From the NCBI GenBank assembly GCA_965113315.1, contig OZ220365.1: a stretch of 64,000 nucleotides of DNA. One strand, written 5' to 3'. Origin of the DNA: Podarcis vaucheri. Lineage: Eukaryota. Below are positions 1-64,000 of this stretch, one piece after another; position 1 is the first letter of the stretch, and each line of letters opens with the position of its first letter. The position numbers and the translations under genes are program-made. The notes under the pieces were generated by a model. The model had not been told where the DNA came from. It worked only from the letters and a program-made list of their open reading frames with translations, and did no database searches.

Positions 1-123
1 CAGCTGGAACTTACAGGAATTCAGTTCCAGCACCTCTCAGGTGGTCGCCATTGCCATTATAAGAGAACAAAAGAGGCATTCATGGTGAGTTCCAGCACCT
101 CTTTTTCTAGAAAAATAACACTG
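1..123. mobile_element. Terminal fragment of a non-autonomous DNA transposon (hAT-like), cut by window edge
   Basis: Direct repeat GTTCCAGCACCTCT at ~24-37 and ~89-102, ending ...AGAAAAATAACACTG; the other end lies outside the window. Confidence 0.45.
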
Positions 124-134
124 CTGGTAGTGGG

Positions 135-490
135 TGGAGCCACAGGCAAATATGTGGGTGGGGCAAGGGGTGTGATTCTTGCCTTTGAGCCATAGACTAC
201 ATTCCAGTCTTGCAAAAGTAAGAGGTTTCTACATATGCCCAGACATCTCTCCTTCACTCTCCATCCAGCAAGAGCATCATCACTATTCAAAGGCACATGC
301 CAGCCAGGGAAAAACACTTGAAGAAGATATGGACCAATGGCAGGAAGAGGATGCAACCTGGGGAGAATGGATGCCTCCTGTTGAAGAGCACTGGCCTGGC
401 AAGAGCCCTGAGGACCAGATAAAGATGGCCTTTGGGCCCAAGTATCCACAACCCCACCCCCAACCCCCAGCCTTTGCCAAATTGTTGCCT
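135..490 (+). repeat. Degenerate dispersed repeat, related to 17530-17870
   Basis: Shares GAGGTTTCTACA...CATCTCT...AGCAAG...CCAGCCAGG(G)AAAAACACTTG with ~17678-17775. Boundaries approximate. Confidence 0.5.
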
Positions 491-714
491 TCCATATATT
501 TGGGAGTGCAAGTCCTATCAGTTCTAGTTGTAGTCTGGAGGGTGCCATGCTAGTTAAGGCTGTGTTAAAAACTGACTGGTTATCAGATAAGTACAGTACT
601 TACATGGTGGACCTCCTTGGGTGTCAGGGCAGTGTCACAAAGTATAATGCAATAAATGTAAAGCCCAAGTATATTATGAAGACAAGGCTACTTTGGAGGA
701 ACAAGGTGATAGAG

Positions 715-850
715 CAGGCTTCCTCAACCTCGGCCCTCCAGATGTTTTTGGCCTACAACTCCCATGATCCCTAGCTAGCCGGACCAGTGGTCAGGAATAA
801 TGGGAACCATAGTCTCAAAACATCTGGAGGGCCGAGGTTGAGGAAGCCTG
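715..850. mobile_element. hAT (Charlie/Buster-type) palindromic MITE
   Basis: Terminal inverted repeats (TIRs) CAGGCTTCCTCAACCTCGGCCCTCCAGATGTTTT / AAAACATCTGGAGGGCCGAGGTTGAGGAAGCCTG; 8-bp TSD TGATAGAG/TGCTAGAG. Confidence 0.9.
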
Positions 851-940
851 TGCTAGAGGTAGATCATTAGACTTCTGCTTTGTCTATTATTTGAAATCAC
901 TAAATGTCAAAGAGGCAAGGACTCATCCCAGTAGTAGAGG

Positions 941-1238
941 CACTGGTGGATAAACAGGTGTGTGGAGGGAGTGGACTGCTCCCGGCACCACTATTCTGGT
1001 AGGGTGCCATCATGGCGCCCCCCAGACATGTGCTGCACACACACACCCTGCACACCAGGTGCCACGCCCCCACAGGTGGCACGTCAGGCCCCAGAACGTG
1101 TGTTACACCCCTGCAGGCTGTGCGCCACGCCCTCGCAGGAGGTGTGCCACACCCATGTATGCCACGTCCCCCAGGGGTGCCAGCCACGCCCCCGCCTGTT
1201 CTCCACCCCCAGTAGCAGAGCATGCAGCTTCGCCACTG
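941..1238. mobile_element. hAT (Tip100-like) non-autonomous element
   Basis: Perfect 8-bp TSD AGTAGAGG (933-940, 1239-1246); decayed TIR CACTGGTGGA / TTCGCCACTG; GC-rich interior with repeated GCCACGCCC. Confidence 0.8.
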
Positions 1239-1603
1239 AGTAGAGGAGTGATGTCTGATGGGAGATCCCCACATCACAAACACCCTCCTTACATCTTGCA
1301 AGTTAAGTCACTCGAGTTCTGCAGCTTTTCATTATCCTTACTGGATCATGCTGGGATCCACCGTGTGCTATTGTGGTGACCACAGTGCAAGTTGATTGCA
1401 GCAATTTTCATCTCAGGCTCAAGCGCAGCCTCAGAATTTGGACAGGTTCGGTCAAGTCTTTGCTGGTGAGAAGAGCATCTAAACCCAACAGCTGGTTATG
1501 GTAGTGTTCAAGAGGCTTGGCATTAGTAGTCTAATTTACTTGAGGACATATGTAATCCTAACAGCTAACCACACAGAGACCCATTAAAACCAGCAGCAAT
1601 ATA

Positions 1604-1834
1604 CAGTGGTACCTCGCGTTAAGTACTTAATTCGTCCCGGAGGTTCTTAACCTGAAATTGTTCTTAACCTGAAGCACCACTTAGCTAATGGGGCCTCCCG
1701 CTGCGCCACTGGAGCATGATTTCTGTTCTCCTCCTGAAGCAAAGTTCTTAACCTGAGGTAATATTTCTGGGTTAGCGGAGTCTGTAACCTGAAGCATATG
1801 TAACCTGAAGCGTATGTAACCCGAGGTACCACTG
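1604..1834 (-). mobile_element. Tc1/mariner (pogo/Tigger-like) MITE, copy 1
   Basis: TA|CAGTGGTACCTCG ... CGAGGTACCACTG|TA; internal TAACCTGAAG repeats; reverse orientation relative to the other three copies. Confidence 0.92.
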
Positions 1835-3169
1835 TATTTTCAGTTAAAGCAACCCAAGCATATGACCTGATAAAATTCACTTGTCTTGAATTGTGTTGAT
1901 GAAACTAATGGGATTTACTTTCAAATAAATGTGACTAGGTTCAGAGTACCTGGCGCCACTTTTCCAGAGGGGAGGAAAAAAGAGGCATCTTCATGTTTGG
2001 TCTGATGATAGTATCTACCAAAAATAATAGAAAGGAGAAGTTATAATTAAAATAAATCTTAAAAGGACATTTGTAGGTCAAGTAAATAAAATAAATGTCT
2101 GTCACCTCAGGCTAAATTTAAACTGGTCTTATTTCAAACCCTTACTAAGTAAAACCTAAATATCCCCACTTGACGGGGGTGGGGCGGAAAGTTCCTTTGC
2201 CAAAATAATATAAACTGTAATAAAGGAATGAAATTTATTTGGATTTATATGCTTCTAAATGCAATATAAAAGAAGATGGTCTTAATTAGTGTCTGACAGA
2301 GACATGAAATGATATTAGGAGTGGTCAAGGATATAGGAAACTATTTTAAATATTCTTCACACTTTTAAAATGTCAGAGGGTTGAGACAAGCAATAAAATT
2401 TGAAAAACAGAAGCAGAAGAGACAAAAATAAAATGTAGACCTAATGCAAATAGTAATAGTATTTTCAACTTCTGGTAAAAGCAGGATTACTTCAGCTCGT
2501 ACTTTTTGTTGAAATCACTCCCATTTTCCACGGTCCCAGCTATTCCAATTTGCCTTGTGAGTGCAGAAGGAAAATACGTAAAGAAGCACAGTACAAGCAC
2601 TTCCATTTCAACTAATATCTGATTTTTTTTCAGTCCCATTTAGGCAGCCTTCAGATGAGTGCTGTGCCAAATGAGTGCTGAGGCTTCCATTTTTCTGCAT
2701 CTCTCTCAGTGTCCTTTCTTTAGAATTTCAGGGGCTGCGGGGTTGACCTTTTTTCATTCAGGAGCAGTAACCTTCTAGCAGCAGAGTCACTGCTGCTTAG
2801 TGGAAGGAGGGGTGAGGCAGCTGGGAGGTCTGAATGCATGCAGGCCCCAGTAGAGCCAGACTTGCATCCCAATTGGTGCGTTCATGTAGCCCGGACTTCT
2901 CTACCATTTCATTCCCCTGATGCAGCCCTTTGACAAACCTAAAATGCCATTAGAAAAATAAGGCTGGTACAGACCCTATGTGCAGTATAGGAGCATGGAT
3001 TGCACCCTGCCTGCACACCCCACAGCAGACAGCCATATATTAACTTTGCCAAAGATCTACATATTAAGCCCAACTTTTGTTGGCTTCACTATCCTGGTTC
3101 TGATACTTTTTTATTTGATTGTTAGGTTGGTCCCCCCTCCTCCATGCTTACAAACCTGAGCCCCTCCCC

Positions 3170-3417
3170 TAGTTCAGTCTCATCTTTGGAAACACATACC
3201 CAACTCCCTCAACCATTCCCCATAAGACTTGGTTTCCAGACCCTTTATCATCTTGGTTGCCCTCCTCTGCACGTGTTCCAGCTTGTCAATCTCCTTTTTA
3301 AATTGTGGCACCCAGAACTAGACACAGTATTACAAGTGTGGTCTGGCCAAGGCAGAATAGAGTGGTACTATTATTTCCCTTGCTCTTGACATTATACTTC
3401 TGTTGATGCAGTCTAGA
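3170..3417 (-). mobile_element. CR1 LINE ORF2 fragment, degenerate
   Basis: Reverse complement aligns by eye with the [23 protein letters not shown]...RRATKM region of the CR1 at ~43000-43200. Confidence 0.85.
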
Positions 3418-3916
3418 TCCCCCCAAATATTTAAAATGTTTCCCATTGTTTCCCTCCCATTGCAATGCCTTCTTTCAAAATGGGTCTAGCCTTTGAGCTC
3501 CAACAATCTGTTTAGCTGGGAAAGTGGGAATAGCTCACATCATGCTTGTTCACTTAACCTGCACATCTCGACTATGCCAACACACTGGGTTTGGTTTTGT
3601 TGAAACTTGGAAAGAAGCTAGGATTCATTGCAAATGAAGGCTTAATCTACTAAGCCAAAGCTGATGTTTGTTCATATTTGCTTAGGGGATCAACGGGGTG
3701 AGATTTGTGTAGATTGTATTAAAAGAATACCGACACGATTTGGAGCACTGGCTACATTTTCTCTCCATGTTGGTGTTGACGCTGGCATAACTCCAGTCAG
3801 ACAACTTGGTACTCCATTTCTGGCAGAGGTACCCATGATAATGCAAGACCAGTAGTAGTCAAGAGGCAATGGAAGTGAGTACATGGCATATACTGTAATG
3901 TAAGGACTGGTCCTAG

Positions 3917-4264
3917 GATGTGGGTGGCACTGTAGGTTAAACCACAGAGCCTAGGACTTGCCATCAGAAGGTCAGCGGTTCCAATCCCTGTGACGGGGTG
4001 AGCTCCCGTTGCTCGGTCCCTGCTCCTGCCAACCTAGCAGTTCAAAAGCATGTCAAAGTGCAAGTAGATTAATAGGTACCGCTCTGGCGGGAAGGTAAAC
4101 AGTGTTGCTGTGTGCTGCTCTGGTTCACCAGAAGTGGCTTAGTCATGCTGGCCACATGACCCGGAAGCTGTACGCCGGCTCCCTCGGCCAATAAAGCAAG
4201 ATGAGTGCGGCAACCCCAGAGTTGGCCACGACTGGACCTAATGGTCAGGGGTCCCTTTACCTTT
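3917..4264 (+). mobile_element. Sauria SINE, full length
   Basis: tRNA-like head, body shared with the other copies, CCTTTACCTTT tail; 16-bp TSD TAAGGACTGGTCCTAG (3901-3916, 4265-4280). Confidence 0.95.
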
Positions 4265-4410
4265 TAAGGACTGGTCCTAGCTTCCAAAATGTTCATTGTA
4301 GGCATAAAAGCATCTGGGTGAGCAAAGAGTCTATATAATTCTTTCCCTTTGGTGTGATCTGCTCCAGAGAACTGTGTAGAAATGTAATATGAAAAGGGTA
4401 TCTATGGATT

Positions 4411-4822
4411 TAGGAATGAGGGATAAATTCAGTTCAGTTTGCATTTAAAGGTGAATTTGCCTAATCAGCACTTTAAAAAAGCACACCATGCAGACCAAAA
4501 CACAGTCACCTTTTGAAATTTGCACTTATCTGAATTTTGTACAGGCAAGTAATAGGTACAAGAATACATGTACTATGGTATAAATGAAAATACGACACGA
4601 AAACTCTTTTTATGAGAGAAAGTTGCTTTGCAAAAAAATGTGTATGTTAGGAAAAAAAGCGTTTAAAATATGTACACTCAGGGTGAAATTGCATTGATGA
4701 ATTTTCATGAGGATTTTTTTAACTTTGAGATTGCAAGCTGATGTGAAATTATGAAAAAGCAAATTTAAGACTGGAAAAAGGACAACTGAGAGAAATTGAA
4801 ATTGACATATTTGCCAATCTCT
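4411..4822 (+). repeat. Old A-rich dispersed repeat, probable DNA-transposon relic; related inverted copy at ~43860-44183
   Basis: TAGGAATGAGGGA... start and TTTGAAATTTGCACTT / TTAAGACTGGAAAAA...AACTGAGA motifs recur reverse-complemented at 43.9-44.2 kb. Confidence 0.5.
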
Positions 4823-6627
4823 TTTTTGGATTATTTTTGTTTTTCTCTCCTATTGTTACTGTAGTTAACATTTGCTATCGCCAATCTCTTCTTGTGGCCA
4901 GCATTTCGTCTTATACTTTTGTAAATCCACTCTAGGGGAAAACTGTGTTTGAAGGAAAGGATAAAAAAAAAAATCTCTCAACGAGCAAGTAAATTAAATA
5001 TTCTGTGCTGATTTTTGCAAATGAACTGGAAATGAGATAATGTTGTTGGACGAATCCCTTTAAAAAATGAATCTAATAATACAGATGCAATAATTATATT
5101 GAATAGGCCAACTTCAGCTTCTTAAAATTTCATTTCTTTTCCCCATAAAGCTGAATTTATGAGGATGAACAAAAAAATTATGTAACACTTCAGGAACCTT
5201 TGTACGCAATTATTCAGCTGTGCCAGGAGGAAGAACAATTGTAGTCTCCTTCAGCTCACACTTACAGTATATATAATTCTGAAAGAACCACTGCTTTAAT
5301 ATGATTTAAAAGCTAACAGAACATGTCATTACTAATAAGACAGGGCAAAATATAGCATCAGCTCTATCAGTCCTGATTTATATGGAAAGATAACACTAAA
5401 CTCCAGTGAACAAGTCTCCTGCTTGCAATGGAGGGGAATCAAACCATGCTTTCCTAACAGTTCTAACTTACCAGGTCTACTGAGTTTTAGTGCAGAAAAC
5501 AATCACATGTACTGGCCTATTGGATAGGCTAAAGAAAATCAAGATGTTTCCTTGCGGAATTTGGTTTCTCTGAATTCTGTTATGAACTGAGCTTATACGC
5601 ATCTCCTTTGGATTTTGTACATGGATGACTTCTATTTTATCCTACTTTTACATGTGTAATGCTTCCCTGGAGACCATCTTTTGCAGGTTTTAAGGAACCC
5701 TGTGAACTTGCCATAGCCCCCGCACCAAAGCCAACACAATCATCTCAAAGAGCTTGTTTCTCATTCTTACTACTAGCCAACATTGCTCAATTTTAAAATA
5801 AGGACCAGAGATCATTACAACTTAACAGGCCACCAGTCATTACTAGAGCTGTGGCTGAAATTTGCCAGAAGCACAATTTGGATGGAATGCTGCAGTTTCC
5901 AAAACACATAATATTGTTCTAAAAATTGTGGCAGCTATATCAAAGAATACCATATTTTCATGGAATCTGCTTCACATTCATATGGAAGTAAATGGGAAAT
6001 TTCATTGGTTTGACACCTCACATTTTCTTCCAGTGCTTGTTTTCTTGCAGTAGCGATTTAACTTTTCCATCAACTCTTGAAATATCACTTTGGATACCAA
6101 GACTGCTTTAAGAGTTTGAACTTGAGATGAACATTACAAATGGAATATGTGGATTTGATATAAATGTTCAAGTGCAAGATTGAACCCAACAAGTTCCAAA
6201 CTTGATCTGGAAATTCTATGGCTCTCCCACAGACTATAGGACAGATTTCTCAGAGAAGAGGGTGAATGGACACAGATTACAAAATGCTGGGCATTACTTG
6301 ACTATGTACTACTACCTGTAGCCATCTACCTGTACCATCTACCTGTTGATAAGTAGTCAGGTTTCCTTTATACAACCCCCCAAAAAAACATTATATCTCG
6401 CAGCCACTGTGAATACCTCTACAATTTTCCTTCATAATCATTTTTCCTTTAATAAAGGTTCCTGCTATAAAAATGCATCTGAGGTTCTTCCTGACATACC
6501 TCAGTCCACTTCTTTTTAGATCACAGAATTCACAGTGTTTTTCTCTAATTTGCTTTTAATTTATTTTCGCAATCCATGAGGGGATTGACATGTGCAAACC
6601 TGTTTCTCTGCATGAGTTCTACTTAAA

Positions 6628-6971
6628 AAAGGTAAAGGACCCCTGACAGTTAAGTCCAGTTGCGAATGACTCTGGGGTTGCGGCGCTCATCTCGCTTTAC
6701 TGGCTGAGGGAGCCAGCGTTTGTCCGCAGACAGTTTTTCTGAGTCATGTGGCCAGCATGACTAAGCCACTTCTGGCGAACCAGAGCAGCACACAGAAATG
6801 CCGTTTACCTTCCCGCCGGAGCGGCACCTATTTATCTACTTGCACTTTGATGTGCTTTGGAACTGCTAGGTTGGCAGGAGCTGGGACTGAGCAACAGGAG
6901 CTCACCCTGTCACGGGGATTCGTCGCGGGAGCTCACCCCGTCACAGTGGCTTAGACCACAGTGCAACCCGC
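6628..6971 (-). mobile_element. Sauria SINE with rearranged head
   Basis: AAAGGTAAAGGACCCCTG tail on the left; body matches other copies; head carries a duplication and deletion at ~6897-6945. Confidence 0.92.
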
Positions 6972-9384
6972 TTACTCGGGCTATAAGGTTTATGATATGC
7001 AGTCACAGTTTTCATAAAATGTCTGTCAAATGAGCACACTTCTTCTTTCTATGTGTTGGTAAAATGAGCCACATCGGAGCGATCAAGGGCTACTTAAAGT
7101 GACACAACTCAGTTATCCTCCACTACAATTATGTGGGGTCAAGTTCCAGCACAGAAAGCATATGTTGGTAAGGTTATACGAGGACATCTTTGGGAATGAT
7201 GAGATGTTATGGAAATTAGAAGGAGAACTGTGGAACTGGTCCGGAGCCAGATGTTTGAAATAAATCAGCAGCTGTAAAAAATTAGCAGAAAGACCAGGGA
7301 GGGGTGATATTGTACTGTTTCCATTGTGAGATTCAGAAGCCACAGAATACTTCCCATCACTGGTTGAAACTGGGGGGTTCTTTAAGCCAGGTAAACATAC
7401 CATAGGAAAGGCTGGTCAGTGTTTCATTATGCCATAATGATTCTGTGCACAAAGAATATGCTTTGTGCTATTTGTGATAGAAGCAAAAGCTTTTTCTTTT
7501 CTTTTCTTTTCTTATCTTTTTTTTTTTTTTTTTTTTTTGGTCTGTGTAGCAGTACTCCCTGATAAAGAGCACAGGCAGCTCTCTTTTTGCTGCTCCTGGG
7601 AGCCATTTTGTGCTGGCACCAACAGCACTTTGATAATATGAGTGTCACCACCTCATTTATTCTACGAAAGAGCACTGATAAAAGCACAAACATTTATATA
7701 TGAAAGACTGAAATATGGTTGTTATTAGGAACATATGAATGCACCTCAATCCAGTCCAATATTCATTTGCACTTTCATCTGTTATTTTCCATTCTGCTGC
7801 AATTGGTTTATTTTGAACAAGTCTGTGTTCCATTTTGTTGTGTGCTGATTTGGAAATATACGTATTGTAAAATGTATTATTATTTTTTACATAGCACACA
7901 GCAGACACACAAACCTCAGCCATCAACAGATATTTTCAAATCAATTACTTTCCCTGATTGTTCCCTTTCAAAGTTAATGAAGTAGCTAACAGTCCATCTG
8001 AAAGCCATCTATGGCTGCAACTGCTAGCCTTTCAGTAAATGTGCAGTTGCTGTTTACTGAGAAGGGTGAGGGCTAGGAAGATCAGTGTTTGTGCAGGTTC
8101 ACTGGTAGCCAATCTGGGGCTCTCACTGCCCATAAGTGGTAGTGACACACAAGCTGGCATTGTAGCTCTACCCTGGGTTTTGCAGGCCCAGTTTGCACTT
8201 ACTTCTTCATTGGCATTAATGAGAAGTTCCATCCCAGGGCTAATAGCAGTCTATTACAGAACAGTTTTCAGCAGGAACATTTTATGCGTGAACTAGTTAG
8301 CTCCCTCTCCCCATGTAGGGTGGTCCAGATTGTCATTCTTCCCTGTCACAGTTGCTATAACAAGCATCAGACATGTTAAATGTGCACAGATATTGTCTAG
8401 TTTGGCCCTGAGTCAAGCAAATCCATCTACCCAGCTTTTAAGAAAGGGAAGATAGACTTTCTCAAAATATTTACTTGAAAGAAAGATCTAATGAAATCAA
8501 GTGTACTTATTTCCAATTATAAATGTGTATTGCGGTAAAGAGAATGCTGAAGTAAGTGGTATGAACAGATATACTAAATCAAAGATAATTTCATTGTGGC
8601 ACCGTAATTGGACAGAATTGGACAGATTGTTCAACAAAGATATTGATCTTTTCTTTTGACCTGCACTGCATGGCAAATCATTTTTGAAAGACGAGAGTTT
8701 CAGAAACAATAATTCAAAGGCAGGATTCTGGTGGTTTGCCTATATTTCTCAATGAGACTTGTAATCAAGTGTTAACCCTAAAAAATGTGACTTTGATAGC
8801 TCTTGCTTTATAGACCTTTTGTGTACTGTTGCAGAACTTGGGAAAGGGAAAGAAGAAATGCTCTTTGGCTAGGAAATTCCTATCATATGCCTTGGGGATG
8901 TGATTCCTTTATAGATGGGTTGACTTTCAAATGGATGCCTCTACTACTTACCTGCTTTCAAAAGGTACAAATGCTAGTACATGCCTTTATGGTACACAGG
9001 GATGTGCTTTTGATATTTAAGAGATGCCAAAAATATCTTACAGCTATGCATATATAGCTACTCTGCCAGATATAGGAAAGCTATGGATCTATTTTCTTAT
9101 TTATTTCCAATATTTATAGACTGTGATGGTCACAAAGTGGGTTATACAACCATCAATCAAATCATACAGTGTTTATAACAAACAAAACCACAGGGAGAAA
9201 CATAGGTTCAATAAACAGGCATGGCACAACTGAAGTTAAAGTGACTTCTGAAACAGAAAGGACTTCATCAAGTGCTTGAAGTTATTATTATTATTTCATT
9301 ATTAATTTCATCCATGAAATGCTTCCTATGAGGAATCCCAAAGTGATTTCATTGTGGTTTAAAATGTATAAAACAGTTACATAT

Positions 9385-9682
9385 ATTTTATTTATTTATA
9401 AAAAATATTTTATACTGCTATCTCATAAAAATATCAAAGTGGTTCACAATATCAAATAGGTTTACAATAAAGATACATAAAACCATATAATTAGAGAGAG
9501 AGAGTTTAAAAACAACAACACAATGCAGGCATAACATCAAATCAAATCGTATATAGATACCAACTGAGATACCTGGATCTCCCATTAGAGAGAACAGCTT
9601 TAGCGGGTACCAGAAAGACAACAGAGAAGGCTCTTTGATATATAATGGGAGGGAGATCCAAAGAGCAGGTGCCACTACATAG
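9385..9682 (-). mobile_element. L2 LINE 3' end, degenerate
   Basis: (TTTA)n tail at left; minus-strand translation VVAPALWISLPLYIKE resembles the L2 C-terminal AP.LWNSLP motif. Confidence 0.65.
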
Positions 9683-11932
9683 AATAATTTAGTGATCAGT
9701 TGGGTATGTAGGAGATGAGATCTGTTAGGTGTAAAGTTCAGTATTATGGTCAACGTTTTTTGTTTGTTTGTTTGACCATAATAGCAGAATATCACCATGC
9801 CCTACTACTGGAGACATTTTTACACACAAACATGTTGTAGTTGTGTTACTCATGTACAGGACATGATGATAAAATGTACCACTTTAATATTTATGTTTCA
9901 CATCCATAACAGATAATACACAGTGGAATTTGTTCCAGAGTCGATTTCCCAGGGCATATTGCCAAGGAAAGCTTGACTGAAAATAATTGGAGAAAGACTG
10001 CTGTTTCATTTCTAAACTATTCATTTGTTTTCAACGTCTCCACTCCAACTTTGGCATTTTCCCCTCTTTGTATAGTTTGGCATACGTATTTTTTTTAGCA
10101 TAAAAAACTCCTTTGAGCACTTTTCATTAACATCTGTTGTCACGGTTAAATGCTATCTGTCAGGCTCAAAACAATAAACTGTTTGGAAATAAGTTCAGAA
10201 TAATAGAAGTTGAATGCTGGAGATTTTAATCAACAACTTGCTTCTGTGTCCTGCAAGATCTGCTATAAGATAACAAGATCTGGAAAGCCTGAAGGCATTC
10301 CTGCTAAGTTCTCCAAAATATAATAATAACCTAAAAACAGGCTTAAATGTCACTAACTCTTTTATCCCTTTCGTTCTCAAGTAATACGAAGTTAACCTAT
10401 CAGACCAATGGATCTGTTACAAGATGCCCAGTGCTCACAAATAAGTTTAGTTTTCTTACTAGGAGTAAGTCAATGCACTCTGATGATAAACTTTAATGCT
10501 GGTGTTTGCGACTCTTCCGGTCATGGACTGCCTACCACGTGCAAAACTGAATTCATTATGGCAGATGACTTCAAAGTTTTCCAAAATAAGGGTTCTATGT
10601 GAACTGGGGGCTTGACTAATTTAAATTCAAAATCCAAGCCAGAGAACAATTTACACCCTGCTAATTTTCACCCATTCCCCGAAGTCCTAATCATCTCCAA
10701 TAGCCTGTCTGCTTCCTACCCAACAAAATTCTGCATTCCCTTCATTAACCTCAGCGGTGGAGAATCTCAGGCCCAGCAGCCCAATGTGATGTGACATTCT
10801 GTATTTATTGCATTTCCCCCCGTAAGTAGAGCTGACAGCCAAAATTTGCTTCATGTGAAAACCAAGGTGAATTTGTTGGCTCTTGCCTGGGAAACAGTTG
10901 ACATTTTTTTTCAGGGGAAATAGAAAGACAGACTTGATAAGATCAGTAAAGTTTTTAAGGAAGGCTCCATACACCCTAAAAGAGTTTTTACAAAACAAAT
11001 GAAATTTCCCAGTCATGTTTTTACCTTCAGTCTAGGTCACTGCTGTTTTCATTTTATAAGCAGTGACTTGTCAAATGGGGAACCTGTAGCTCTCCGGGTG
11101 GTAGTGGACTCCAACACTCATCAGTTCCAGCAACCATGGTCCATTTTCAGGGATGACAGGATTTTCCCCATCCCTGAAGAAACATAAATGGGACTTTAAA
11201 CCAGCATATCTAGATTGTCAGTCATTGGCTTTTTCAGTGCTTACATTTTCTTAAATGGTGGCGTAAAAAAGCATGAAGCAAGAATAAGGCCTACACACAC
11301 ACACACGTCAGAATGTAATATTCTAGTTAGTTCTTACATTCTAAGGGCATTTATATGGTGTCTGAATGGACATTTATAACACTTGTGATGTAAGAAGAAA
11401 ACTGCCCCAATACAAGCGCTCTAGCCTGCCGCTTAATCCTGCTGAGATAACTAAATTCCACAGAGCATGCCCTCAGTATTCACAGCATACTGCTCACTCA
11501 GGGTATGGCCATATACTCAGCAATGGATTAAATCAGCTAAGCATTCAGCAACTTTTAACAATAGCTCACAATGGAGAAAGCGGCATGTTTGGTCAGAGCT
11601 CAGCTTTTGACTGAGTTTTGTTTCCATTTGAAACAACCCCAATTGCACCTGCTAACGAAGCAGGCTTCTTGCAGTAAAGATGATTGCAATATTTATTTAC
11701 ATAGGTCTACAGCACCTTTTTTTTTTAGACTCAGTTATCCCATGTTGCTTAGTTTGCTACTTCAGTTCAATTTAGCATTTCAGGTGGGGGAAATATCAGG
11801 GCTGTATTCCAGGGCTGTGTGTGCCACCCTTCAAATTAGTGAGTTTATGCTGGTGTTACTCCCAGTTTTATTTATTTTCTGGAAGGCCATACAATCAGGT
11901 ATTAGCAAACTTATAAATGTGTATTATCAGTA

Positions 11933-12163
11933 CAGTGGTAGCTCAGGTTGCAGACGCTTCAGGTTACAGACACTTCAGGTGACAGACTCCGCTAACCCAG
12001 AAATAGTACCTCGGTTTAAGAACTTTGCTTCAGGATGAGAACAGAAATCGTGCGGCAGCAGCAGGAGGCCCCATTAGCTAAAGTGGTGCTTCAGGTTAAG
12101 AACAGTTTCAGGTTAGGAACGGACCTCCGGAACGAATTAAGTTCTTAACCTGAGGTACCACTG
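11933..12163 (+). mobile_element. Tc1/mariner (pogo/Tigger-like) MITE, copy 2
   Basis: TA|CAGTGGTAGCTCAGGTT ... AACCTGAGGTACCACTG|TA. Confidence 0.92.
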
Positions 12164-13269
12164 TACCAATGATCAGTTCTACTAAGATTCTTGCTTAAAG
12201 TTTCCACAATAAAAAACGGGGGTGGGTGGGAACCTAGATGCAGAAGAGCTAAAATAACTGTCCAGGCCTGTTTCAGTCATCATCACAACATTTTTAAACA
12301 ACAAGAACAAAATGTGTTTTCTTAATGTGTTGGGGGAGAGATTGAATATTTATTAGAAGAGACACAGAATGAGCCAAAGAAGCAGACCTGCATCAGGCAA
12401 GCTAGATTTTTCTCAGGAGGAAGCTGATGTCCCCAACCAAAGAGGTCAGGAAACAGTAGGCTTCTTTGTCTGGGAATCGCTCTGCTAAGCAAGCTTCTGT
12501 ACTCTGTAAGCACTGCTGGGTGACAACCACAAGTGAATGGCTACTTAGAGAGTTTTGCTTGCTGTGCCATGGAAAATGAGGTTCAGCACTTGTCTGTACT
12601 CAGAGTTAAACACAGGTAAATCCTTTGCTGACTGTGGTTGATTGGTACCAGAAACAGAACTGTTTGTATTTATTGTAAAATAATTTCAACCCTCAAAAGC
12701 CCCCTTACAATGAAACAAAAACGAATAAAATCTAACAAGGCCCCTGAAGTTGAACAGAGTGGGCAAGCGGGATCACATGGAGAGAGGCATTTCTAATCCC
12801 AAAACCATTTATGGCTTTATCGATAAGAACTAGCACATTTAGTTGTGTCCAGAAATGAACTAGAAGCTTAGGCAGGTGGAGTTAGAACTGCAGTGATCTG
12901 TTCGAAAAGGTGGGCTCCATAAAACAGTCCAGCTGCCGCATTTTGCATGAGCTGAAGCTTCCAAATGCTTTTCAAAGGCAGTTCTACATATATCGCATGT
13001 GGATGTGTAGGAAGGCACCATTTCCCATTCTGCCTTCTATTGTTTCTGTTCCACTGCTGTTCATCTTCTGTCCCAAACTACATTATTCGTCTTGGTGTCC
13101 GCCATGGCGAAATTAGTATAAAAGCTTTTTCTAAAGCTTGCAGTGTTCCAGGTTTTGAAACGAGGGTTCCTTCCAAATCCACATACAGTAAATACTGTAT
13201 GGATAAATGAACTTGGAGTCGATTCCACGTCCCAAGGCTTTTTCAAAAAGTGGATGTATTGCTCTAGGA

Positions 13270-13405
13270 CAGGCATAGGCAAACTTGGCCCTCCAGATGT
13301 TTTGGGACTACAACTCCCATCAACCCTAGCTAACAGGACCAGTGGTCAGGGATGATGGGAATTGTAGTCCCAAAACATCTGGAGGGCCGAGTTTGCCTAC
13401 GCCTG
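13270..13405. mobile_element. hAT (Charlie/Buster-type) palindromic MITE
   Basis: TIR CAGGCATAGGCAAAC / GTTTGCCTACGCCTG; TSD CTCTAGGA/CTCTGGGA; interior matches 715-850. Confidence 0.9.
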
Positions 13406-14378
13406 CTCTGGGATAACAGGACACTTTAACCCATTCTAACTGCACATATATATTTCCAGTTTGCGCTCAAATTCCTCCTGCAAAATAGTGGTGGCCTGGA
13501 GGCACTCTTTGGCTGTAGTCCTTAACATACTTACTAGGGAGTCAGTTGCACTCAGCTTCTGATCAAATATACTTAGGGTTGCCCTGCCAATAGCTGATTT
13601 GTGCCCCCAAAATGCTTGGTAATGGGAATGAGCTGCTTTTTAAAAAATATACTGCATGCTTCTTACAGTTTCACTGCCTTTAAATGAATTTGCTACAAAC
13701 AATTCTGTGTTGTTGCGCGCGCACACACACACACACATATTCAGAGAAACTAGCAAACTGAGCTTTTATATTTTTTTTCAAAGAGGTTGTAGTAGAAAGC
13801 AGTCATTTAATAAACTTTATCTATGTGTGGAGAACTTCATACCTACTTTTGAATGTCCTTCTGTTCATCCACTCAACCTTATCCTGCTAATGTGCATTAA
13901 TGAAATTAAAGAATGTTTAGTCATATGGCCGAACATTTGACACCATAGAAATTCAGGTATGCTTGCAATGTTATTTTCAATGTTAATGTGTCACTCTTAG
14001 GTGAGTGTAAGCTCCAGTCAAGTCAAAAATTCTTGCCCAGAGTCAGCTGTGCTTTGGAATTTCTACTATTTCAGCTATGGGAAGCAGACTGGCATTATGA
14101 ATTCAAAAAAAGATAAGGTGTGCACCTTTTTTCCATTTAGACCATGGTTGGGGAACCAATGACTAGGGATATAAGTAATGATTTGCATCCTGCTATGTTT
14201 GCTGCAATCAGTGCTGTTTCTATTCCACTATAGTTCAACTTCCACTAAAACCGCTGTTGTTCATCTCACTATCCACTGTGGCTGAAACTAATATAATTAA
14301 TTACATAGTCAATTTCAGTAGAAGGTAAATATTAAAAAATACAAAAAATTACACAATTACGTAAGTGGCATTTGAGAA

Positions 14379-15162
14379 ATCGGGTCCTCCCTTAAAGAGG
14401 GCATGTGTTGCAGTGAGACCTGGCAACCATACCTTGTGTTGTGGGTGGGTTGATTGATTAGCCACAACACCCAATTGGTAGGTCCCTTGACGCTGGGCTT
14501 AATCAGGCCAATGAGACGCAAGCTAAATGGATCAAGGGATCTATTTATACCTATGCACATGACCCAGAGCTTCCTCTTTCGGTGCGTGCATCGGAACACC
14601 CACCCATCTCTTCCTATATTTAGGGCTGTGCGCTTAACCTTGCTATGCCGTCGTGTGTCATCTGTCATTGGGACAGGGGCATGGCAGGAATTTTCCCCAC
14701 TTGGCTGATTGGCTGATGCCATTTGGGTTTCGCCTGCTGCATAGCAAATCGTCACAACTTGTAAGGTTGCAGACAGGCTCTGGCTCAGGTGATAGGGATG
14801 GGAGAACACTCTCAGCATCCCTATGTGAAGGGTATTCCATTAAAGGAATCTAGGGACTCAATGGTTTGGTCAACCCCTGTGAGGGCGTTGTGCACGTGCC
14901 TGGGTCCATGGGGGCATTTGGATGGTGGAGATAGCCTGTTCCCGGCTTTCCGCTTATCCAGGTGTTCACCCTAGGCTGACCTATGCTGGGTGCCATGGGT
15001 CAGCACTACCTGCAACGGTGCAGGGAGCTAGTCGAACCAGAGCCTGTGTAACCATTCACTTGCTGTAATCTTTAAAGTTGTGGCCTAAATTCTGCCAAAA
15101 ACCAAACCAAAATTTGAGTCTGAATTTATTTAAGGGGGAGGTTTAAAGGTCTGAAAAGGCAA
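14379..15162 (+). mobile_element. ~785-bp LTR-like element, copy A (class uncertain)
   Basis: Collinear with the reverse complement of 25424-26209 (4 mismatches in 60 bp at 14381-14440); two CCAAT boxes and TATTTATA at ~14542; no TSD found. Confidence 0.8.
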
Positions 15163-15896
15163 CCTAAAAATCAAGAAGAACCCAATGATAAAGAATACCA
15201 CTTGTATTTACTGGCATATTTCCATTTTTGATCTCAGGTGAATATGTGAATAGTGGTAATTTCTGTGTGTGTTTACAAGCATAGGCTCCAGGAGTTGGTT
15301 TGAGTCACTGGACAAATCTGGGACTTGGGTCCAACATTTGGCTGTTGACAGCCATCCAGCTCCAAAGTAGTGATGAAGCTGGAACTAACCACAAAAAGGA
15401 TACCATACCATATCTTTATTGCCTAAATAATAGGTCTTTTAAGGGTGCGGCCCTTAACAGTTGCAATTTCCTGGCATTTTTGAGCTTCATGTTTAACAAA
15501 AGAGGGGGTTTTCGTTAATTGAATTATGTTAAATACAATGCATTTACAATGAGCAGAATATGAAACTATATATGGGAGTTAACCATTCAAATGATTATGA
15601 CGCAGTGACAAAAAGTTCTTTACATGCCCAGCTACTGAACTCTCTAGTTCATCAATATGATATAGCATATGTTGCTGTTTTTACTAATAACCCACATTTT
15701 CCCCCCCCCCATCATTCTCATTTTGAAGGCATCTCCTTATGTTGCCAAAGATAAACAATGCTAGCCATCATAAGTGCATTCAGTGTGACCTTGTGTTTCT
15801 TCCTAGGAATTAAATCTGGCATAACGTTGAGCAAACAAATCAGTGGATCTGTAGGTATGCTAATGTTAGGAAAGTCTGTTTCTGCTTAGCCTGGAC

Positions 15897-16332
15897 CAGT
15901 GGTTCTCAAAGGGTGTGGCAGGAGAGGATGGCAAGTGTGGCAGGAAGATTCAATCATTTTGGGAATGATTCATGTTATTATGTAGCTGCATTGTTTTATA
16001 CTTTCTGGCTGTCCCATGATCATATTATAAAGCAGTTGTGTTCTGTGTCAGGCTTCCTCAAACTCGGCCCTCCAGATGTTTTGAGACTACAATTCCCATC
16101 CTCCCTGATCGCTAGTCCTACTAGCTAGGGATCATGGGAGTTGGACGCCAAAAGCATCTGGAGGGCCAAGGCTGAGGAAGCCTGTTCTATTTATAAATCA
16201 AGAACCACTAGGAGTTTTTTTTTTTGTTTCCCAATGTACTTCTTACCATATATATTTTTTTTTAAATGGTGTGGAATGAGCAAATTTTTATTCTGAATGT
16301 ATGGCCCAGAGAAAAAAGTTTGAGAGCCACTG
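15897..16332. mobile_element. hAT (Charlie-type) non-autonomous element hosting a nested MITE
   Basis: TIR CAGTGGTTCTCAAA / TTTGAGAGCCACTG; perfect 8-bp TSD GCCTGGAC (15889-15896, 16333-16340). Confidence 0.88.
16049..16184. mobile_element. hAT palindromic MITE (same family as 715-850), nested
   Basis: CAGGCTTCCTCA ... TGAGGAAGCCTG; decayed TSD TTCTGTGT/TTCTATTT. Confidence 0.88.
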
Positions 16333-17529
16333 GCCTGGACAATCATTTTCTAAAATACTTGACTTTTTATAGCATTAGGGACAGCGGAAGTAGTGCTGCC
16401 CATATAAGGCTGGGCTCCAACTTCCATCATCCCTCGCCAGCACAACCAATCCCTGATTTACATGATGATAACAATGGTTTATATGCCACCCTTAGTGTGC
16501 AGTGAGTTCTACAGAGGACCAACTTACAATCTAAAATATGATACAGGAGAAAGAAAAGAGGAAGGGAAAGTAAGTAGAGGCAAAGGCACATATGAAAACG
16601 ATGTGCAATTATTTCAGTTACGTGATCAAGGAGACATTTATTGTTGTTTTTATTATTTATTAAATTCATGTACCATCTTTCATCTGAGGCTTGCAGGGCT
16701 GTTTACAGTATAAAAATAGAAAAATACATAACATAATAACAAACAAAACAATAACCTAATTATTTGCTTGCAGTTATTTAGCTGAATCCATAATGTAAGA
16801 AAAATTTATATTTTTTGTAGGGGGGGAATGCAGCAAATTCCATATGTTTTATATGAGGGGAAAGAAGAAAAAAGGAGGAGGCTTTCTCAGGATCTATTAC
16901 ATAATTTACAGCAAGCTGTTTAGTTGTACATTATCCTGGAATTGTACACATTATTGTTACATGCATGTTTGTGATAAATTTTCTAAGGCAGAACATACAT
17001 TTGGTTATTAAATAAATAAATACTAGTAGGCACTAGATGAAAATCTGAAATAATTGCCCTTTAGGAAACTTGCTATCTTAACAGTGAGAAAATAACTTAC
17101 GGATCTATGATTATCAAATGCATGCCTGAACTTCTGAAGCAGGTTGGATTGTATGTCATTTTCACTTTAATAACTGCCTAGCATTTATATGGCCAAATTT
17201 CCAGTATATGTTAGATTGTTAGAATGTGCTGACTAGCATCAACAAGATGTTCTAGTAGTTATATCTTTAAAATGATTACCAGCTGTCCTTCTCTGTAATG
17301 GGGGGAAAACTTATTTCCTCTCTCTCTGTGTGTCTCAATAGAATGTTTGACTGCTCCCTGAAATATCCAAGTCTGTTCATTTTAGAGCACATCTTGCAGA
17401 TTAACAATAAAAGTTTTAATTAGTGACTTAATTTTAAGACAAACTTTGCATATACACCTAGAACATTTATTTTCAAGATTGTAGAATAAACAGGCATTTG
17501 GGCTTGAAATCATCCTCTTTTATATTGTG

Positions 17530-17870
17530 GATGGTATCAACCTGAGGACCACATTCTCTTGTGGGCAGCCTCCCAGGAGCCACACACCAATGCTAGCCAG
17601 GATCAGAGCCAAGACTGGGCACAGCAATGGATGAGACTATTGCATCTGTACATTAAGCTACATCCACACAAAAGCCTGAGGTTTCTACAACTCTCTCCTA
17701 CATCTCTTCATCCTAGCAAGCAAAAAGCCATGCCACAACAACTCAAGGACATATTCCAGCCAGGAAAAACACTTGACAGGAATATGGAACAGTGCCTGGG
17801 AGGGGTAGATTCTGGGGAGGGTCTTGATTGGACACCTTTGGTCTTGATGCCAGAGGTCCTCCACTCCTGC
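17530..17870 (+). repeat. Degenerate dispersed repeat (probable old hAT), related to 135-490
   Basis: Shared internal motifs with 135-490; ends ...CCTCCACTCCTG. Boundaries approximate. Confidence 0.5.
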
Positions 17871-18393
17871 TATATACTGCAGTTGAGGATGATGGGGAAT
17901 CCTGCTGAAATGAAAATGGGAGCAAATATTACTGGAGTCTGCATTTTCATCCAGTGCCCAGAACAGAAATCAATCCAGTGAACACAATGTTGTTGTTTTC
18001 AGTTCACAAACAATACGTAACAATATGTTGTTGATTATTCCTCCTTCCCCCAATATGCATTGTGTTTCCTTTGCACTGAAGTGAATGGTGTCGAATAATG
18101 TACTGATAATGATTATGTAACTGACTATGCAGTTTATGAGGTGAAATTTTGCTATAGTGGAGACAAATAATGTTGTTTTTGTCATAGGTGAAACTGCAGT
18201 GGAGTGGAAACGGTGCTGCTTGCAATGAATATGGGGAAGAACTGAGACCAGTACCTTCTTACATGCATAACTATAGTCTCATTTACCCTACTTTCTCCAG
18301 GTCTGTAAAAAGGGGGGAGCATCACACTTGCCCCCATTTGATGTGTTGTACATAATCCCATACGTTTGTTTGGACACCTTTACTTTGACATGT

Positions 18394-18711
18394 ATCAGAT
18401 CAAACCTCTCCATTCTTAAGGAAATCAGCCCTGAGTGCTCACTGGAAGGACAGATCGTGAAGCTGAGGCTCCAATACTTTGGCCACCTCATGAGAAGAGA
18501 AGACTCCCTGGAAAAGACCCTGATGTTAGGAAAGATGGAGGGCACAAGGAGAAGGGGACGGCAGAGGATGAGATGGTTGGACAGTGTTCTCGAAGCTACC
18601 AACATGAGTTTGACCAAACTGCGGGAGCCAGTGGAAGACAGGAGTGCCTGGCGTGCTCTGGTCCATGGGGTCACAAAGAGTCGGACACGACTAAACAACT
18701 AAACAACAACA
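18394..18711 (+). mobile_element. RTE-BovB LINE, 5'-truncated 3' end
   Basis: Translates SILKEISPECSLEGQIVKLRLQYFGHLMRREDSLEKTLMLGKMEG...RWLD...VHGVTKSRTRLN; (CAA)n tail; 12-bp TSD ACTTTGACATGT (18382-18393, 18712-18723). Confidence 0.96.
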
Positions 18712-19689
18712 ACTTTGACATGTGCACCGACCTAAGAAATTATAATGGATCGCATGTGAAGTGTAGATCAGCTCTTCGGTTCTGAGAGCACAAGTCATTG
18801 CTTGGACAATGGAGCTGACATCTATTTGTAGTAGAACAGTAACTTTTCCCATCATGACTCCAGCTGGACAAATGCTCCCCAAGGGAACAATTCCTAAAAC
18901 CATATTATGTGTTGATGAGCACATTTTCTAGGACAGACCTCACTCGTTGTGCGCAAATTACAGCTATTTGAGATGAGACTTTGGCAGCAATATTTTCAAA
19001 TGAGAAGAGAATTATTCCCGTTTATTAGCTTTCTTTTTTTTCTTTTTTTAAACGAAGTGTCCTGCCTTTCCTAAAAGTAATTCTACAAACTTCAGAGGAA
19101 ACAATAACAGCAATAAAAATTCAATTCACAGTAACATTCGACCAAACAGCACAGAACCAGTGAAATAATATTCCATGGGTTGTACACCCACTGAGAGCTC
19201 TTTGAGTTCTGTAACTGAGAAGACTCTCTACTTTGTGCCCTTATCTCAGCTGACAGTTGGGACTGGGTAGGAGACTTGAGAGGGCCTCCACTGAAGGCCT
19301 TAGCAGAAGGAGAACGCACAATACAGGAGGAGAAGGCCCTCCTTCAGAGAACCTTATTCCAAATGTTAAAGGGCAAGGAAGACCCAGGTCAGCACTTCCA
19401 TATTCTGGGGTTTTGTTTATCCAATTTCCTATCAGTTTCCCAACCCCACAAGATCTTCCAAGAGCATTGACAAGTTGCTTGCGGGGTGTATGTTTTTATG
19501 CTTACTTTGTTTTTACATCTCACCCATATGAGTCTGAGATAGAGAAATACCATTCAGAAACTTCCACAGACTTAACATGAATGATTCAAAAGTGGCAGAG
19601 TTTGAGCTTCAGGCTAGAACTGTCCAAGAGGGAATATGTGGAGGGGCTGGTGTGGATAGGGGACAGGTGTGATTCCAGCATTCCCCAGT

Positions 19690-19803
19690 AGGGCTGGAAA
19701 AACCACATCTGAAACATTGGAGAGCTTTTACCCATGTAGACAACACTAAGTTAGATGGGCCAATGGCCTTACTCAGTAATAAGGCAGCTTCCTGTGTTCC
19801 TAT
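19690..19803 (+). mobile_element. 3' part of an older squamate SINE (same family as 59235-59405)
   Basis: GGAGAGC...TGTAGACAACACTAAGTTAGATGG...AAGGCAGCTTCCTGTGTTCCTAT aligns with ~59326-59405. Confidence 0.6.
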
Positions 19804-20882
19804 TTTTAAAAAAGGAAAGAAAATCTTATCTGTCATAATTGAACATCCTGAGAAGATTTCAGAGTTTTGTACTGTTTCTCTAATGGAAATATAAACGTCT
19901 GGCTAGCATTAGGGAGCTTGGCCAAATTTATTTGCCAGGGATTTGTTTTTGTTTTATATTTTGGGTGCATGGTGTGTGAACGAGGGAAGGAATCATTCAC
20001 TTGTTTCCATTTTCTGGCACCTGAAGACATCTTGCTCTGAGAAATGACACTGTAAGAGCAGAAAAGGAACAATTACGTGAAGGAAATGTTTGTGTGTGTC
20101 TGTTGTCTGATGGGGGGAAGGGGAATGAAGAAGGAACAGACGCAGCTCTAGTCCAAGTGATATGTCACGCAAACAGAATGTGAGCTTTCCCCTTTCTGTT
20201 GTTGATAAAACAATAAGGTTTGTCCTCGAGTTGAGCTTTGATTCGAGATATAAAAGCAAATTTAAACACAAGGCTTTGTGAAAACTGTAAGTTTGGCAAT
20301 GGTTTCTGATGATAAGAAGGCTTATCTTGTAAATGCTTTAATTAATTTGGGGTGTGTAACATCCAGGGTTGGTCTGCTGGGATTCCTTGGAAACCTTAAG
20401 CACATCGTTTTGTAAACAAAGCTATACACCCATAAATCACTCAGTTTTTCTTTTTCTTTTTTTCATTATTTAAGGGTTTTTATGGAAAAACAAATGCAAT
20501 CTGCAAATCTCTAAAATTGAGAGAGAGAGAGAAATGTTGCTCAAGAATGAGACCTCTGCCCCTACAGTCTATTCACACAGTTGTTCACAACTCATTAGTG
20601 TAACAGGTTTATGTTGCTGTTGGCATTTTTCTTAAAATGTCAGTTTTTTATGATTTGGTGAACTCTCTCTGAAACAGCCAAACCTCCAGTTAACCATGTT
20701 TCCATGTTTTATTGCTATGTTGCCTATCAATTTCTCTTCAGGACGCGCCCCCATGCCATACTACTAAAGGCATTAAACAACAACAACAACAGAGAGTATA
20801 TACATTATGAATTGTATGGATTGTTTTGACATTTGGTTGCAAAGCTTCATCAGAGAAAATGCAAATTTTGAAGGATAGTTGT

Positions 20883-21666
20883 TGTCAGGGGTTCAGGGAC
20901 AGAGGCACAGGTGAGGGGGGAGACGGAGAGCGATGGGGAAGAAACCCAGGACAGTGAGGAAGAGGATGACAATGACTTGAGGTCTTCCATGAGTCTCTCA
21001 AGTGAATCGGAGGATTCCCAGAAGGGGGCGCCCCTGGTCAAGCCAAGGGGGGGTCAAAGGGGGGACTTGCCAGGAGCAGGGAAGCAGCAGGGAAACCCCG
21101 AGTGGGAGTGGGAGATCGGGGTCGGCTTCCCAGGAGGAACGGAGTGAGAAGGGTGGAGTTCCCAGTGTGACACACGGAGCAGAGCAGGAAGGAGACAGGG
21201 GAAGGAGATCGGGGCAGGACGTCCTGCCGGAAGGGGCGGAAAGTAGTACAGGGAGTAGTGTAGCTGTCAAAAGGAAGGTCAGGGGTAGCGAACGCGCGCC
21301 AAGTTCAAATGTGGAGGCGCGCGGAAATGCAGAGAGCCCGGAGGAGGAGCCTGGCCCCAAAGCACGAAGGAGGGGGGAGCAGGCATCTGAGGGATCCGCG
21401 TCAGGGGAAAGCAGGAGGGAAGGAACCCAGGGGGGCAGAAAGACCCTGCGGAAAAGAAAGGACAGGAAGAGGTGGTCTAGCACAAGCCTCTTAAACTGGT
21501 GTAGAGGCGGGACCGATTCAGAGGGGACTTCAAATGTCTAGGCTAAGAGACGCGGGGCTGCGCGCCTCGGTTGTGGAACCAATAATGAACTGCAATAAAC
21601 ATCCTTGTATATAAGAAGAGCCTGACATTGGTCTTTTGTGAGCTGAGACCTGAGGCAGCCCTGACA
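20883..21666 (+). mobile_element. Solo LTR (Gypsy-like), 784 bp
   Basis: TGTCAGGG...CCCTGACA inverted termini; 5-bp TSD GTTGT (20878-20882, 21667-21671); AATAAA at 21594-21599; CpG-rich. Confidence 0.93.
20884..21541 (+). other. LTR-internal reading frame, 218 aa if one G is removed from the G7 run at 21047-21053
   Basis: Frame VRGSGTEAQVRGETESDGEE...GAPLVKPR joins frame GVKGGTCQEQ...RKRKDRKRWSSTSLLNWCRGGTDSEGTSNV* by a single homopolymer indel. No start codon at the LTR edge; coding status unproven. Confidence 0.45.
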
Positions 21667-21941
21667 GTTGTATTTCAGCTCATGCATTGTTTCAGGAAGT
21701 GTGAGTTAGGTAGGTAGGTTCACCCTAAAATGAGAACTATATCTACTTGCTCCCTTGTTTGCAGTGAGCATCAGTGACACAGCTTTCAACCTTCCCTCCA
21801 TGCATCCATTAAATATACATATGCTCAGCAGTTGAAAAAGATTGAAAATGGTAACCATGGAAGGGTGGAGGGGAGTCTAAGGATACAGGGGATCCTAAAT
21901 GATGATAATGTTTGAATTTAAATGTGCAGTAAAACTTAAAA

Positions 21942-21944
<3 letters not shown>

Positions 21945-21991
<47 letters not shown>

Positions 21992-22026
21992 GATAGATAG
22001 ATAGATAGATAGATGATAGATAGATA
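21945..22026 (+). repeat. (GATA)n microsatellite
   Basis: Direct tandem repeat with two GAT interruptions. Confidence 0.97.
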
Positions 22027-22029
22027 ATC

Positions 22030-22187
22030 TCATACTTTTCCATGTATAAGACTAGGTTTTTTCCACTAAAATAATGTTTAAAAAGGAAGGTAGTATTATA
22101 CATGGGTGCAATCTCCCCCCATTTTCTTAATTTTGAGTCTCCCAAAATGTCTTATACACGGGCATGTTATACACAGAAAAATACGGT
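22030..22187. mobile_element. pogo/Tigger-like MITE, degenerate
   Basis: CATACTTTTCCATGTATAAGAC ... TTATACACAGAAAAATACGG inverted ends; related fragment near 61587-61647. Confidence 0.65.
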
Positions 22188-22198
22188 GTGTGAGTGTG

Positions 22199-22201
<3 letters not shown>

Positions 22202-22235
<34 letters not shown>
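22202..22235 (+). repeat. (CA)n microsatellite
   Basis: Direct tandem repeat. Confidence 0.97.
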
Positions 22236-22238
<3 letters not shown>

Positions 22239-23102
22239 CCATTTGGTGGCCTGAATTTGGTGGACTTGGCCCCCAAACTCTTGATTATTTGGTGAGTTTA
22301 GCCCTAAGTCTCTGGTGTCGTTTGCCATGGCCCTCTAATTTGGACATAAATCATCGTTGTGTGTTAAGCTACCTGGCTTTTGCCTTCAGAAATTGTTAAT
22401 CCTGGCATAGCATTGTTGTTTATTTCACCACCACTGCGTAGAATCTGTCGGTTTTTTAAAACTATACTGTCTGCTTGTGTCCTGAATAAGAACAGCTTAA
22501 TTAAAACAATTCTTTGTAATCTAAATTGCGACCCCTACTAAATAAAGCCTAAATTTATCGGCAAATAATGAAAAGAACGTTCCTCTGTCTACAAATCAGG
22601 AAAACAAAGCGGATGTACCTTTTTTTATAAAAAAAAACATTTTAACAAGACATACCATTTACAAATAAATATAAATAATAATAAAAAGGAAGCCGCAATG
22701 CACACAGTTGCTGGCCACAAATGTCTTCTGAGTTTTCTGGCGCTGAGAATTATTTACTAAGTTTAAAATTCTCCACAGTTTTATTTATGTATGGCGTTCA
22801 TCCCTAGTGAGCACCACACAGAAATAAATGTGTTTATTCAGAATGTATCTACTTTATATTCACAGATTTCCCCAAGGAATTCCTAGAGGAACTCATACAA
22901 GTAGTCTAGAGCTAGGGGGGGGGGGAGGACTGCCTTTACCACAAAATTCTCAGAATCATCTCCTGAACACTCTGAGGCAGGAGAATAATCAAATATTAAA
23001 TGCATGGATTTAAATTGCAGTGTTTGACAAGCAACATTTTTCACACATATATTTGGAATGTGATGTTTGATATATGATGGGATCTGACATTTGACAGACT
23101 CA

Positions 23103-23297
23103 GGCTGCATATATACCATACATTAAGCACAAGAAGAAGAAGAAGAAGAAGAAGAAGAAGAAGAAGAAGAAGAAGAAGAAGACGACAACGACGACGAATC
23201 CTGGGAATTGTAGCTTATTCCTCACAGTGCTACAATTCCCAGCACTAGTGCTTTGGGGAAGGGGAATATGCTTTAAATGTATGGTGTGTACACAGCC
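23103..23297. mobile_element. Palindromic MITE (PIF/Harbinger-like) containing (AAG)n at ~23131-23181
   Basis: GGCTGCATATATACCATACATTAAGCA / TGCTTTAAATGTATGGTGTGTACACAGCC; inner inverted repeat CTGGGAATTGTAGC / GCTACAATTCCCAG; related relic at ~47950-48140. Confidence 0.7.
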
Positions 23298-24069
23298 TCT
23301 CTTTCCTCTGGCAGGTTCTTTGATCACTCACTACTTTCTATTCCCATCACGTCTTTCTACCTGCTTCTCCTCTGCTTTCTCCTCCCTTCCTAAGCCTGGT
23401 CCTCCTACCCCTGATTGTCTACCCTTGGCGCTATGCTTCTTGCACACTCCTTCCTAAGGCACCTGCTTTTGCCTAAATTTTGTGGTCCTAACAGATTCCC
23501 CCTCCCTGATGTGCTGCTGCAGTTCTTTCCAAATCTGCCCCTCCCATTTGTGCTGCAGATGTGAAATGGTTAAGCTGAAGTTTCGATCTTTGTGGTTGCT
23601 TAGCAACCTGTTGATTCAACTGATTTGTCGGTTAGTGCCAAGAGGGATGCAATGTGCTTTTTTAGCCAGTCATCTCATAGGCACTGAAGCCTGAATACCC
23701 AGCAAATCTAGCTGTGGGTTTTTCTTCTGTAGTTCCTAGAGAGCTAAGATGGAGCTAGGCGGTGGGTGGAGGGAGGTGGATTTCCTTTTCTTTTCCTGAA
23801 GTGGTTACTTGACAGATTTAGCAAACCTAGCTTACTGGATTCTGTGACCTCAGAGCTTTTTTGACACATCCCTGGAATTCCAGAGTGTTTCCAGTTCCAA
23901 GTTTTGAGCCCTGTCAGAGAATGGGAACAACTGCAAACTGGCCACTGAATGTTGCTCTGTGTTTCAGCATTGCGTACAAATGTGTACATAAATGCAATAT
24001 ACAACCTGCTCAGAAACGATAGCATGTGTTTATCTCTTTTTGGTCCCAGTTAAACTCTCTCTTCGTGTT

Positions 24070-24075
<6 letters not shown>

Positions 24076-24115
<40 letters not shown>
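24076..24115 (+). repeat. (TG)n microsatellite
   Basis: Direct tandem repeat. Confidence 0.97.
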
Positions 24116-24119
<4 letters not shown>

Positions 24120-24865
24120 TACAAGCTATCTTTAGTGAACATTCATTTTATCAGATCACACTATATCAGATTCATCAAAATATTTTCCCCGTGGGTTACA
24201 GCAGACTACCAATGTTTCCAGCAACAGTCTGGCACCCATGAGATAAACAGAAAAATAACCAAGTCAGGAATTGAGTCTAGAGTGCAAATAGAGGGAAAGA
24301 ATTTCAAACACTGGGCCCTTCAGTAATCAGGTTTCCTGAGGCTCTTTATATATTACTCTGACTGACCGCTGCTAATGTGCTGTTCATTCAGTCTCCCAGC
24401 CTTGCTGCCCTCTGCATGGAGGAGGGAATCCTTCCAGGGAAATTTGACCATGACATCCATTGCTGAAACAGCTGATAAAAAGGCTAATAAGGAAGCAGCC
24501 ACAAAGGAATAAATCCCGCACGCCTCGCTTTGCAGCACAGTACAAAATGTACTCATGCCTGCATTTTTACAGTGTCAAATTAAACAAAAAGGGGAGGGAT
24601 GAGGATATCTAACTAGCATATGTGTAGTGAAACTTAGCCGTATATTAAAAGAAAGAAAAAGAAACACCAAGCCCTTATTCAGACAAGCCAAAGGGAAGAG
24701 CTATTCCATTCAGAGACAGACCTTCTTTCAGGGCCTGTGTGAATCATCAGAATAAACATGATTCATTCGAGATCCTCAGAGCTCTGCACAAGGTATGAAA
24801 CGATTTAGTTGTAAGCTTCCCTTGGCAACTGGAACAGCAATATCTCGGCACCAGCCTCTGGTTTG

Positions 24866-24867
<2 letters not shown>

Positions 24868-24910
<43 letters not shown>
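24868..24910 (+). repeat. (TTA)n microsatellite
   Basis: Direct tandem repeat; similar tracts at ~32192-32229 and ~41073-41111. Confidence 0.97.
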
Positions 24911-25423
24911 GGAGAAGCATCACATCCTATTGCTACTCTTAGACACTGATCCTCTCAACAAGCCTCACTTCTCCAGTGTAATTTGTAGCATAATCTAGCT
25001 AAATGCCCTTTAAAGAACCTTGAAATTTTAATTTCCCTATCGGATATGGTGGTTCTAAGATCTTTCATGCTTTTCAAATATGTGCTTCATGGGTAACATT
25101 CAATTTTTTTGTGCTACAGGGGGATTTCTCCTCTGCCCATGCATGCCCCACGGCATCCCCAAACCTGCTCCAGAGATTTGAGGGAACCCCCAGAACAGAT
25201 TTAGGAGGTGAGGGTGAAAACATTCTGTTATGGAAGGCAAAACCCTTGCATGCTGGTTCACCTTAACACCACATTGAATGCAACCTATCTCAATAACATT
25301 GCAGATAATTTAGCCATGAGAATGGATGTCCCTATTTTCATCAGAGAAATGTTGGAGGGTATGAAACAGTGTTAGAGAAGCACATCCAGAGAGATTTAGA
25401 AGGGACAGGAAGTGGTTCCTCAT

Positions 25424-26209
25424 TTGCGTGTTCAGACCTTTAAACCTCCCCCTTAAATAAATTCAGACTCAAATTTTGGTTTGGTTTTTGGCAGAATTTA
25501 GGCCACAACTTTATTGATTACAGCAAGTGAGTGGTTGCATAGGCTCTGGTTCAACTAGCTCCCTGCACCGTTGCAGGTAGCACTGACCCAGGGCACCAGC
25601 ATAGGTCAACCTAGGGTGAACACCTGGATAAGCGGAAAGCTGGGAACAGGCTATCTCCGCCATCCAAATGCCCCCCTGGACTCAGGCACGGGCAAGAGCC
25701 CCTCACAGGGGTTGACCAAACCATTGAGTCCCTGGATTCCTTTAATGGAATACCCTTCACATAGGGATGGCGAGAGCGTTCTCCCATCCCTATCACCTGA
25801 ACCAGAGCCTATCCGCAACCTTACAAATTGTGATGATTTGCTATGCGGCAGGTGAAACCCAAATGGCAGCAGCCAATCAGCCAAGTGGGAAAAATTCCTC
25901 CTGTGCCCCTGTCCCAACGACAGACGTCACACAATGGCATAGCAAGGTCAAGCGCGCAAGCCCTAAATATAGGGAGAGGTGGGCAGGTGTTCCAAATGCA
26001 CGTGCCAAAAGAGGAAGCTCTGAGTCACGTGCATAGGTATATATAGGTCCCTTGATCTATTTAGCCTGCGTCCCATTGGCCTGATTAAACCCAGCATCAA
26101 GGGACCTACCAATCGGATGTTGTGGCTGTCCAAACGTACCCACCCACAACACAGGGTATGGTTGCCAGGTCTCACCGCAACACGTGCCCTCTTTAAGGGC
26201 GGACCCGAT
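25424..26209 (-). mobile_element. ~785-bp LTR-like element, copy B (class uncertain)
   Basis: Reverse complement of 14379-15162; TATATATA box; AATAAA (TTTATT at ~25510) about 90 bp from its 3' end; no TSD found. Confidence 0.8.
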
Positions 26210-26744
26210 ATCTTTACTCCCAGTCACTAGTGAATTGGGAGACATAGCTTCCTTTTGCTGGCTAAGGCTGGGGGAGGTTTACTGTGGTGGTTGTGGCAGG
26301 CAGTTGTGTTGGTGACAGTGACTCTTTTCTTCTTTTTAAAATACTACTACTGGCAGCTGCAGCCCTTTCTTTTCTTTTAAAAATGCTTACAGCAGTGGTG
26401 ACAGCTGTCGTTCTTTTCAACCAATTTAAAAACGCTGGTTGTGGCAGCACCAGAATCTGGAAGAGAGCTCCAGCTGCTCCCTGAACCTCCTTGAATGCAA
26501 GTGGTGTTCCTCCAATTAAAAAAAGAAAGTCGTTGCCACCACAAGCATGAATTTTAAAGTAAAATAAAAGATGCAGTAGTGCCACAAGCACCAACCCTAA
26601 ACTCCCCCTGCCTGAAACAAGCAGAATTATTTCTCCTCATTCCTTCAGCTCCTCTCAGGCTGCAGAAACACTGCCACCAGATTTGGGCAAAGTGGGATCC
26701 TGAAAGTGAGCCATCTCAGTGTTGGAACATGCCCTTGCCTCAAA

Positions 26745-26944
26745 TGTGGACATTTTTTGCGCTGCGCTGCCATTTCTTGTAGCCTCCCTGGGGCTTTGCC
26801 TGCAGGCTTTTGTGCAGATGGTTTCCAGCAGCTTGTGGTCAGACTGAACCTTCAGAGGCATGCTGAGCGCATACTGACGGAACTCAGTCATGGCGAACGC
26901 AGTTGCCAACAGCTCCTTTCAATTTGAGCATAATTCTTCTCAGC
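26745..26944 (-). pseudogene. Ty3/Gypsy pol RNase H domain fragment (two frameshifts)
   Basis: AEKNYAQIE / KELLATAFAMTEFRQYALSMPLKVQSDHKLLETICT / KPAGKAPGRLQEM matches the Ty3/Gypsy RNase H pattern E.NY.QIEKE.LA...F.QY...V.SDHKPL...KP..KAP.RLQ.M. Confidence 0.85.
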
Positions 26945-29724
26945 CTGCCAGAAGATAAGTGGTGTGGAACCCAAAGATCATCGGAATGGCAGAACAATAA
27001 AAGAGCAAGACAGGGACAACGCATGCAAATCTCCCCTTCCCAGAAGAACCCACTTCCCAGCCTTTCTTCTGTGAACATCCATCCATCTATGAAAATTCCA
27101 TTTCCCTTCAACCTAGGCTAGGCTTTCATCCTGTTCAGCCTCCCAAAGGCTTCTTTTACCCAGCTCTGCTCTATCTATCTCACCCAGTCATTGCTAAGCC
27201 ACCATATGTTGTTGGACTCCCAACTCTACCATCCTCTGGGAAGCGTAGCCAATGGTCAGGGTAGAAGAGAGATTTTGGTTTTTCTAATACAGTTCAAAAA
27301 CACAAACCTTTATTCCTGCAGTCTGAAGTAGTCTGTTCTACCATCTCAAGTCTCTTCAACCCCAGTGAAGCAGAATTAGGTGGATATGTGGTAAATCCAG
27401 CTTTAGTTATGGGTCTGGACAAAAATTCAACTCATGCTGCGGAATTGTTACTGTGTTGAAAGCAGTGGCCAACATCCAAAGGGAGGATTTTGTTGCTAAT
27501 AATTTTCAAACTGATGTTATTCATCCCACTTTCATTGAAATTCTTGGAAATTTAAGCAGCTTTTTACTCCTTGCCAATGGAGGTTCTCTGCATCAAATAT
27601 GATAGGGACCAGATCATAGCAATGTTATAAGAAACATAAATTCTGTGGTTTGAATAGAAACTGCAACATACCTTAGCTACAAAGCTGCTTCAATGGCTCT
27701 GCAATTAATCTCATCACCAACAGAATATTTTCGCCCATTTCCCTTTCACAGAGAAAATATTCATTTTTATCAGAGTTATTAACTGAGGCAATACTTCCAC
27801 TTTCTTTCCGCTTCTCACTCCCTTAAGAGGTTTTTAATGAGTTTTAAAATGAGAAGCATCTGTGTGATTTAGGTGATTAAGTCCTCCCCCACCTCCCCCC
27901 CTTTTTTTTTTGCACAAAGGGCTAATACTAATTCAGGCTGCAACACTGCTTCCATTTCCACCTTGCAAAATGGCTCTATGCCACACTGAAAATGGCTGCA
28001 AATGCATGCGCATCACATGTTCGGTTTCTGCACTGGTGGGAATCACCATGTATAAATGCAAAAAATAACTTCATACAGAGTTTGGACCAAGGACTATTTT
28101 CACATCCATTTTAGTATCATAAGAGGATAGTTATTCATTTATTTACTAGTTGAAATACTTACACCTCATCCACTTAAAAATGGGGAAAAAATATGAAGGG
28201 CTGCTTACACAATCACAAAACAACAGAACAATCACAAATGCAATAAACCTCAGTGTTAAAAATTACATCACATCAACAGAATAGTGGAAAACTAAAGACC
28301 AATTTGCTTCTTGGTCATTGATCACTGTTGTAGATATATCTTCCTAGCCAAGGTCCATGTGGACTAGAGAAGTTGAATAAAACAATTTTTTTGGTTGTTC
28401 GATTGTTTTTAAAAAATACATATCTGATGTGTAGCAGATCTGTAATGGAACAATTTTGTTATTTGGCAGAATTGTACTTTAATTTCTCGCTAACATATTC
28501 CTACATAAACCAAGTGAGCATAAGTGACTCCTTGAAAAGCGGGCTTCAATAATAGTTCTTCCTCCAGAGGTAAAATCAGTCGAATTACCACCCTAATTGA
28601 GAGTTCCTTTGCAATGTGTGGGCAGGAGAATGAAATAAGCAACAGCCTGGTCTTTTCCAAACAAGGGAAGTTTGAAAGGCTATGATTGAAGGTTTATTTC
28701 AGGAAAAACGGCTGCATCAAATTGACAGCCACATGTACTCCTCTCACATAAGGGTGGTTGAATTCTTTGAAATGTCTTCCTCTCTTTTTTGCAATATAAA
28801 TATATTCAGGAGCACTGAGATGAATATAGCTGGCTTCTATCCGTACTCCTAGGGAGAGCAGTTAAGGGGGTATTGAAGCTTGTAAATCTCCCTCTCTGCA
28901 GGAAGGTGGAGAGGAAGGTCAGTGTACAGAGAAAGAGTTGGGAGACAGTGAGGGGGACAATGCTAGCACACTTCTCTGCCTGCTGTGCCCTTTGCAACTT
29001 TACTGTCCCCTATTCAAAACATCTGGAAAGGGGTACTTTTTGTGCATTCTTCCTTTGAATTTGAATCACCCAGCATCATATGACACAAAACGTCTTTGGC
29101 TGCCCCTAGTGGCAGAAATTGATAATTACAAAACTGTGATGTGACTGTTCACCTACTTCTTTTCTTCTCATAATATTGACATTTCAGTGGCATGCATAAA
29201 TGTAATCCATGTGTAACCTGAAAATTTAAAGCTGCCTAATTGCTAAGCTTCCTGGGATGCATTTAATTATACTATTTCAGTTTTATTTTGCCACTGCTAG
29301 GAAGCAGCATGCGAGAGAATGAAAGGTACTGCCAGCAACAAATCCAAAGCTAATATATAGCCTTCGTTTAATTATGCCAAATGAAAGCAGGCTGGCAGCA
29401 GAGTTCCTAATGATTACACTCTGTTTTAATTATCTGTTTTATTTGAAGGCTTAACTGAATCGCCCTCTGCTATATTTGCACTGTGTTATCAGTTGTCACT
29501 GATCCCTAAATCATTTTCCAGGTTAGTGCTACCCATGATAAATTCCTTTAATAGCCCAAAACCCATGGCTGAAAACAAAACAAAACATTTGTTTAATTTA
29601 GACATCCACTGGTCACCACACACCAGTAATTACAGGAGAAGAATGAGTATTCCTCACTCTGCTTCTGGTGACAAAAAACAGAGCACAGTTGAAGTATGGC
29701 TTTGAAAAATAGCAGTATTGTTAA

Positions 29725-29905
29725 CAGGGCTGTATTTTCCCAGGGGTGCAAGGGGGGTGGACTACCCGGGTGCCAAATTCTGGGGGGGGGGGGCGTCACA
29801 GTTTTTGCTGTTCCCCTCCTTAAAAGCTGAACAACTTTGACCTGGCCCTCCCCCCCAAAATAATTAGGGGGCACCCCGGCGGCACATATTCCAAAGACAG
29901 CCCTG
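29725..29905. mobile_element. hAT (Tip100-like) MITE
   Basis: TIR CAGGGCTGT / ACAGCCCTG; TSD ATTGTTAA/GTTGTTAA; G/C-run interior. Confidence 0.85.
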
Positions 29906-30232
29906 GTTGTTAATGCACATACTATATCCCCAAAATTAGTGAGTGTAAGGCTTGCTGTTCAGTTGTAATTGGACACCTTTTCATTTGTTGTTGATGGTGA
30001 AGACCTGGGTCTCTCCAGGCCTAGTCCACTATGCCACGGAGATATTTGGGTGGTGGTTGCAGTGTTTATTATCATGGCACACATGAAGCTTGGTAATAAT
30101 CTGAGTGTGGGAAGAAGCAAATGAACGAAAATAATTAAAAGCTGTGGCAAGCTGTTCATGCACCGAGCTCTATACAAATTCAGAAGTAAAAAATAAACCC
30201 ATGGAAAGTTGTTAATACATGGGTTTCACTAC

Positions 30233-30439
30233 GATTTATTTGCTGCATCCATATCCCACCTTTTTCTCTAAGGAGCGCAAAATGTTGCACATGGTTTTCC
30301 ACCTCCTCATTTAACCTCCACCACAACCCTGTGAGGTAAGTTAGGCTGAGAGGTGATGAATGGCCCAATGTCACCCAGTGAGCTTTGTGGTTGAGTGGGG
30401 ATTTGAACTCTCTGACGCTCTAATCACTATACCATACTG
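30233..30439 (-). mobile_element. Old tRNA-derived CORE/MIR-like SINE
   Basis: Minus strand: CAGTATGGTATAGTGATTAGAGC (A-box-like), GTTCAAATCC (B-box-like), TCAGCCTAACTTACCTCACAGGGTTGTGGTG core, AATAAA-type tail. Confidence 0.75.
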
Positions 30440-30447
30440 ATTCTACA

Positions 30448-30798
30448 GGACGTGGGTGGCGCTGTGGGTTAAACCACTGAGCCTCTTGGGCTTGCCGATC
30501 AGAAGGTTGGCGGTTCGAATCCCCGTGAGGGGGTGAGCTCCCGTTGCTCGGTCCCAGCTCCTGCCCACCTAGCAGTTCGAAAACACATCAAAGTGCAAGT
30601 AGATAAATAGGTACCGCTCCGGCAGGAAGGTAAATGGTGTTTCCGTGCGCTGCTCTGGTTCGCCAGAAGTGGCTTAGTCATGCTGACCACATGACCAAGA
30701 AGCTATACGCCGGCTCCATTGGCCAATAAAGCAAGATGAGCGCTGCAACCCCAGAGTCGGCCATGACTGGACCTAATGGTCAGGGGTCCCTTTACCTT
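30448..30798 (+). mobile_element. Sauria SINE, full length
   Basis: GGACGTGGGTGGCGCTGTGGG head, GGTTCGAATCC B box, CCTTTACCTT tail; TSD TACTGATTCTA(C/T)A. Confidence 0.95.
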
Positions 30799-32190
30799 TA
30801 CTGATTCTATAAGAACAAATAATTTGGAGTTACAAAACCTCGAGAGAAATTTAGATGAGAATTTTTGGGGGGAGAACCATCCCTAAACATATATCGATGG
30901 GATAGAAACTACTCGGGGAGGAAACTTCACAGAAATTGCTTCTTCGGTGTACAAACATTATAAGTAAATGTCTCTAGAATGCAATTCATCCATAGCACTG
31001 TCTCCTCTTAAACCTTGCAACATTCCCCCCTCCTCCTGTTTTGGATGCAGCCCTTGAAACTGAGCAACGGTGCCTTGCCTGAGGCCATGCAGTGGGTTCC
31101 TCTCTGAGGAAGAATTTGAACCAAGCTTTCTGAGGTGCAAATCCAACACTTCCTCCTGCAGACCACATTCTCACTGCAGCATCAGCAACAGATTGCCTCA
31201 GCACACTCCTCAAACACAGCTAGCTGGAGGGATGAGGAACAGCAGGGAATTAGTGTTGCACTGACATTTCAACCAAGGTACATACTTTTGATCTGCCTTA
31301 AATAAAGAAGCTGACCCCATTTTTATCCAGTAAACAAGAGGCCCCTAGTGTTATATTGAAAATCAATCTACTTGTCCAAGCATTTGAACTTGTTTTCTAT
31401 CAGCCTTTTTTGGTGTTTACCATCAAAAAGTTAGCACAACTACAAGGAAAGAGAGCCAAGAGAACAAACAGCCAAAAAGCAAAACAGGTATACAAGAACA
31501 GAGATCCTCCTATGAATTGTCTGGTAGACCAACTCAGTTTCCTCTTCTCCAACATTTGCACGAAGTTCTCCATTTTCAAATGGACACATGAAGCTACCTT
31601 ATGATGCGTTATACCATTGATCTGTTTAATCTAGCACAATTAGCAGCTCGGGTATTTACTCATCTAGAGTAGGACTGAAATTGCTTTTTAAAAAGTGGTT
31701 TTTTGAAATACCAAAAAAATGTTTTTTTGTTCCTTTTCCCCCAGCTGCTCCTGAACTGTTGGGGAATTTCAGTTCTTACCTAGATAATCTTTGGCAAAAT
31801 GACCTCCTTAGTTTCACAACCTCATTTTGGAACTTTTTATTTTTCTTTCCCCCTCGTCCCTCTTACCTCCTGCTTTCTGTAGCATCTTGCCTGGTTAATC
31901 GTTCTGAGGTTTATCTTCTGTGAAAAAAAATATTCTGTGGGTTTGTGTTTTGGGGCTCTGGCTCCACCTCTCTCTTGTACTAAATTTATTTTTGTAATGG
32001 TGCCCTCATGACTTCCACAAAGTTTCAGATATGCCCACAGTCCCCAAAAGGCTGGGGACACCCTGCAGTAATCATTTTGCTTATTTTGTTTCCGAAGTTA
32101 TGAATCAACTTGCAATTGTACAATACCTTAACGAAAAGCTTCCCTGTGAGGTGCACAACAGCACCAACAATGATTAGAAACTGTCAGGTG

Positions 32191-32229
<39 letters not shown>

Positions 32230-33889
32230 GTCTTTCTTCCAGGATCTCTGCACAATGAATAGCCGAGATGCTGAAACAAATATATACATTTCTCCAAAGT
32301 AGAACTAAAACATGTACCATTCACCAGGGGTTCAGTACATTAAAGTAATGGTGGAGGCATTAGCAGCAGTAATTGCAGAATTTTCAGCTTGTGCTTCCCA
32401 ATGAAACCTAGCGCCTACTAGAGCATCCATTAACAAAAAGGAAAAAAACATATCGGAAAGAAGTTTCCTCTTGTGAGCAATTCGATTGCCTGAAAGGCCA
32501 GGCAAGAAGACTTTAGATTAAGCAAAGTAAAATATAAGCAGCTGGTGATTCCTATTACTGCTATCTGAGGCATTAAGATAGAAAGAAACCTAAAAGGATC
32601 AACAGTGTGATAGAAAAGGCTGGACACAAACAGCTAGCTTTCAGGTGGATTAAGGTTCAAAATAGATGTAATGGTGGCAACAGCCATGTATAAAGGAGAT
32701 GTAGGAGTCTAACAGAGGCAAAAATTGGGTGGTGAATAGGATTTTTTCACATGCCGGTCAGATTGTGCAATTAATTAGACACACTAAGTTAAATCAGGGA
32801 GTCCATGAAGTCCATGAAGTGGCTCTGTAGACTCAGCCCCTCCTCTCCAAAATGCTGCATCTTGCATTTGCCAACTTCAATGCCTCTTTTTTCCCTCCCC
32901 TTCTTCCTCCTGCTAAGCAGGAGTGGCTCAACCCCCCCCCCCCCAACTGCCTGCTGCTGGCTTCATTCCCTCAGAGACAGCAACCATGCTTGTAAACTGC
33001 ATCTAACTATGGCTGAAAATAAAAAGTTAGAGATTTTTTTGCTCTCTTTTTTTAAAAAAAAAACACATTAAAACAAAAAACCCTTTAAAGATTTCCTGCA
33101 AAGATCACCCACTTCTGTAAAAACGGAAAGCAAATTTCAAAGCCAATCTTAGATTTCCTATTATAGTCAATGAGGGAGAAAGAGCTTCAGATACAAAGAT
33201 ATGAACCCAAATTATTTGAAAGAAGAAAGGCACAGAAGAAATCTGAAACAGAACCTGCTACTTTCCAACAGTACAGCAACAAGGTGAATACTGTGGTTAT
33301 TACACAGCCCTAATTTATACATCAAAAGTGTTGTGTGCATTACAAATACTTAATCCCTTCTCCTGCATTGTGTCCCCAATTCCATCATCCCATATTGAAT
33401 ATGATAAAAGAACTATTTGAGAATCCCTCAATGGCAAATCCCCACCCCCAGTTTTCTGCATGTAACAGGGTGGACATGGGGCATTTTGCAGCTGTTCTAA
33501 TTTTACTCTCTTTTGGCTATTTTATGTGGTTGTTTTTTCAGCATATTATTCTATGGAGATCTATCAAATATTGAATATATATACCTGTGCGAATGAAACC
33601 CTACACTAACTCCTAGTTTGTGTACCTGACACCAAAGTCAGAGATAATAAGGTACATTCAACAATCATGACAGATAAATATTTGATAGGAATCCATTAAT
33701 CCTATGAGTGCTGCACTTTGGGGAGTTTATATGGAAAAGCCATTAGGGCATCTCGCCAGGTCATTTTTTTCCACATGGCTTAAAACATCTAAGAACTAGA
33801 GATTTACTGTATTTGCATATGGGGCCAGGTTAGATATGTTCCATGACTGTGCTTCTGTAAACTGTGAGTTTTGCCAAATTAATTCTGCC

Positions 33890-33891
<2 letters not shown>

Positions 33892-33920
<29 letters not shown>
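33892..33920. repeat. (TA)n microsatellite
   Basis: Direct tandem repeat. Confidence 0.95.
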
Positions 33921-33923
<3 letters not shown>

Positions 33924-34504
33924 AAGTAATGTGCAGAATTCTTCTTCCTTGTTTGCTCAGTTGCATAATCCTTTGTTTCCTTAAAATCTCAGCTTTAATC
34001 TGTTTTTCACCCTCTTTTTTTTGCCAGTGGATAAAAGGCAATTATTCTTGTTTGCCATCTCAAGCATACCCTGCTAACCAAACAACCACATTTTACTTTG
34101 GGCTAACATAACCTATTGACGTAGGTAAGAATGACACAGCATTTGCCGAAAGAGTTTATGGGGAGAACGCAAATATCGCTGCCGTTTAGACACAGCTGTG
34201 TCTGCACTGAAGCCACTTTCACATGCAGTAACCGTTCACATGAAGTCCTCAGCTACGTGGAATTTCTTCTTTAAACATCCTCAGGTTGGGGTTTCAGGGT
34301 TGGGGATGGGATCAGGCACAGTTGGGGCTTCACACAGTTTGAGCAGAGTTGTTATGTCTTGAAGGGCAGAGACCAAGTAATGTCAGTACAGAAGTCCAGT
34401 CTAAGTAGAGGCTGCCAGACCAAGGTGAGGGGCTACCCCAAATACCCCTGGAAAACCCTTTGCTCCCACGATCAGCAAGACCTCTCCATGAGTGGAAGTA
34501 TTAC

Positions 34505-34732
34505 CAGAGGCGCCAATCTGTGCTGCAGATTGGGGGGGCAGCAGCGTACACTAGTGCTGACACACACGTTGGGAGCAGTTGGGGCCTCCTTCCACAGCAG
34601 CAGGAGGAGGAGCTGGCCACAGAAGCTGCACCACACTTGACTCCTGCCCCCCTGATCATTTGGAACATTTGGCGATGCCCCCCAAAATTTGGGGGGGGGA
34701 CATAGCTCAGCTCCCATGAAATGGTGCCCCGG
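34505..34732. mobile_element. hAT (Tip100-like) non-autonomous element
   Basis: Perfect 8-bp TSD AGTATTAC (34497-34504, 34733-34740); decayed TIR CAGAGGCGCCA / TGGTGCCCCGG. Confidence 0.78.
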
Positions 34733-34925
34733 AGTATTACCTTAGCAGCATATTGAGGCCTTAGAATGACTGGCCAGCTATAAGATGACACAGAACATGG
34801 TGCGATGACAAACATGGGTTTGCTGATCCTATTGAGTCTTCAGTACTCATCTGAATGTGTGTAGTTAAGGAAACACGTGGTACAACATCACAATAGGTAA
34901 AGGTAAAGGACCCCTGGACGGTTAA

Positions 34926-35359
34926 TGTAATAACTGTAGGGGTTACTCGTGCGCAAGTTGGTGCCACTCCTAGCTAGTTTGCCTTGTTAAACCTTTTCTA
35001 TCTGGACAGCCCTACACTTTGTGGCTGTTCAGTCACTGGCAGAATCCATCAGTGGGTGTTTCTTAAACCTTTTCCAGCATAAAAGTTGTTTGACTCCAAG
35101 TCTCCTCCTACTCTCCCTGCGTGGAAGTCTTCTGCGCAGGGAGGGCGTGGGTAGCGGAGGACCCGTGCTCTCCTCGCTGATCTCCGGCGAGGAGTCCTGG
35201 AGCCCCGTCGCCGATTCCCCCATCTGCCCCCCTTTATCCCTGGTGTTATGCTGATTTCCTTCCCCAGCTGGTGAGCCGCCTCTCCCCCTGCTGGGCCCTT
35301 CTCCAGCATCGTTTGAGAGCCTCGCCTCCGCCTCTGGCTCTGATGTCAGTTCCCTGACA
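34926..35359 (-). mobile_element. Solo LTR (Gypsy-like), 434 bp, nested in SINE
   Basis: Minus strand TGTCAGGG...TTACA; 5-bp TSD GTTAA (34921-34925, 35360-35364); CpG-rich. Confidence 0.92.
35029..35358 (-). other. LTR-internal open reading frame, 109 aa, open from LTR base 2
   Basis: VRELTSEPEAEARLSNDAGEGPSRGRGGSPAGEGNQHNTRDKGGQMGESATG...PSLRRRLPRRESRRRLGVKQLLCWKRFKKHPLMDSASD* with no internal stop. Coding status unproven. Confidence 0.45.
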
Positions 35360-35447
35360 GTTAAGTCCAGTCAAACGCAACTATGGGGTTGCGGCGCTCA
35401 TCTTGCTTTCAGGCTGAGGAAGCCGGCGTTTTTCCACAGACAGCTTT

Positions 35448-36653
35448 ATTTCTTTCTTTTTAAAAATAATTTTTATTAAGTTTCCATTCACCAAATCAAA
35501 CATATCATACCAATTAATCCTAATGATAACAATACAAATCATAAAATCCAAATATTTTCCAAATTATAAATTGTTGTGGGGGGTACCCATGCTTCAAGAT
35601 CGGTAGGAGTCCAATCATCTATATTTCTGCTGCTAGGGCGTTACAATGATGTTCCCAGTCCCGTCTTCTCGTCTCCTTGTCGTTACTCATTTGCCTTTTC
35701 AGTCACCTCCGAGTTTTCTCCGCAAGTGGATTGAAAGAAACAGTCTTGTTTATATTTCTGTGTGGACTTTGTAATGCTCTCTCGTAAATCACTCACATAA
35801 ATCCAATAGTCCAGGAATTCTGTTCTAGCAGTCATCGCCATTTTGTTCCATTCGGATGAAATACAGTCTAGATGTCTGCTCATTAACTTTCCCAGACCCG
35901 CTGCATCGTTAATTAGTCTCTCCAGGAGGGTTCTTGCCCTTTCAAATTTACGATCCCATCCTGATAACAGATTGACGGCTCGCCCTCCCTAAGACCATAT
36001 ATCATGCAACGAAGGTCTGCCTTTCCATGTCGGATCTCATTTCTTACTGCGTCACAAAGAGAGCCTCTCTTCTTTCCAAATCTTTCACAGAATAAAACCT
36101 TTCATTCATATTATTTTCCCCCACACAGTTTATTTTTAGTCCCACTTGCATTTGGTCGTTATGGCAGTTCTTCTAAGGGGGAGGGTTGTTAGGTAAATCA
36201 TGTTTAAAAAGTAGAAAGTTTCCCTCCCTTCCGTTCCGTTCCACATACCAATATGTCTGCGATTCTTTGATGTTATCTCTGTTCCTTCCTTCCAATCTTC
36301 ATCATCTCAGTGGTGGAATTATTTAGCAGATAAAACACTCCTGACCTCGCTTGAAGCATGTGCGTTTACTTCTCCAAATTTTTTTCTCTTAAGCAACGCA
36401 ACCAGTTTCGCTCTTGGAAGCAGCGTTGGAGAGTTCCAGAGCCTGCCTGAGGGCTTTCCGCCCAGTGCCTCTCACCCCTTCCTTTTTCCGAACTCGGGGG
36501 TGATTTTTGGCAACCGTGGGCGAGGCAGCATCTCCCCAAAACCCCGGGAAGTCGAGGGAGACTGATTTACTCCCCATAATCAGCCTCTAATTACCTCGTG
36601 CAGGCTGGATAGATGGTATTGTCGGCCATCTTCCAAGGCGCCCCTAGTGGCCC
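35448..36653 (-). mobile_element. 1.2-kb non-autonomous L1-type retroposon, apparently full length
   Basis: 14-bp TSD CCACAGACAGCTTT (35434-35447, 36654-36667); CpG-rich 5' end GGGCCACTAGGGGCGCCTTGGAAGATGGCCGAC; AATAAA and A-rich tail; no RT motifs seen. Confidence 0.82.
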
Positions 36654-38172
36654 CCACAGACAGCTTTCAAGGTCATGTGGGCAGCATGACTAAACTGCTT
36701 CTAGCTCAATGGAATACCATGATGGAAACCAGAGCGCAGGGTTTCCTGCCACAGTGGTACCTATTTATCTACTTGCAATGGCGTGCTTTCAAACTGCTGG
36801 GTTGGCAGAAGCTGGGACAGAGCAATGGGAGCTCACCCCGTTGCAGGGATTTGAACCGCCGACCTTCTGATCGGCAAGCCCAAGAGGCTCAGTGGTTTAG
36901 ACCAAAGCACCACCTGTGTCTCTACAACATCACAATATAATGTGTTCCACTCACCACCACCCCTGGGACAGTACTAGGAAAATGTACACCATGGGCAGAG
37001 GAGAGGAAACATGACATGGTGGTGTTTCTAGCATGAAATTCACATCTTTTGCCTAGTTCACTGTAGATCTAGGTACCTTTACATAAGTTCTTCCAGTACA
37101 TGCTGCTGGTTAACTCAGTTTGATCTCACTCTCAGTAAAATACTCTATATATTAATGAAATCACACGTCTGGCTTCACATCTCTGTTCACTTGCAAGAGA
37201 CATGCTGATTTTCCCTGCCATATTCTACTTTATTCTATGGATATTAATTAAGCTAAATTCTTGCCCCAAAGTTCTGTATATTGTTTGGTAGTATTCATTT
37301 CAGAAGCACTGTCGCTGCTTATGATCTTCATAAGGCTGAGCTTCAAGTAGAATGAAAAGGAAATCTGCCAGCTAAGTTATATAAATGTTAATTCTTTATT
37401 ATGTGACTTTTCCACATTTGACTTTTAATACCCTGTCCAAAAAAAAAGGAAAATTGTGCAATACCTTTAAATGAGAGGAATAACTGCAGGATTCCACAAA
37501 CAATGGTCTGAATAAGAGATGCCGGATTATTATAATGGTTTGTGACCTGCTGCTTGTCTTCCCCTCACCCCACCCCAGATGAATATCATTACAACCATAT
37601 GTAAAAGCCTCCTGCAATTTTCTATTCAAATGCTAAATGCTTTTTGAATAAGCCACTATTTTAAAAAAATGGAAATTCAATTGAAATTGGCAAAACGAAG
37701 CATACCCTTGCTTAACTGGTTTGTGAATTGTTGCATGAATGCTGTTCAAATTCAATTAAGGCAATTATTAATAGGCTGCAAATGCTGAACTTACTTAAAC
37801 AGTGTAGTGACTCAATTTTGGGTTGGCAATCCTAGATACTCCTTCTTGGAAGTAATTCCCACTGAAATAAAGTGGACTTGTTTTCCTGAAACTCATTTGG
37901 TAGTAAGGCTCTTCATTCATCCACACTAGCCAAGTTCAGTTCAACTTACCCAAGTGATGTCAGTGGTCCAAAACTTTTAAGAGGCATCAAAAATAAAACC
38001 GTAGACATGGAGCAAGTGTAGTCCTCAGTACCTAGCGGGGGGGTGTTTACTGGAGTGGAGTCTTAGAGGGAAATTGGTGTAAGTTTGAATAGGGGAAGGA
38101 ACTGGAGCTCAGAGTGGCAGGAACCTGATATCGTTTTTAATATCATTTAAAGTGATGACAACATAATAGCGT

Positions 38173-38652
38173 ATGGGTAGTATTCAGTCAGGGACGCGGG
38201 TGGCGCTGTGGGTTATACCACAGAGCCTAGGGCTTGCTGATCAGAAGGTCGGCGGTTCGAATTCCCACAACGGGGTGAGCTCTTGTTGTTCGGTCTCAGC
38301 TCCTGCCCACCTAGCAGTTCGAAAGCACGTCAAAGTGCAAATAGATAAATAGGTACCGCTCTGGCGGGAAGGTAAACGGCATTTCCATGCGATGCTCTGG
38401 TTCACCAGAAGCGGCTTAGTCGTGCTGGCCACATGACCCGGAAGCTGTACGCCGGCTCCCTCAGCCAATAAAGCGAGATGAGTGCCGCAACCCCAGATTC
38501 GGCCACGACTGGACCTAATGGTCAGGGGTCCCTTTACCTTTAGTATTCAACTATGCTTTACTCAGAGTAAACCTATTGAAGTTGATGAACCTGACATGTT
38601 CATTCATTTCAATGGTTTTACTCTGAGTAAAACTTAGCTGAATACCATCCCA
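38173..38652. mobile_element. Palindromic MITE interrupted by a Sauria SINE
   Basis: After removing the SINE: ATGGGTAGTATTCAACTATGCTTTACTCAGAGTAAA ... TTTACTCTGAGTAAAACTTAGCTGAATACCATCCCAT; related hairpins at ~51045-51115 and ~58340-58470. Confidence 0.75.
38191..38540 (+). mobile_element. Sauria SINE, full length
   Basis: GGGACGCGGGTGGCGCTGTGGG head; TSD TAGTATTCA (38178-38186, 38541-38549) with 4 extra 5' nt. Confidence 0.95.
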
Positions 38653-39536
38653 TGCATCTTGTTTTAAGGAACCATAATGAAGTAAAGTTTATTAAGTAAG
38701 CTTACAATACATCACCATCTGTTTATAGTACTGACAAATTTAAACAAAGCAGACTGTGCTTTATTTGTACTTCTAATTTGGATCTCTGTGCTGCTATGTC
38801 CTACACTTAGCCAAAAAGAAAATAAATGGAATTGAAATAATCCATGGTAACAGCAGTCAAAAAAGCTGAGGAAAATAATTGGTCATGACATTGAAAAAGA
38901 AAAATAGGTAATATCAGATAAATCTAACATTTCAGTTGCCTTTCAATAATAAATAAGTAATAGAGAAATAATCCATAACAGTCTTGTGAAAAATATTGTG
39001 CCTTTTCTCTTTAGACTGGATATGTATTTATTGTTGCTGCTTTTATTGAAGTTGTGATGTTTACGTAAGGGTTGTGCTGCACTCTCATTATCATTGGAAT
39101 AGCATTATCTGTTATTTTGTAAGCTTAAGCGAATTTTGCTCATAAAATTGGCCTATAGAAATTTTAAATATAAATAAATATTTTCGTTTGTGAAATCTTG
39201 AAAGGCATAACATTATTTAATCTATTTTTTTCCTTATAACAAAGTTAAGATATAGGTCAGGTTGAGTGACTATGACTTGGGTTATTCAGTGACCTTCCTG
39301 CCTGATCAGGAATTTGAAACTGGATGTCCCATGCTTGACCTCAGTATAATTATTTATTGTATATGATATTATTTCCAACACTAATGCCTCTCCACATTGT
39401 AGATTTTACAATTTTGTTGTATTGTTTTGCTCAGAGATCATACAGTAAGGTGGTTTATCTAACTGGAGGAAAATAGATTTGTTATTCTTACTGTGATATT
39501 TTATTTGGTATCCAAAGTGATTTCATTTACTGGTTT

Positions 39537-39539
39537 TCT

Positions 39540-39578
<39 letters not shown>
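39537..39578 (+). repeat. (CT)n microsatellite
   Basis: Direct tandem repeat. Confidence 0.95.
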
Positions 39579-39584
<6 letters not shown>

Positions 39585-40333
39585 CATGAAGCATACACAC
39601 GGATAAGTGTTTGCCAGTGAGGTATTTCATTTCATGAACTGTATTTTGATCTTTGAGTGTCCTTAAGTAGGTTGCGTAAATGGGTAAAACAGATTTAAAA
39701 ATACGTTCTTTGTTTTGGAGATGAGTTTTTGTTTGTGGGCTTAGCAAACAGAAAAAGCTTGCCAAAATCTCAAATACCTTTGAAGGCTGTTGGCCATCCA
39801 GGAGGGAAATCAGACACAGCAGACTACTGCAAGATTAATCTGAGGCACTGAACTCTCCTTCATGGGCTTTAGAAGGTTCAGGGAAAATCCTGGCTTTTTG
39901 GTCTCATTTGTCCAGTGTTTAGGCCTCAGGGGCTACATTAAGGAAGCAACCATCATTAATTGGTCATTTAAACATTGCCTCTAATGTTACTTAGGTAAGA
40001 AAAGAATTTCATGCCACCTTGGCTAGACTGCGGCATAGACTGTAAATCCATTATCATTTCAAAGGGCTAAGGAGACCTTTAAAAGCAATTCTGCTCCTTG
40101 TTGGACACATTAGCAGCTCCAGTTAAATAATTCCAGTGAAAGACACAGCCTTTTGCCCCAAATACACAGATTCTTCAGGGAACACAGATTTGGCTTTAAT
40201 GCTCCTAAGGATAATAGTGTGTATTTACCTGACAACATTCTGAAACAATGAGAGAAACACGAGGCTCCTTATTCACCTTGTAAAGCAGCTTCATGAACTA
40301 CGAACCCCAAAATCTGGGAGCCCCTGAAAACTT

Positions 40334-40540
40334 GTGCCAAAGTTTTGTGATCGTCTTGTAGTGTTTTGTGGTGAAAACCTGCCATTTGTAGTGCCCCACA
40401 AATGGAGCAATAGATACTCAAACCTGGCGATCATCCAAAAAACCAACGTTGTCCAATCCCATTGAAACCAGTGCCAAAGTTTTGTAATGGTTTTGTAGCA
40501 TTTTGTAGTGAAAAGCCCACGTTTTGTAGTGCCCCATATG
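40334..40540 (+). repeat. Diverged ~70-bp direct repeat, period 137 bp
   Basis: GTGCCAAAGTTTTGT...TTGTAG...GTGAAAA...TTTGTAGTGCCCCA starting at 40334 and 40471. Confidence 0.75.
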
Positions 40541-40589
40541 TGTTTGAAACCATAAAAAAATTGTTTTATTGATCAAAGTTTGCAGTTCG

Positions 40590-41035
40590 CAAAATAATCG
40601 TTAGCAAATAATGAAAAGTTAATGTCTAAGATGTATAAACTATTGTTGGAATGGGAAACAAAGGAAGAAATTGTGAAATCAGCAATCATTTGTTGGGCAA
40701 GAGATGTGGGTCACAAGATTGAAATGGACCTGTGTGAAAAGCTGTGGAAAACAAGGCTGAAATTTATGGCTTGCTATTCTTTGAAGGAAAATTATATGAA
40801 AATGATTTACAGATGGTACCTGACACCAAGTAAATTAGCAAAAATGTGTAAGTCAGAGTCAGATAATTGTTGTAAATGTAATGATAGGGAAAGAACTTTC
40901 TATCATATGTGGTGGACCTGTAGATAAGGAATATTGGGAAATGATTCATAATGAGTTGAAAAGCATGTTTTGAAAAGAACAGTCCCAAGAAGCCAGGGGC
41001 TTTTCTTCTAGGTATAATAGGTTCAGATGCTTTTA
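40590..41035 (+). mobile_element. L1-clade LINE ORF2 C-terminal fragment (Cys/His zinc-binding region)
   Basis: KMYKLLLEW...LKENYMKMIYRWYLTPSKLAKM...CCKC.......YHMWWTC (CX2C..H..C), followed by stops and frameshifts. Confidence 0.88.
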
Positions 41036-41071
41036 TTTCCTTTTCTTTTTTTATATGTCTGTATTTTGAAA

Positions 41072-41111
<40 letters not shown>

Positions 41112-42495
41112 TTAAAAACAGTCTTTGGCAAAACAATTTGTGAGGCCCTTTATTATTATGTGAATAAATGTTTCTGATTAAAATGATTTGTAGAAGTGTA
41201 GCATTTTTGGGGGGGCCCTGAATTAAAGGTTTATTTCCATTGGGATATTTTTGACAAAAAATAAGCACAGCAACAGTTCTCCCTCAAACCTTTTGTTTTC
41301 AGTACATTGTAACTGGTCTATCAGGACCCTGTCCTCCTGGGCAGGATGGAAGTGTCCTGCCTGCTGGGGGCGGTGCAGATCTGGTGAGACTCGCAGCCAC
41401 TGGTTTCAGGCCAGAACAAGGTGGGCTTTGAGACATAGGGAACAGTGGGAGGTATGTTCCAGCAGGCTGAGGCAGGCAAGGACCCCAGCCCAGGTCGAGG
41501 GTTCACTAGCTTGGGGAAGAGGCGAGGGTCACATGCCTCATCAAGCCCAGATGTTGGAATGAACATGCAAGGAATAAAAGTAACCATGGTTGGCAGGGTC
41601 ATTAGGCCTGCAAGACAGGGAGCAGGTCTTCCAGGACTCACAGCCAATATTTGTGACAGAAGAGCACCAACATGAGACACGGGAAATGTAGGGTCTGAAG
41701 GACAGAAGTCCCTTTGAAATTAAAAGGCTGCCACTTAAAGCATGAAAAGAAATCTATAATGGTGCACAGTGATGGGGTGGTGATGGTGGCAGGGTGGGGT
41801 TATTTAGCTGTTTATTTAAGTCTGCACAGAATTATGCTTCTCGCCCATCCAGATAAGGATTGTCTGTTGGTCTGCTATAAAGCTAAATTTAGTGTGATGT
41901 TGTATTACATCTGTTTTGTATATTCCACCCGAAACCGCCACGTGCTGACACTAGCAATCCAGTCTTCGTGTGGCTTTAGATTCCTTTGGGGCCCAATGAC
42001 CCGATAGCCTATTGTTGTTAAAATGTATAGCCTACTTTTTCTCTCTAAATAAAACTCAAAGAAACTTACAAAAAGGGTCTTAAAATACAAAAAAACTGTT
42101 CGGACCACCGAAATCAATTTCATACAGTGAAGAAAGCAAGAGCAGGATAAGGCCATTCAGCATCAAAGCTAAGAGACAGAACTTTACAATGCAGCCATAT
42201 GTGATGCTGCACACCAGACAACTGCTTATCCACTGGAAAACAGGTGCATTGCAAGAGAGGTGGGGAGCGGGACTCCACTTTGAAACTCTGCTTCATCTGG
42301 ATTCCAGTTCCACTGCCTGGTAAACATATGGTATTATGGTAGGGCTCATTTTTGGAGGAAGCTGAGCTTCAGAGAAAAACTGGAGAAGGATTAAACACAC
42401 CCTCCATAGTCACCTTTTCTTACAAATCATCCTCCCTCAGCCCACCTCTCATTAGTGATGTAGAGAGCCTTCCCAATCATGCTGCCACTTCCCAT

Positions 42496-43488
42496 GACTA
42501 TGCTACCACTCAGTGGATTTGTAACTGGCTGACTGACCGAACCCAAAGGGTGCTCATCAATGGTTCCTCTTCATCCTGGAGAAGAGTGACTAGTGGGGTG
42601 CCACAGGGTTCTGTCTTGGGCCCGGTCTTATTCAACATCTTTATCAACGACTTGGATAATGGACTCAAGGGCATCCTGATCAAATTTGCAGATGACACCA
42701 AACTGGGAGGGGTGGCTAACACCCCAGAGGACAGGATCACACTTCAAAACGACCTTGACAGATTAGAGAACTGGGCAAAAATAAACAAGATGAATTTTAA
42801 CAGGGAGAAATGTAAAGTATTGCACTTGGGCAAAAAAAATGAGAGGCACAAATACAAGATGGGTGACACCTGGCTTGAGAGCAGTACATGTGAAAAGGAT
42901 CTAGGAGTCTTGGTTGACCACAAACTTGACATGAGCCAACAGTGTGACGCGGCAGCTAAAAAAGCCAATGCAATTCTGGGCTGCATCAATAGGAGTATAG
43001 CATCTAGATCAAGGGAAGTAATAGTGACACTGTATTCTGCTCTGGTCAGACCTCACCTGGAGTACTGTGTCCAGTTCTGGGCACCACAGTTCAAGAAGGA
43101 CACTGACAAACTGGAACGTGTCCAGAGGAGGGCAACCAAAATGGTCAAAGGCCTGGAAACGATGCCTTATGAGGAACGGCTAAGGGAGCTGGGCATGTTT
43201 AGCCTGGAGAAGAGGAGGTTAAGGGGTGATATGATAGCCATGTTCAAATATATAAAAGGATGTCACATAGAGGAGGGAGAAAGGTTGTTTTCTGCTGCTC
43301 CAGAGAAGCAGACATGGAGCAATGGATCCAAACTACAAGAAAGAAGATTCCACCTAAGCATTAGGAAGAACTTCCTGACAGTAAGAGCTGTTCGACAGTG
43401 GAATTTGCTGCCAAGGAGTGTGGTGGAGTCTCCTACTTTGGAGGTCTTTAAGCAGAGGCTTGACAACCATATGTCAGGAGTGCTCTGA
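42496..43488 (+). CDS. CR1 ORF2 reverse transcriptase C-terminal part (~330 aa, uninterrupted, no native start)
   Basis: Part of ORF 42352..43488; CR1 similarity starts near [12 protein letters not shown]; no internal stop or frameshift. Confidence 0.85.
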
Positions 43489-43579
43489 TGGTGTTTCCTG
43501 CTTGGCAGGGGGTTGGACTCGATGGCCCTTGTGGTTTCTTCCAACTCTATGATTCTGTGATTCTATGATTCTATGATTC
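42496..43579 (+). mobile_element. CR1 LINE, 5'-truncated, young
   Basis: RT motifs [27 protein letters not shown]; 3' UTR; (ATTCTATG)n tail at ~43544-43579. Confidence 0.97.
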
Positions 43580-43859
43580 AATCACTCTCAGAACAAGGAT
43601 TATAAAAACAAAAACAAGACTTGGGAAATAGCTGGGCTTACATGAGAGCCAGTTGGACCTGTTTTGCTCCTGATGACAGCATCAGGAATCCATCAGGGTT
43701 GAATTCCTCCTGCAACCCATCACACCATCTCTCTCCCCTGTCCCCTTGGGAGTTTTCAAGCCATCTGCTTCCAGATGACTGCCACTGGACCACAGCTAGT
43801 GGAAGCTGCTAGAGTCCTGGGAACCGGCTTCTGGGCTCAGGTTGCTTGAGAATGCAAAG

Positions 43860-44183
43860 TAGGTGTTAGCTGATGAAAGAACATGTCATTTTTTTTCTCA
43901 GTTTCACATTTTTCCAGTGTTAAGCTCAGCATTCCATATTTCCACATCAGGATGGGGTTTTTTAAGAGCTCAGGGGAAAAAAACCACATTTGTCCTAATA
44001 TGCACATTTTTTGTATGAAATTTTGCCCATCGCTAATTTATTGATTTTGTAGGCATTTCTTGATTGGCTAAATTGCAAAATTCAGGGAAGTGCAAATTTC
44101 AGTTTGCAGATTATTTCAGGAAGTGTAAATTAGAGAACTTCACACTAGAAGGTGAACCGAACCAAAATGCTCTCCCATTCCTA
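43860..44183 (-). repeat. Old dispersed repeat related to 4411-4822
   Basis: Ends ...CTCTCCCATTCCTA; AAGTGCAAATTTCA motif is the reverse complement of that in 4411-4822. Confidence 0.5.
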
Positions 44184-45350
44184 TTAGGTAATAAATTCCA
44201 AAAGCAGGAGAGATGAGAAGCAAAGTTCATTCCATCAGTTCTGCTGTGAGGCAAGGCCATGTCTCTCAAGCTTCCTGTTCCCCAACTGTTACCTGGTAAC
44301 AGGTACTAGAGGATGAGCTGGATATGCGCCAATGACGTGAAGCTGATTCCTAAATAGACAGAATGTGTGCTGAGTTCATGAGTCTAGGAAGGAGTGAATG
44401 GCCTGTTTGATGTCAAATGGTGAGGGTATGGATTGCCCAAACCAGCCTCATGTCTTGGACAAAATGGAGAAGCCTGGCAGGCCAAAGAAAATATAAAAAT
44501 AATAAGTAGTCTTGAAATTTTATCAGATTAGAAATTGAGCCTAAATGTCTGCAGTCATGGACACACCTGCCCTATTGAAAACAGGGCAACTTACTCCTGA
44601 GTACACATAGTTCAGCAAATTTTGTTTCAAAATACTAGCAATGACTCTAGTATAAGCATGATTCCCCCTCCATACATGCTTGCATGTTATTTCTGACAAA
44701 GCCATTTTCTGCCAATAATATCTTTGTTCTGAACTCAAAGTGAAGAAGAAGAAAATAAATTTAGAAACCAAGATTTAAGCATGTGGTCTGTGAGGGATAG
44801 TCCCCTTTTCCTTTTACTTATACATTCTGATCAGATGTTTTGTGCTGGCATGAATTTAATCTTTCTTTTTTTAAAAAGGTATCTATCGTGAGAATCTTTC
44901 AAAAGATTCTCCATAAATGATGGCTTATTTCAGACACCCTCTGTTTACTGACATTGATTTTACAGGGCGATGTGAAACGTTAGCAATTTCAGGTCAGGCC
45001 ACTGTCTAGCCCACATCACAATTGGCATGAATTGGCTTCTGACACAGTCTGGGTATAGAAGCCAGGGAAGGGCTGAATGGTCATAAAGGCTGACCTCTGC
45101 TGCTGCCCTATAATTCTGTCTGGCAGCACAAAAGGTTCTCAACTTGGTCTGCAAGGAGGAAATTTTAGCAGTGGCATTTAAAAGTCTCTGTAGGCCATGG
45201 TCCAAGAAAGAGCTAGGTGAGCTTAAGCTCTTTTATCCAAGTGGTATAATTGTTACCCAGCCCCCATTACTCCAAGCAGACAATACCTTCTTAGACATTG
45301 AGCTGCATGCTTTATCTGGAGAATATATTTGATCTCAATATATACAGTGA

Positions 45351-45794
45351 CAGACACTGTAACTTGTGCAGAAGAGGGCAACCAAGGGTCTGGAAAGCAA
45401 GCCTTATGACGAATGGTTGAGGGAATTTGGTAAGGTTAGACTGGAAAAGAGGAGACTGAGAAGAGGTATGACAGCGCTCTTCTAATATCTTAAGGGCTGT
45501 CACATGGAGGATGGAACAAGCTTGTTTTATTCTCATCCAGAGGGTAGGACCCAAACCAATGGCTTCAAGTTACAAGAAAGAAGATTCTGACTAAACATCA
45601 GGAAGATCTTTCTGACAGTAAGAGCTGTTCAACAGTTGAACGGTCTCCCTTGGACGGTGGAAGTCTCTTCTTCATTGGAGGTTTCTAAGCAGTGCTTGGG
45701 TGTTCATCTGCCATGGATGCTTTAATTGAGATTCCTGCATTGCAGGGGGTTGGCCTAGATGACCCTTAGGATCCCTTCCAATTCTACGATTCTC
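45351..45794 (+). mobile_element. CR1 LINE 3' end, older and degenerate
   Basis: Collinear with ~43100-43555 (AGAGGGCAACCAA...TACAAGAAAGAAGATTC...TGACAGTAAGAGCTGTTC...TTCCAATTCTACGATTCT) with indels and stops. Confidence 0.92.
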
Positions 45795-48700
45795 TGGGAT
45801 TTTGAAAACGTGTTCTATGTCAAGCTGACGCTGAGCAGTCAGAGAAAGCCCCTCTTTGAATACCTGTTGCAAGTAGTCTGCCAGCTCTATTTGGCTTGCG
45901 AGGTTTTCAAGGCTGATAATTGTCAGGTTCTTTCGTCTTTGCTAAGTTTCTAAATCGTTAAGGTGACGATTAAGAGTGCTGTGAGAGGCCAGTGAAAGTG
46001 TCTCAAATGAGTCCAATCTGCCTTCACAGTTCGCCAGTTGCACCCGGAACTCATTAAAGCCTTCTGTTAGAGTTTTCAGCTGGTCTTTTATGTGATTTAG
46101 GGTTTTAAGCTAGGCCAGGATATTTTGTAAAATAGCTGTCTTTGGGTCTGCCTGTTCATGCTCAGTAGCCTCTGAGTCAGTGTTTTTTTTTTTGTTTGTT
46201 TTTTGTTTGCATCAGCCATGGGTTTTTTTAGCGTTAGCGTCTGCCATTTTTTCTTTCTTTCGGCGGCTCTCGTATTGGTAGACATGGTCATTTATCTTAA
46301 TTAGTCTTGTAAAGAGATAGTAGAAAGTTTATTTACCCTTTGATTTTAATCTTTTGGCAGCACGGAGTTGCTTTCCAAGTATTTGAAGGCCTTGTAGCCA
46401 GAGAGATCAGAAGGACATCCCTCATGGTTCAATTCCTAGACCGGAAGTGGTAGAAGGGAATAAGATGTTGGATAGATGTTGTTTGTACACTTGTCATCGT
46501 GATTTGCTCTGAAGGATATATGAAGTTTTAGCAGCTCATTACTAAATATTGTGGTGCTTAACTGGAACAGGAAATCAGAGAACTTTCTGGTGCATTCAGA
46601 TTGCTTCAGATTCACATGCAAATTCAGATCTAGTGACCTTTTCCTCTAGTTTTAATGGAAAATAACATTTCCTTGACACAGACTGCCTATAAATGAATGC
46701 AGCTGAGGTCAGGAAATGCTGATTTACTTGAAATATTGTTCTTCACATTTGGTAAGCACAAAAACGAGAACAAAAGCACAGGAACAACAGGGATAGTATC
46801 TGCTTCATCTCTCGTTTGAATTGAAAGACTTTTACTGAAACAGAGCTAACTAAAAGTCAGAGGCCATTTCCACCCAGAGACCTACCATTATTTGCCCAAA
46901 ACACTTTCAGAGGGGTCAATCATTAAGCTCTATCATATGCCACCATCACAGAATGAGAGGGGAGTCCATTATAATTAGACACTGGACTTTATACCAGGAC
47001 ATTTGTCAGAATAGCCACTGTTTGGGTGCAGGCTGAAAAGCACTGAGTAAAACATTCATATTGAAAACAAATCCAGGTCTCTCCATCCCAACGCAGTTTC
47101 TGCTTTGCTTCTTATGCAAAACAGAGACTTTAAAGTCTCCTGCTTTACATTCTGTTTGTTAAATATAGCTTCCAGAGGCATCTGGCTGGCTGCTGTTAAA
47201 ATCAGAATGACAGCCTAGATAGACCATTGGCCTGAACCAGAGGGGCAGTTCTTGCATTCTTAAGTACTATTTTATAGTAGCGTAACAATGTTCATTTTGT
47301 ACATTCATATTGTAGTGGCCTCTTTGTTCCACTACAACCATCATGAACTCTAATGCACCAATGTCAAATAACAAAATAGCCTTTGACATAAAGTAGCCTC
47401 CCAAACTTGGTCCCTCCAGATGTTGTGGACTCCAACTTCCATGAGCCACAGCCAGCATGGCCAACTCATAAGGATGATGAGAAATTGGCTCTCCACACAG
47501 CCCTAAAATGTTTTTGCCTGGCTGGAATCTGCCAGTGAACTGTGACAATGCCTTTTGCTTGCATGGATGGTTGATGAAGAGCTATTGTGTTGAGTTTTAT
47601 ACGCCTAGAATGTACCCTACTGTACAAAAGATGGAACCACATCCCACAGTCCACCCACTTCTTCCTCTGGCCCCAAAACTACTAACATGCAGCCCCAGAG
47701 AGTTCCTTAACTTGAAAAAGGATCCCCACCCCTGGGGTAAGCAAACTATCAGCTTCTATTACATCTGGCATTCTCTCCCTTTGTGAGAATTTCGCCCCAG
47801 TATACCAAGCCACTGTTTGGCAAATCACTACTTTATTGGAGAGCGGCTGTTGTTTCACCATCTTCCCTCTCTACAAACAAGATCTACAGGGTTCCTCACA
47901 TTCAAGTTCTTTGTCAGATAATCTCAGGGATGCTATGTAATCTCTCTTCACACCAGACATTGAAAGTGCATCCAACACACTTTGAAAACAAATGACTTCC
48001 CCCAATGAAGCTGTACTTTGCTCCTTAGTGAGAGAGAATTCCCAGTACCTGTAATAAATTACAGTTCTCAGATTCACTGGTGGTAAGGCATGTACTTTGA
48101 ATGTGTGTTGAATGTACTTTAAATGTATAGTATGTACCCCACTCTCTGATCTCAAAGTTGCCAATTTGCTCCTGGCCTGATATAAAGAACAGACCATTTT
48201 GCTGTGTTTAATAAACAAGCATTCATTTCATTCTGATGCCTTCATCCTGTCAATGTATAAATCAGGTGCATGATGAAAGAAACGCCTCCCCCCCCCCAGT
48301 TCAAACTGGACTTCTCTCATATTTCATAGAACAGAAATATTTATCAAAGGTGAAATGTTCCGGACTTCAACACTGGGCAGCAGCATCAAATTCCTGAATA
48401 GCAATTGCTGTTTAATTATACAATATTTGTGGCATTTTCTGCTTTCTTCACAGCCTAAACATTTCTATGTTTCTCTGGAAGCTACGCTGCTTGTTTTGGT
48501 ATCTGGTGGTTCAGTATTTTTAGAAGTTTTATTTTGGGGCTTTGTTATTGGTGGACTAGATTACACGTTTTGCATGTGGCGGATCTTGACATTATTTTAG
48601 AAATAGAACGGTCTAAACATTGAAGCAACTTAGCCTGCATAATGTAAGCTAGATTTTGATCTCACACTTTAGTCTGCAGGAAAGGTGTCACTGAATTTAA

Positions 48701-49239
48701 GTTTCATATTTGAAAAACGGGGAGCATGAATCTTTCCAGAGCTCATTGCTCAAGATCTTGGGTCAGCAGGCAGTCTTTTACCATTTTATTGCTATAAAAG
48801 TTGGGGAGTAGTATGGGTGGCACATCTACACCCACTGGTGGTACATAGGCATCCGTGTAATTTTCCAGAGCCTTTTCAGAGCTTTGGGGTCAAGAAGACA
48901 GCCTGTTGTCAAAGCTGTACTTCTGCCATATCTTTATTGCTCCTCACCCAACCTCCAGCAAATTAAGATTTTTCTGTTCTAGTAGGGCTTAAATGCCAGC
49001 TTATCACAATGAGGATTACTGAAAAACCCTAGGGATGGACATAGCAATCCAAGTCCAGAGCACAACACTTTTGCATAGCATTCATAACCTCTACAGCATG
49101 TTCCATCCCATTTCTGAATTAAATGACAATAAGTCTTATTCAATTGTACTTACAAGGTACTGGGGCGCTCTCTTCTGTTGCTGCTGCTATTGTGGCTATC
49201 TGCTCCAAGATGCTAGAAATCCAGCACTCCCATTGATTT

Positions 49240-49525
49240 GCCATTTCAACCTCATGATCACCATGCCCTATGATGCCGCTGCTGAGGAAGCTGGCTCTGT
49301 AGCATTGCCACATCAGTCACTCCTGCTTCTTGTCTATTAAGAACAGCCGCTCCCTGTATGAACTGACCTGGGACCCTGCACTTGTCATCTGAGGCCTTTC
49401 TCTATGTCCACCCCTCCCTGAGAGGTTTGGAAGGTGACAACATGAGAACAGGGCTTTTCTCTACCCAAAGAGGCTCACCTGACCCCATCACTGCATGCCT
49501 TTAGGTGCAGACAAAAACTCTTTCC
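49240..49525 (+). mobile_element. L2 LINE 3' fragment, degenerate
   Basis: TGTATGAACTGACCTGGGACCCTGCACTTGTCATCTGAGGCC...AGGGCTTTTCTC...TTTAGGTGCAGACAAAAACT resembles L2 C-terminal coding sequence. Confidence 0.55.
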
Positions 49526-50914
49526 CCAATCTATGGCCTGTTAAATACGGGCAGAAAATGTGCTTTGGGGGAGTGGTGGAAGTGGGGTAGGACAAAAGAA
49601 GACTTATGCTTACACCAAACTCTGTTCCTCTTGTTCCTGAAACCCAGGAGAAATGACACCAGCAAAAAAGGCTAGTGTAAGTCAAACTCTGTTTTAAATG
49701 CTTTACCCCCCTCCATCAGCCGTGGACCGTCTCAACTAGCTATAACCCCACTTCTGAGTTTTGAATAGGAGTAAATTACACAGGCATAAATTACACTGGT
49801 TTCCTATAGTTTGAATTGCTCTGCCTATCCGCAATCTTTTCCTCATAGTAGCCCATCACATGTGTATCAGAAGTCTGCCAGCATCAGCCTGCTCTCTCTT
49901 CCTTCTGGTAGTTCTGAGATTGCAGATTTTGTCCCAATGGTCTCTTAGCATTTCATCTTTTTTCTTTTTTACTAATTCTTTTATTTTGCATTGTTGTTCT
50001 TTGGGTGTTTGAACTGCTGCGGTTTTTAATATTCTTTATTCTGAACGTACTGCCTTATTTTGCTTCATTCTGTGTTGGCATTTGTATTTTTTTCCAGAAT
50101 GCCTTTTTTGATAGAAAAGTAAGGTGTTTAATAATAAACTAAGCAAACAACATAGAGGCAGTTGTGGAAAGGCCAACAGAATGCAGAGAGAGAACACTGT
50201 ATGTGTTGACTTTTCACATGCTGTTCTTGGAGTGGTTTTTCAAGGATTTGCTGGAGGATTATCCAGGTAATAGCGGCAGCTCTGAAGCCTGCATAGGCAA
50301 ACATCCAAATTCAAAAGGGAGGGTTAGGGACCCTCTTTAGGGAGGAATCTTCCTGTTTGCTTCCAGTTTAGTGCTATAGCATTAAAGTTTAAATGTGTGA
50401 AAGCTGATGTCTGAATATGCCTTGTGTACTAGAAGTCCCAGAGAAGCCTCATGAGGAACTACAGTTAGTGGTTGTTGCGAAAAATCTAAAACACAGAGAA
50501 CATGAATAATCATCCTTCTGTAAAAGGCAGTCCAGGAATGCATTTCGGCACAGCAGAGATTGTTTTAATAACTTTGCTGTCAGTTTCAGAAAACCAGGGA
50601 CCTTTGTCAATCTGAGGTAAGCAACTCTCACAAGTCAGAACCTGCAGACACTGGTGTTAATTAATGACCCCCACCCCGGAAATTTCAGTCAATTTTGAAG
50701 GCATCCACTAATTTTTGCACATTAAACCATGGGGTAAAATGAACTGAAAATAATTCCAATATATTTCACATCTAGCAACCAATGTGCTCCTTTGGTCTCA
50801 GATAGCACATGGGTAGAACAGTCTAAAAAGCCCAGGACACAGATTTTCACAGCCCTCTAGCAGCTGGATGGTGGATCATTTACCAGAAGTAATGTATTTA
50901 GCATTAATTCTGGA

Positions 50915-51001
50915 AGTGTACACTTAATTCTGACCAAACTAAGCCTCCTAGAACAAAATATACATAAGAAGACTTAGTTTGGTCAGAATCGAGTATACAC
51001 T
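50915..51001. repeat. 87-bp hairpin (35-bp arms, 17-nt loop)
   Basis: AGTGTACACTTAATTCTGACCAAACTAAGCCTCCT / AGAAGACTTAGTTTGGTCAGAATCGAGTATACACT; 30 of 35 Watson-Crick pairs. Confidence 0.9.
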
Positions 51002-52226
51002 CAATTTAAACATATACTGATGATGATCTCCAACATTAGTCAAATGTGGAATAGACCCAATGAAATCAATAATGGACTTACGTTATTCACACCTTGATTT
51101 CAATGAGTCTGCTATGTTATGTTATGTTATGCATGGAAGGTGAAGCATAACAGGCCTTCAGTAATATTTCATTTTTCACATCTTTGTTAGGCTGCTTTTC
51201 ACAGCTATGCCCATTTCCTTTCTTACAGGGCACTTATCATACCTTTTAGTGAGAAAACTGCTGCTGTTTTGTTTACTTGTTCTCCTGTTGATCCATTTAG
51301 TCATTTCCCGCTGTACAATCCTCTCCTCTTATAACAGGCGTATTACTGAGAACCCATCTGTAAGCATAAAAACGTGATGACGAAAGATGTGAAGGGCGAA
51401 GAAGCTCAGTTTCACAGTTTTCAATTTTACCATTTCTAATTCAATTTATGAAGTACATTGACTCACAAGTGAATATTTCGTTCGACAAAGGTGACATGTA
51501 TGACAAGTTAATAAAATCAATTCAGAAATCAAGTTAATTAATTTCCAGTTCATAACGAACACAGTTCCAGTAAGTCCTCAAGCCACTAAAGGCATTTAAG
51601 CTTTTTCTCTGACACGGTTGTGCCATTATCCCCATGGAAACATTTGGAGTAACATTTTTAAAGTGTTTGTTTATTCCAAGAATTTATAAGCCTCTTTTCT
51701 CCAGAGGTCCCAGAGTAGTATACAACAATAGTAAAATGGTGTAATCAGTAGACAAATATCAATTAAAATCAAAATCATGATTTCAAATGTGTCTTGGTGT
51801 GGTAATATGCCCCCAAATAAAGTCACGTGTTGTCAGAAGAAGGGCACTTTATCTGTTTCTCTGGGTCAGATGTTGCTTTTAAAAAAACCACATGGGATAT
51901 TATTCACCCTGATGTATTAACAGTGCCTGGGGTAAAAAAAAGGGGGGGCACTTTGTAATATTATTTGTCTCCTGGAAAGGTTTTTGCTCCAGGCATTCTT
52001 TGGTTTGCAGAATGAAAACTGCAAATGGTATGTGACTGAAATGTGGAGATCTTGTTTGCTACAGATGACAATCAATTAGAAGGACTACACATTAGGTCTA
52101 CTTCTCTGTAAATTATGCAATGAAAAGTGCAGATTCCAAGGTGGACTTTCACCCCATTTGTCAATACTAGAAAATACATTTATTTATATATGTAAACACA
52201 CACAGGGAGGCTAGAACAGGCAACCA

Positions 52227-52271
52227 GGAAGGAAGGAAGGAAGGAAGGAAGGAAGGAAGGAAGGAAGGAAG
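52227..52271 (+). repeat. (GGAA)n microsatellite
   Basis: Direct tandem repeat. Confidence 0.97.
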
Positions 52272-53710
52272 ATGCTTAGTAGAATAGAATATAACCTAGT
52301 AACTGAAGAGATTGCTCAGGTTGCTAGCACATGTTGTGGAGACAGATTTCTGATGCTCAGCATGAGTATGCTGTGAGCCAAATAATCACACTGTTTATTG
52401 AAAACATCCATGGCATTTCAAATGTTGGGGTCTTTGAAACTCCGCAATCCAGCCCTGCAGTGATTTCTCTCATTTTAGAAAGAAGCAGGCACATAAATAC
52501 TGTTGAAACATATGGAGTCCTCTCAGAAACTTCCTGCCCCCTCCCATTTATTTCTTCCCTCCTGGCAGGAGAGCCGGCTTAGCTTGCTTTCCTGGTTCAA
52601 ATCCAGGAGTGAATCGCTTCTCAGACAGGACTGACGACACAGCTCATGCAAATTATGTTGCTAGGAGAAATGGATGATAAAGTCTGCTTTTCCAGGTGGG
52701 AAATGACAGTAGCAGAGCTCTCTGTATGGTCTTCTTTTGTATATATATTTTTAAAAGTGTCATTCAGAATAACTGAGATTTCTCTTTCTACCAATGTCCT
52801 TAGAGAGAGAGGACAAAAAGTGTGGCTACTGCCCATATGCAAATAAAGTCATTTATGACCTTGTACATTCAGCATTTGAGTGTTTTCTGTGTAGGACACC
52901 TTTGAAGAACAGGCAGTAGTATGCATCTGACAGTTCTAATACGAAAAACACTGTCTCGGTATTCCAAAGACTTTACTGGCTTCCTGTTGCTTTGCAGAAA
53001 GAATTTAGAGTGATGGTTTTGATCTCTGAATCCCTGTATGGTACACAGATCATTGTCTCCCTGCCCCAGTTTCTCCAGTCAAGAAATCCTCTCCACTTCT
53101 GGGTGGGGAAGAGTTGCGGTCAGTCCATGTGGCCACCCACTCCGTTCTGGGGGAGGCGGCACTGCGTCTCACATCATTTGGAGGTCCCAGACGCATCATA
53201 GCTCCGACCAACCAATCCGGCTGGCTAGGGTGTAAGGCCAGGAGCATTTAAGCCTCAGTGTGAATGGGTGCTCTTGGTAATGTGTTGAACTTTGACTTAG
53301 ACTGTTGTGTATTGCAGCTCATGAGACTTAGTGGGAAAGCTTGGAAGCAGACAAATTCTTTTCCTGCTTTTTCTCGTTTTCATTTACAATTTGAAACCAA
53401 CACTTGTTTATTTAAAACATTTTATACTGTGCATCATTGACACAGATTCCAAAGGTGGAATACAAAGGTACAGGTAATTAACTAACGTGGTTTCTATGTT
53501 ACAGATCAGACTGTGGGGGCTTCTAGAACCAGACAATTTAGCAGCATCCAATCATTGCTGTTCTGCTCTAAACTGCAAGTGAAATAGCAAGAGTGATGCT
53601 TTCAGAATTTTACCAATCTCTAGGCAGGGGGTAATACCCTCCTTTCCAGTCACAAATGTTACAGGGAGGTTATTTTTAGTGGGAAAGTGCTCAGCATTGA
53701 GGTATGGAAA

Positions 53711-53832
53711 CCCCTTACTTCTATGAGCTGGGTGTCCCCTTACTTCTATGAGCTGTGGGTGTGGGTGTGTGGGTGGGTAGGTGGGTGCATGTGTGTGTGT
53801 GTGTGTGTGTGTACACACACACACACACACAT
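53711..53832. repeat. Tandem duplication, G-tract cluster and (TG)n-TA-(CA)n palindrome
   Basis: CCCCTTACTTCTATGAGCTG twice (period 25); five GGG runs 53757-53785; perfect 38-bp palindrome 53794-53831. Confidence 0.9.
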
Positions 53833-54499
53833 CTTTTGTTCCTTTTCATGCTGCTAAAATTATAGGGGGGAAATGAATTCATTGCTGTATCTCGGCTATT
53901 GGCTAACATTTACTCTTAGAAATTTGGCAGATGTTAAAGTGAGATAAGGAGCAAAATGTAGCAATAAACATTTTGCCCCAAGGCACTATAATAGGGAGCA
54001 GGTGCACAAGAAGCATATGCTAAGCAGCAGAAGCCAGAGCACATAACTCTCTAGAGCCCTCTCAACCTGGGGAAATGCTTCAGCTGGGAATAAAGTGAAT
54101 TAGTAAATTACATTTATTTAAAACTTCTGCTTTGTTAAAACCAGGGTGGTTTCCAAAACATACAACTCACACACACACCACATAAAATATGAACTGGGTA
54201 TGATTCAACCAAAGTCACACACTTTGTGCAGTACAATATTAAGCATTTATTCTAAGAAGAAAGTTCAACCAAGGCAATTCTGTTATTATTATGTTTACAT
54301 GTTGGAAGCTGCTTTATAAGCGCATGGCCTTAAATAGCAACCTAAAAATTGTTCATATAAATAATACATGTCTAATCTGAAGTAAATCTCTACATTATTA
54401 TTATTTTTTTTTACTCCAAGGTAAGCGTGTATAGGACTTTAGTCTTATTCCCTACTGAATGTGCTTAAGAACAGACCCTAAAATATGGTGCTTTAAATC

Positions 54500-56170
54500 T
54501 ACATGAAACTGCTGAGTGGCAATCTGCTCTGTTGCCTCTTTCCATCAAAACCAGGTCAGGCAGTGATGGTGCTAGATTGGTGCCTAACCACTGTATTGGA
54601 CTAATTGAAGGCCAATAAGCTGAGCTTCAATCCAGATAAGCTTTTTTGGATGGAGTTGAATCCCATCCTGCAAATATGCACGTTTATAGTTTGCAGGTGC
54701 TCATTGGTTCATGTTTGACAGTAGAGGCATAAGTGGCCTGTCTTCTATCACTTTAATTTCGTAGCGCAAAGCCGGTCTGCCAGTTACAACTCTGCCTAGA
54801 CAGGGACAGCCTTCCATTTGTGATCCACAACCTGCTAACTTCTCCTTGGATTCCTGCCATGTGCTGTATGTGGAATTGTCTTTGAAAGTTCAGCAGATGG
54901 TGAAGATGGCTGAGAGAGCATTAATTGGGATGGGGCATTATGAACATATGCCAATGTGTCATCGCCTTCACTGTCTCCCAGTCCATCTCCAGGTCCAATT
55001 CAGAGCCTTGGTTTTAACTTCTGAAACAGCTGCAGAACCTGTGGCCCTCCCAGCGCTGTTGGATCCCAAATCTCTTCATCCCCGGCCAGCCCAGCAAATG
55101 GTGAAGGATAATGGGAGTTATAGTCCAGCAAAATCTGGAGGGCTAGAGGTTCCTCAGTACTGTTTTAATGTCGTTCATAATTTCTGAAGGATTGCCTCTT
55201 CTCTTATGCCTTTAGATAACTTGCTGAGGCACCTCTTCCTGGTGTCAGTGGCAAATGAGGCATGGTGGGTAGTTATGAGACAGACTTTTAGAATTTTAAA
55301 ACAAACAATCAAAACATTCCAGAGGTCACATCGAGAGAGATAAATACACAAATGAACTATGCCTCCTCATCACACATTTGGGAAAGAATACGTCTATGAG
55401 TGCCAGACATATAATATTTATTACAGCAGCAGACTTCCAAGGTTAACAACAACCATGTTTAAACCTTGACGATTCAGTGGCATGATATTTAAATAAAGAA
55501 AATCTGGACCATCAAGATAGAGTTCAGGATAACATACCTCTCCAAAAAGAAAAGTGAACAGAAGGTGGTCTAGGTCCTTCTGGTGAGGAATTAATGAAAG
55601 AAATGAAAGGAGAGCAGTTATTGTAAGATTTATCTCTGGCAATGTCGCTTCTGACTACTCTGTGATGTGTTAGTTTATCTACAAGTGCAACTTTCCAAAA
55701 CCAGTATTGCATAGTTAACAACACTAGAATGTGATAATCATCTGGGCTGCTTCCAGGAAATAGATTATTAACAGCTTAAAAAAATATCTTTATTCATTCC
55801 TTGAAGTAACAATAGCAAGGCCAAGCCTGGGTCTTTAACCACTATAACATTCAAGATTTTAGAAATTGTGTGGAACACAAAATCCCAAAACTTGCTTGTG
55901 ACCTGAGAGGGTCTTTTCACCTGCAGTCCTTAAACTGTGGAATGCCCTCCCCAGAGAGGTCCACCTGGCATCTACTTTAATGTCTTTTCAGCTGTGATAT
56001 ATTTTACTTCTTTCTTCACTTTACTTGTTTTAAAGTGCTAGTTTCATTTTTTAAAAACTGTTTTAGCTGCATTTAAACTGAGTTTTATGTAAAAACTGTG
56101 GTTTTTAACTTTGACATTGTTTTACCTTGTATTTAGGCTATCCATTATTGTAGAAAAGCTTCAAAACTGA
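54500..56170 (+). mobile_element. L2 LINE ORF2 3' region, degenerate, interrupted by a hAT MITE relic (~55027-55162) and an unrelated AT-rich insert (~55290-55895)
   Basis: AVMVLDWCLTTVLD*LKANKLSFNPDK; LDSCHVLY...HRLHCLPVHLQVQFRALVL; later KLWNALPRE. These match L2 RT C-terminal motifs. Confidence 0.8.
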
Positions 56171-56536
56171 AATTAATAGAACGCTGTGTGCTCCATTCAT
56201 TTCAGCGTGTGGCTTAACAGCAAAAAAAAAAAAAGTCCACGTGTCTACTCAGTCAGAAGTAAGAGACTCATTTAGCTAAATGGAACTTACTCTCAGGTGT
56301 ATAGGATTATAGACACTTGTTTACATCTCTCCCATTGGTCTCAGTAGAGCTTAAAAGTTGAGCTGAGGTGAATACCCACAGCTTTTCCTCTAGATCTGAA
56401 TACTAACCTGCAAACGTTGTATGAGTCACAGACTGATAATTGCTGGAGAACATCTTTTCTGTCCATGTGCCAAAACCTTGCAGCTTACAATACCCCCTTC
56501 CCATTGCAATTTTTCACAATCTCACAGTGTGGCTGC

Positions 56537-56625
56537 TAGGGCAGGGTGACATCTGGTTTTCGACATCACGATATAACACCAGCTAAATATCATAATATCA
56601 TGATATAGCACGATATATATCTACG
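56537..56625 (+). mobile_element. hAT-like terminal fragment with subterminal (C/T)GATAT repeats
   Basis: TAGGGCAGGGTGACAT followed by CACGATATA, ATATCAT, GATATAG, CACGATATA. Confidence 0.5.
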
Positions 56626-57370
56626 GCAGTGGAGGGCGAGGGCCTTAAAATGTAAGGCAAACTCCTCTTGGCACAATCATGAAAATTCCTCACCATGCTA
56701 GGGCAATTTCCCCCCAATAAGCATAGGTTAGCAAACTATTTTGCCTAAAATACACCTTTTTGCAGAGCATCGAAGGTTCAGTATTCTTTTTTCAGTATCA
56801 GGGGATGCAGGAAATCTAATGTCTGAGCATGAGGTTTTCAATAGTAAGTGGATACTGCAAATTATTTCACAAAGTTTTTCTGCCTTCGGAAAATGAGACC
56901 ACAACGATCATTATAATTAAGCCTGATTCTGCCAATGTGCATCCTGGGAATCACGCTGGCAAGTTGACCATTGCCTGGGGCCAAAGCGGATATATCTCTT
57001 GCTTCTTGAAGCCACAGATAATGTGCGTACACATCTTAAATTGTTATTTTTGAATTGTTTTCATGAATATGCTGGAGACCAAGCCTTTGTTTGTTCATGG
57101 ATTGGAATTACTCAATAATATTCCTGTTCCAGTGGCTGTTAATGGGGGTAGTTTGTTCTGCTTTCATGCTATTGTGTATTTATATTTATGGTTTTAACGT
57201 GCTGTGAGTCGCTCGGAAACCTTCAGGTAACAAGCAGCTAACAAATCAAAATTATCATCATCATCATTGAATTGCTAGCAGCAAGTGCAAATGTCCTCAT
57301 GGAAGCACCTTGAAAATCCTGATATGCTCCTGGAAATGAAGACATTTGATAAATACTACATATTAAAAAT

Positions 57371-57725
57371 GAGACGCGGGTGGCGCTGTGGGTAAAACCA
57401 CAGTGCCTAGGACTTGCCGATCGTATGGTCGGCGGTTCAAATCCCGGCAGCGGGGGGAGCTCCCGTCTTTCGGTCCCAGCTCCTGCCCACCTAGCAGTTC
57501 GAAAGCACCCTTAAGTGCAAGTAGATAAATAGGTACCGCTTTATAGCAGGAAGGTAAACGGCGTTCCGTGTGCTGCGCTGGCTCGCCAGAGCAGCGATGT
57601 CACACTGGCCACGTGACCCGGAAGTGTCTGCGGACAGCGCCGGCTCCCGGCCTCTAGAGTGAGATGAGCGCACAACCCTAGAGTCTGTCAAGACTGGCCC
57701 GTATGGGCAGGGGTACCTTTACCTT
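57371..57725 (+). mobile_element. Sauria SINE, full length, distinct CpG-rich subfamily
   Basis: 14-bp TSD TACATATTAAAAAT (57357-57370, 57726-57739); distinct 3' half GGAAGTGTCTGCGGACAGCGCCGG; TACCTTTACCTT tail. Confidence 0.95.
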
Positions 57726-57867
57726 TACATATTAAAAATACTATTATGTACAACTATTCCACCCACATGCTGGGTGCACAGAGCTTTTCACAAATATTTG
57801 TGGGTTGCACAGATGTATTTTGTTGGACCGCCATGACTCACAGAGGATTTATGCTGTATAACTGGCT

Positions 57868-57908
57868 TCTAACTAACTAACTAACTAACTAACTAGCTAG
57901 CTAGCTAG
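57868..57908 (+). repeat. Compound (CTAA)n(CTAG)n microsatellite
   Basis: Direct tandem repeat with unit switch. Confidence 0.93.
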
Positions 57909-59234
57909 TTAACTATACACACAGAGAAATAGACACACACACACACACACACCATTGGATTGTAAAAACAAACAAACAAACCTCAAAGTGTTTTACAAAC
58001 AGAAAAGAACAATAAAATTATCAGTAAAACAGCTGTTTAGAATATTCAAGTCATAATTAAAATTGACAAGCCTCCCCACTGCAGAAATCCAACCCACAAT
58101 GCACAGAGGGGGGAAAGCTGGAGACAGTGATGGGCAACGCCTGAAGTGAGCTGTTGTCTCTCTAATATCTCCTCAATAACATTTTCTCAACAACCAAGGA
58201 ACCAATCTGAGGGCAGGCCAAGGGGACTATTGTTCAGTCAGCGCCATTTGCTAAGAGACTGTATGCGTGTGTGCCCTAGGCATGCTCCGATAACTAGGAG
58301 CCATGCTCAAACAGGTAAGACATAATACAACACAAAGTTAGGCATATTTAAGCTCACTGAAATCAAGGGCCTCAGTTTGGTTGAAGTTTGCCACAAGTAG
58401 GCTCCGCTGAAACCGGGGGTGCAGTTTAGCCACAACTATCTTAAGCCCATTGCTTTCAGTGGAATGTAGTCAACTTAAATTAAGGACCAATGTGTTTAAG
58501 GCCCAAAGTAAAGGAAGATGCTGAGAAATCTCTCTGTGCAGTGGGACAGTTTGCATTCTTTAGAAAAGAACAGCTCATCTGTGCTGTTGTGGTTCACAAG
58601 CAGCTGCTTAAAATGCTTCTGAGTGTGTGGTCTAGGAGCGTAACTCTGTTTTTGTTTGTGGCTCTTGTTTGGGGGTGGGGAGAAAGTTTTTTTTAAAAAA
58701 AATCCCTGAAGATTTATGCCTGACAAAAAACCCTTAAGTAGAGTGAAAGCTCATAAAACATTTTAGGCAATGTCTAATGAAAGAAACTGACCTCTGTCCA
58801 GTTCTGATTGCATTTTGATGGGTGTCCCTATCTGTAGACGAGAGTGAGTTCCAGATTAGCACGACAGTGCATATTTGCTTTTAGGCCCACAACTGCACAT
58901 GCATGACCCTATTTTGCTTTGATTTTTTTTTTTTTACGTTGTAGATAACTTAACATTATCATCACATTTAATTAATAGCCCTTCTGATCCAGCAGCTTCT
59001 TGTGGGTGTGTGGGCCCCAAAGTGTACACAATCCTGTTCTGTATCTCTGTGTGTGCACAGCACTCTCTTGTGAAGAGGCTACAAAGGCTTCAGATTCAAT
59101 TCCTTATGGGGGAAAGGCTTCCATGCACATTATTTGCATGCCTTCCACTGAAATGAAGAAGCCTTGCGTGATCCTGTATCTGGAGCAGTTTGGTGGCCTT
59201 TTGAAAAGTTTGCTCTGGAGTGACTAATGGACTG

Positions 59235-59405
59235 GGGGCATAGCTTTACATAAAAAAAGAAAGATGTTAGGCTCCATCCCTATCATTTCCAGGCAGGGCA
59301 AGGAGAGACTCCTTCTTGAAACCCTGGAAAGCCGCTGTCAGTCAGTATCAAGTACTGAGCTTGATGGAGCACTGGCCTGACTCATGAGAAGGCAGCTTCC
59401 TATGT
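59235..59405 (+). mobile_element. Older squamate tRNA-derived SINE, degenerate
   Basis: GGGCATAGCT head; GAAACCCTGGAAAGCCGCTGTCAGTCAGT...GATGGA...AAGGCAGCTTCCTATGT tail shared with 19690-19803. Confidence 0.6.
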
Positions 59406-59534
59406 ACTCTGTGTCATGGAGGTGGTGGTGGTGATGATGATGATGATGATGATAAGCAAATGCCTCTTTGCCTCTTTCCTGAATTCCTGATGCTTTGCAC
59501 TTATAGCATAAGAGAAACAATTCTATCAGAAATA

Positions 59535-59754
59535 CAGTGGTACCTCGGGTTACAGACGCTTCAGGTTACAGACTCTACTAACCCAGAAATAGTACCTCGG
59601 GTTAAGAACTTTGCTTCAGGATGAGAACAGAAATCGTGCAGCAGCGGCGCAGTGGCAGCAGGAGGCCCCATTAGCTAAAGTGGTACCTCAGGTTAAGAAC
59701 AGTTTCAGGTTAACAATCCAGAACTAATTAAGTTCTTAACCCAAGGTACCACTG
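59535..59754 (+). mobile_element. Tc1/mariner (pogo/Tigger-like) MITE, copy 3
   Basis: TA|CAGTGGTACCTCGGGTTA ... TAACCCAAGGTACCACTG|TA. Confidence 0.92.
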
Positions 59755-61647
59755 TAGTTTCAAAAGATTCTACCACCAACCCCATTATCAGCTGTCATCT
59801 TTTTTGTGTGACATCTTCTGTTTTGCACAGTTTGGTGTGTTCTGGTAGGCTTCGGCCTGCCTTCAGGAGGAGTAATGGAAGTGGTTTGAAACTGCAAAGG
59901 GATCACCATGCAGTTGCAGCAAAAACTACTTTTACTGTATTGTACTTCATCAGGATTTCATTATAGAGTCTCCTTCTCCTCTTCCCCGCTCCCTTTCTAT
60001 TTTTCAATGTGTTTTGTTTTTTTTAAAGGGAAATTTACCCAGCAAAATTCTTGCTGTCAAATCAATGTTCTTAAATAAAAGCGTTTAATTTATCACTCCC
60101 CCCCCCCAAAAAAAAAAGACAGTCGTTGTGGAAAATCCATTGAGTTCTTTCGTTTGCCAGAAATGATAGGTCAAACAAGAGGAAACGTTTATTTTCACAT
60201 GCCACTTGTTATTGTTGCTTTTATAGGTCAGGGAATTATAAATGGCTTTAAGTGCTTTGCAATACCAGCCTTTCTTCCTACACGGGCCTTTTCAGGGGAG
60301 AGGGCTGGGTGTGTTAGAAATAACACATTTATGTTTATCAGCACCAGTTTTATCATCTGCGTCTGATCCGGTTGACTTGAGCTGCCTATAGATTTTTATG
60401 GCTGTGATTACCTAGCTGATTTTATTACTGTGTTTTAATGGTCTAAATTTGCTTACTGGGTAATATAAATCCTGAAACGGCATAACAAATGCCAATCAGA
60501 GAAAAATATGGCTCTTTTCCCCGTGCGACTACTTAATGGAGACATTTAGAGCTACTTTGCTTTCTGTGATGTGATTGGCTGCATTTCCTTCCCTGAGCCT
60601 TTCCCCTTGGTACTTTCTATCTCCCCCTTTGGTCTTTAGCAAGTTCTCCATGTCCCCTTGATTTGTCTGCTCTCTGGCTGCCATTCCTTGCACCCAAACG
60701 CTCTAGCATAACCTGAGTGTCAAGCCCCATAAAAACGGATGAACCTCATTCAAGCAGGACTTCTGTGTGTGCCTAGGAGTGGAATTAAGGTTCTGCACCC
60801 AGGCTTAGGGTACAGACCTGCCACCATTTCTACTTAGCTTATCCACTTATTTGAGTAGGTTGAAACGTGTATAGACAAGGGCGGCTGTAGATTAAAACAC
60901 ACACCTCCCAAATGGCAAGCATGTTTTGTGAAATACACTAGCAATTCCTTGGGCTTCTGTAAACTGAAGTGAAAATGTGAACTGTTTTCTTCCTTCACTC
61001 TGATTTGGCATTCCTACATCACCATGTCTCCAAACCTGTTTTGCTGCATCATGATCTGACACCATCATGATGCATTTGTGATCTCTGATTACCTGGAGTC
61101 ACTTCAGGTAGGAATTTATGAAATATGTGTTGCATATCAAGAGAAAGTAGCCACTGTGCACAGGTCCTATGGATGTGGGCAGTATATTCCCACCCACCCC
61201 CCCTACACAGAATGGTTACAAACTTGTCAAATTGACTCTACTTAATACAGAATTCAGGCTTGAGGAACATCTTGCTAAGTTCAGTAATGTGCTCCACCTC
61301 ACAGGGTGAAGAGATACATCCAGGCTAAGCAACTGATAAGAATATCAGACATGTTCATATAGTATGTCTGCTATATATCCTAGGAAGCTGAATCTGTCTT
61401 CTATACTAGAGCTGAGACAAATTTTCTCTGGAGGCTTTTTTCTAAGACAACCTCGCTTCCCTGCCACCACCACTCTCACCTGCCAAAAAGAAGACCACTT
61501 TACATTATATCCCCTGAATATTCACTACACTCTCTCTCTATATATATACACACAAATACACACACACACACACACACATATATGTATACCATATTTTTCC
61601 ATTTATTGGACGAGGTTTTTTGTCTCAAAAATCATGTCAAAAAACTA

Positions 61648-61800
61648 AGAGAAATTGATGAACTATACGGAACTGGCGAAATTGACCTGCAAATTATGAG
61701 ACAAGGACAACCGTGACTTTAAAGAAGAATGGGAACCTTTTACAAATTATTTAAAAAGACAACAAAATGAACTGGACTCCTTGGAAGGTTTTGAATAAAC
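61648..61800 (+). mobile_element. L1-clade LINE ORF2 extreme C-terminus
   Basis: KLMNYTELAKLTCKL*DKDNRDFKEEWEPFTNYLKRQQNELDSLEGFE* matches the L1 C-terminal E..KL......F...W.PF..YL pattern. Confidence 0.78.
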
Positions 61801-62453
61801 ATACACACATTTATTGAGGGTTAACATAAGTGGAAAACCAAAAAACCCAAATCCTTAGGGAAGAAATAAAGAAGCTGTTCCACTGTTTGTAGGGAGCCCT
61901 GCCTCCAATAAATTATTGAAGACTTTCTCCGCATCCAGAATAAATCTGGTGAAAATGGACCACCAGTTTTTTGGTCTGCAAACAAGATGGAGTACAGTTT
62001 GATTACTTTTATTATTATCATTATCATTATTATTATTATTTTACAGTGGAGAAGCAGAATCTAACTAAGTCTACAGAACAATACTGTAATGGAACAAATG
62101 CAAAAGTAATAAACACGATGGGGGACGGAATTAAACTATAGAGATTTTCATCTTATTTTGGTAACATTTATGTCTATAAAGCAGGAAAGAATAAAACCAG
62201 CAACTCAGATTGTATTTCTAAGAAGCAAGCTGCTATTGTTTCATTTCATTCACCTCTTCCAAAAGTAACGGTGTTCTATCATGCAAAGGTATATATCAAC
62301 CAAAATGTTTAACATACTCGAAACCTGACATATGTAATATACTATCGAAATGCAATAAAGGTGAAGTGTACAATCTAGCAGAAGTTAAATGTCTGAAACC
62401 CCAGTTGATGTCAACAGGCAAGTCAAGGACATGCATACACTTCTTCCAGATGA

Positions 62454-62500
62454 CTAAAAAATGTGTGACTTTGACTGGATCTTGCTCAAAGTTTTGCAAT
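62454..62500 (-). CDS. Candidate terminal coding exon of an unidentified host gene (xCKTLSKIQSKSHIF*)
   Basis: Strong acceptor TTCTCCTATTTTATGTTTTTGTTTCTAG|AT in unique sequence; peptide not recognised; frame is uncertain. Confidence 0.25.
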
Positions 62501-63067
62501 CTAGAAACAAAAACATAAAATAGGAGAATAATTACTTCTTAACATACATTTGGCTGCTCCTCAATACCAAAGTGTATAACTATGCAGCTATTTAGAATTA
62601 AAAACAGCCCAGAAACCTCTTTAAATGGCTCCAACACATTTGGCCCACATGTGTCCATACACTAGTGTTCATCAATACGTCCTGTTTGGCACTTCTCATT
62701 TTCAATTTTTAAATATCTGGAGCAAAAAGATTTGCATGTTGCAACATCTTTGCTAGGATGGACAAGTATGAAGAAAATTGTCCTGAGCAGATGAACTGTA
62801 TTGGCATGTATATCCTATATGCCAAGATAGCTTATCTTTAGATTAGAACTCCCATCATCTCCAGTTACTGATCATGCTAACTGGGACTGATGAGAGTTGG
62901 AGTCAAGGACATTGGGAGGGTTGCTGGTTAGCCGCTCAATGCACCCTTATCCTGTGTGCCATTTTGCTAGTGCAACAGAACATATAAAAGAAACATTTCT
63001 GTTGCTTGCTTAAAATAATCCAAAGCATTAAAGTAGGCAATAATGAGGACTAAACAGTTTAGGTATA

Positions 63068-63282
63068 CAGTGGTACCTCAGGTTACATACGCTTCAGGTT
63101 ACAGACTCCGCTAATCCAGAAATAGTACCTCAGGTTAAGAACTTTGCTTCCGGATGAGAACAGAAATCGTGTGGCGGCAGCAGGAGGCCCCATTAGCTAA
63201 AGTGGTACCTCAGGGTAAGAACAGTTTCAGGTTAAGACTGGACCTCCATAACAAATTAAGTTCTTAACCCGAGGTACCACTG
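63068..63282 (+). mobile_element. Tc1/mariner (pogo/Tigger-like) MITE, copy 4
   Basis: TA|CAGTGGTACCTCAGGTTA ... TAACCCGAGGTACCACTG|TA. Confidence 0.92.
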
Positions 63283-63324
63283 TATGGTTTATATAAAGCT
63301 GTTTAAAGCTTATAGAAAACCTAC

Positions 63325-63472
63325 ACTGTGGTTCGCCAGAAGCAGCTTAGTCATGCTGGCCACATGACCCGGAAGCTGTCTGAGGACAAACGCCGTCTCC
63401 CTTGGTCTGTAGAGCAAGATGAGCACAGAATCCCAGAGTCGGCTGTGACTGGACCTAACGGTCAGGGGTACC

Positions 63473-63508
<36 letters not shown>
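63325..63508 (+). mobile_element. 5'-truncated Sauria SINE with tail running into (CA)n
   Basis: GGTTCGCCAGAAGCAGCTTAGTCATGCTGGCCACATGACCCGGAAG...GGTCAGGGGTACCTTTA then (CA)n at ~63476-63508. Confidence 0.9.
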
Positions 63509-63511
<3 letters not shown>

Positions 63512-64000
63512 TTTTTTCTTTCTCTTTCCTTTTTTCTTTTCCCCCATTTTCTCTTTTTATTGTTTGTTCGTATTAGATCTGTTTGGTTTGGTTTTTTATT
63601 GTATTATATGTTGAAAACCTTACATAAAACTGATGAGGGGGAGAGAAAAGAAAACACTTTATGCTTATTAGATTAAGTTTGGCTACCTCTCCTGGCTTCA
63701 GATTATAGTGGACTGCAGTGCTCCCTTTGCCTACTGAATGTTTTAGCCAATGGCCAAGACAAAAGGCTAGTCAGGTCTCAAGCAATCTGCCCCCAGCCCC
63801 TATTTTGTCAATTAACATATGCTAGGGTGCCTGTGGGATCTATTTTACAGTGGATAGTCCACTGTTTGAGGAGCTGTCACAGGATGGCCCTTTATTCTAT
63901 GGCCCAAGTCCAGTTTAAAGTAGGGCTGCCATATGCCATGATTTCCCCAGACATTACCAGGATTTCAAAGGTGGAAAGCTCAACAATTTGAAATACGGCA

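What the first reader, a model, noticed from the sequence alone, without database searches (positions are those of the whole stretch)
20884..21541. Two different solo LTRs share a protein-like reading frame that opens at LTR base 2 (candidate U3-encoded accessory domain)
Seen: the 784-bp LTR (+) and the 434-bp LTR at 34926-35359 (-) differ in length and show no obvious internal DNA similarity. Both read V-R from base 2 (T|GTC AGG) and stay open across most of the LTR: 218 aa after removing one G from the G7 run at 21047-21053, and 109 aa with no correction. Both peptides run from an acidic Ser/Gly-rich disordered region to a dense basic cluster (RKTLRKRKDRKR; RRRLPRRESRRR), then LLxW, then DS shortly before the stop. 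Established: some retroviruses encode proteins overlapping U3 (HIV nef, MMTV sag). Inference: in full-length elements an internal ORF (pol tail or separate ORF) reads through the polypurine tract into the 3' LTR and adds an NLS or RNA-binding-like tail. Caveats: purine-rich, T-poor strands lack stops by chance, the shared V-R follows from the shared LTR terminus, and LLxW may reflect a TATA-like DNA motif.
Basis: partly seen in the sequence, partly recalled or inferred. Interest (0 to 1): 0.75.

Follow-up and report, generated by a model that had tools for sequence, protein, structure and literature searches.

The report
Integrase tail encoded inside retrotransposon LTR
These two leftover ends of lizard-type jumping genes spell out the last 109 to 218 amino acids of the element's integrase, a tail kept by natural selection that likely helps the element enter the nucleus, while a motif just upstream matches those that bind the HIV cofactor LEDGF and would steer new insertions into active genes.

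Summary
The reading frame is real. Both stretches are solo LTRs (5-bp target duplications) of two high-copy Ty3/gypsy chromovirus families. So this is the integrase C-terminal tail, not a separate accessory gene; solo LTRs carry it passively. It is open in 35 of 46 (A) and 45 of 58 (B) copies; dN/dS between subfamilies is 0.22 and 0.37, about 1 in the other sense frames. LLxW codons vary synonymously, so it is no TATA artefact. Two more families share the layout. Precedent: plant CRM chromoviruses. Unexpected: just upstream of the LTR, 73 of 83 tails carry a helix-acidic-S/E-x-F-x-G-F motif matching LEDGF/HRP2-binding motifs; I found no report of this in a retrotransposon. Binding, nuclear import and targeting are inferred, not shown. 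The scan earlier noted an LTR-borne gene in another genome's gypsy element. New variant of a known kind; interest 0.62.

The parts
20883..21666 (+). Solo LTR of chromovirus family A (784 bp)
   Evidence: TG..CA ends, 5-bp duplication; 1876 first-look candidates, 40 scored at 98-100%; same LTR flanks full-length gag-pol-chromodomain elements
20878..20882 (+). Left target-site duplication of LTR-A (GTTGT; right copy 21667-21671)
20884..21541 (+). LTR-encoded end of pol (218 codons in open sister copies). Broken in this copy at the G run 21047-21053, early stop 21145-21147; family stop TAG 21539-21541
21437..21520 (+). Terminal motif of the family-A tail: basic cluster, LLNW, then DS
   Evidence: kept in subfamilies whose LTRs align at only about 70-74%
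21594..21614 (+). AATAAA (21594-21599) and a TATA-like TATATAA (21608-21614) in the non-coding last 125 bp of LTR-A
   Evidence: AATAAA at the same distance from the stop in 5 of 5 A-group copies, the TATA-like word in 2 of 5
34926..35359 (-). Solo LTR of chromovirus family B (434 bp), duplication TTAAC at 35360-35364 and 34921-34925, inserted in the end of another interspersed repeat
   Evidence: 4042 first-look candidates, 40 scored at 93-100%
35029..35358 (-). LTR-encoded end of pol, 109 codons, open as it lies; stop TGA 35031-35029
35074..35136 (-). Terminal motif of the family-B tail: arginine cluster and LLCW
   Evidence: dN/dS 0.17 over the last 39 columns against 0.53 before them

Best explanation
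Both LTRs belong to Ty3/gypsy chromoviruses whose pol frame runs through the polypurine tract into the 3' LTR, so the frame seen here is the selected C-terminal tail of the integrase, which likely serves nuclear import and chromatin tethering of the integration complex. SHOWN: pol is continuous with the LTR frame in natural full-length copies; the frame covers 76-84% of the LTR and is under purifying selection in its own sense frame. KNOWN MECHANISM (own knowledge): the 3' U3 is copied to both ends at reverse transcription and LTR-LTR recombination leaves solo LTRs, so 5' and solo LTRs carry a headless copy that is not translated as such. INFERRED: the tail is disordered and works through short motifs. 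The LTR-coded basic cluster with its aromatic motif would act as nuclear localisation signal or chromatin contact (about 0.5). One or two helix-acidic-FxGF motifs right behind the chromodomain, upstream of the LTR, would bind the integrase-binding domain of LEDGF/p75 or HRP2 and tether integration to H3K36-methylated gene bodies (about 0.6), taking over from a chromodomain that lacks aromatic-cage residues.
For: Domains: gag, protease, RT, RNase H, integrase, SH3_Tf2-1, Chromo. Stop-free pol-to-LTR frames in L193 (1561 aa stop to stop, LTRs 100% identical), L184 (1374), L185 (1304), L183 (1386, shorter internal part), L187 (1212). B junctions: 19 of 28 in frame, 15 of 28 open from chromodomain into the LTR. 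Public Podarcis muralis gene models end in the same tail. dN/dS median 0.22 (A, 8 of 10 pairs with dS>0.15) and 0.37 (B, 65 of 66), other sense frames 0.94-1.31 with 1-13 stops per copy; 7 of 7 bootstrapped pairs have 95% intervals below 1 in frame and none in the other frames. DNA-only alignment: third positions differ most (A 0.36 against 0.19; B 0.27 against 0.17-0.18); private against shared N/S in B 91/24 against 18/16, p=0.004; all gaps in the 9 closer B pairs are multiples of 3. Families C and E have the same junction and a basic-aromatic-basic-(S/T)D end, as does a divergent unnamed protein, P0013. FxGF: 73 of 83 distinct tails match S/E-x-F-x-G-F within 32 aa of the chromodomain end, 1.3% of shuffles; dN/dS 0.11-0.14 there, like the chromodomain; same 8-residue F-to-F spacing as the JPO2 M1 and PogZ motifs in fetched LEDGF fusion constructs; the A'' tail shares the 7-mer STFHGFD with the DPF3a motif peptide printed in PMC7337902. 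The host has two LEDGF-family loci.
Against: Family A: only 9 of 32 distinct 3' ends are in frame between chromodomain and LTR (7 of 18 with a whole LTR); all 31 frameshifting gaps lie in G runs within 45 nt of the LTR. Fourteen of the 32 are duplicates of one truncated insertion and still fall in all three frame classes, which points to slippage after insertion or assembly error, but this is not proven. The private-against-shared test is not significant in A (68/30 against 17/14, p=0.19). The antisense frame that shares the wobble position also has low dN/dS (0.33, 0.48). The terminal motif is loose: A-C profile comparison not significant, A motif region dN/dS 0.49 on 2 pairs, absent as LLxW in E. 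No protein, localisation or insertion-site data. The copies used for dN/dS were chosen for an open frame and aligned as protein.
Confidence: 0.75

Rival explanations
1. The LTR frame is translated pol tail but only an inert spacer: selection removes stops and radical changes because the protein must end somewhere, and the basic/aromatic end has no partner.
For: Length varies from 76 to 218 aa among families; dN/dS is 0.53 in the B stretch before the motif; no Pfam, PDB or Atlas match to the LTR part.
Against: An inert tail could be cut by an early stop at no cost, yet none is fixed in any subfamily seen, and the most conserved part of B is its very end (dN/dS 0.17); four families keep a basic-aromatic end.
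Confidence: 0.12
2. The frame is also, or mainly, made as a separate accessory protein (nef/sag-like) from a spliced or internally started RNA, perhaps from the in-frame ATG in the family-A polypurine tract.
For: A-group junctions read M-D-V-R; many A copies are out of frame just upstream yet keep the LTR frame open; reads pile up over the LTR in a relative.
Against: B, most C and E have no ATG there; no joints listed in 4 of 4 RNA runs (low depth); LTR reads are expected from thousands of solo copies and lie on both strands; continuity with pol explains the selection.
Confidence: 0.07
3. The G runs before the family-A LTR act as a switch, so that elements make integrase with or without the LTR-coded tail.
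For: 31 of 31 frameshifting gaps fall in 45 of 602 nt.
Against: Duplicates of one dead insertion vary just as much; in B 7 of 15 such gaps are in that zone and 19 of 28 copies are in frame.
Confidence: 0.04
4. The constraint is on an antisense protein or on DNA/RNA signals of the LTR, and the sense frame is a shadow.
For: The wobble-sharing antisense frame is long and has dN/dS 0.33 and 0.48.
Against: It has stops in 2 of 5 A and 8 of 12 B copies while the sense frame has none; its dN/dS is higher; changes silent only in sense are about twice as frequent as those silent only in antisense (pairs not independent); the sense frame joins pol.
Confidence: 0.02

Closest known systems
Plant CRM group A chromoviruses (CR motif / putative targeting domain; PMC3059260, passages read)
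   Same: [quoted passage not shown]
   Different: CRM group A has the CR motif in place of a chromodomain and sits at centromeres. Here a chromodomain is kept, followed by FxGF motifs and a long acidic tail; host is a reptile by its named relatives; solo LTRs are spread over many contigs; no sequence likeness to the CR motif was tested or seen.
Vertebrate/fungal Sushi-type chromoviruses (LTR ends TGTYANR..CNTNACA; PMC3601003, passages and section 12 read)
   Same: Domain order ending in SH3 and chromodomain; LTR starts TGTCAGG; A ends CCTGACA; AATAAA near the 3' end in A, C, E.
   Different: That paper describes a T-rich U3 and its text has no 'ORF' or 'open reading frame'; here the LTR is G/A-rich and mostly coding, and B lacks AATAAA.
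TND-interacting / IBD-binding motifs of JPO2, PogZ, MLL1, DPF3a (PMC9987994, PMC7337902, PMC10854676, passages read; constructs P0171-P0180)
   Same: Helical Phe, acidic or Ser/Thr-rich linker, S/E-x-F-x-G-F; two motifs in tandem in families B and C, as in JPO2.
   Different: Known carriers are host proteins (PogZ is transposase-derived by its name). HIV integrase binds the same domain through a prearranged site, not this motif. Binding is untested here, and the motif lies upstream of the LTR.
Ty1 integrase C-terminal tail (bipartite NLS with targeting domain; PMC7459421, abstract and section headings seen)
   Same: Integrase tail that combines nuclear-import and host-tether motifs: the working model here.
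   Different: Copia element, different partner (Pol III subunit AC40); no overlap with the LTR that I know of (recalled).
HIV nef, MMTV sag (recalled, no call)
   Same: Coding sequence overlapping U3.
   Different: Separate genes on their own RNAs; here the frame is part of pol.

Membership tests
Ty3/gypsy chromovirus | LTRs with TG..CA ends and short target duplication | tested here: met
Ty3/gypsy chromovirus | gag, then PR-RT-RNase H-integrase order | tested here: met
   Pfam on L061 and L062
Ty3/gypsy chromovirus | Chromodomain at the integrase C-terminus | tested here: met
   PF00385 E=4.7e-07 in B (over cut-off), 0.032 in A (under cut-off); HP1 chromodomains are the best PDB hits; first and third cage aromatics are missing in B against HP1 in that alignment (cage positions recalled)
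Ty3/gypsy chromovirus | RT phylogeny with named chromoviruses (Sushi clade) | not tested
   no named reference RT was fetched
CRM group A | [quoted passage not shown] | tested here: met
CRM group A | CR motif in place of the chromodomain | tested here: not met
   a chromodomain is present; works like CRM in layout, not a member
U3-encoded accessory gene (nef/sag type) | Own start codon and own RNA, separate from pol | tested here: not met
   frame continuous with pol; no joints in low-depth RNA
U3-encoded accessory gene (nef/sag type) | Lies in U3 | tested here: inconclusive
   upstream of AATAAA in A, C, E; no start or end mapped
TIM / IBD-binding motif | S/E-x-F-x-G-F consensus | tested here: met
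   73 of 83 tails; consensus from PMC7337902
TIM / IBD-binding motif | Upstream hydrophobic (helical) Phe and acidic or Ser/Thr linker | tested here: met
   invariant Phe 8 residues before the motif in 15 of 15 aligned tails, 7 in one; helicity itself not measured
TIM / IBD-binding motif | Binds a TND/IBD domain | not testable with these tools
   needs a binding assay
Classical NLS | Basic cluster sufficient for nuclear import | not testable with these tools
   cluster present in 4 of 4 families; import not assayed

The most novel reading that the evidence does not exclude
These reptile chromoviruses have evolved, independently of lentiviruses, a way to hijack LEDGF/HRP2: they mimic the host's FxGF motif in the integrase tail to aim integration at active gene bodies, and they have turned most of their LTR into coding sequence for the rest of that tail, so thousands of solo LTRs are fossil copies of an integrase targeting and import module.
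Probability: 0.55. Interest if true: 0.82.

Novelty: new variant of a known kind. Interest (0 to 1): 0.62.

Why it matters
How vertebrate chromoviruses choose insertion sites is, to my knowledge, unknown. This gives two short, testable motifs. An LTR retrotransposon using a host-type FxGF motif would be a second, structurally different route to the tether that HIV uses, and a natural test of whether a 20-residue motif is enough to aim an integrase. The overlap shows that 76-84% of an LTR can be coding, which matters for LTR annotation and for dating insertions by LTR divergence under a neutral clock. The overlap alone is less new: it is described for plant CRM elements, and public Podarcis gene models already contain the tail without comment.

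Tried and rejected
Complex prediction of the lizard LEDGF integrase-binding domain (P0160, 400-497) with the family-A FxGF peptide: no answer (score 0.01, alignments not used, peptides untested by the tool); not evidence either way. RNA: no RNA holder listed; four raw RNA runs of the same species label as the best RNA-like holders gave 602-880 laid reads each, mostly under 90% alike, on both strands, with no joints and no clean start or end. Search for the tail outside lacertids: one profile search gave 1722 hits, only about 9 extending beyond the chromodomain, named ones all Podarcis, three unnamed; P0013 against longer proteins gave nothing; metagenome contigs nothing; Atlas no usable hit for the tail. 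The range beyond lacertids is therefore open. IQ-TREE codon models ran but I could not read omega from the output, so NG86 was used. The junction-pattern sample selects one G-run length and query L061 is itself out of frame, so neither gives an unbiased in-frame rate; one search repeated it with another query. The many hits to the end of P0019 are another repeat, not this tail. Likenesses of the terminal motif to PIP-box, CENP-C, Ku-binding and Rev arginine-rich motifs were considered from memory only; key residues are missing or not conserved across families, and none is claimed. Literature: 8 searches (listings only) showed no paper on an FxGF motif in a retrotransposon integrase or on LTR-overlapping pol in reptiles; 'transpos' does not occur in PMC9987994. 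Subscription papers, Repbase entries and supplements were not seen and may describe either.

Full report
OBSERVATION. LTR-A (20883-21666, +) and LTR-B (34926-35359, -) have TG..CA ends and 5-bp target duplications. Both read V-R from base 2. B is open for 109 codons. The window copy of A stops after 87 codons; it is out of register with open sister copies from the G run at 21047-21053 on, and the rest of the peptide lies in the next frame. Taken alone the frames are marginal against dinucleotide shuffles (p 0.014-0.19). Both LTRs are high-copy (1876 and 4042 first-look candidates, 40 scored each). As they lie, 21 of 29 other A copies read 218 codons and 24 of 30 B loci 108-109; with no frame filter 35 of 46 and 45 of 58 distinct copies reach the terminal motif.

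WHAT IT IS. Two-LTR elements (L061, L062) encode gag, protease, RT, RNase H, integrase, SH3_Tf2-1 and a chromodomain: Ty3/gypsy chromoviruses. The closest named relatives are Podarcis proteins, so the host is probably a lacertid lizard (inference). A-group and B-group pol are 52% identical over 1270 aa. The 3' LTR follows a polypurine tract whose last bases and the LTR's first T form a codon, giving G-x-D|V-R. In B, 19 of 28 junctions are in frame with the chromodomain and 15 of 28 are open into the LTR (2 of 30 loci had no LTR). Of 12 stretches fetched, five read pol without a stop to the family stop inside the 3' LTR with the terminal motif intact: L193 (A'' subfamily, LTRs 100% identical), L183, L184, L185, L187; L190 does so with an altered middle; the others break earlier. 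UniRef models from Podarcis muralis end in the same tail (P0003, P0005 whole, P0004 shorter). Two more families share the layout: C (18 of 30 loci reach a W-x-C-W end, 12 of 30 read open from the internal tail into the LTR) and E (11 of 15 loci open 104-122 codons, one open from pol). The coding part is 658 of 783 bp in A and 331 of 434 in B.

SELECTION. Between subfamilies (LTR identity down to about 70%) NG86 dN/dS has median 0.22 in A (8 of 10 pairs with dS>0.15) and 0.37 in B (65 of 66); the other two sense frames give 1.31/1.18 and 0.94/0.96 and hold 1-13 stops per copy. Seven of seven pairs have bootstrap intervals below 1 in frame, among them a gap-free pair (0.31, 0.14-0.62); no off-frame interval excludes 1 from below. 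These copies were chosen as open and aligned as protein; as a check, DNA-only alignment shows most change at third positions, and unfiltered copies give private against shared N/S of 91/24 against 18/16 in B (p=0.004) but 68/30 against 17/14 in A (p=0.19). Private indels in the frame are mostly not multiples of 3 (7 of 9 in each family), gaps in the 9 closer B pairs all are; DNA gaps in the most distant pairs are unreliable. LLxW codons vary synonymously, which rules out a TATA-like cause. The wobble-sharing antisense frame also scores low (0.33, 0.48) but has stops in 2 of 5 and 8 of 12 copies.

AGAINST. Only 9 of 32 distinct family-A 3' ends are in frame from chromodomain to LTR (one more locus had no junction), and all 31 frameshifting gaps are in G runs within 45 of 602 nt. 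Fourteen ends are duplicates of one truncated insertion yet cover all three frame classes, so slippage after insertion or assembly error is the simplest cause. The A-B likeness is limited to 20 columns of the terminal motif with low probability; B-C is clear (E=8e-07), A-C is not significant. RNA from a relative gave weak, two-stranded cover and fixed neither U3/R/U5 nor splicing.

THE REST OF THE TAIL. Directly behind the chromodomain, outside the LTR, 73 of 83 distinct tails match S/E-x-F-x-G-F (1.3% of shuffles) and 49 of 83 have two FxGF (many of the 83 are close kin, the independent units are four families here plus P0013). The stretch is as conserved as the chromodomain (dN/dS 0.11-0.14 against 0.14). 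PMC9987994 (passages) defines TND-interacting motifs as helix, acidic linker and optional FxGF, says all known LEDGF and HRP2 partners have the FxGF, and names only lentiviral integrases under viral mimicry. PMC7337902 (passages) gives the consensus S/EXFXGF and a DPF3a peptide that shares STFHGFD with the A'' tail. The JPO2 and PogZ motifs in fetched constructs have the same or nearly the same spacing. The genome holds two LEDGF-family loci. Among 150 profile hits, 8 have an acidic FxGF, 7 of them in this clade and one spurious in RT, so it is not a general chromovirus trait.

HOW IT LIKELY WORKS. Shown: one pol frame ends inside the 3' LTR and is selected. From established retroelement biology (own knowledge): the genomic RNA ends in U3-R, so the overlap is translated with pol; reverse transcription copies U3 to both ends; recombination leaves solo LTRs with a headless, passive frame, which may decay as the window's A copy has. 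Inferred: after processing, integrase carries a long disordered tail; the FxGF motifs would bind LEDGF/HRP2 on H3K36-methylated chromatin, and the LTR-coded basic/aromatic end would bring the complex into the nucleus or onto chromatin, much as the Ty1 tail joins an NLS and a targeting domain (PMC7459421, abstract and headings). The chromodomain lacks cage aromatics against HP1 (positions recalled), like the type II domains described in PMC3059260, which fits a shift of targeting to the tail.

COMPARISON AND NOVELTY. [quoted passage not shown] It is not a nef- or sag-type gene. Eight literature searches (listings) showed no report of this overlap in reptiles or of an FxGF motif in a retrotransposon integrase; closed papers, Repbase and supplements were not seen. 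Earlier notes of this scan describe an LTR-borne gene in another genome's gypsy element and AT-hook tails behind fungal chromodomains (unchecked, not used as support).

VERDICT. Real coding sequence, confidence about 0.95; functions inferred, about 0.5-0.6. New variant of a known kind. Interest 0.62; 0.82 if LEDGF/HRP2 tethering is confirmed.

Noticed in passing
L061-L291, internal tail just behind the chromodomain (e.g. L064:1690-1797 +, L095:1685-1792 -): One (A, E) or two (B, C) helix-acidic-FxGF motifs of the LEDGF/HRP2-binding type; 73 of 83 tails strict, 49 of 83 with two.
   Followed up: partly
Family-A 3' ends, last 45 nt before the LTR (L063-L092, L262-L291): G runs of the polypurine zone hold all 31 frameshifting gaps; they vary even among duplicates of one insertion.
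   Followed up: partly
L069-L090, L269 (many near contig ends): At least 14 copies of one family-A insertion with a truncated LTR and the same following sequence, probably a subtelomeric duplication.
   Followed up: partly
G000 contig C41 (41 Mb): A large share of the internal-region hits lie on this one contig, as expected of a non-recombining sex chromosome (inference).
   Followed up: no
window 34880-35440: LTR-B is inserted in the 3' end of a repeat like families D9/D12 (Sauria SINE by recall).
   Followed up: no
L195-L224 and L247-L261: Two further chromovirus families (C, LTR about 372-384 bp; E, about 425 bp) with the same pol-into-LTR layout.
   Followed up: yes
LTR-B group, after the stop: No AATAAA or ATTAAA in 12 of 12 B-group copies; how these RNAs end is unexplained. 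In A and E a TATA-like word follows AATAAA rather than preceding it.
   Followed up: no
L061:80-754 (-), L194:161-1126 (+): Long antisense frames over the LTR; probably the shadow of the sense frame.
   Followed up: yes
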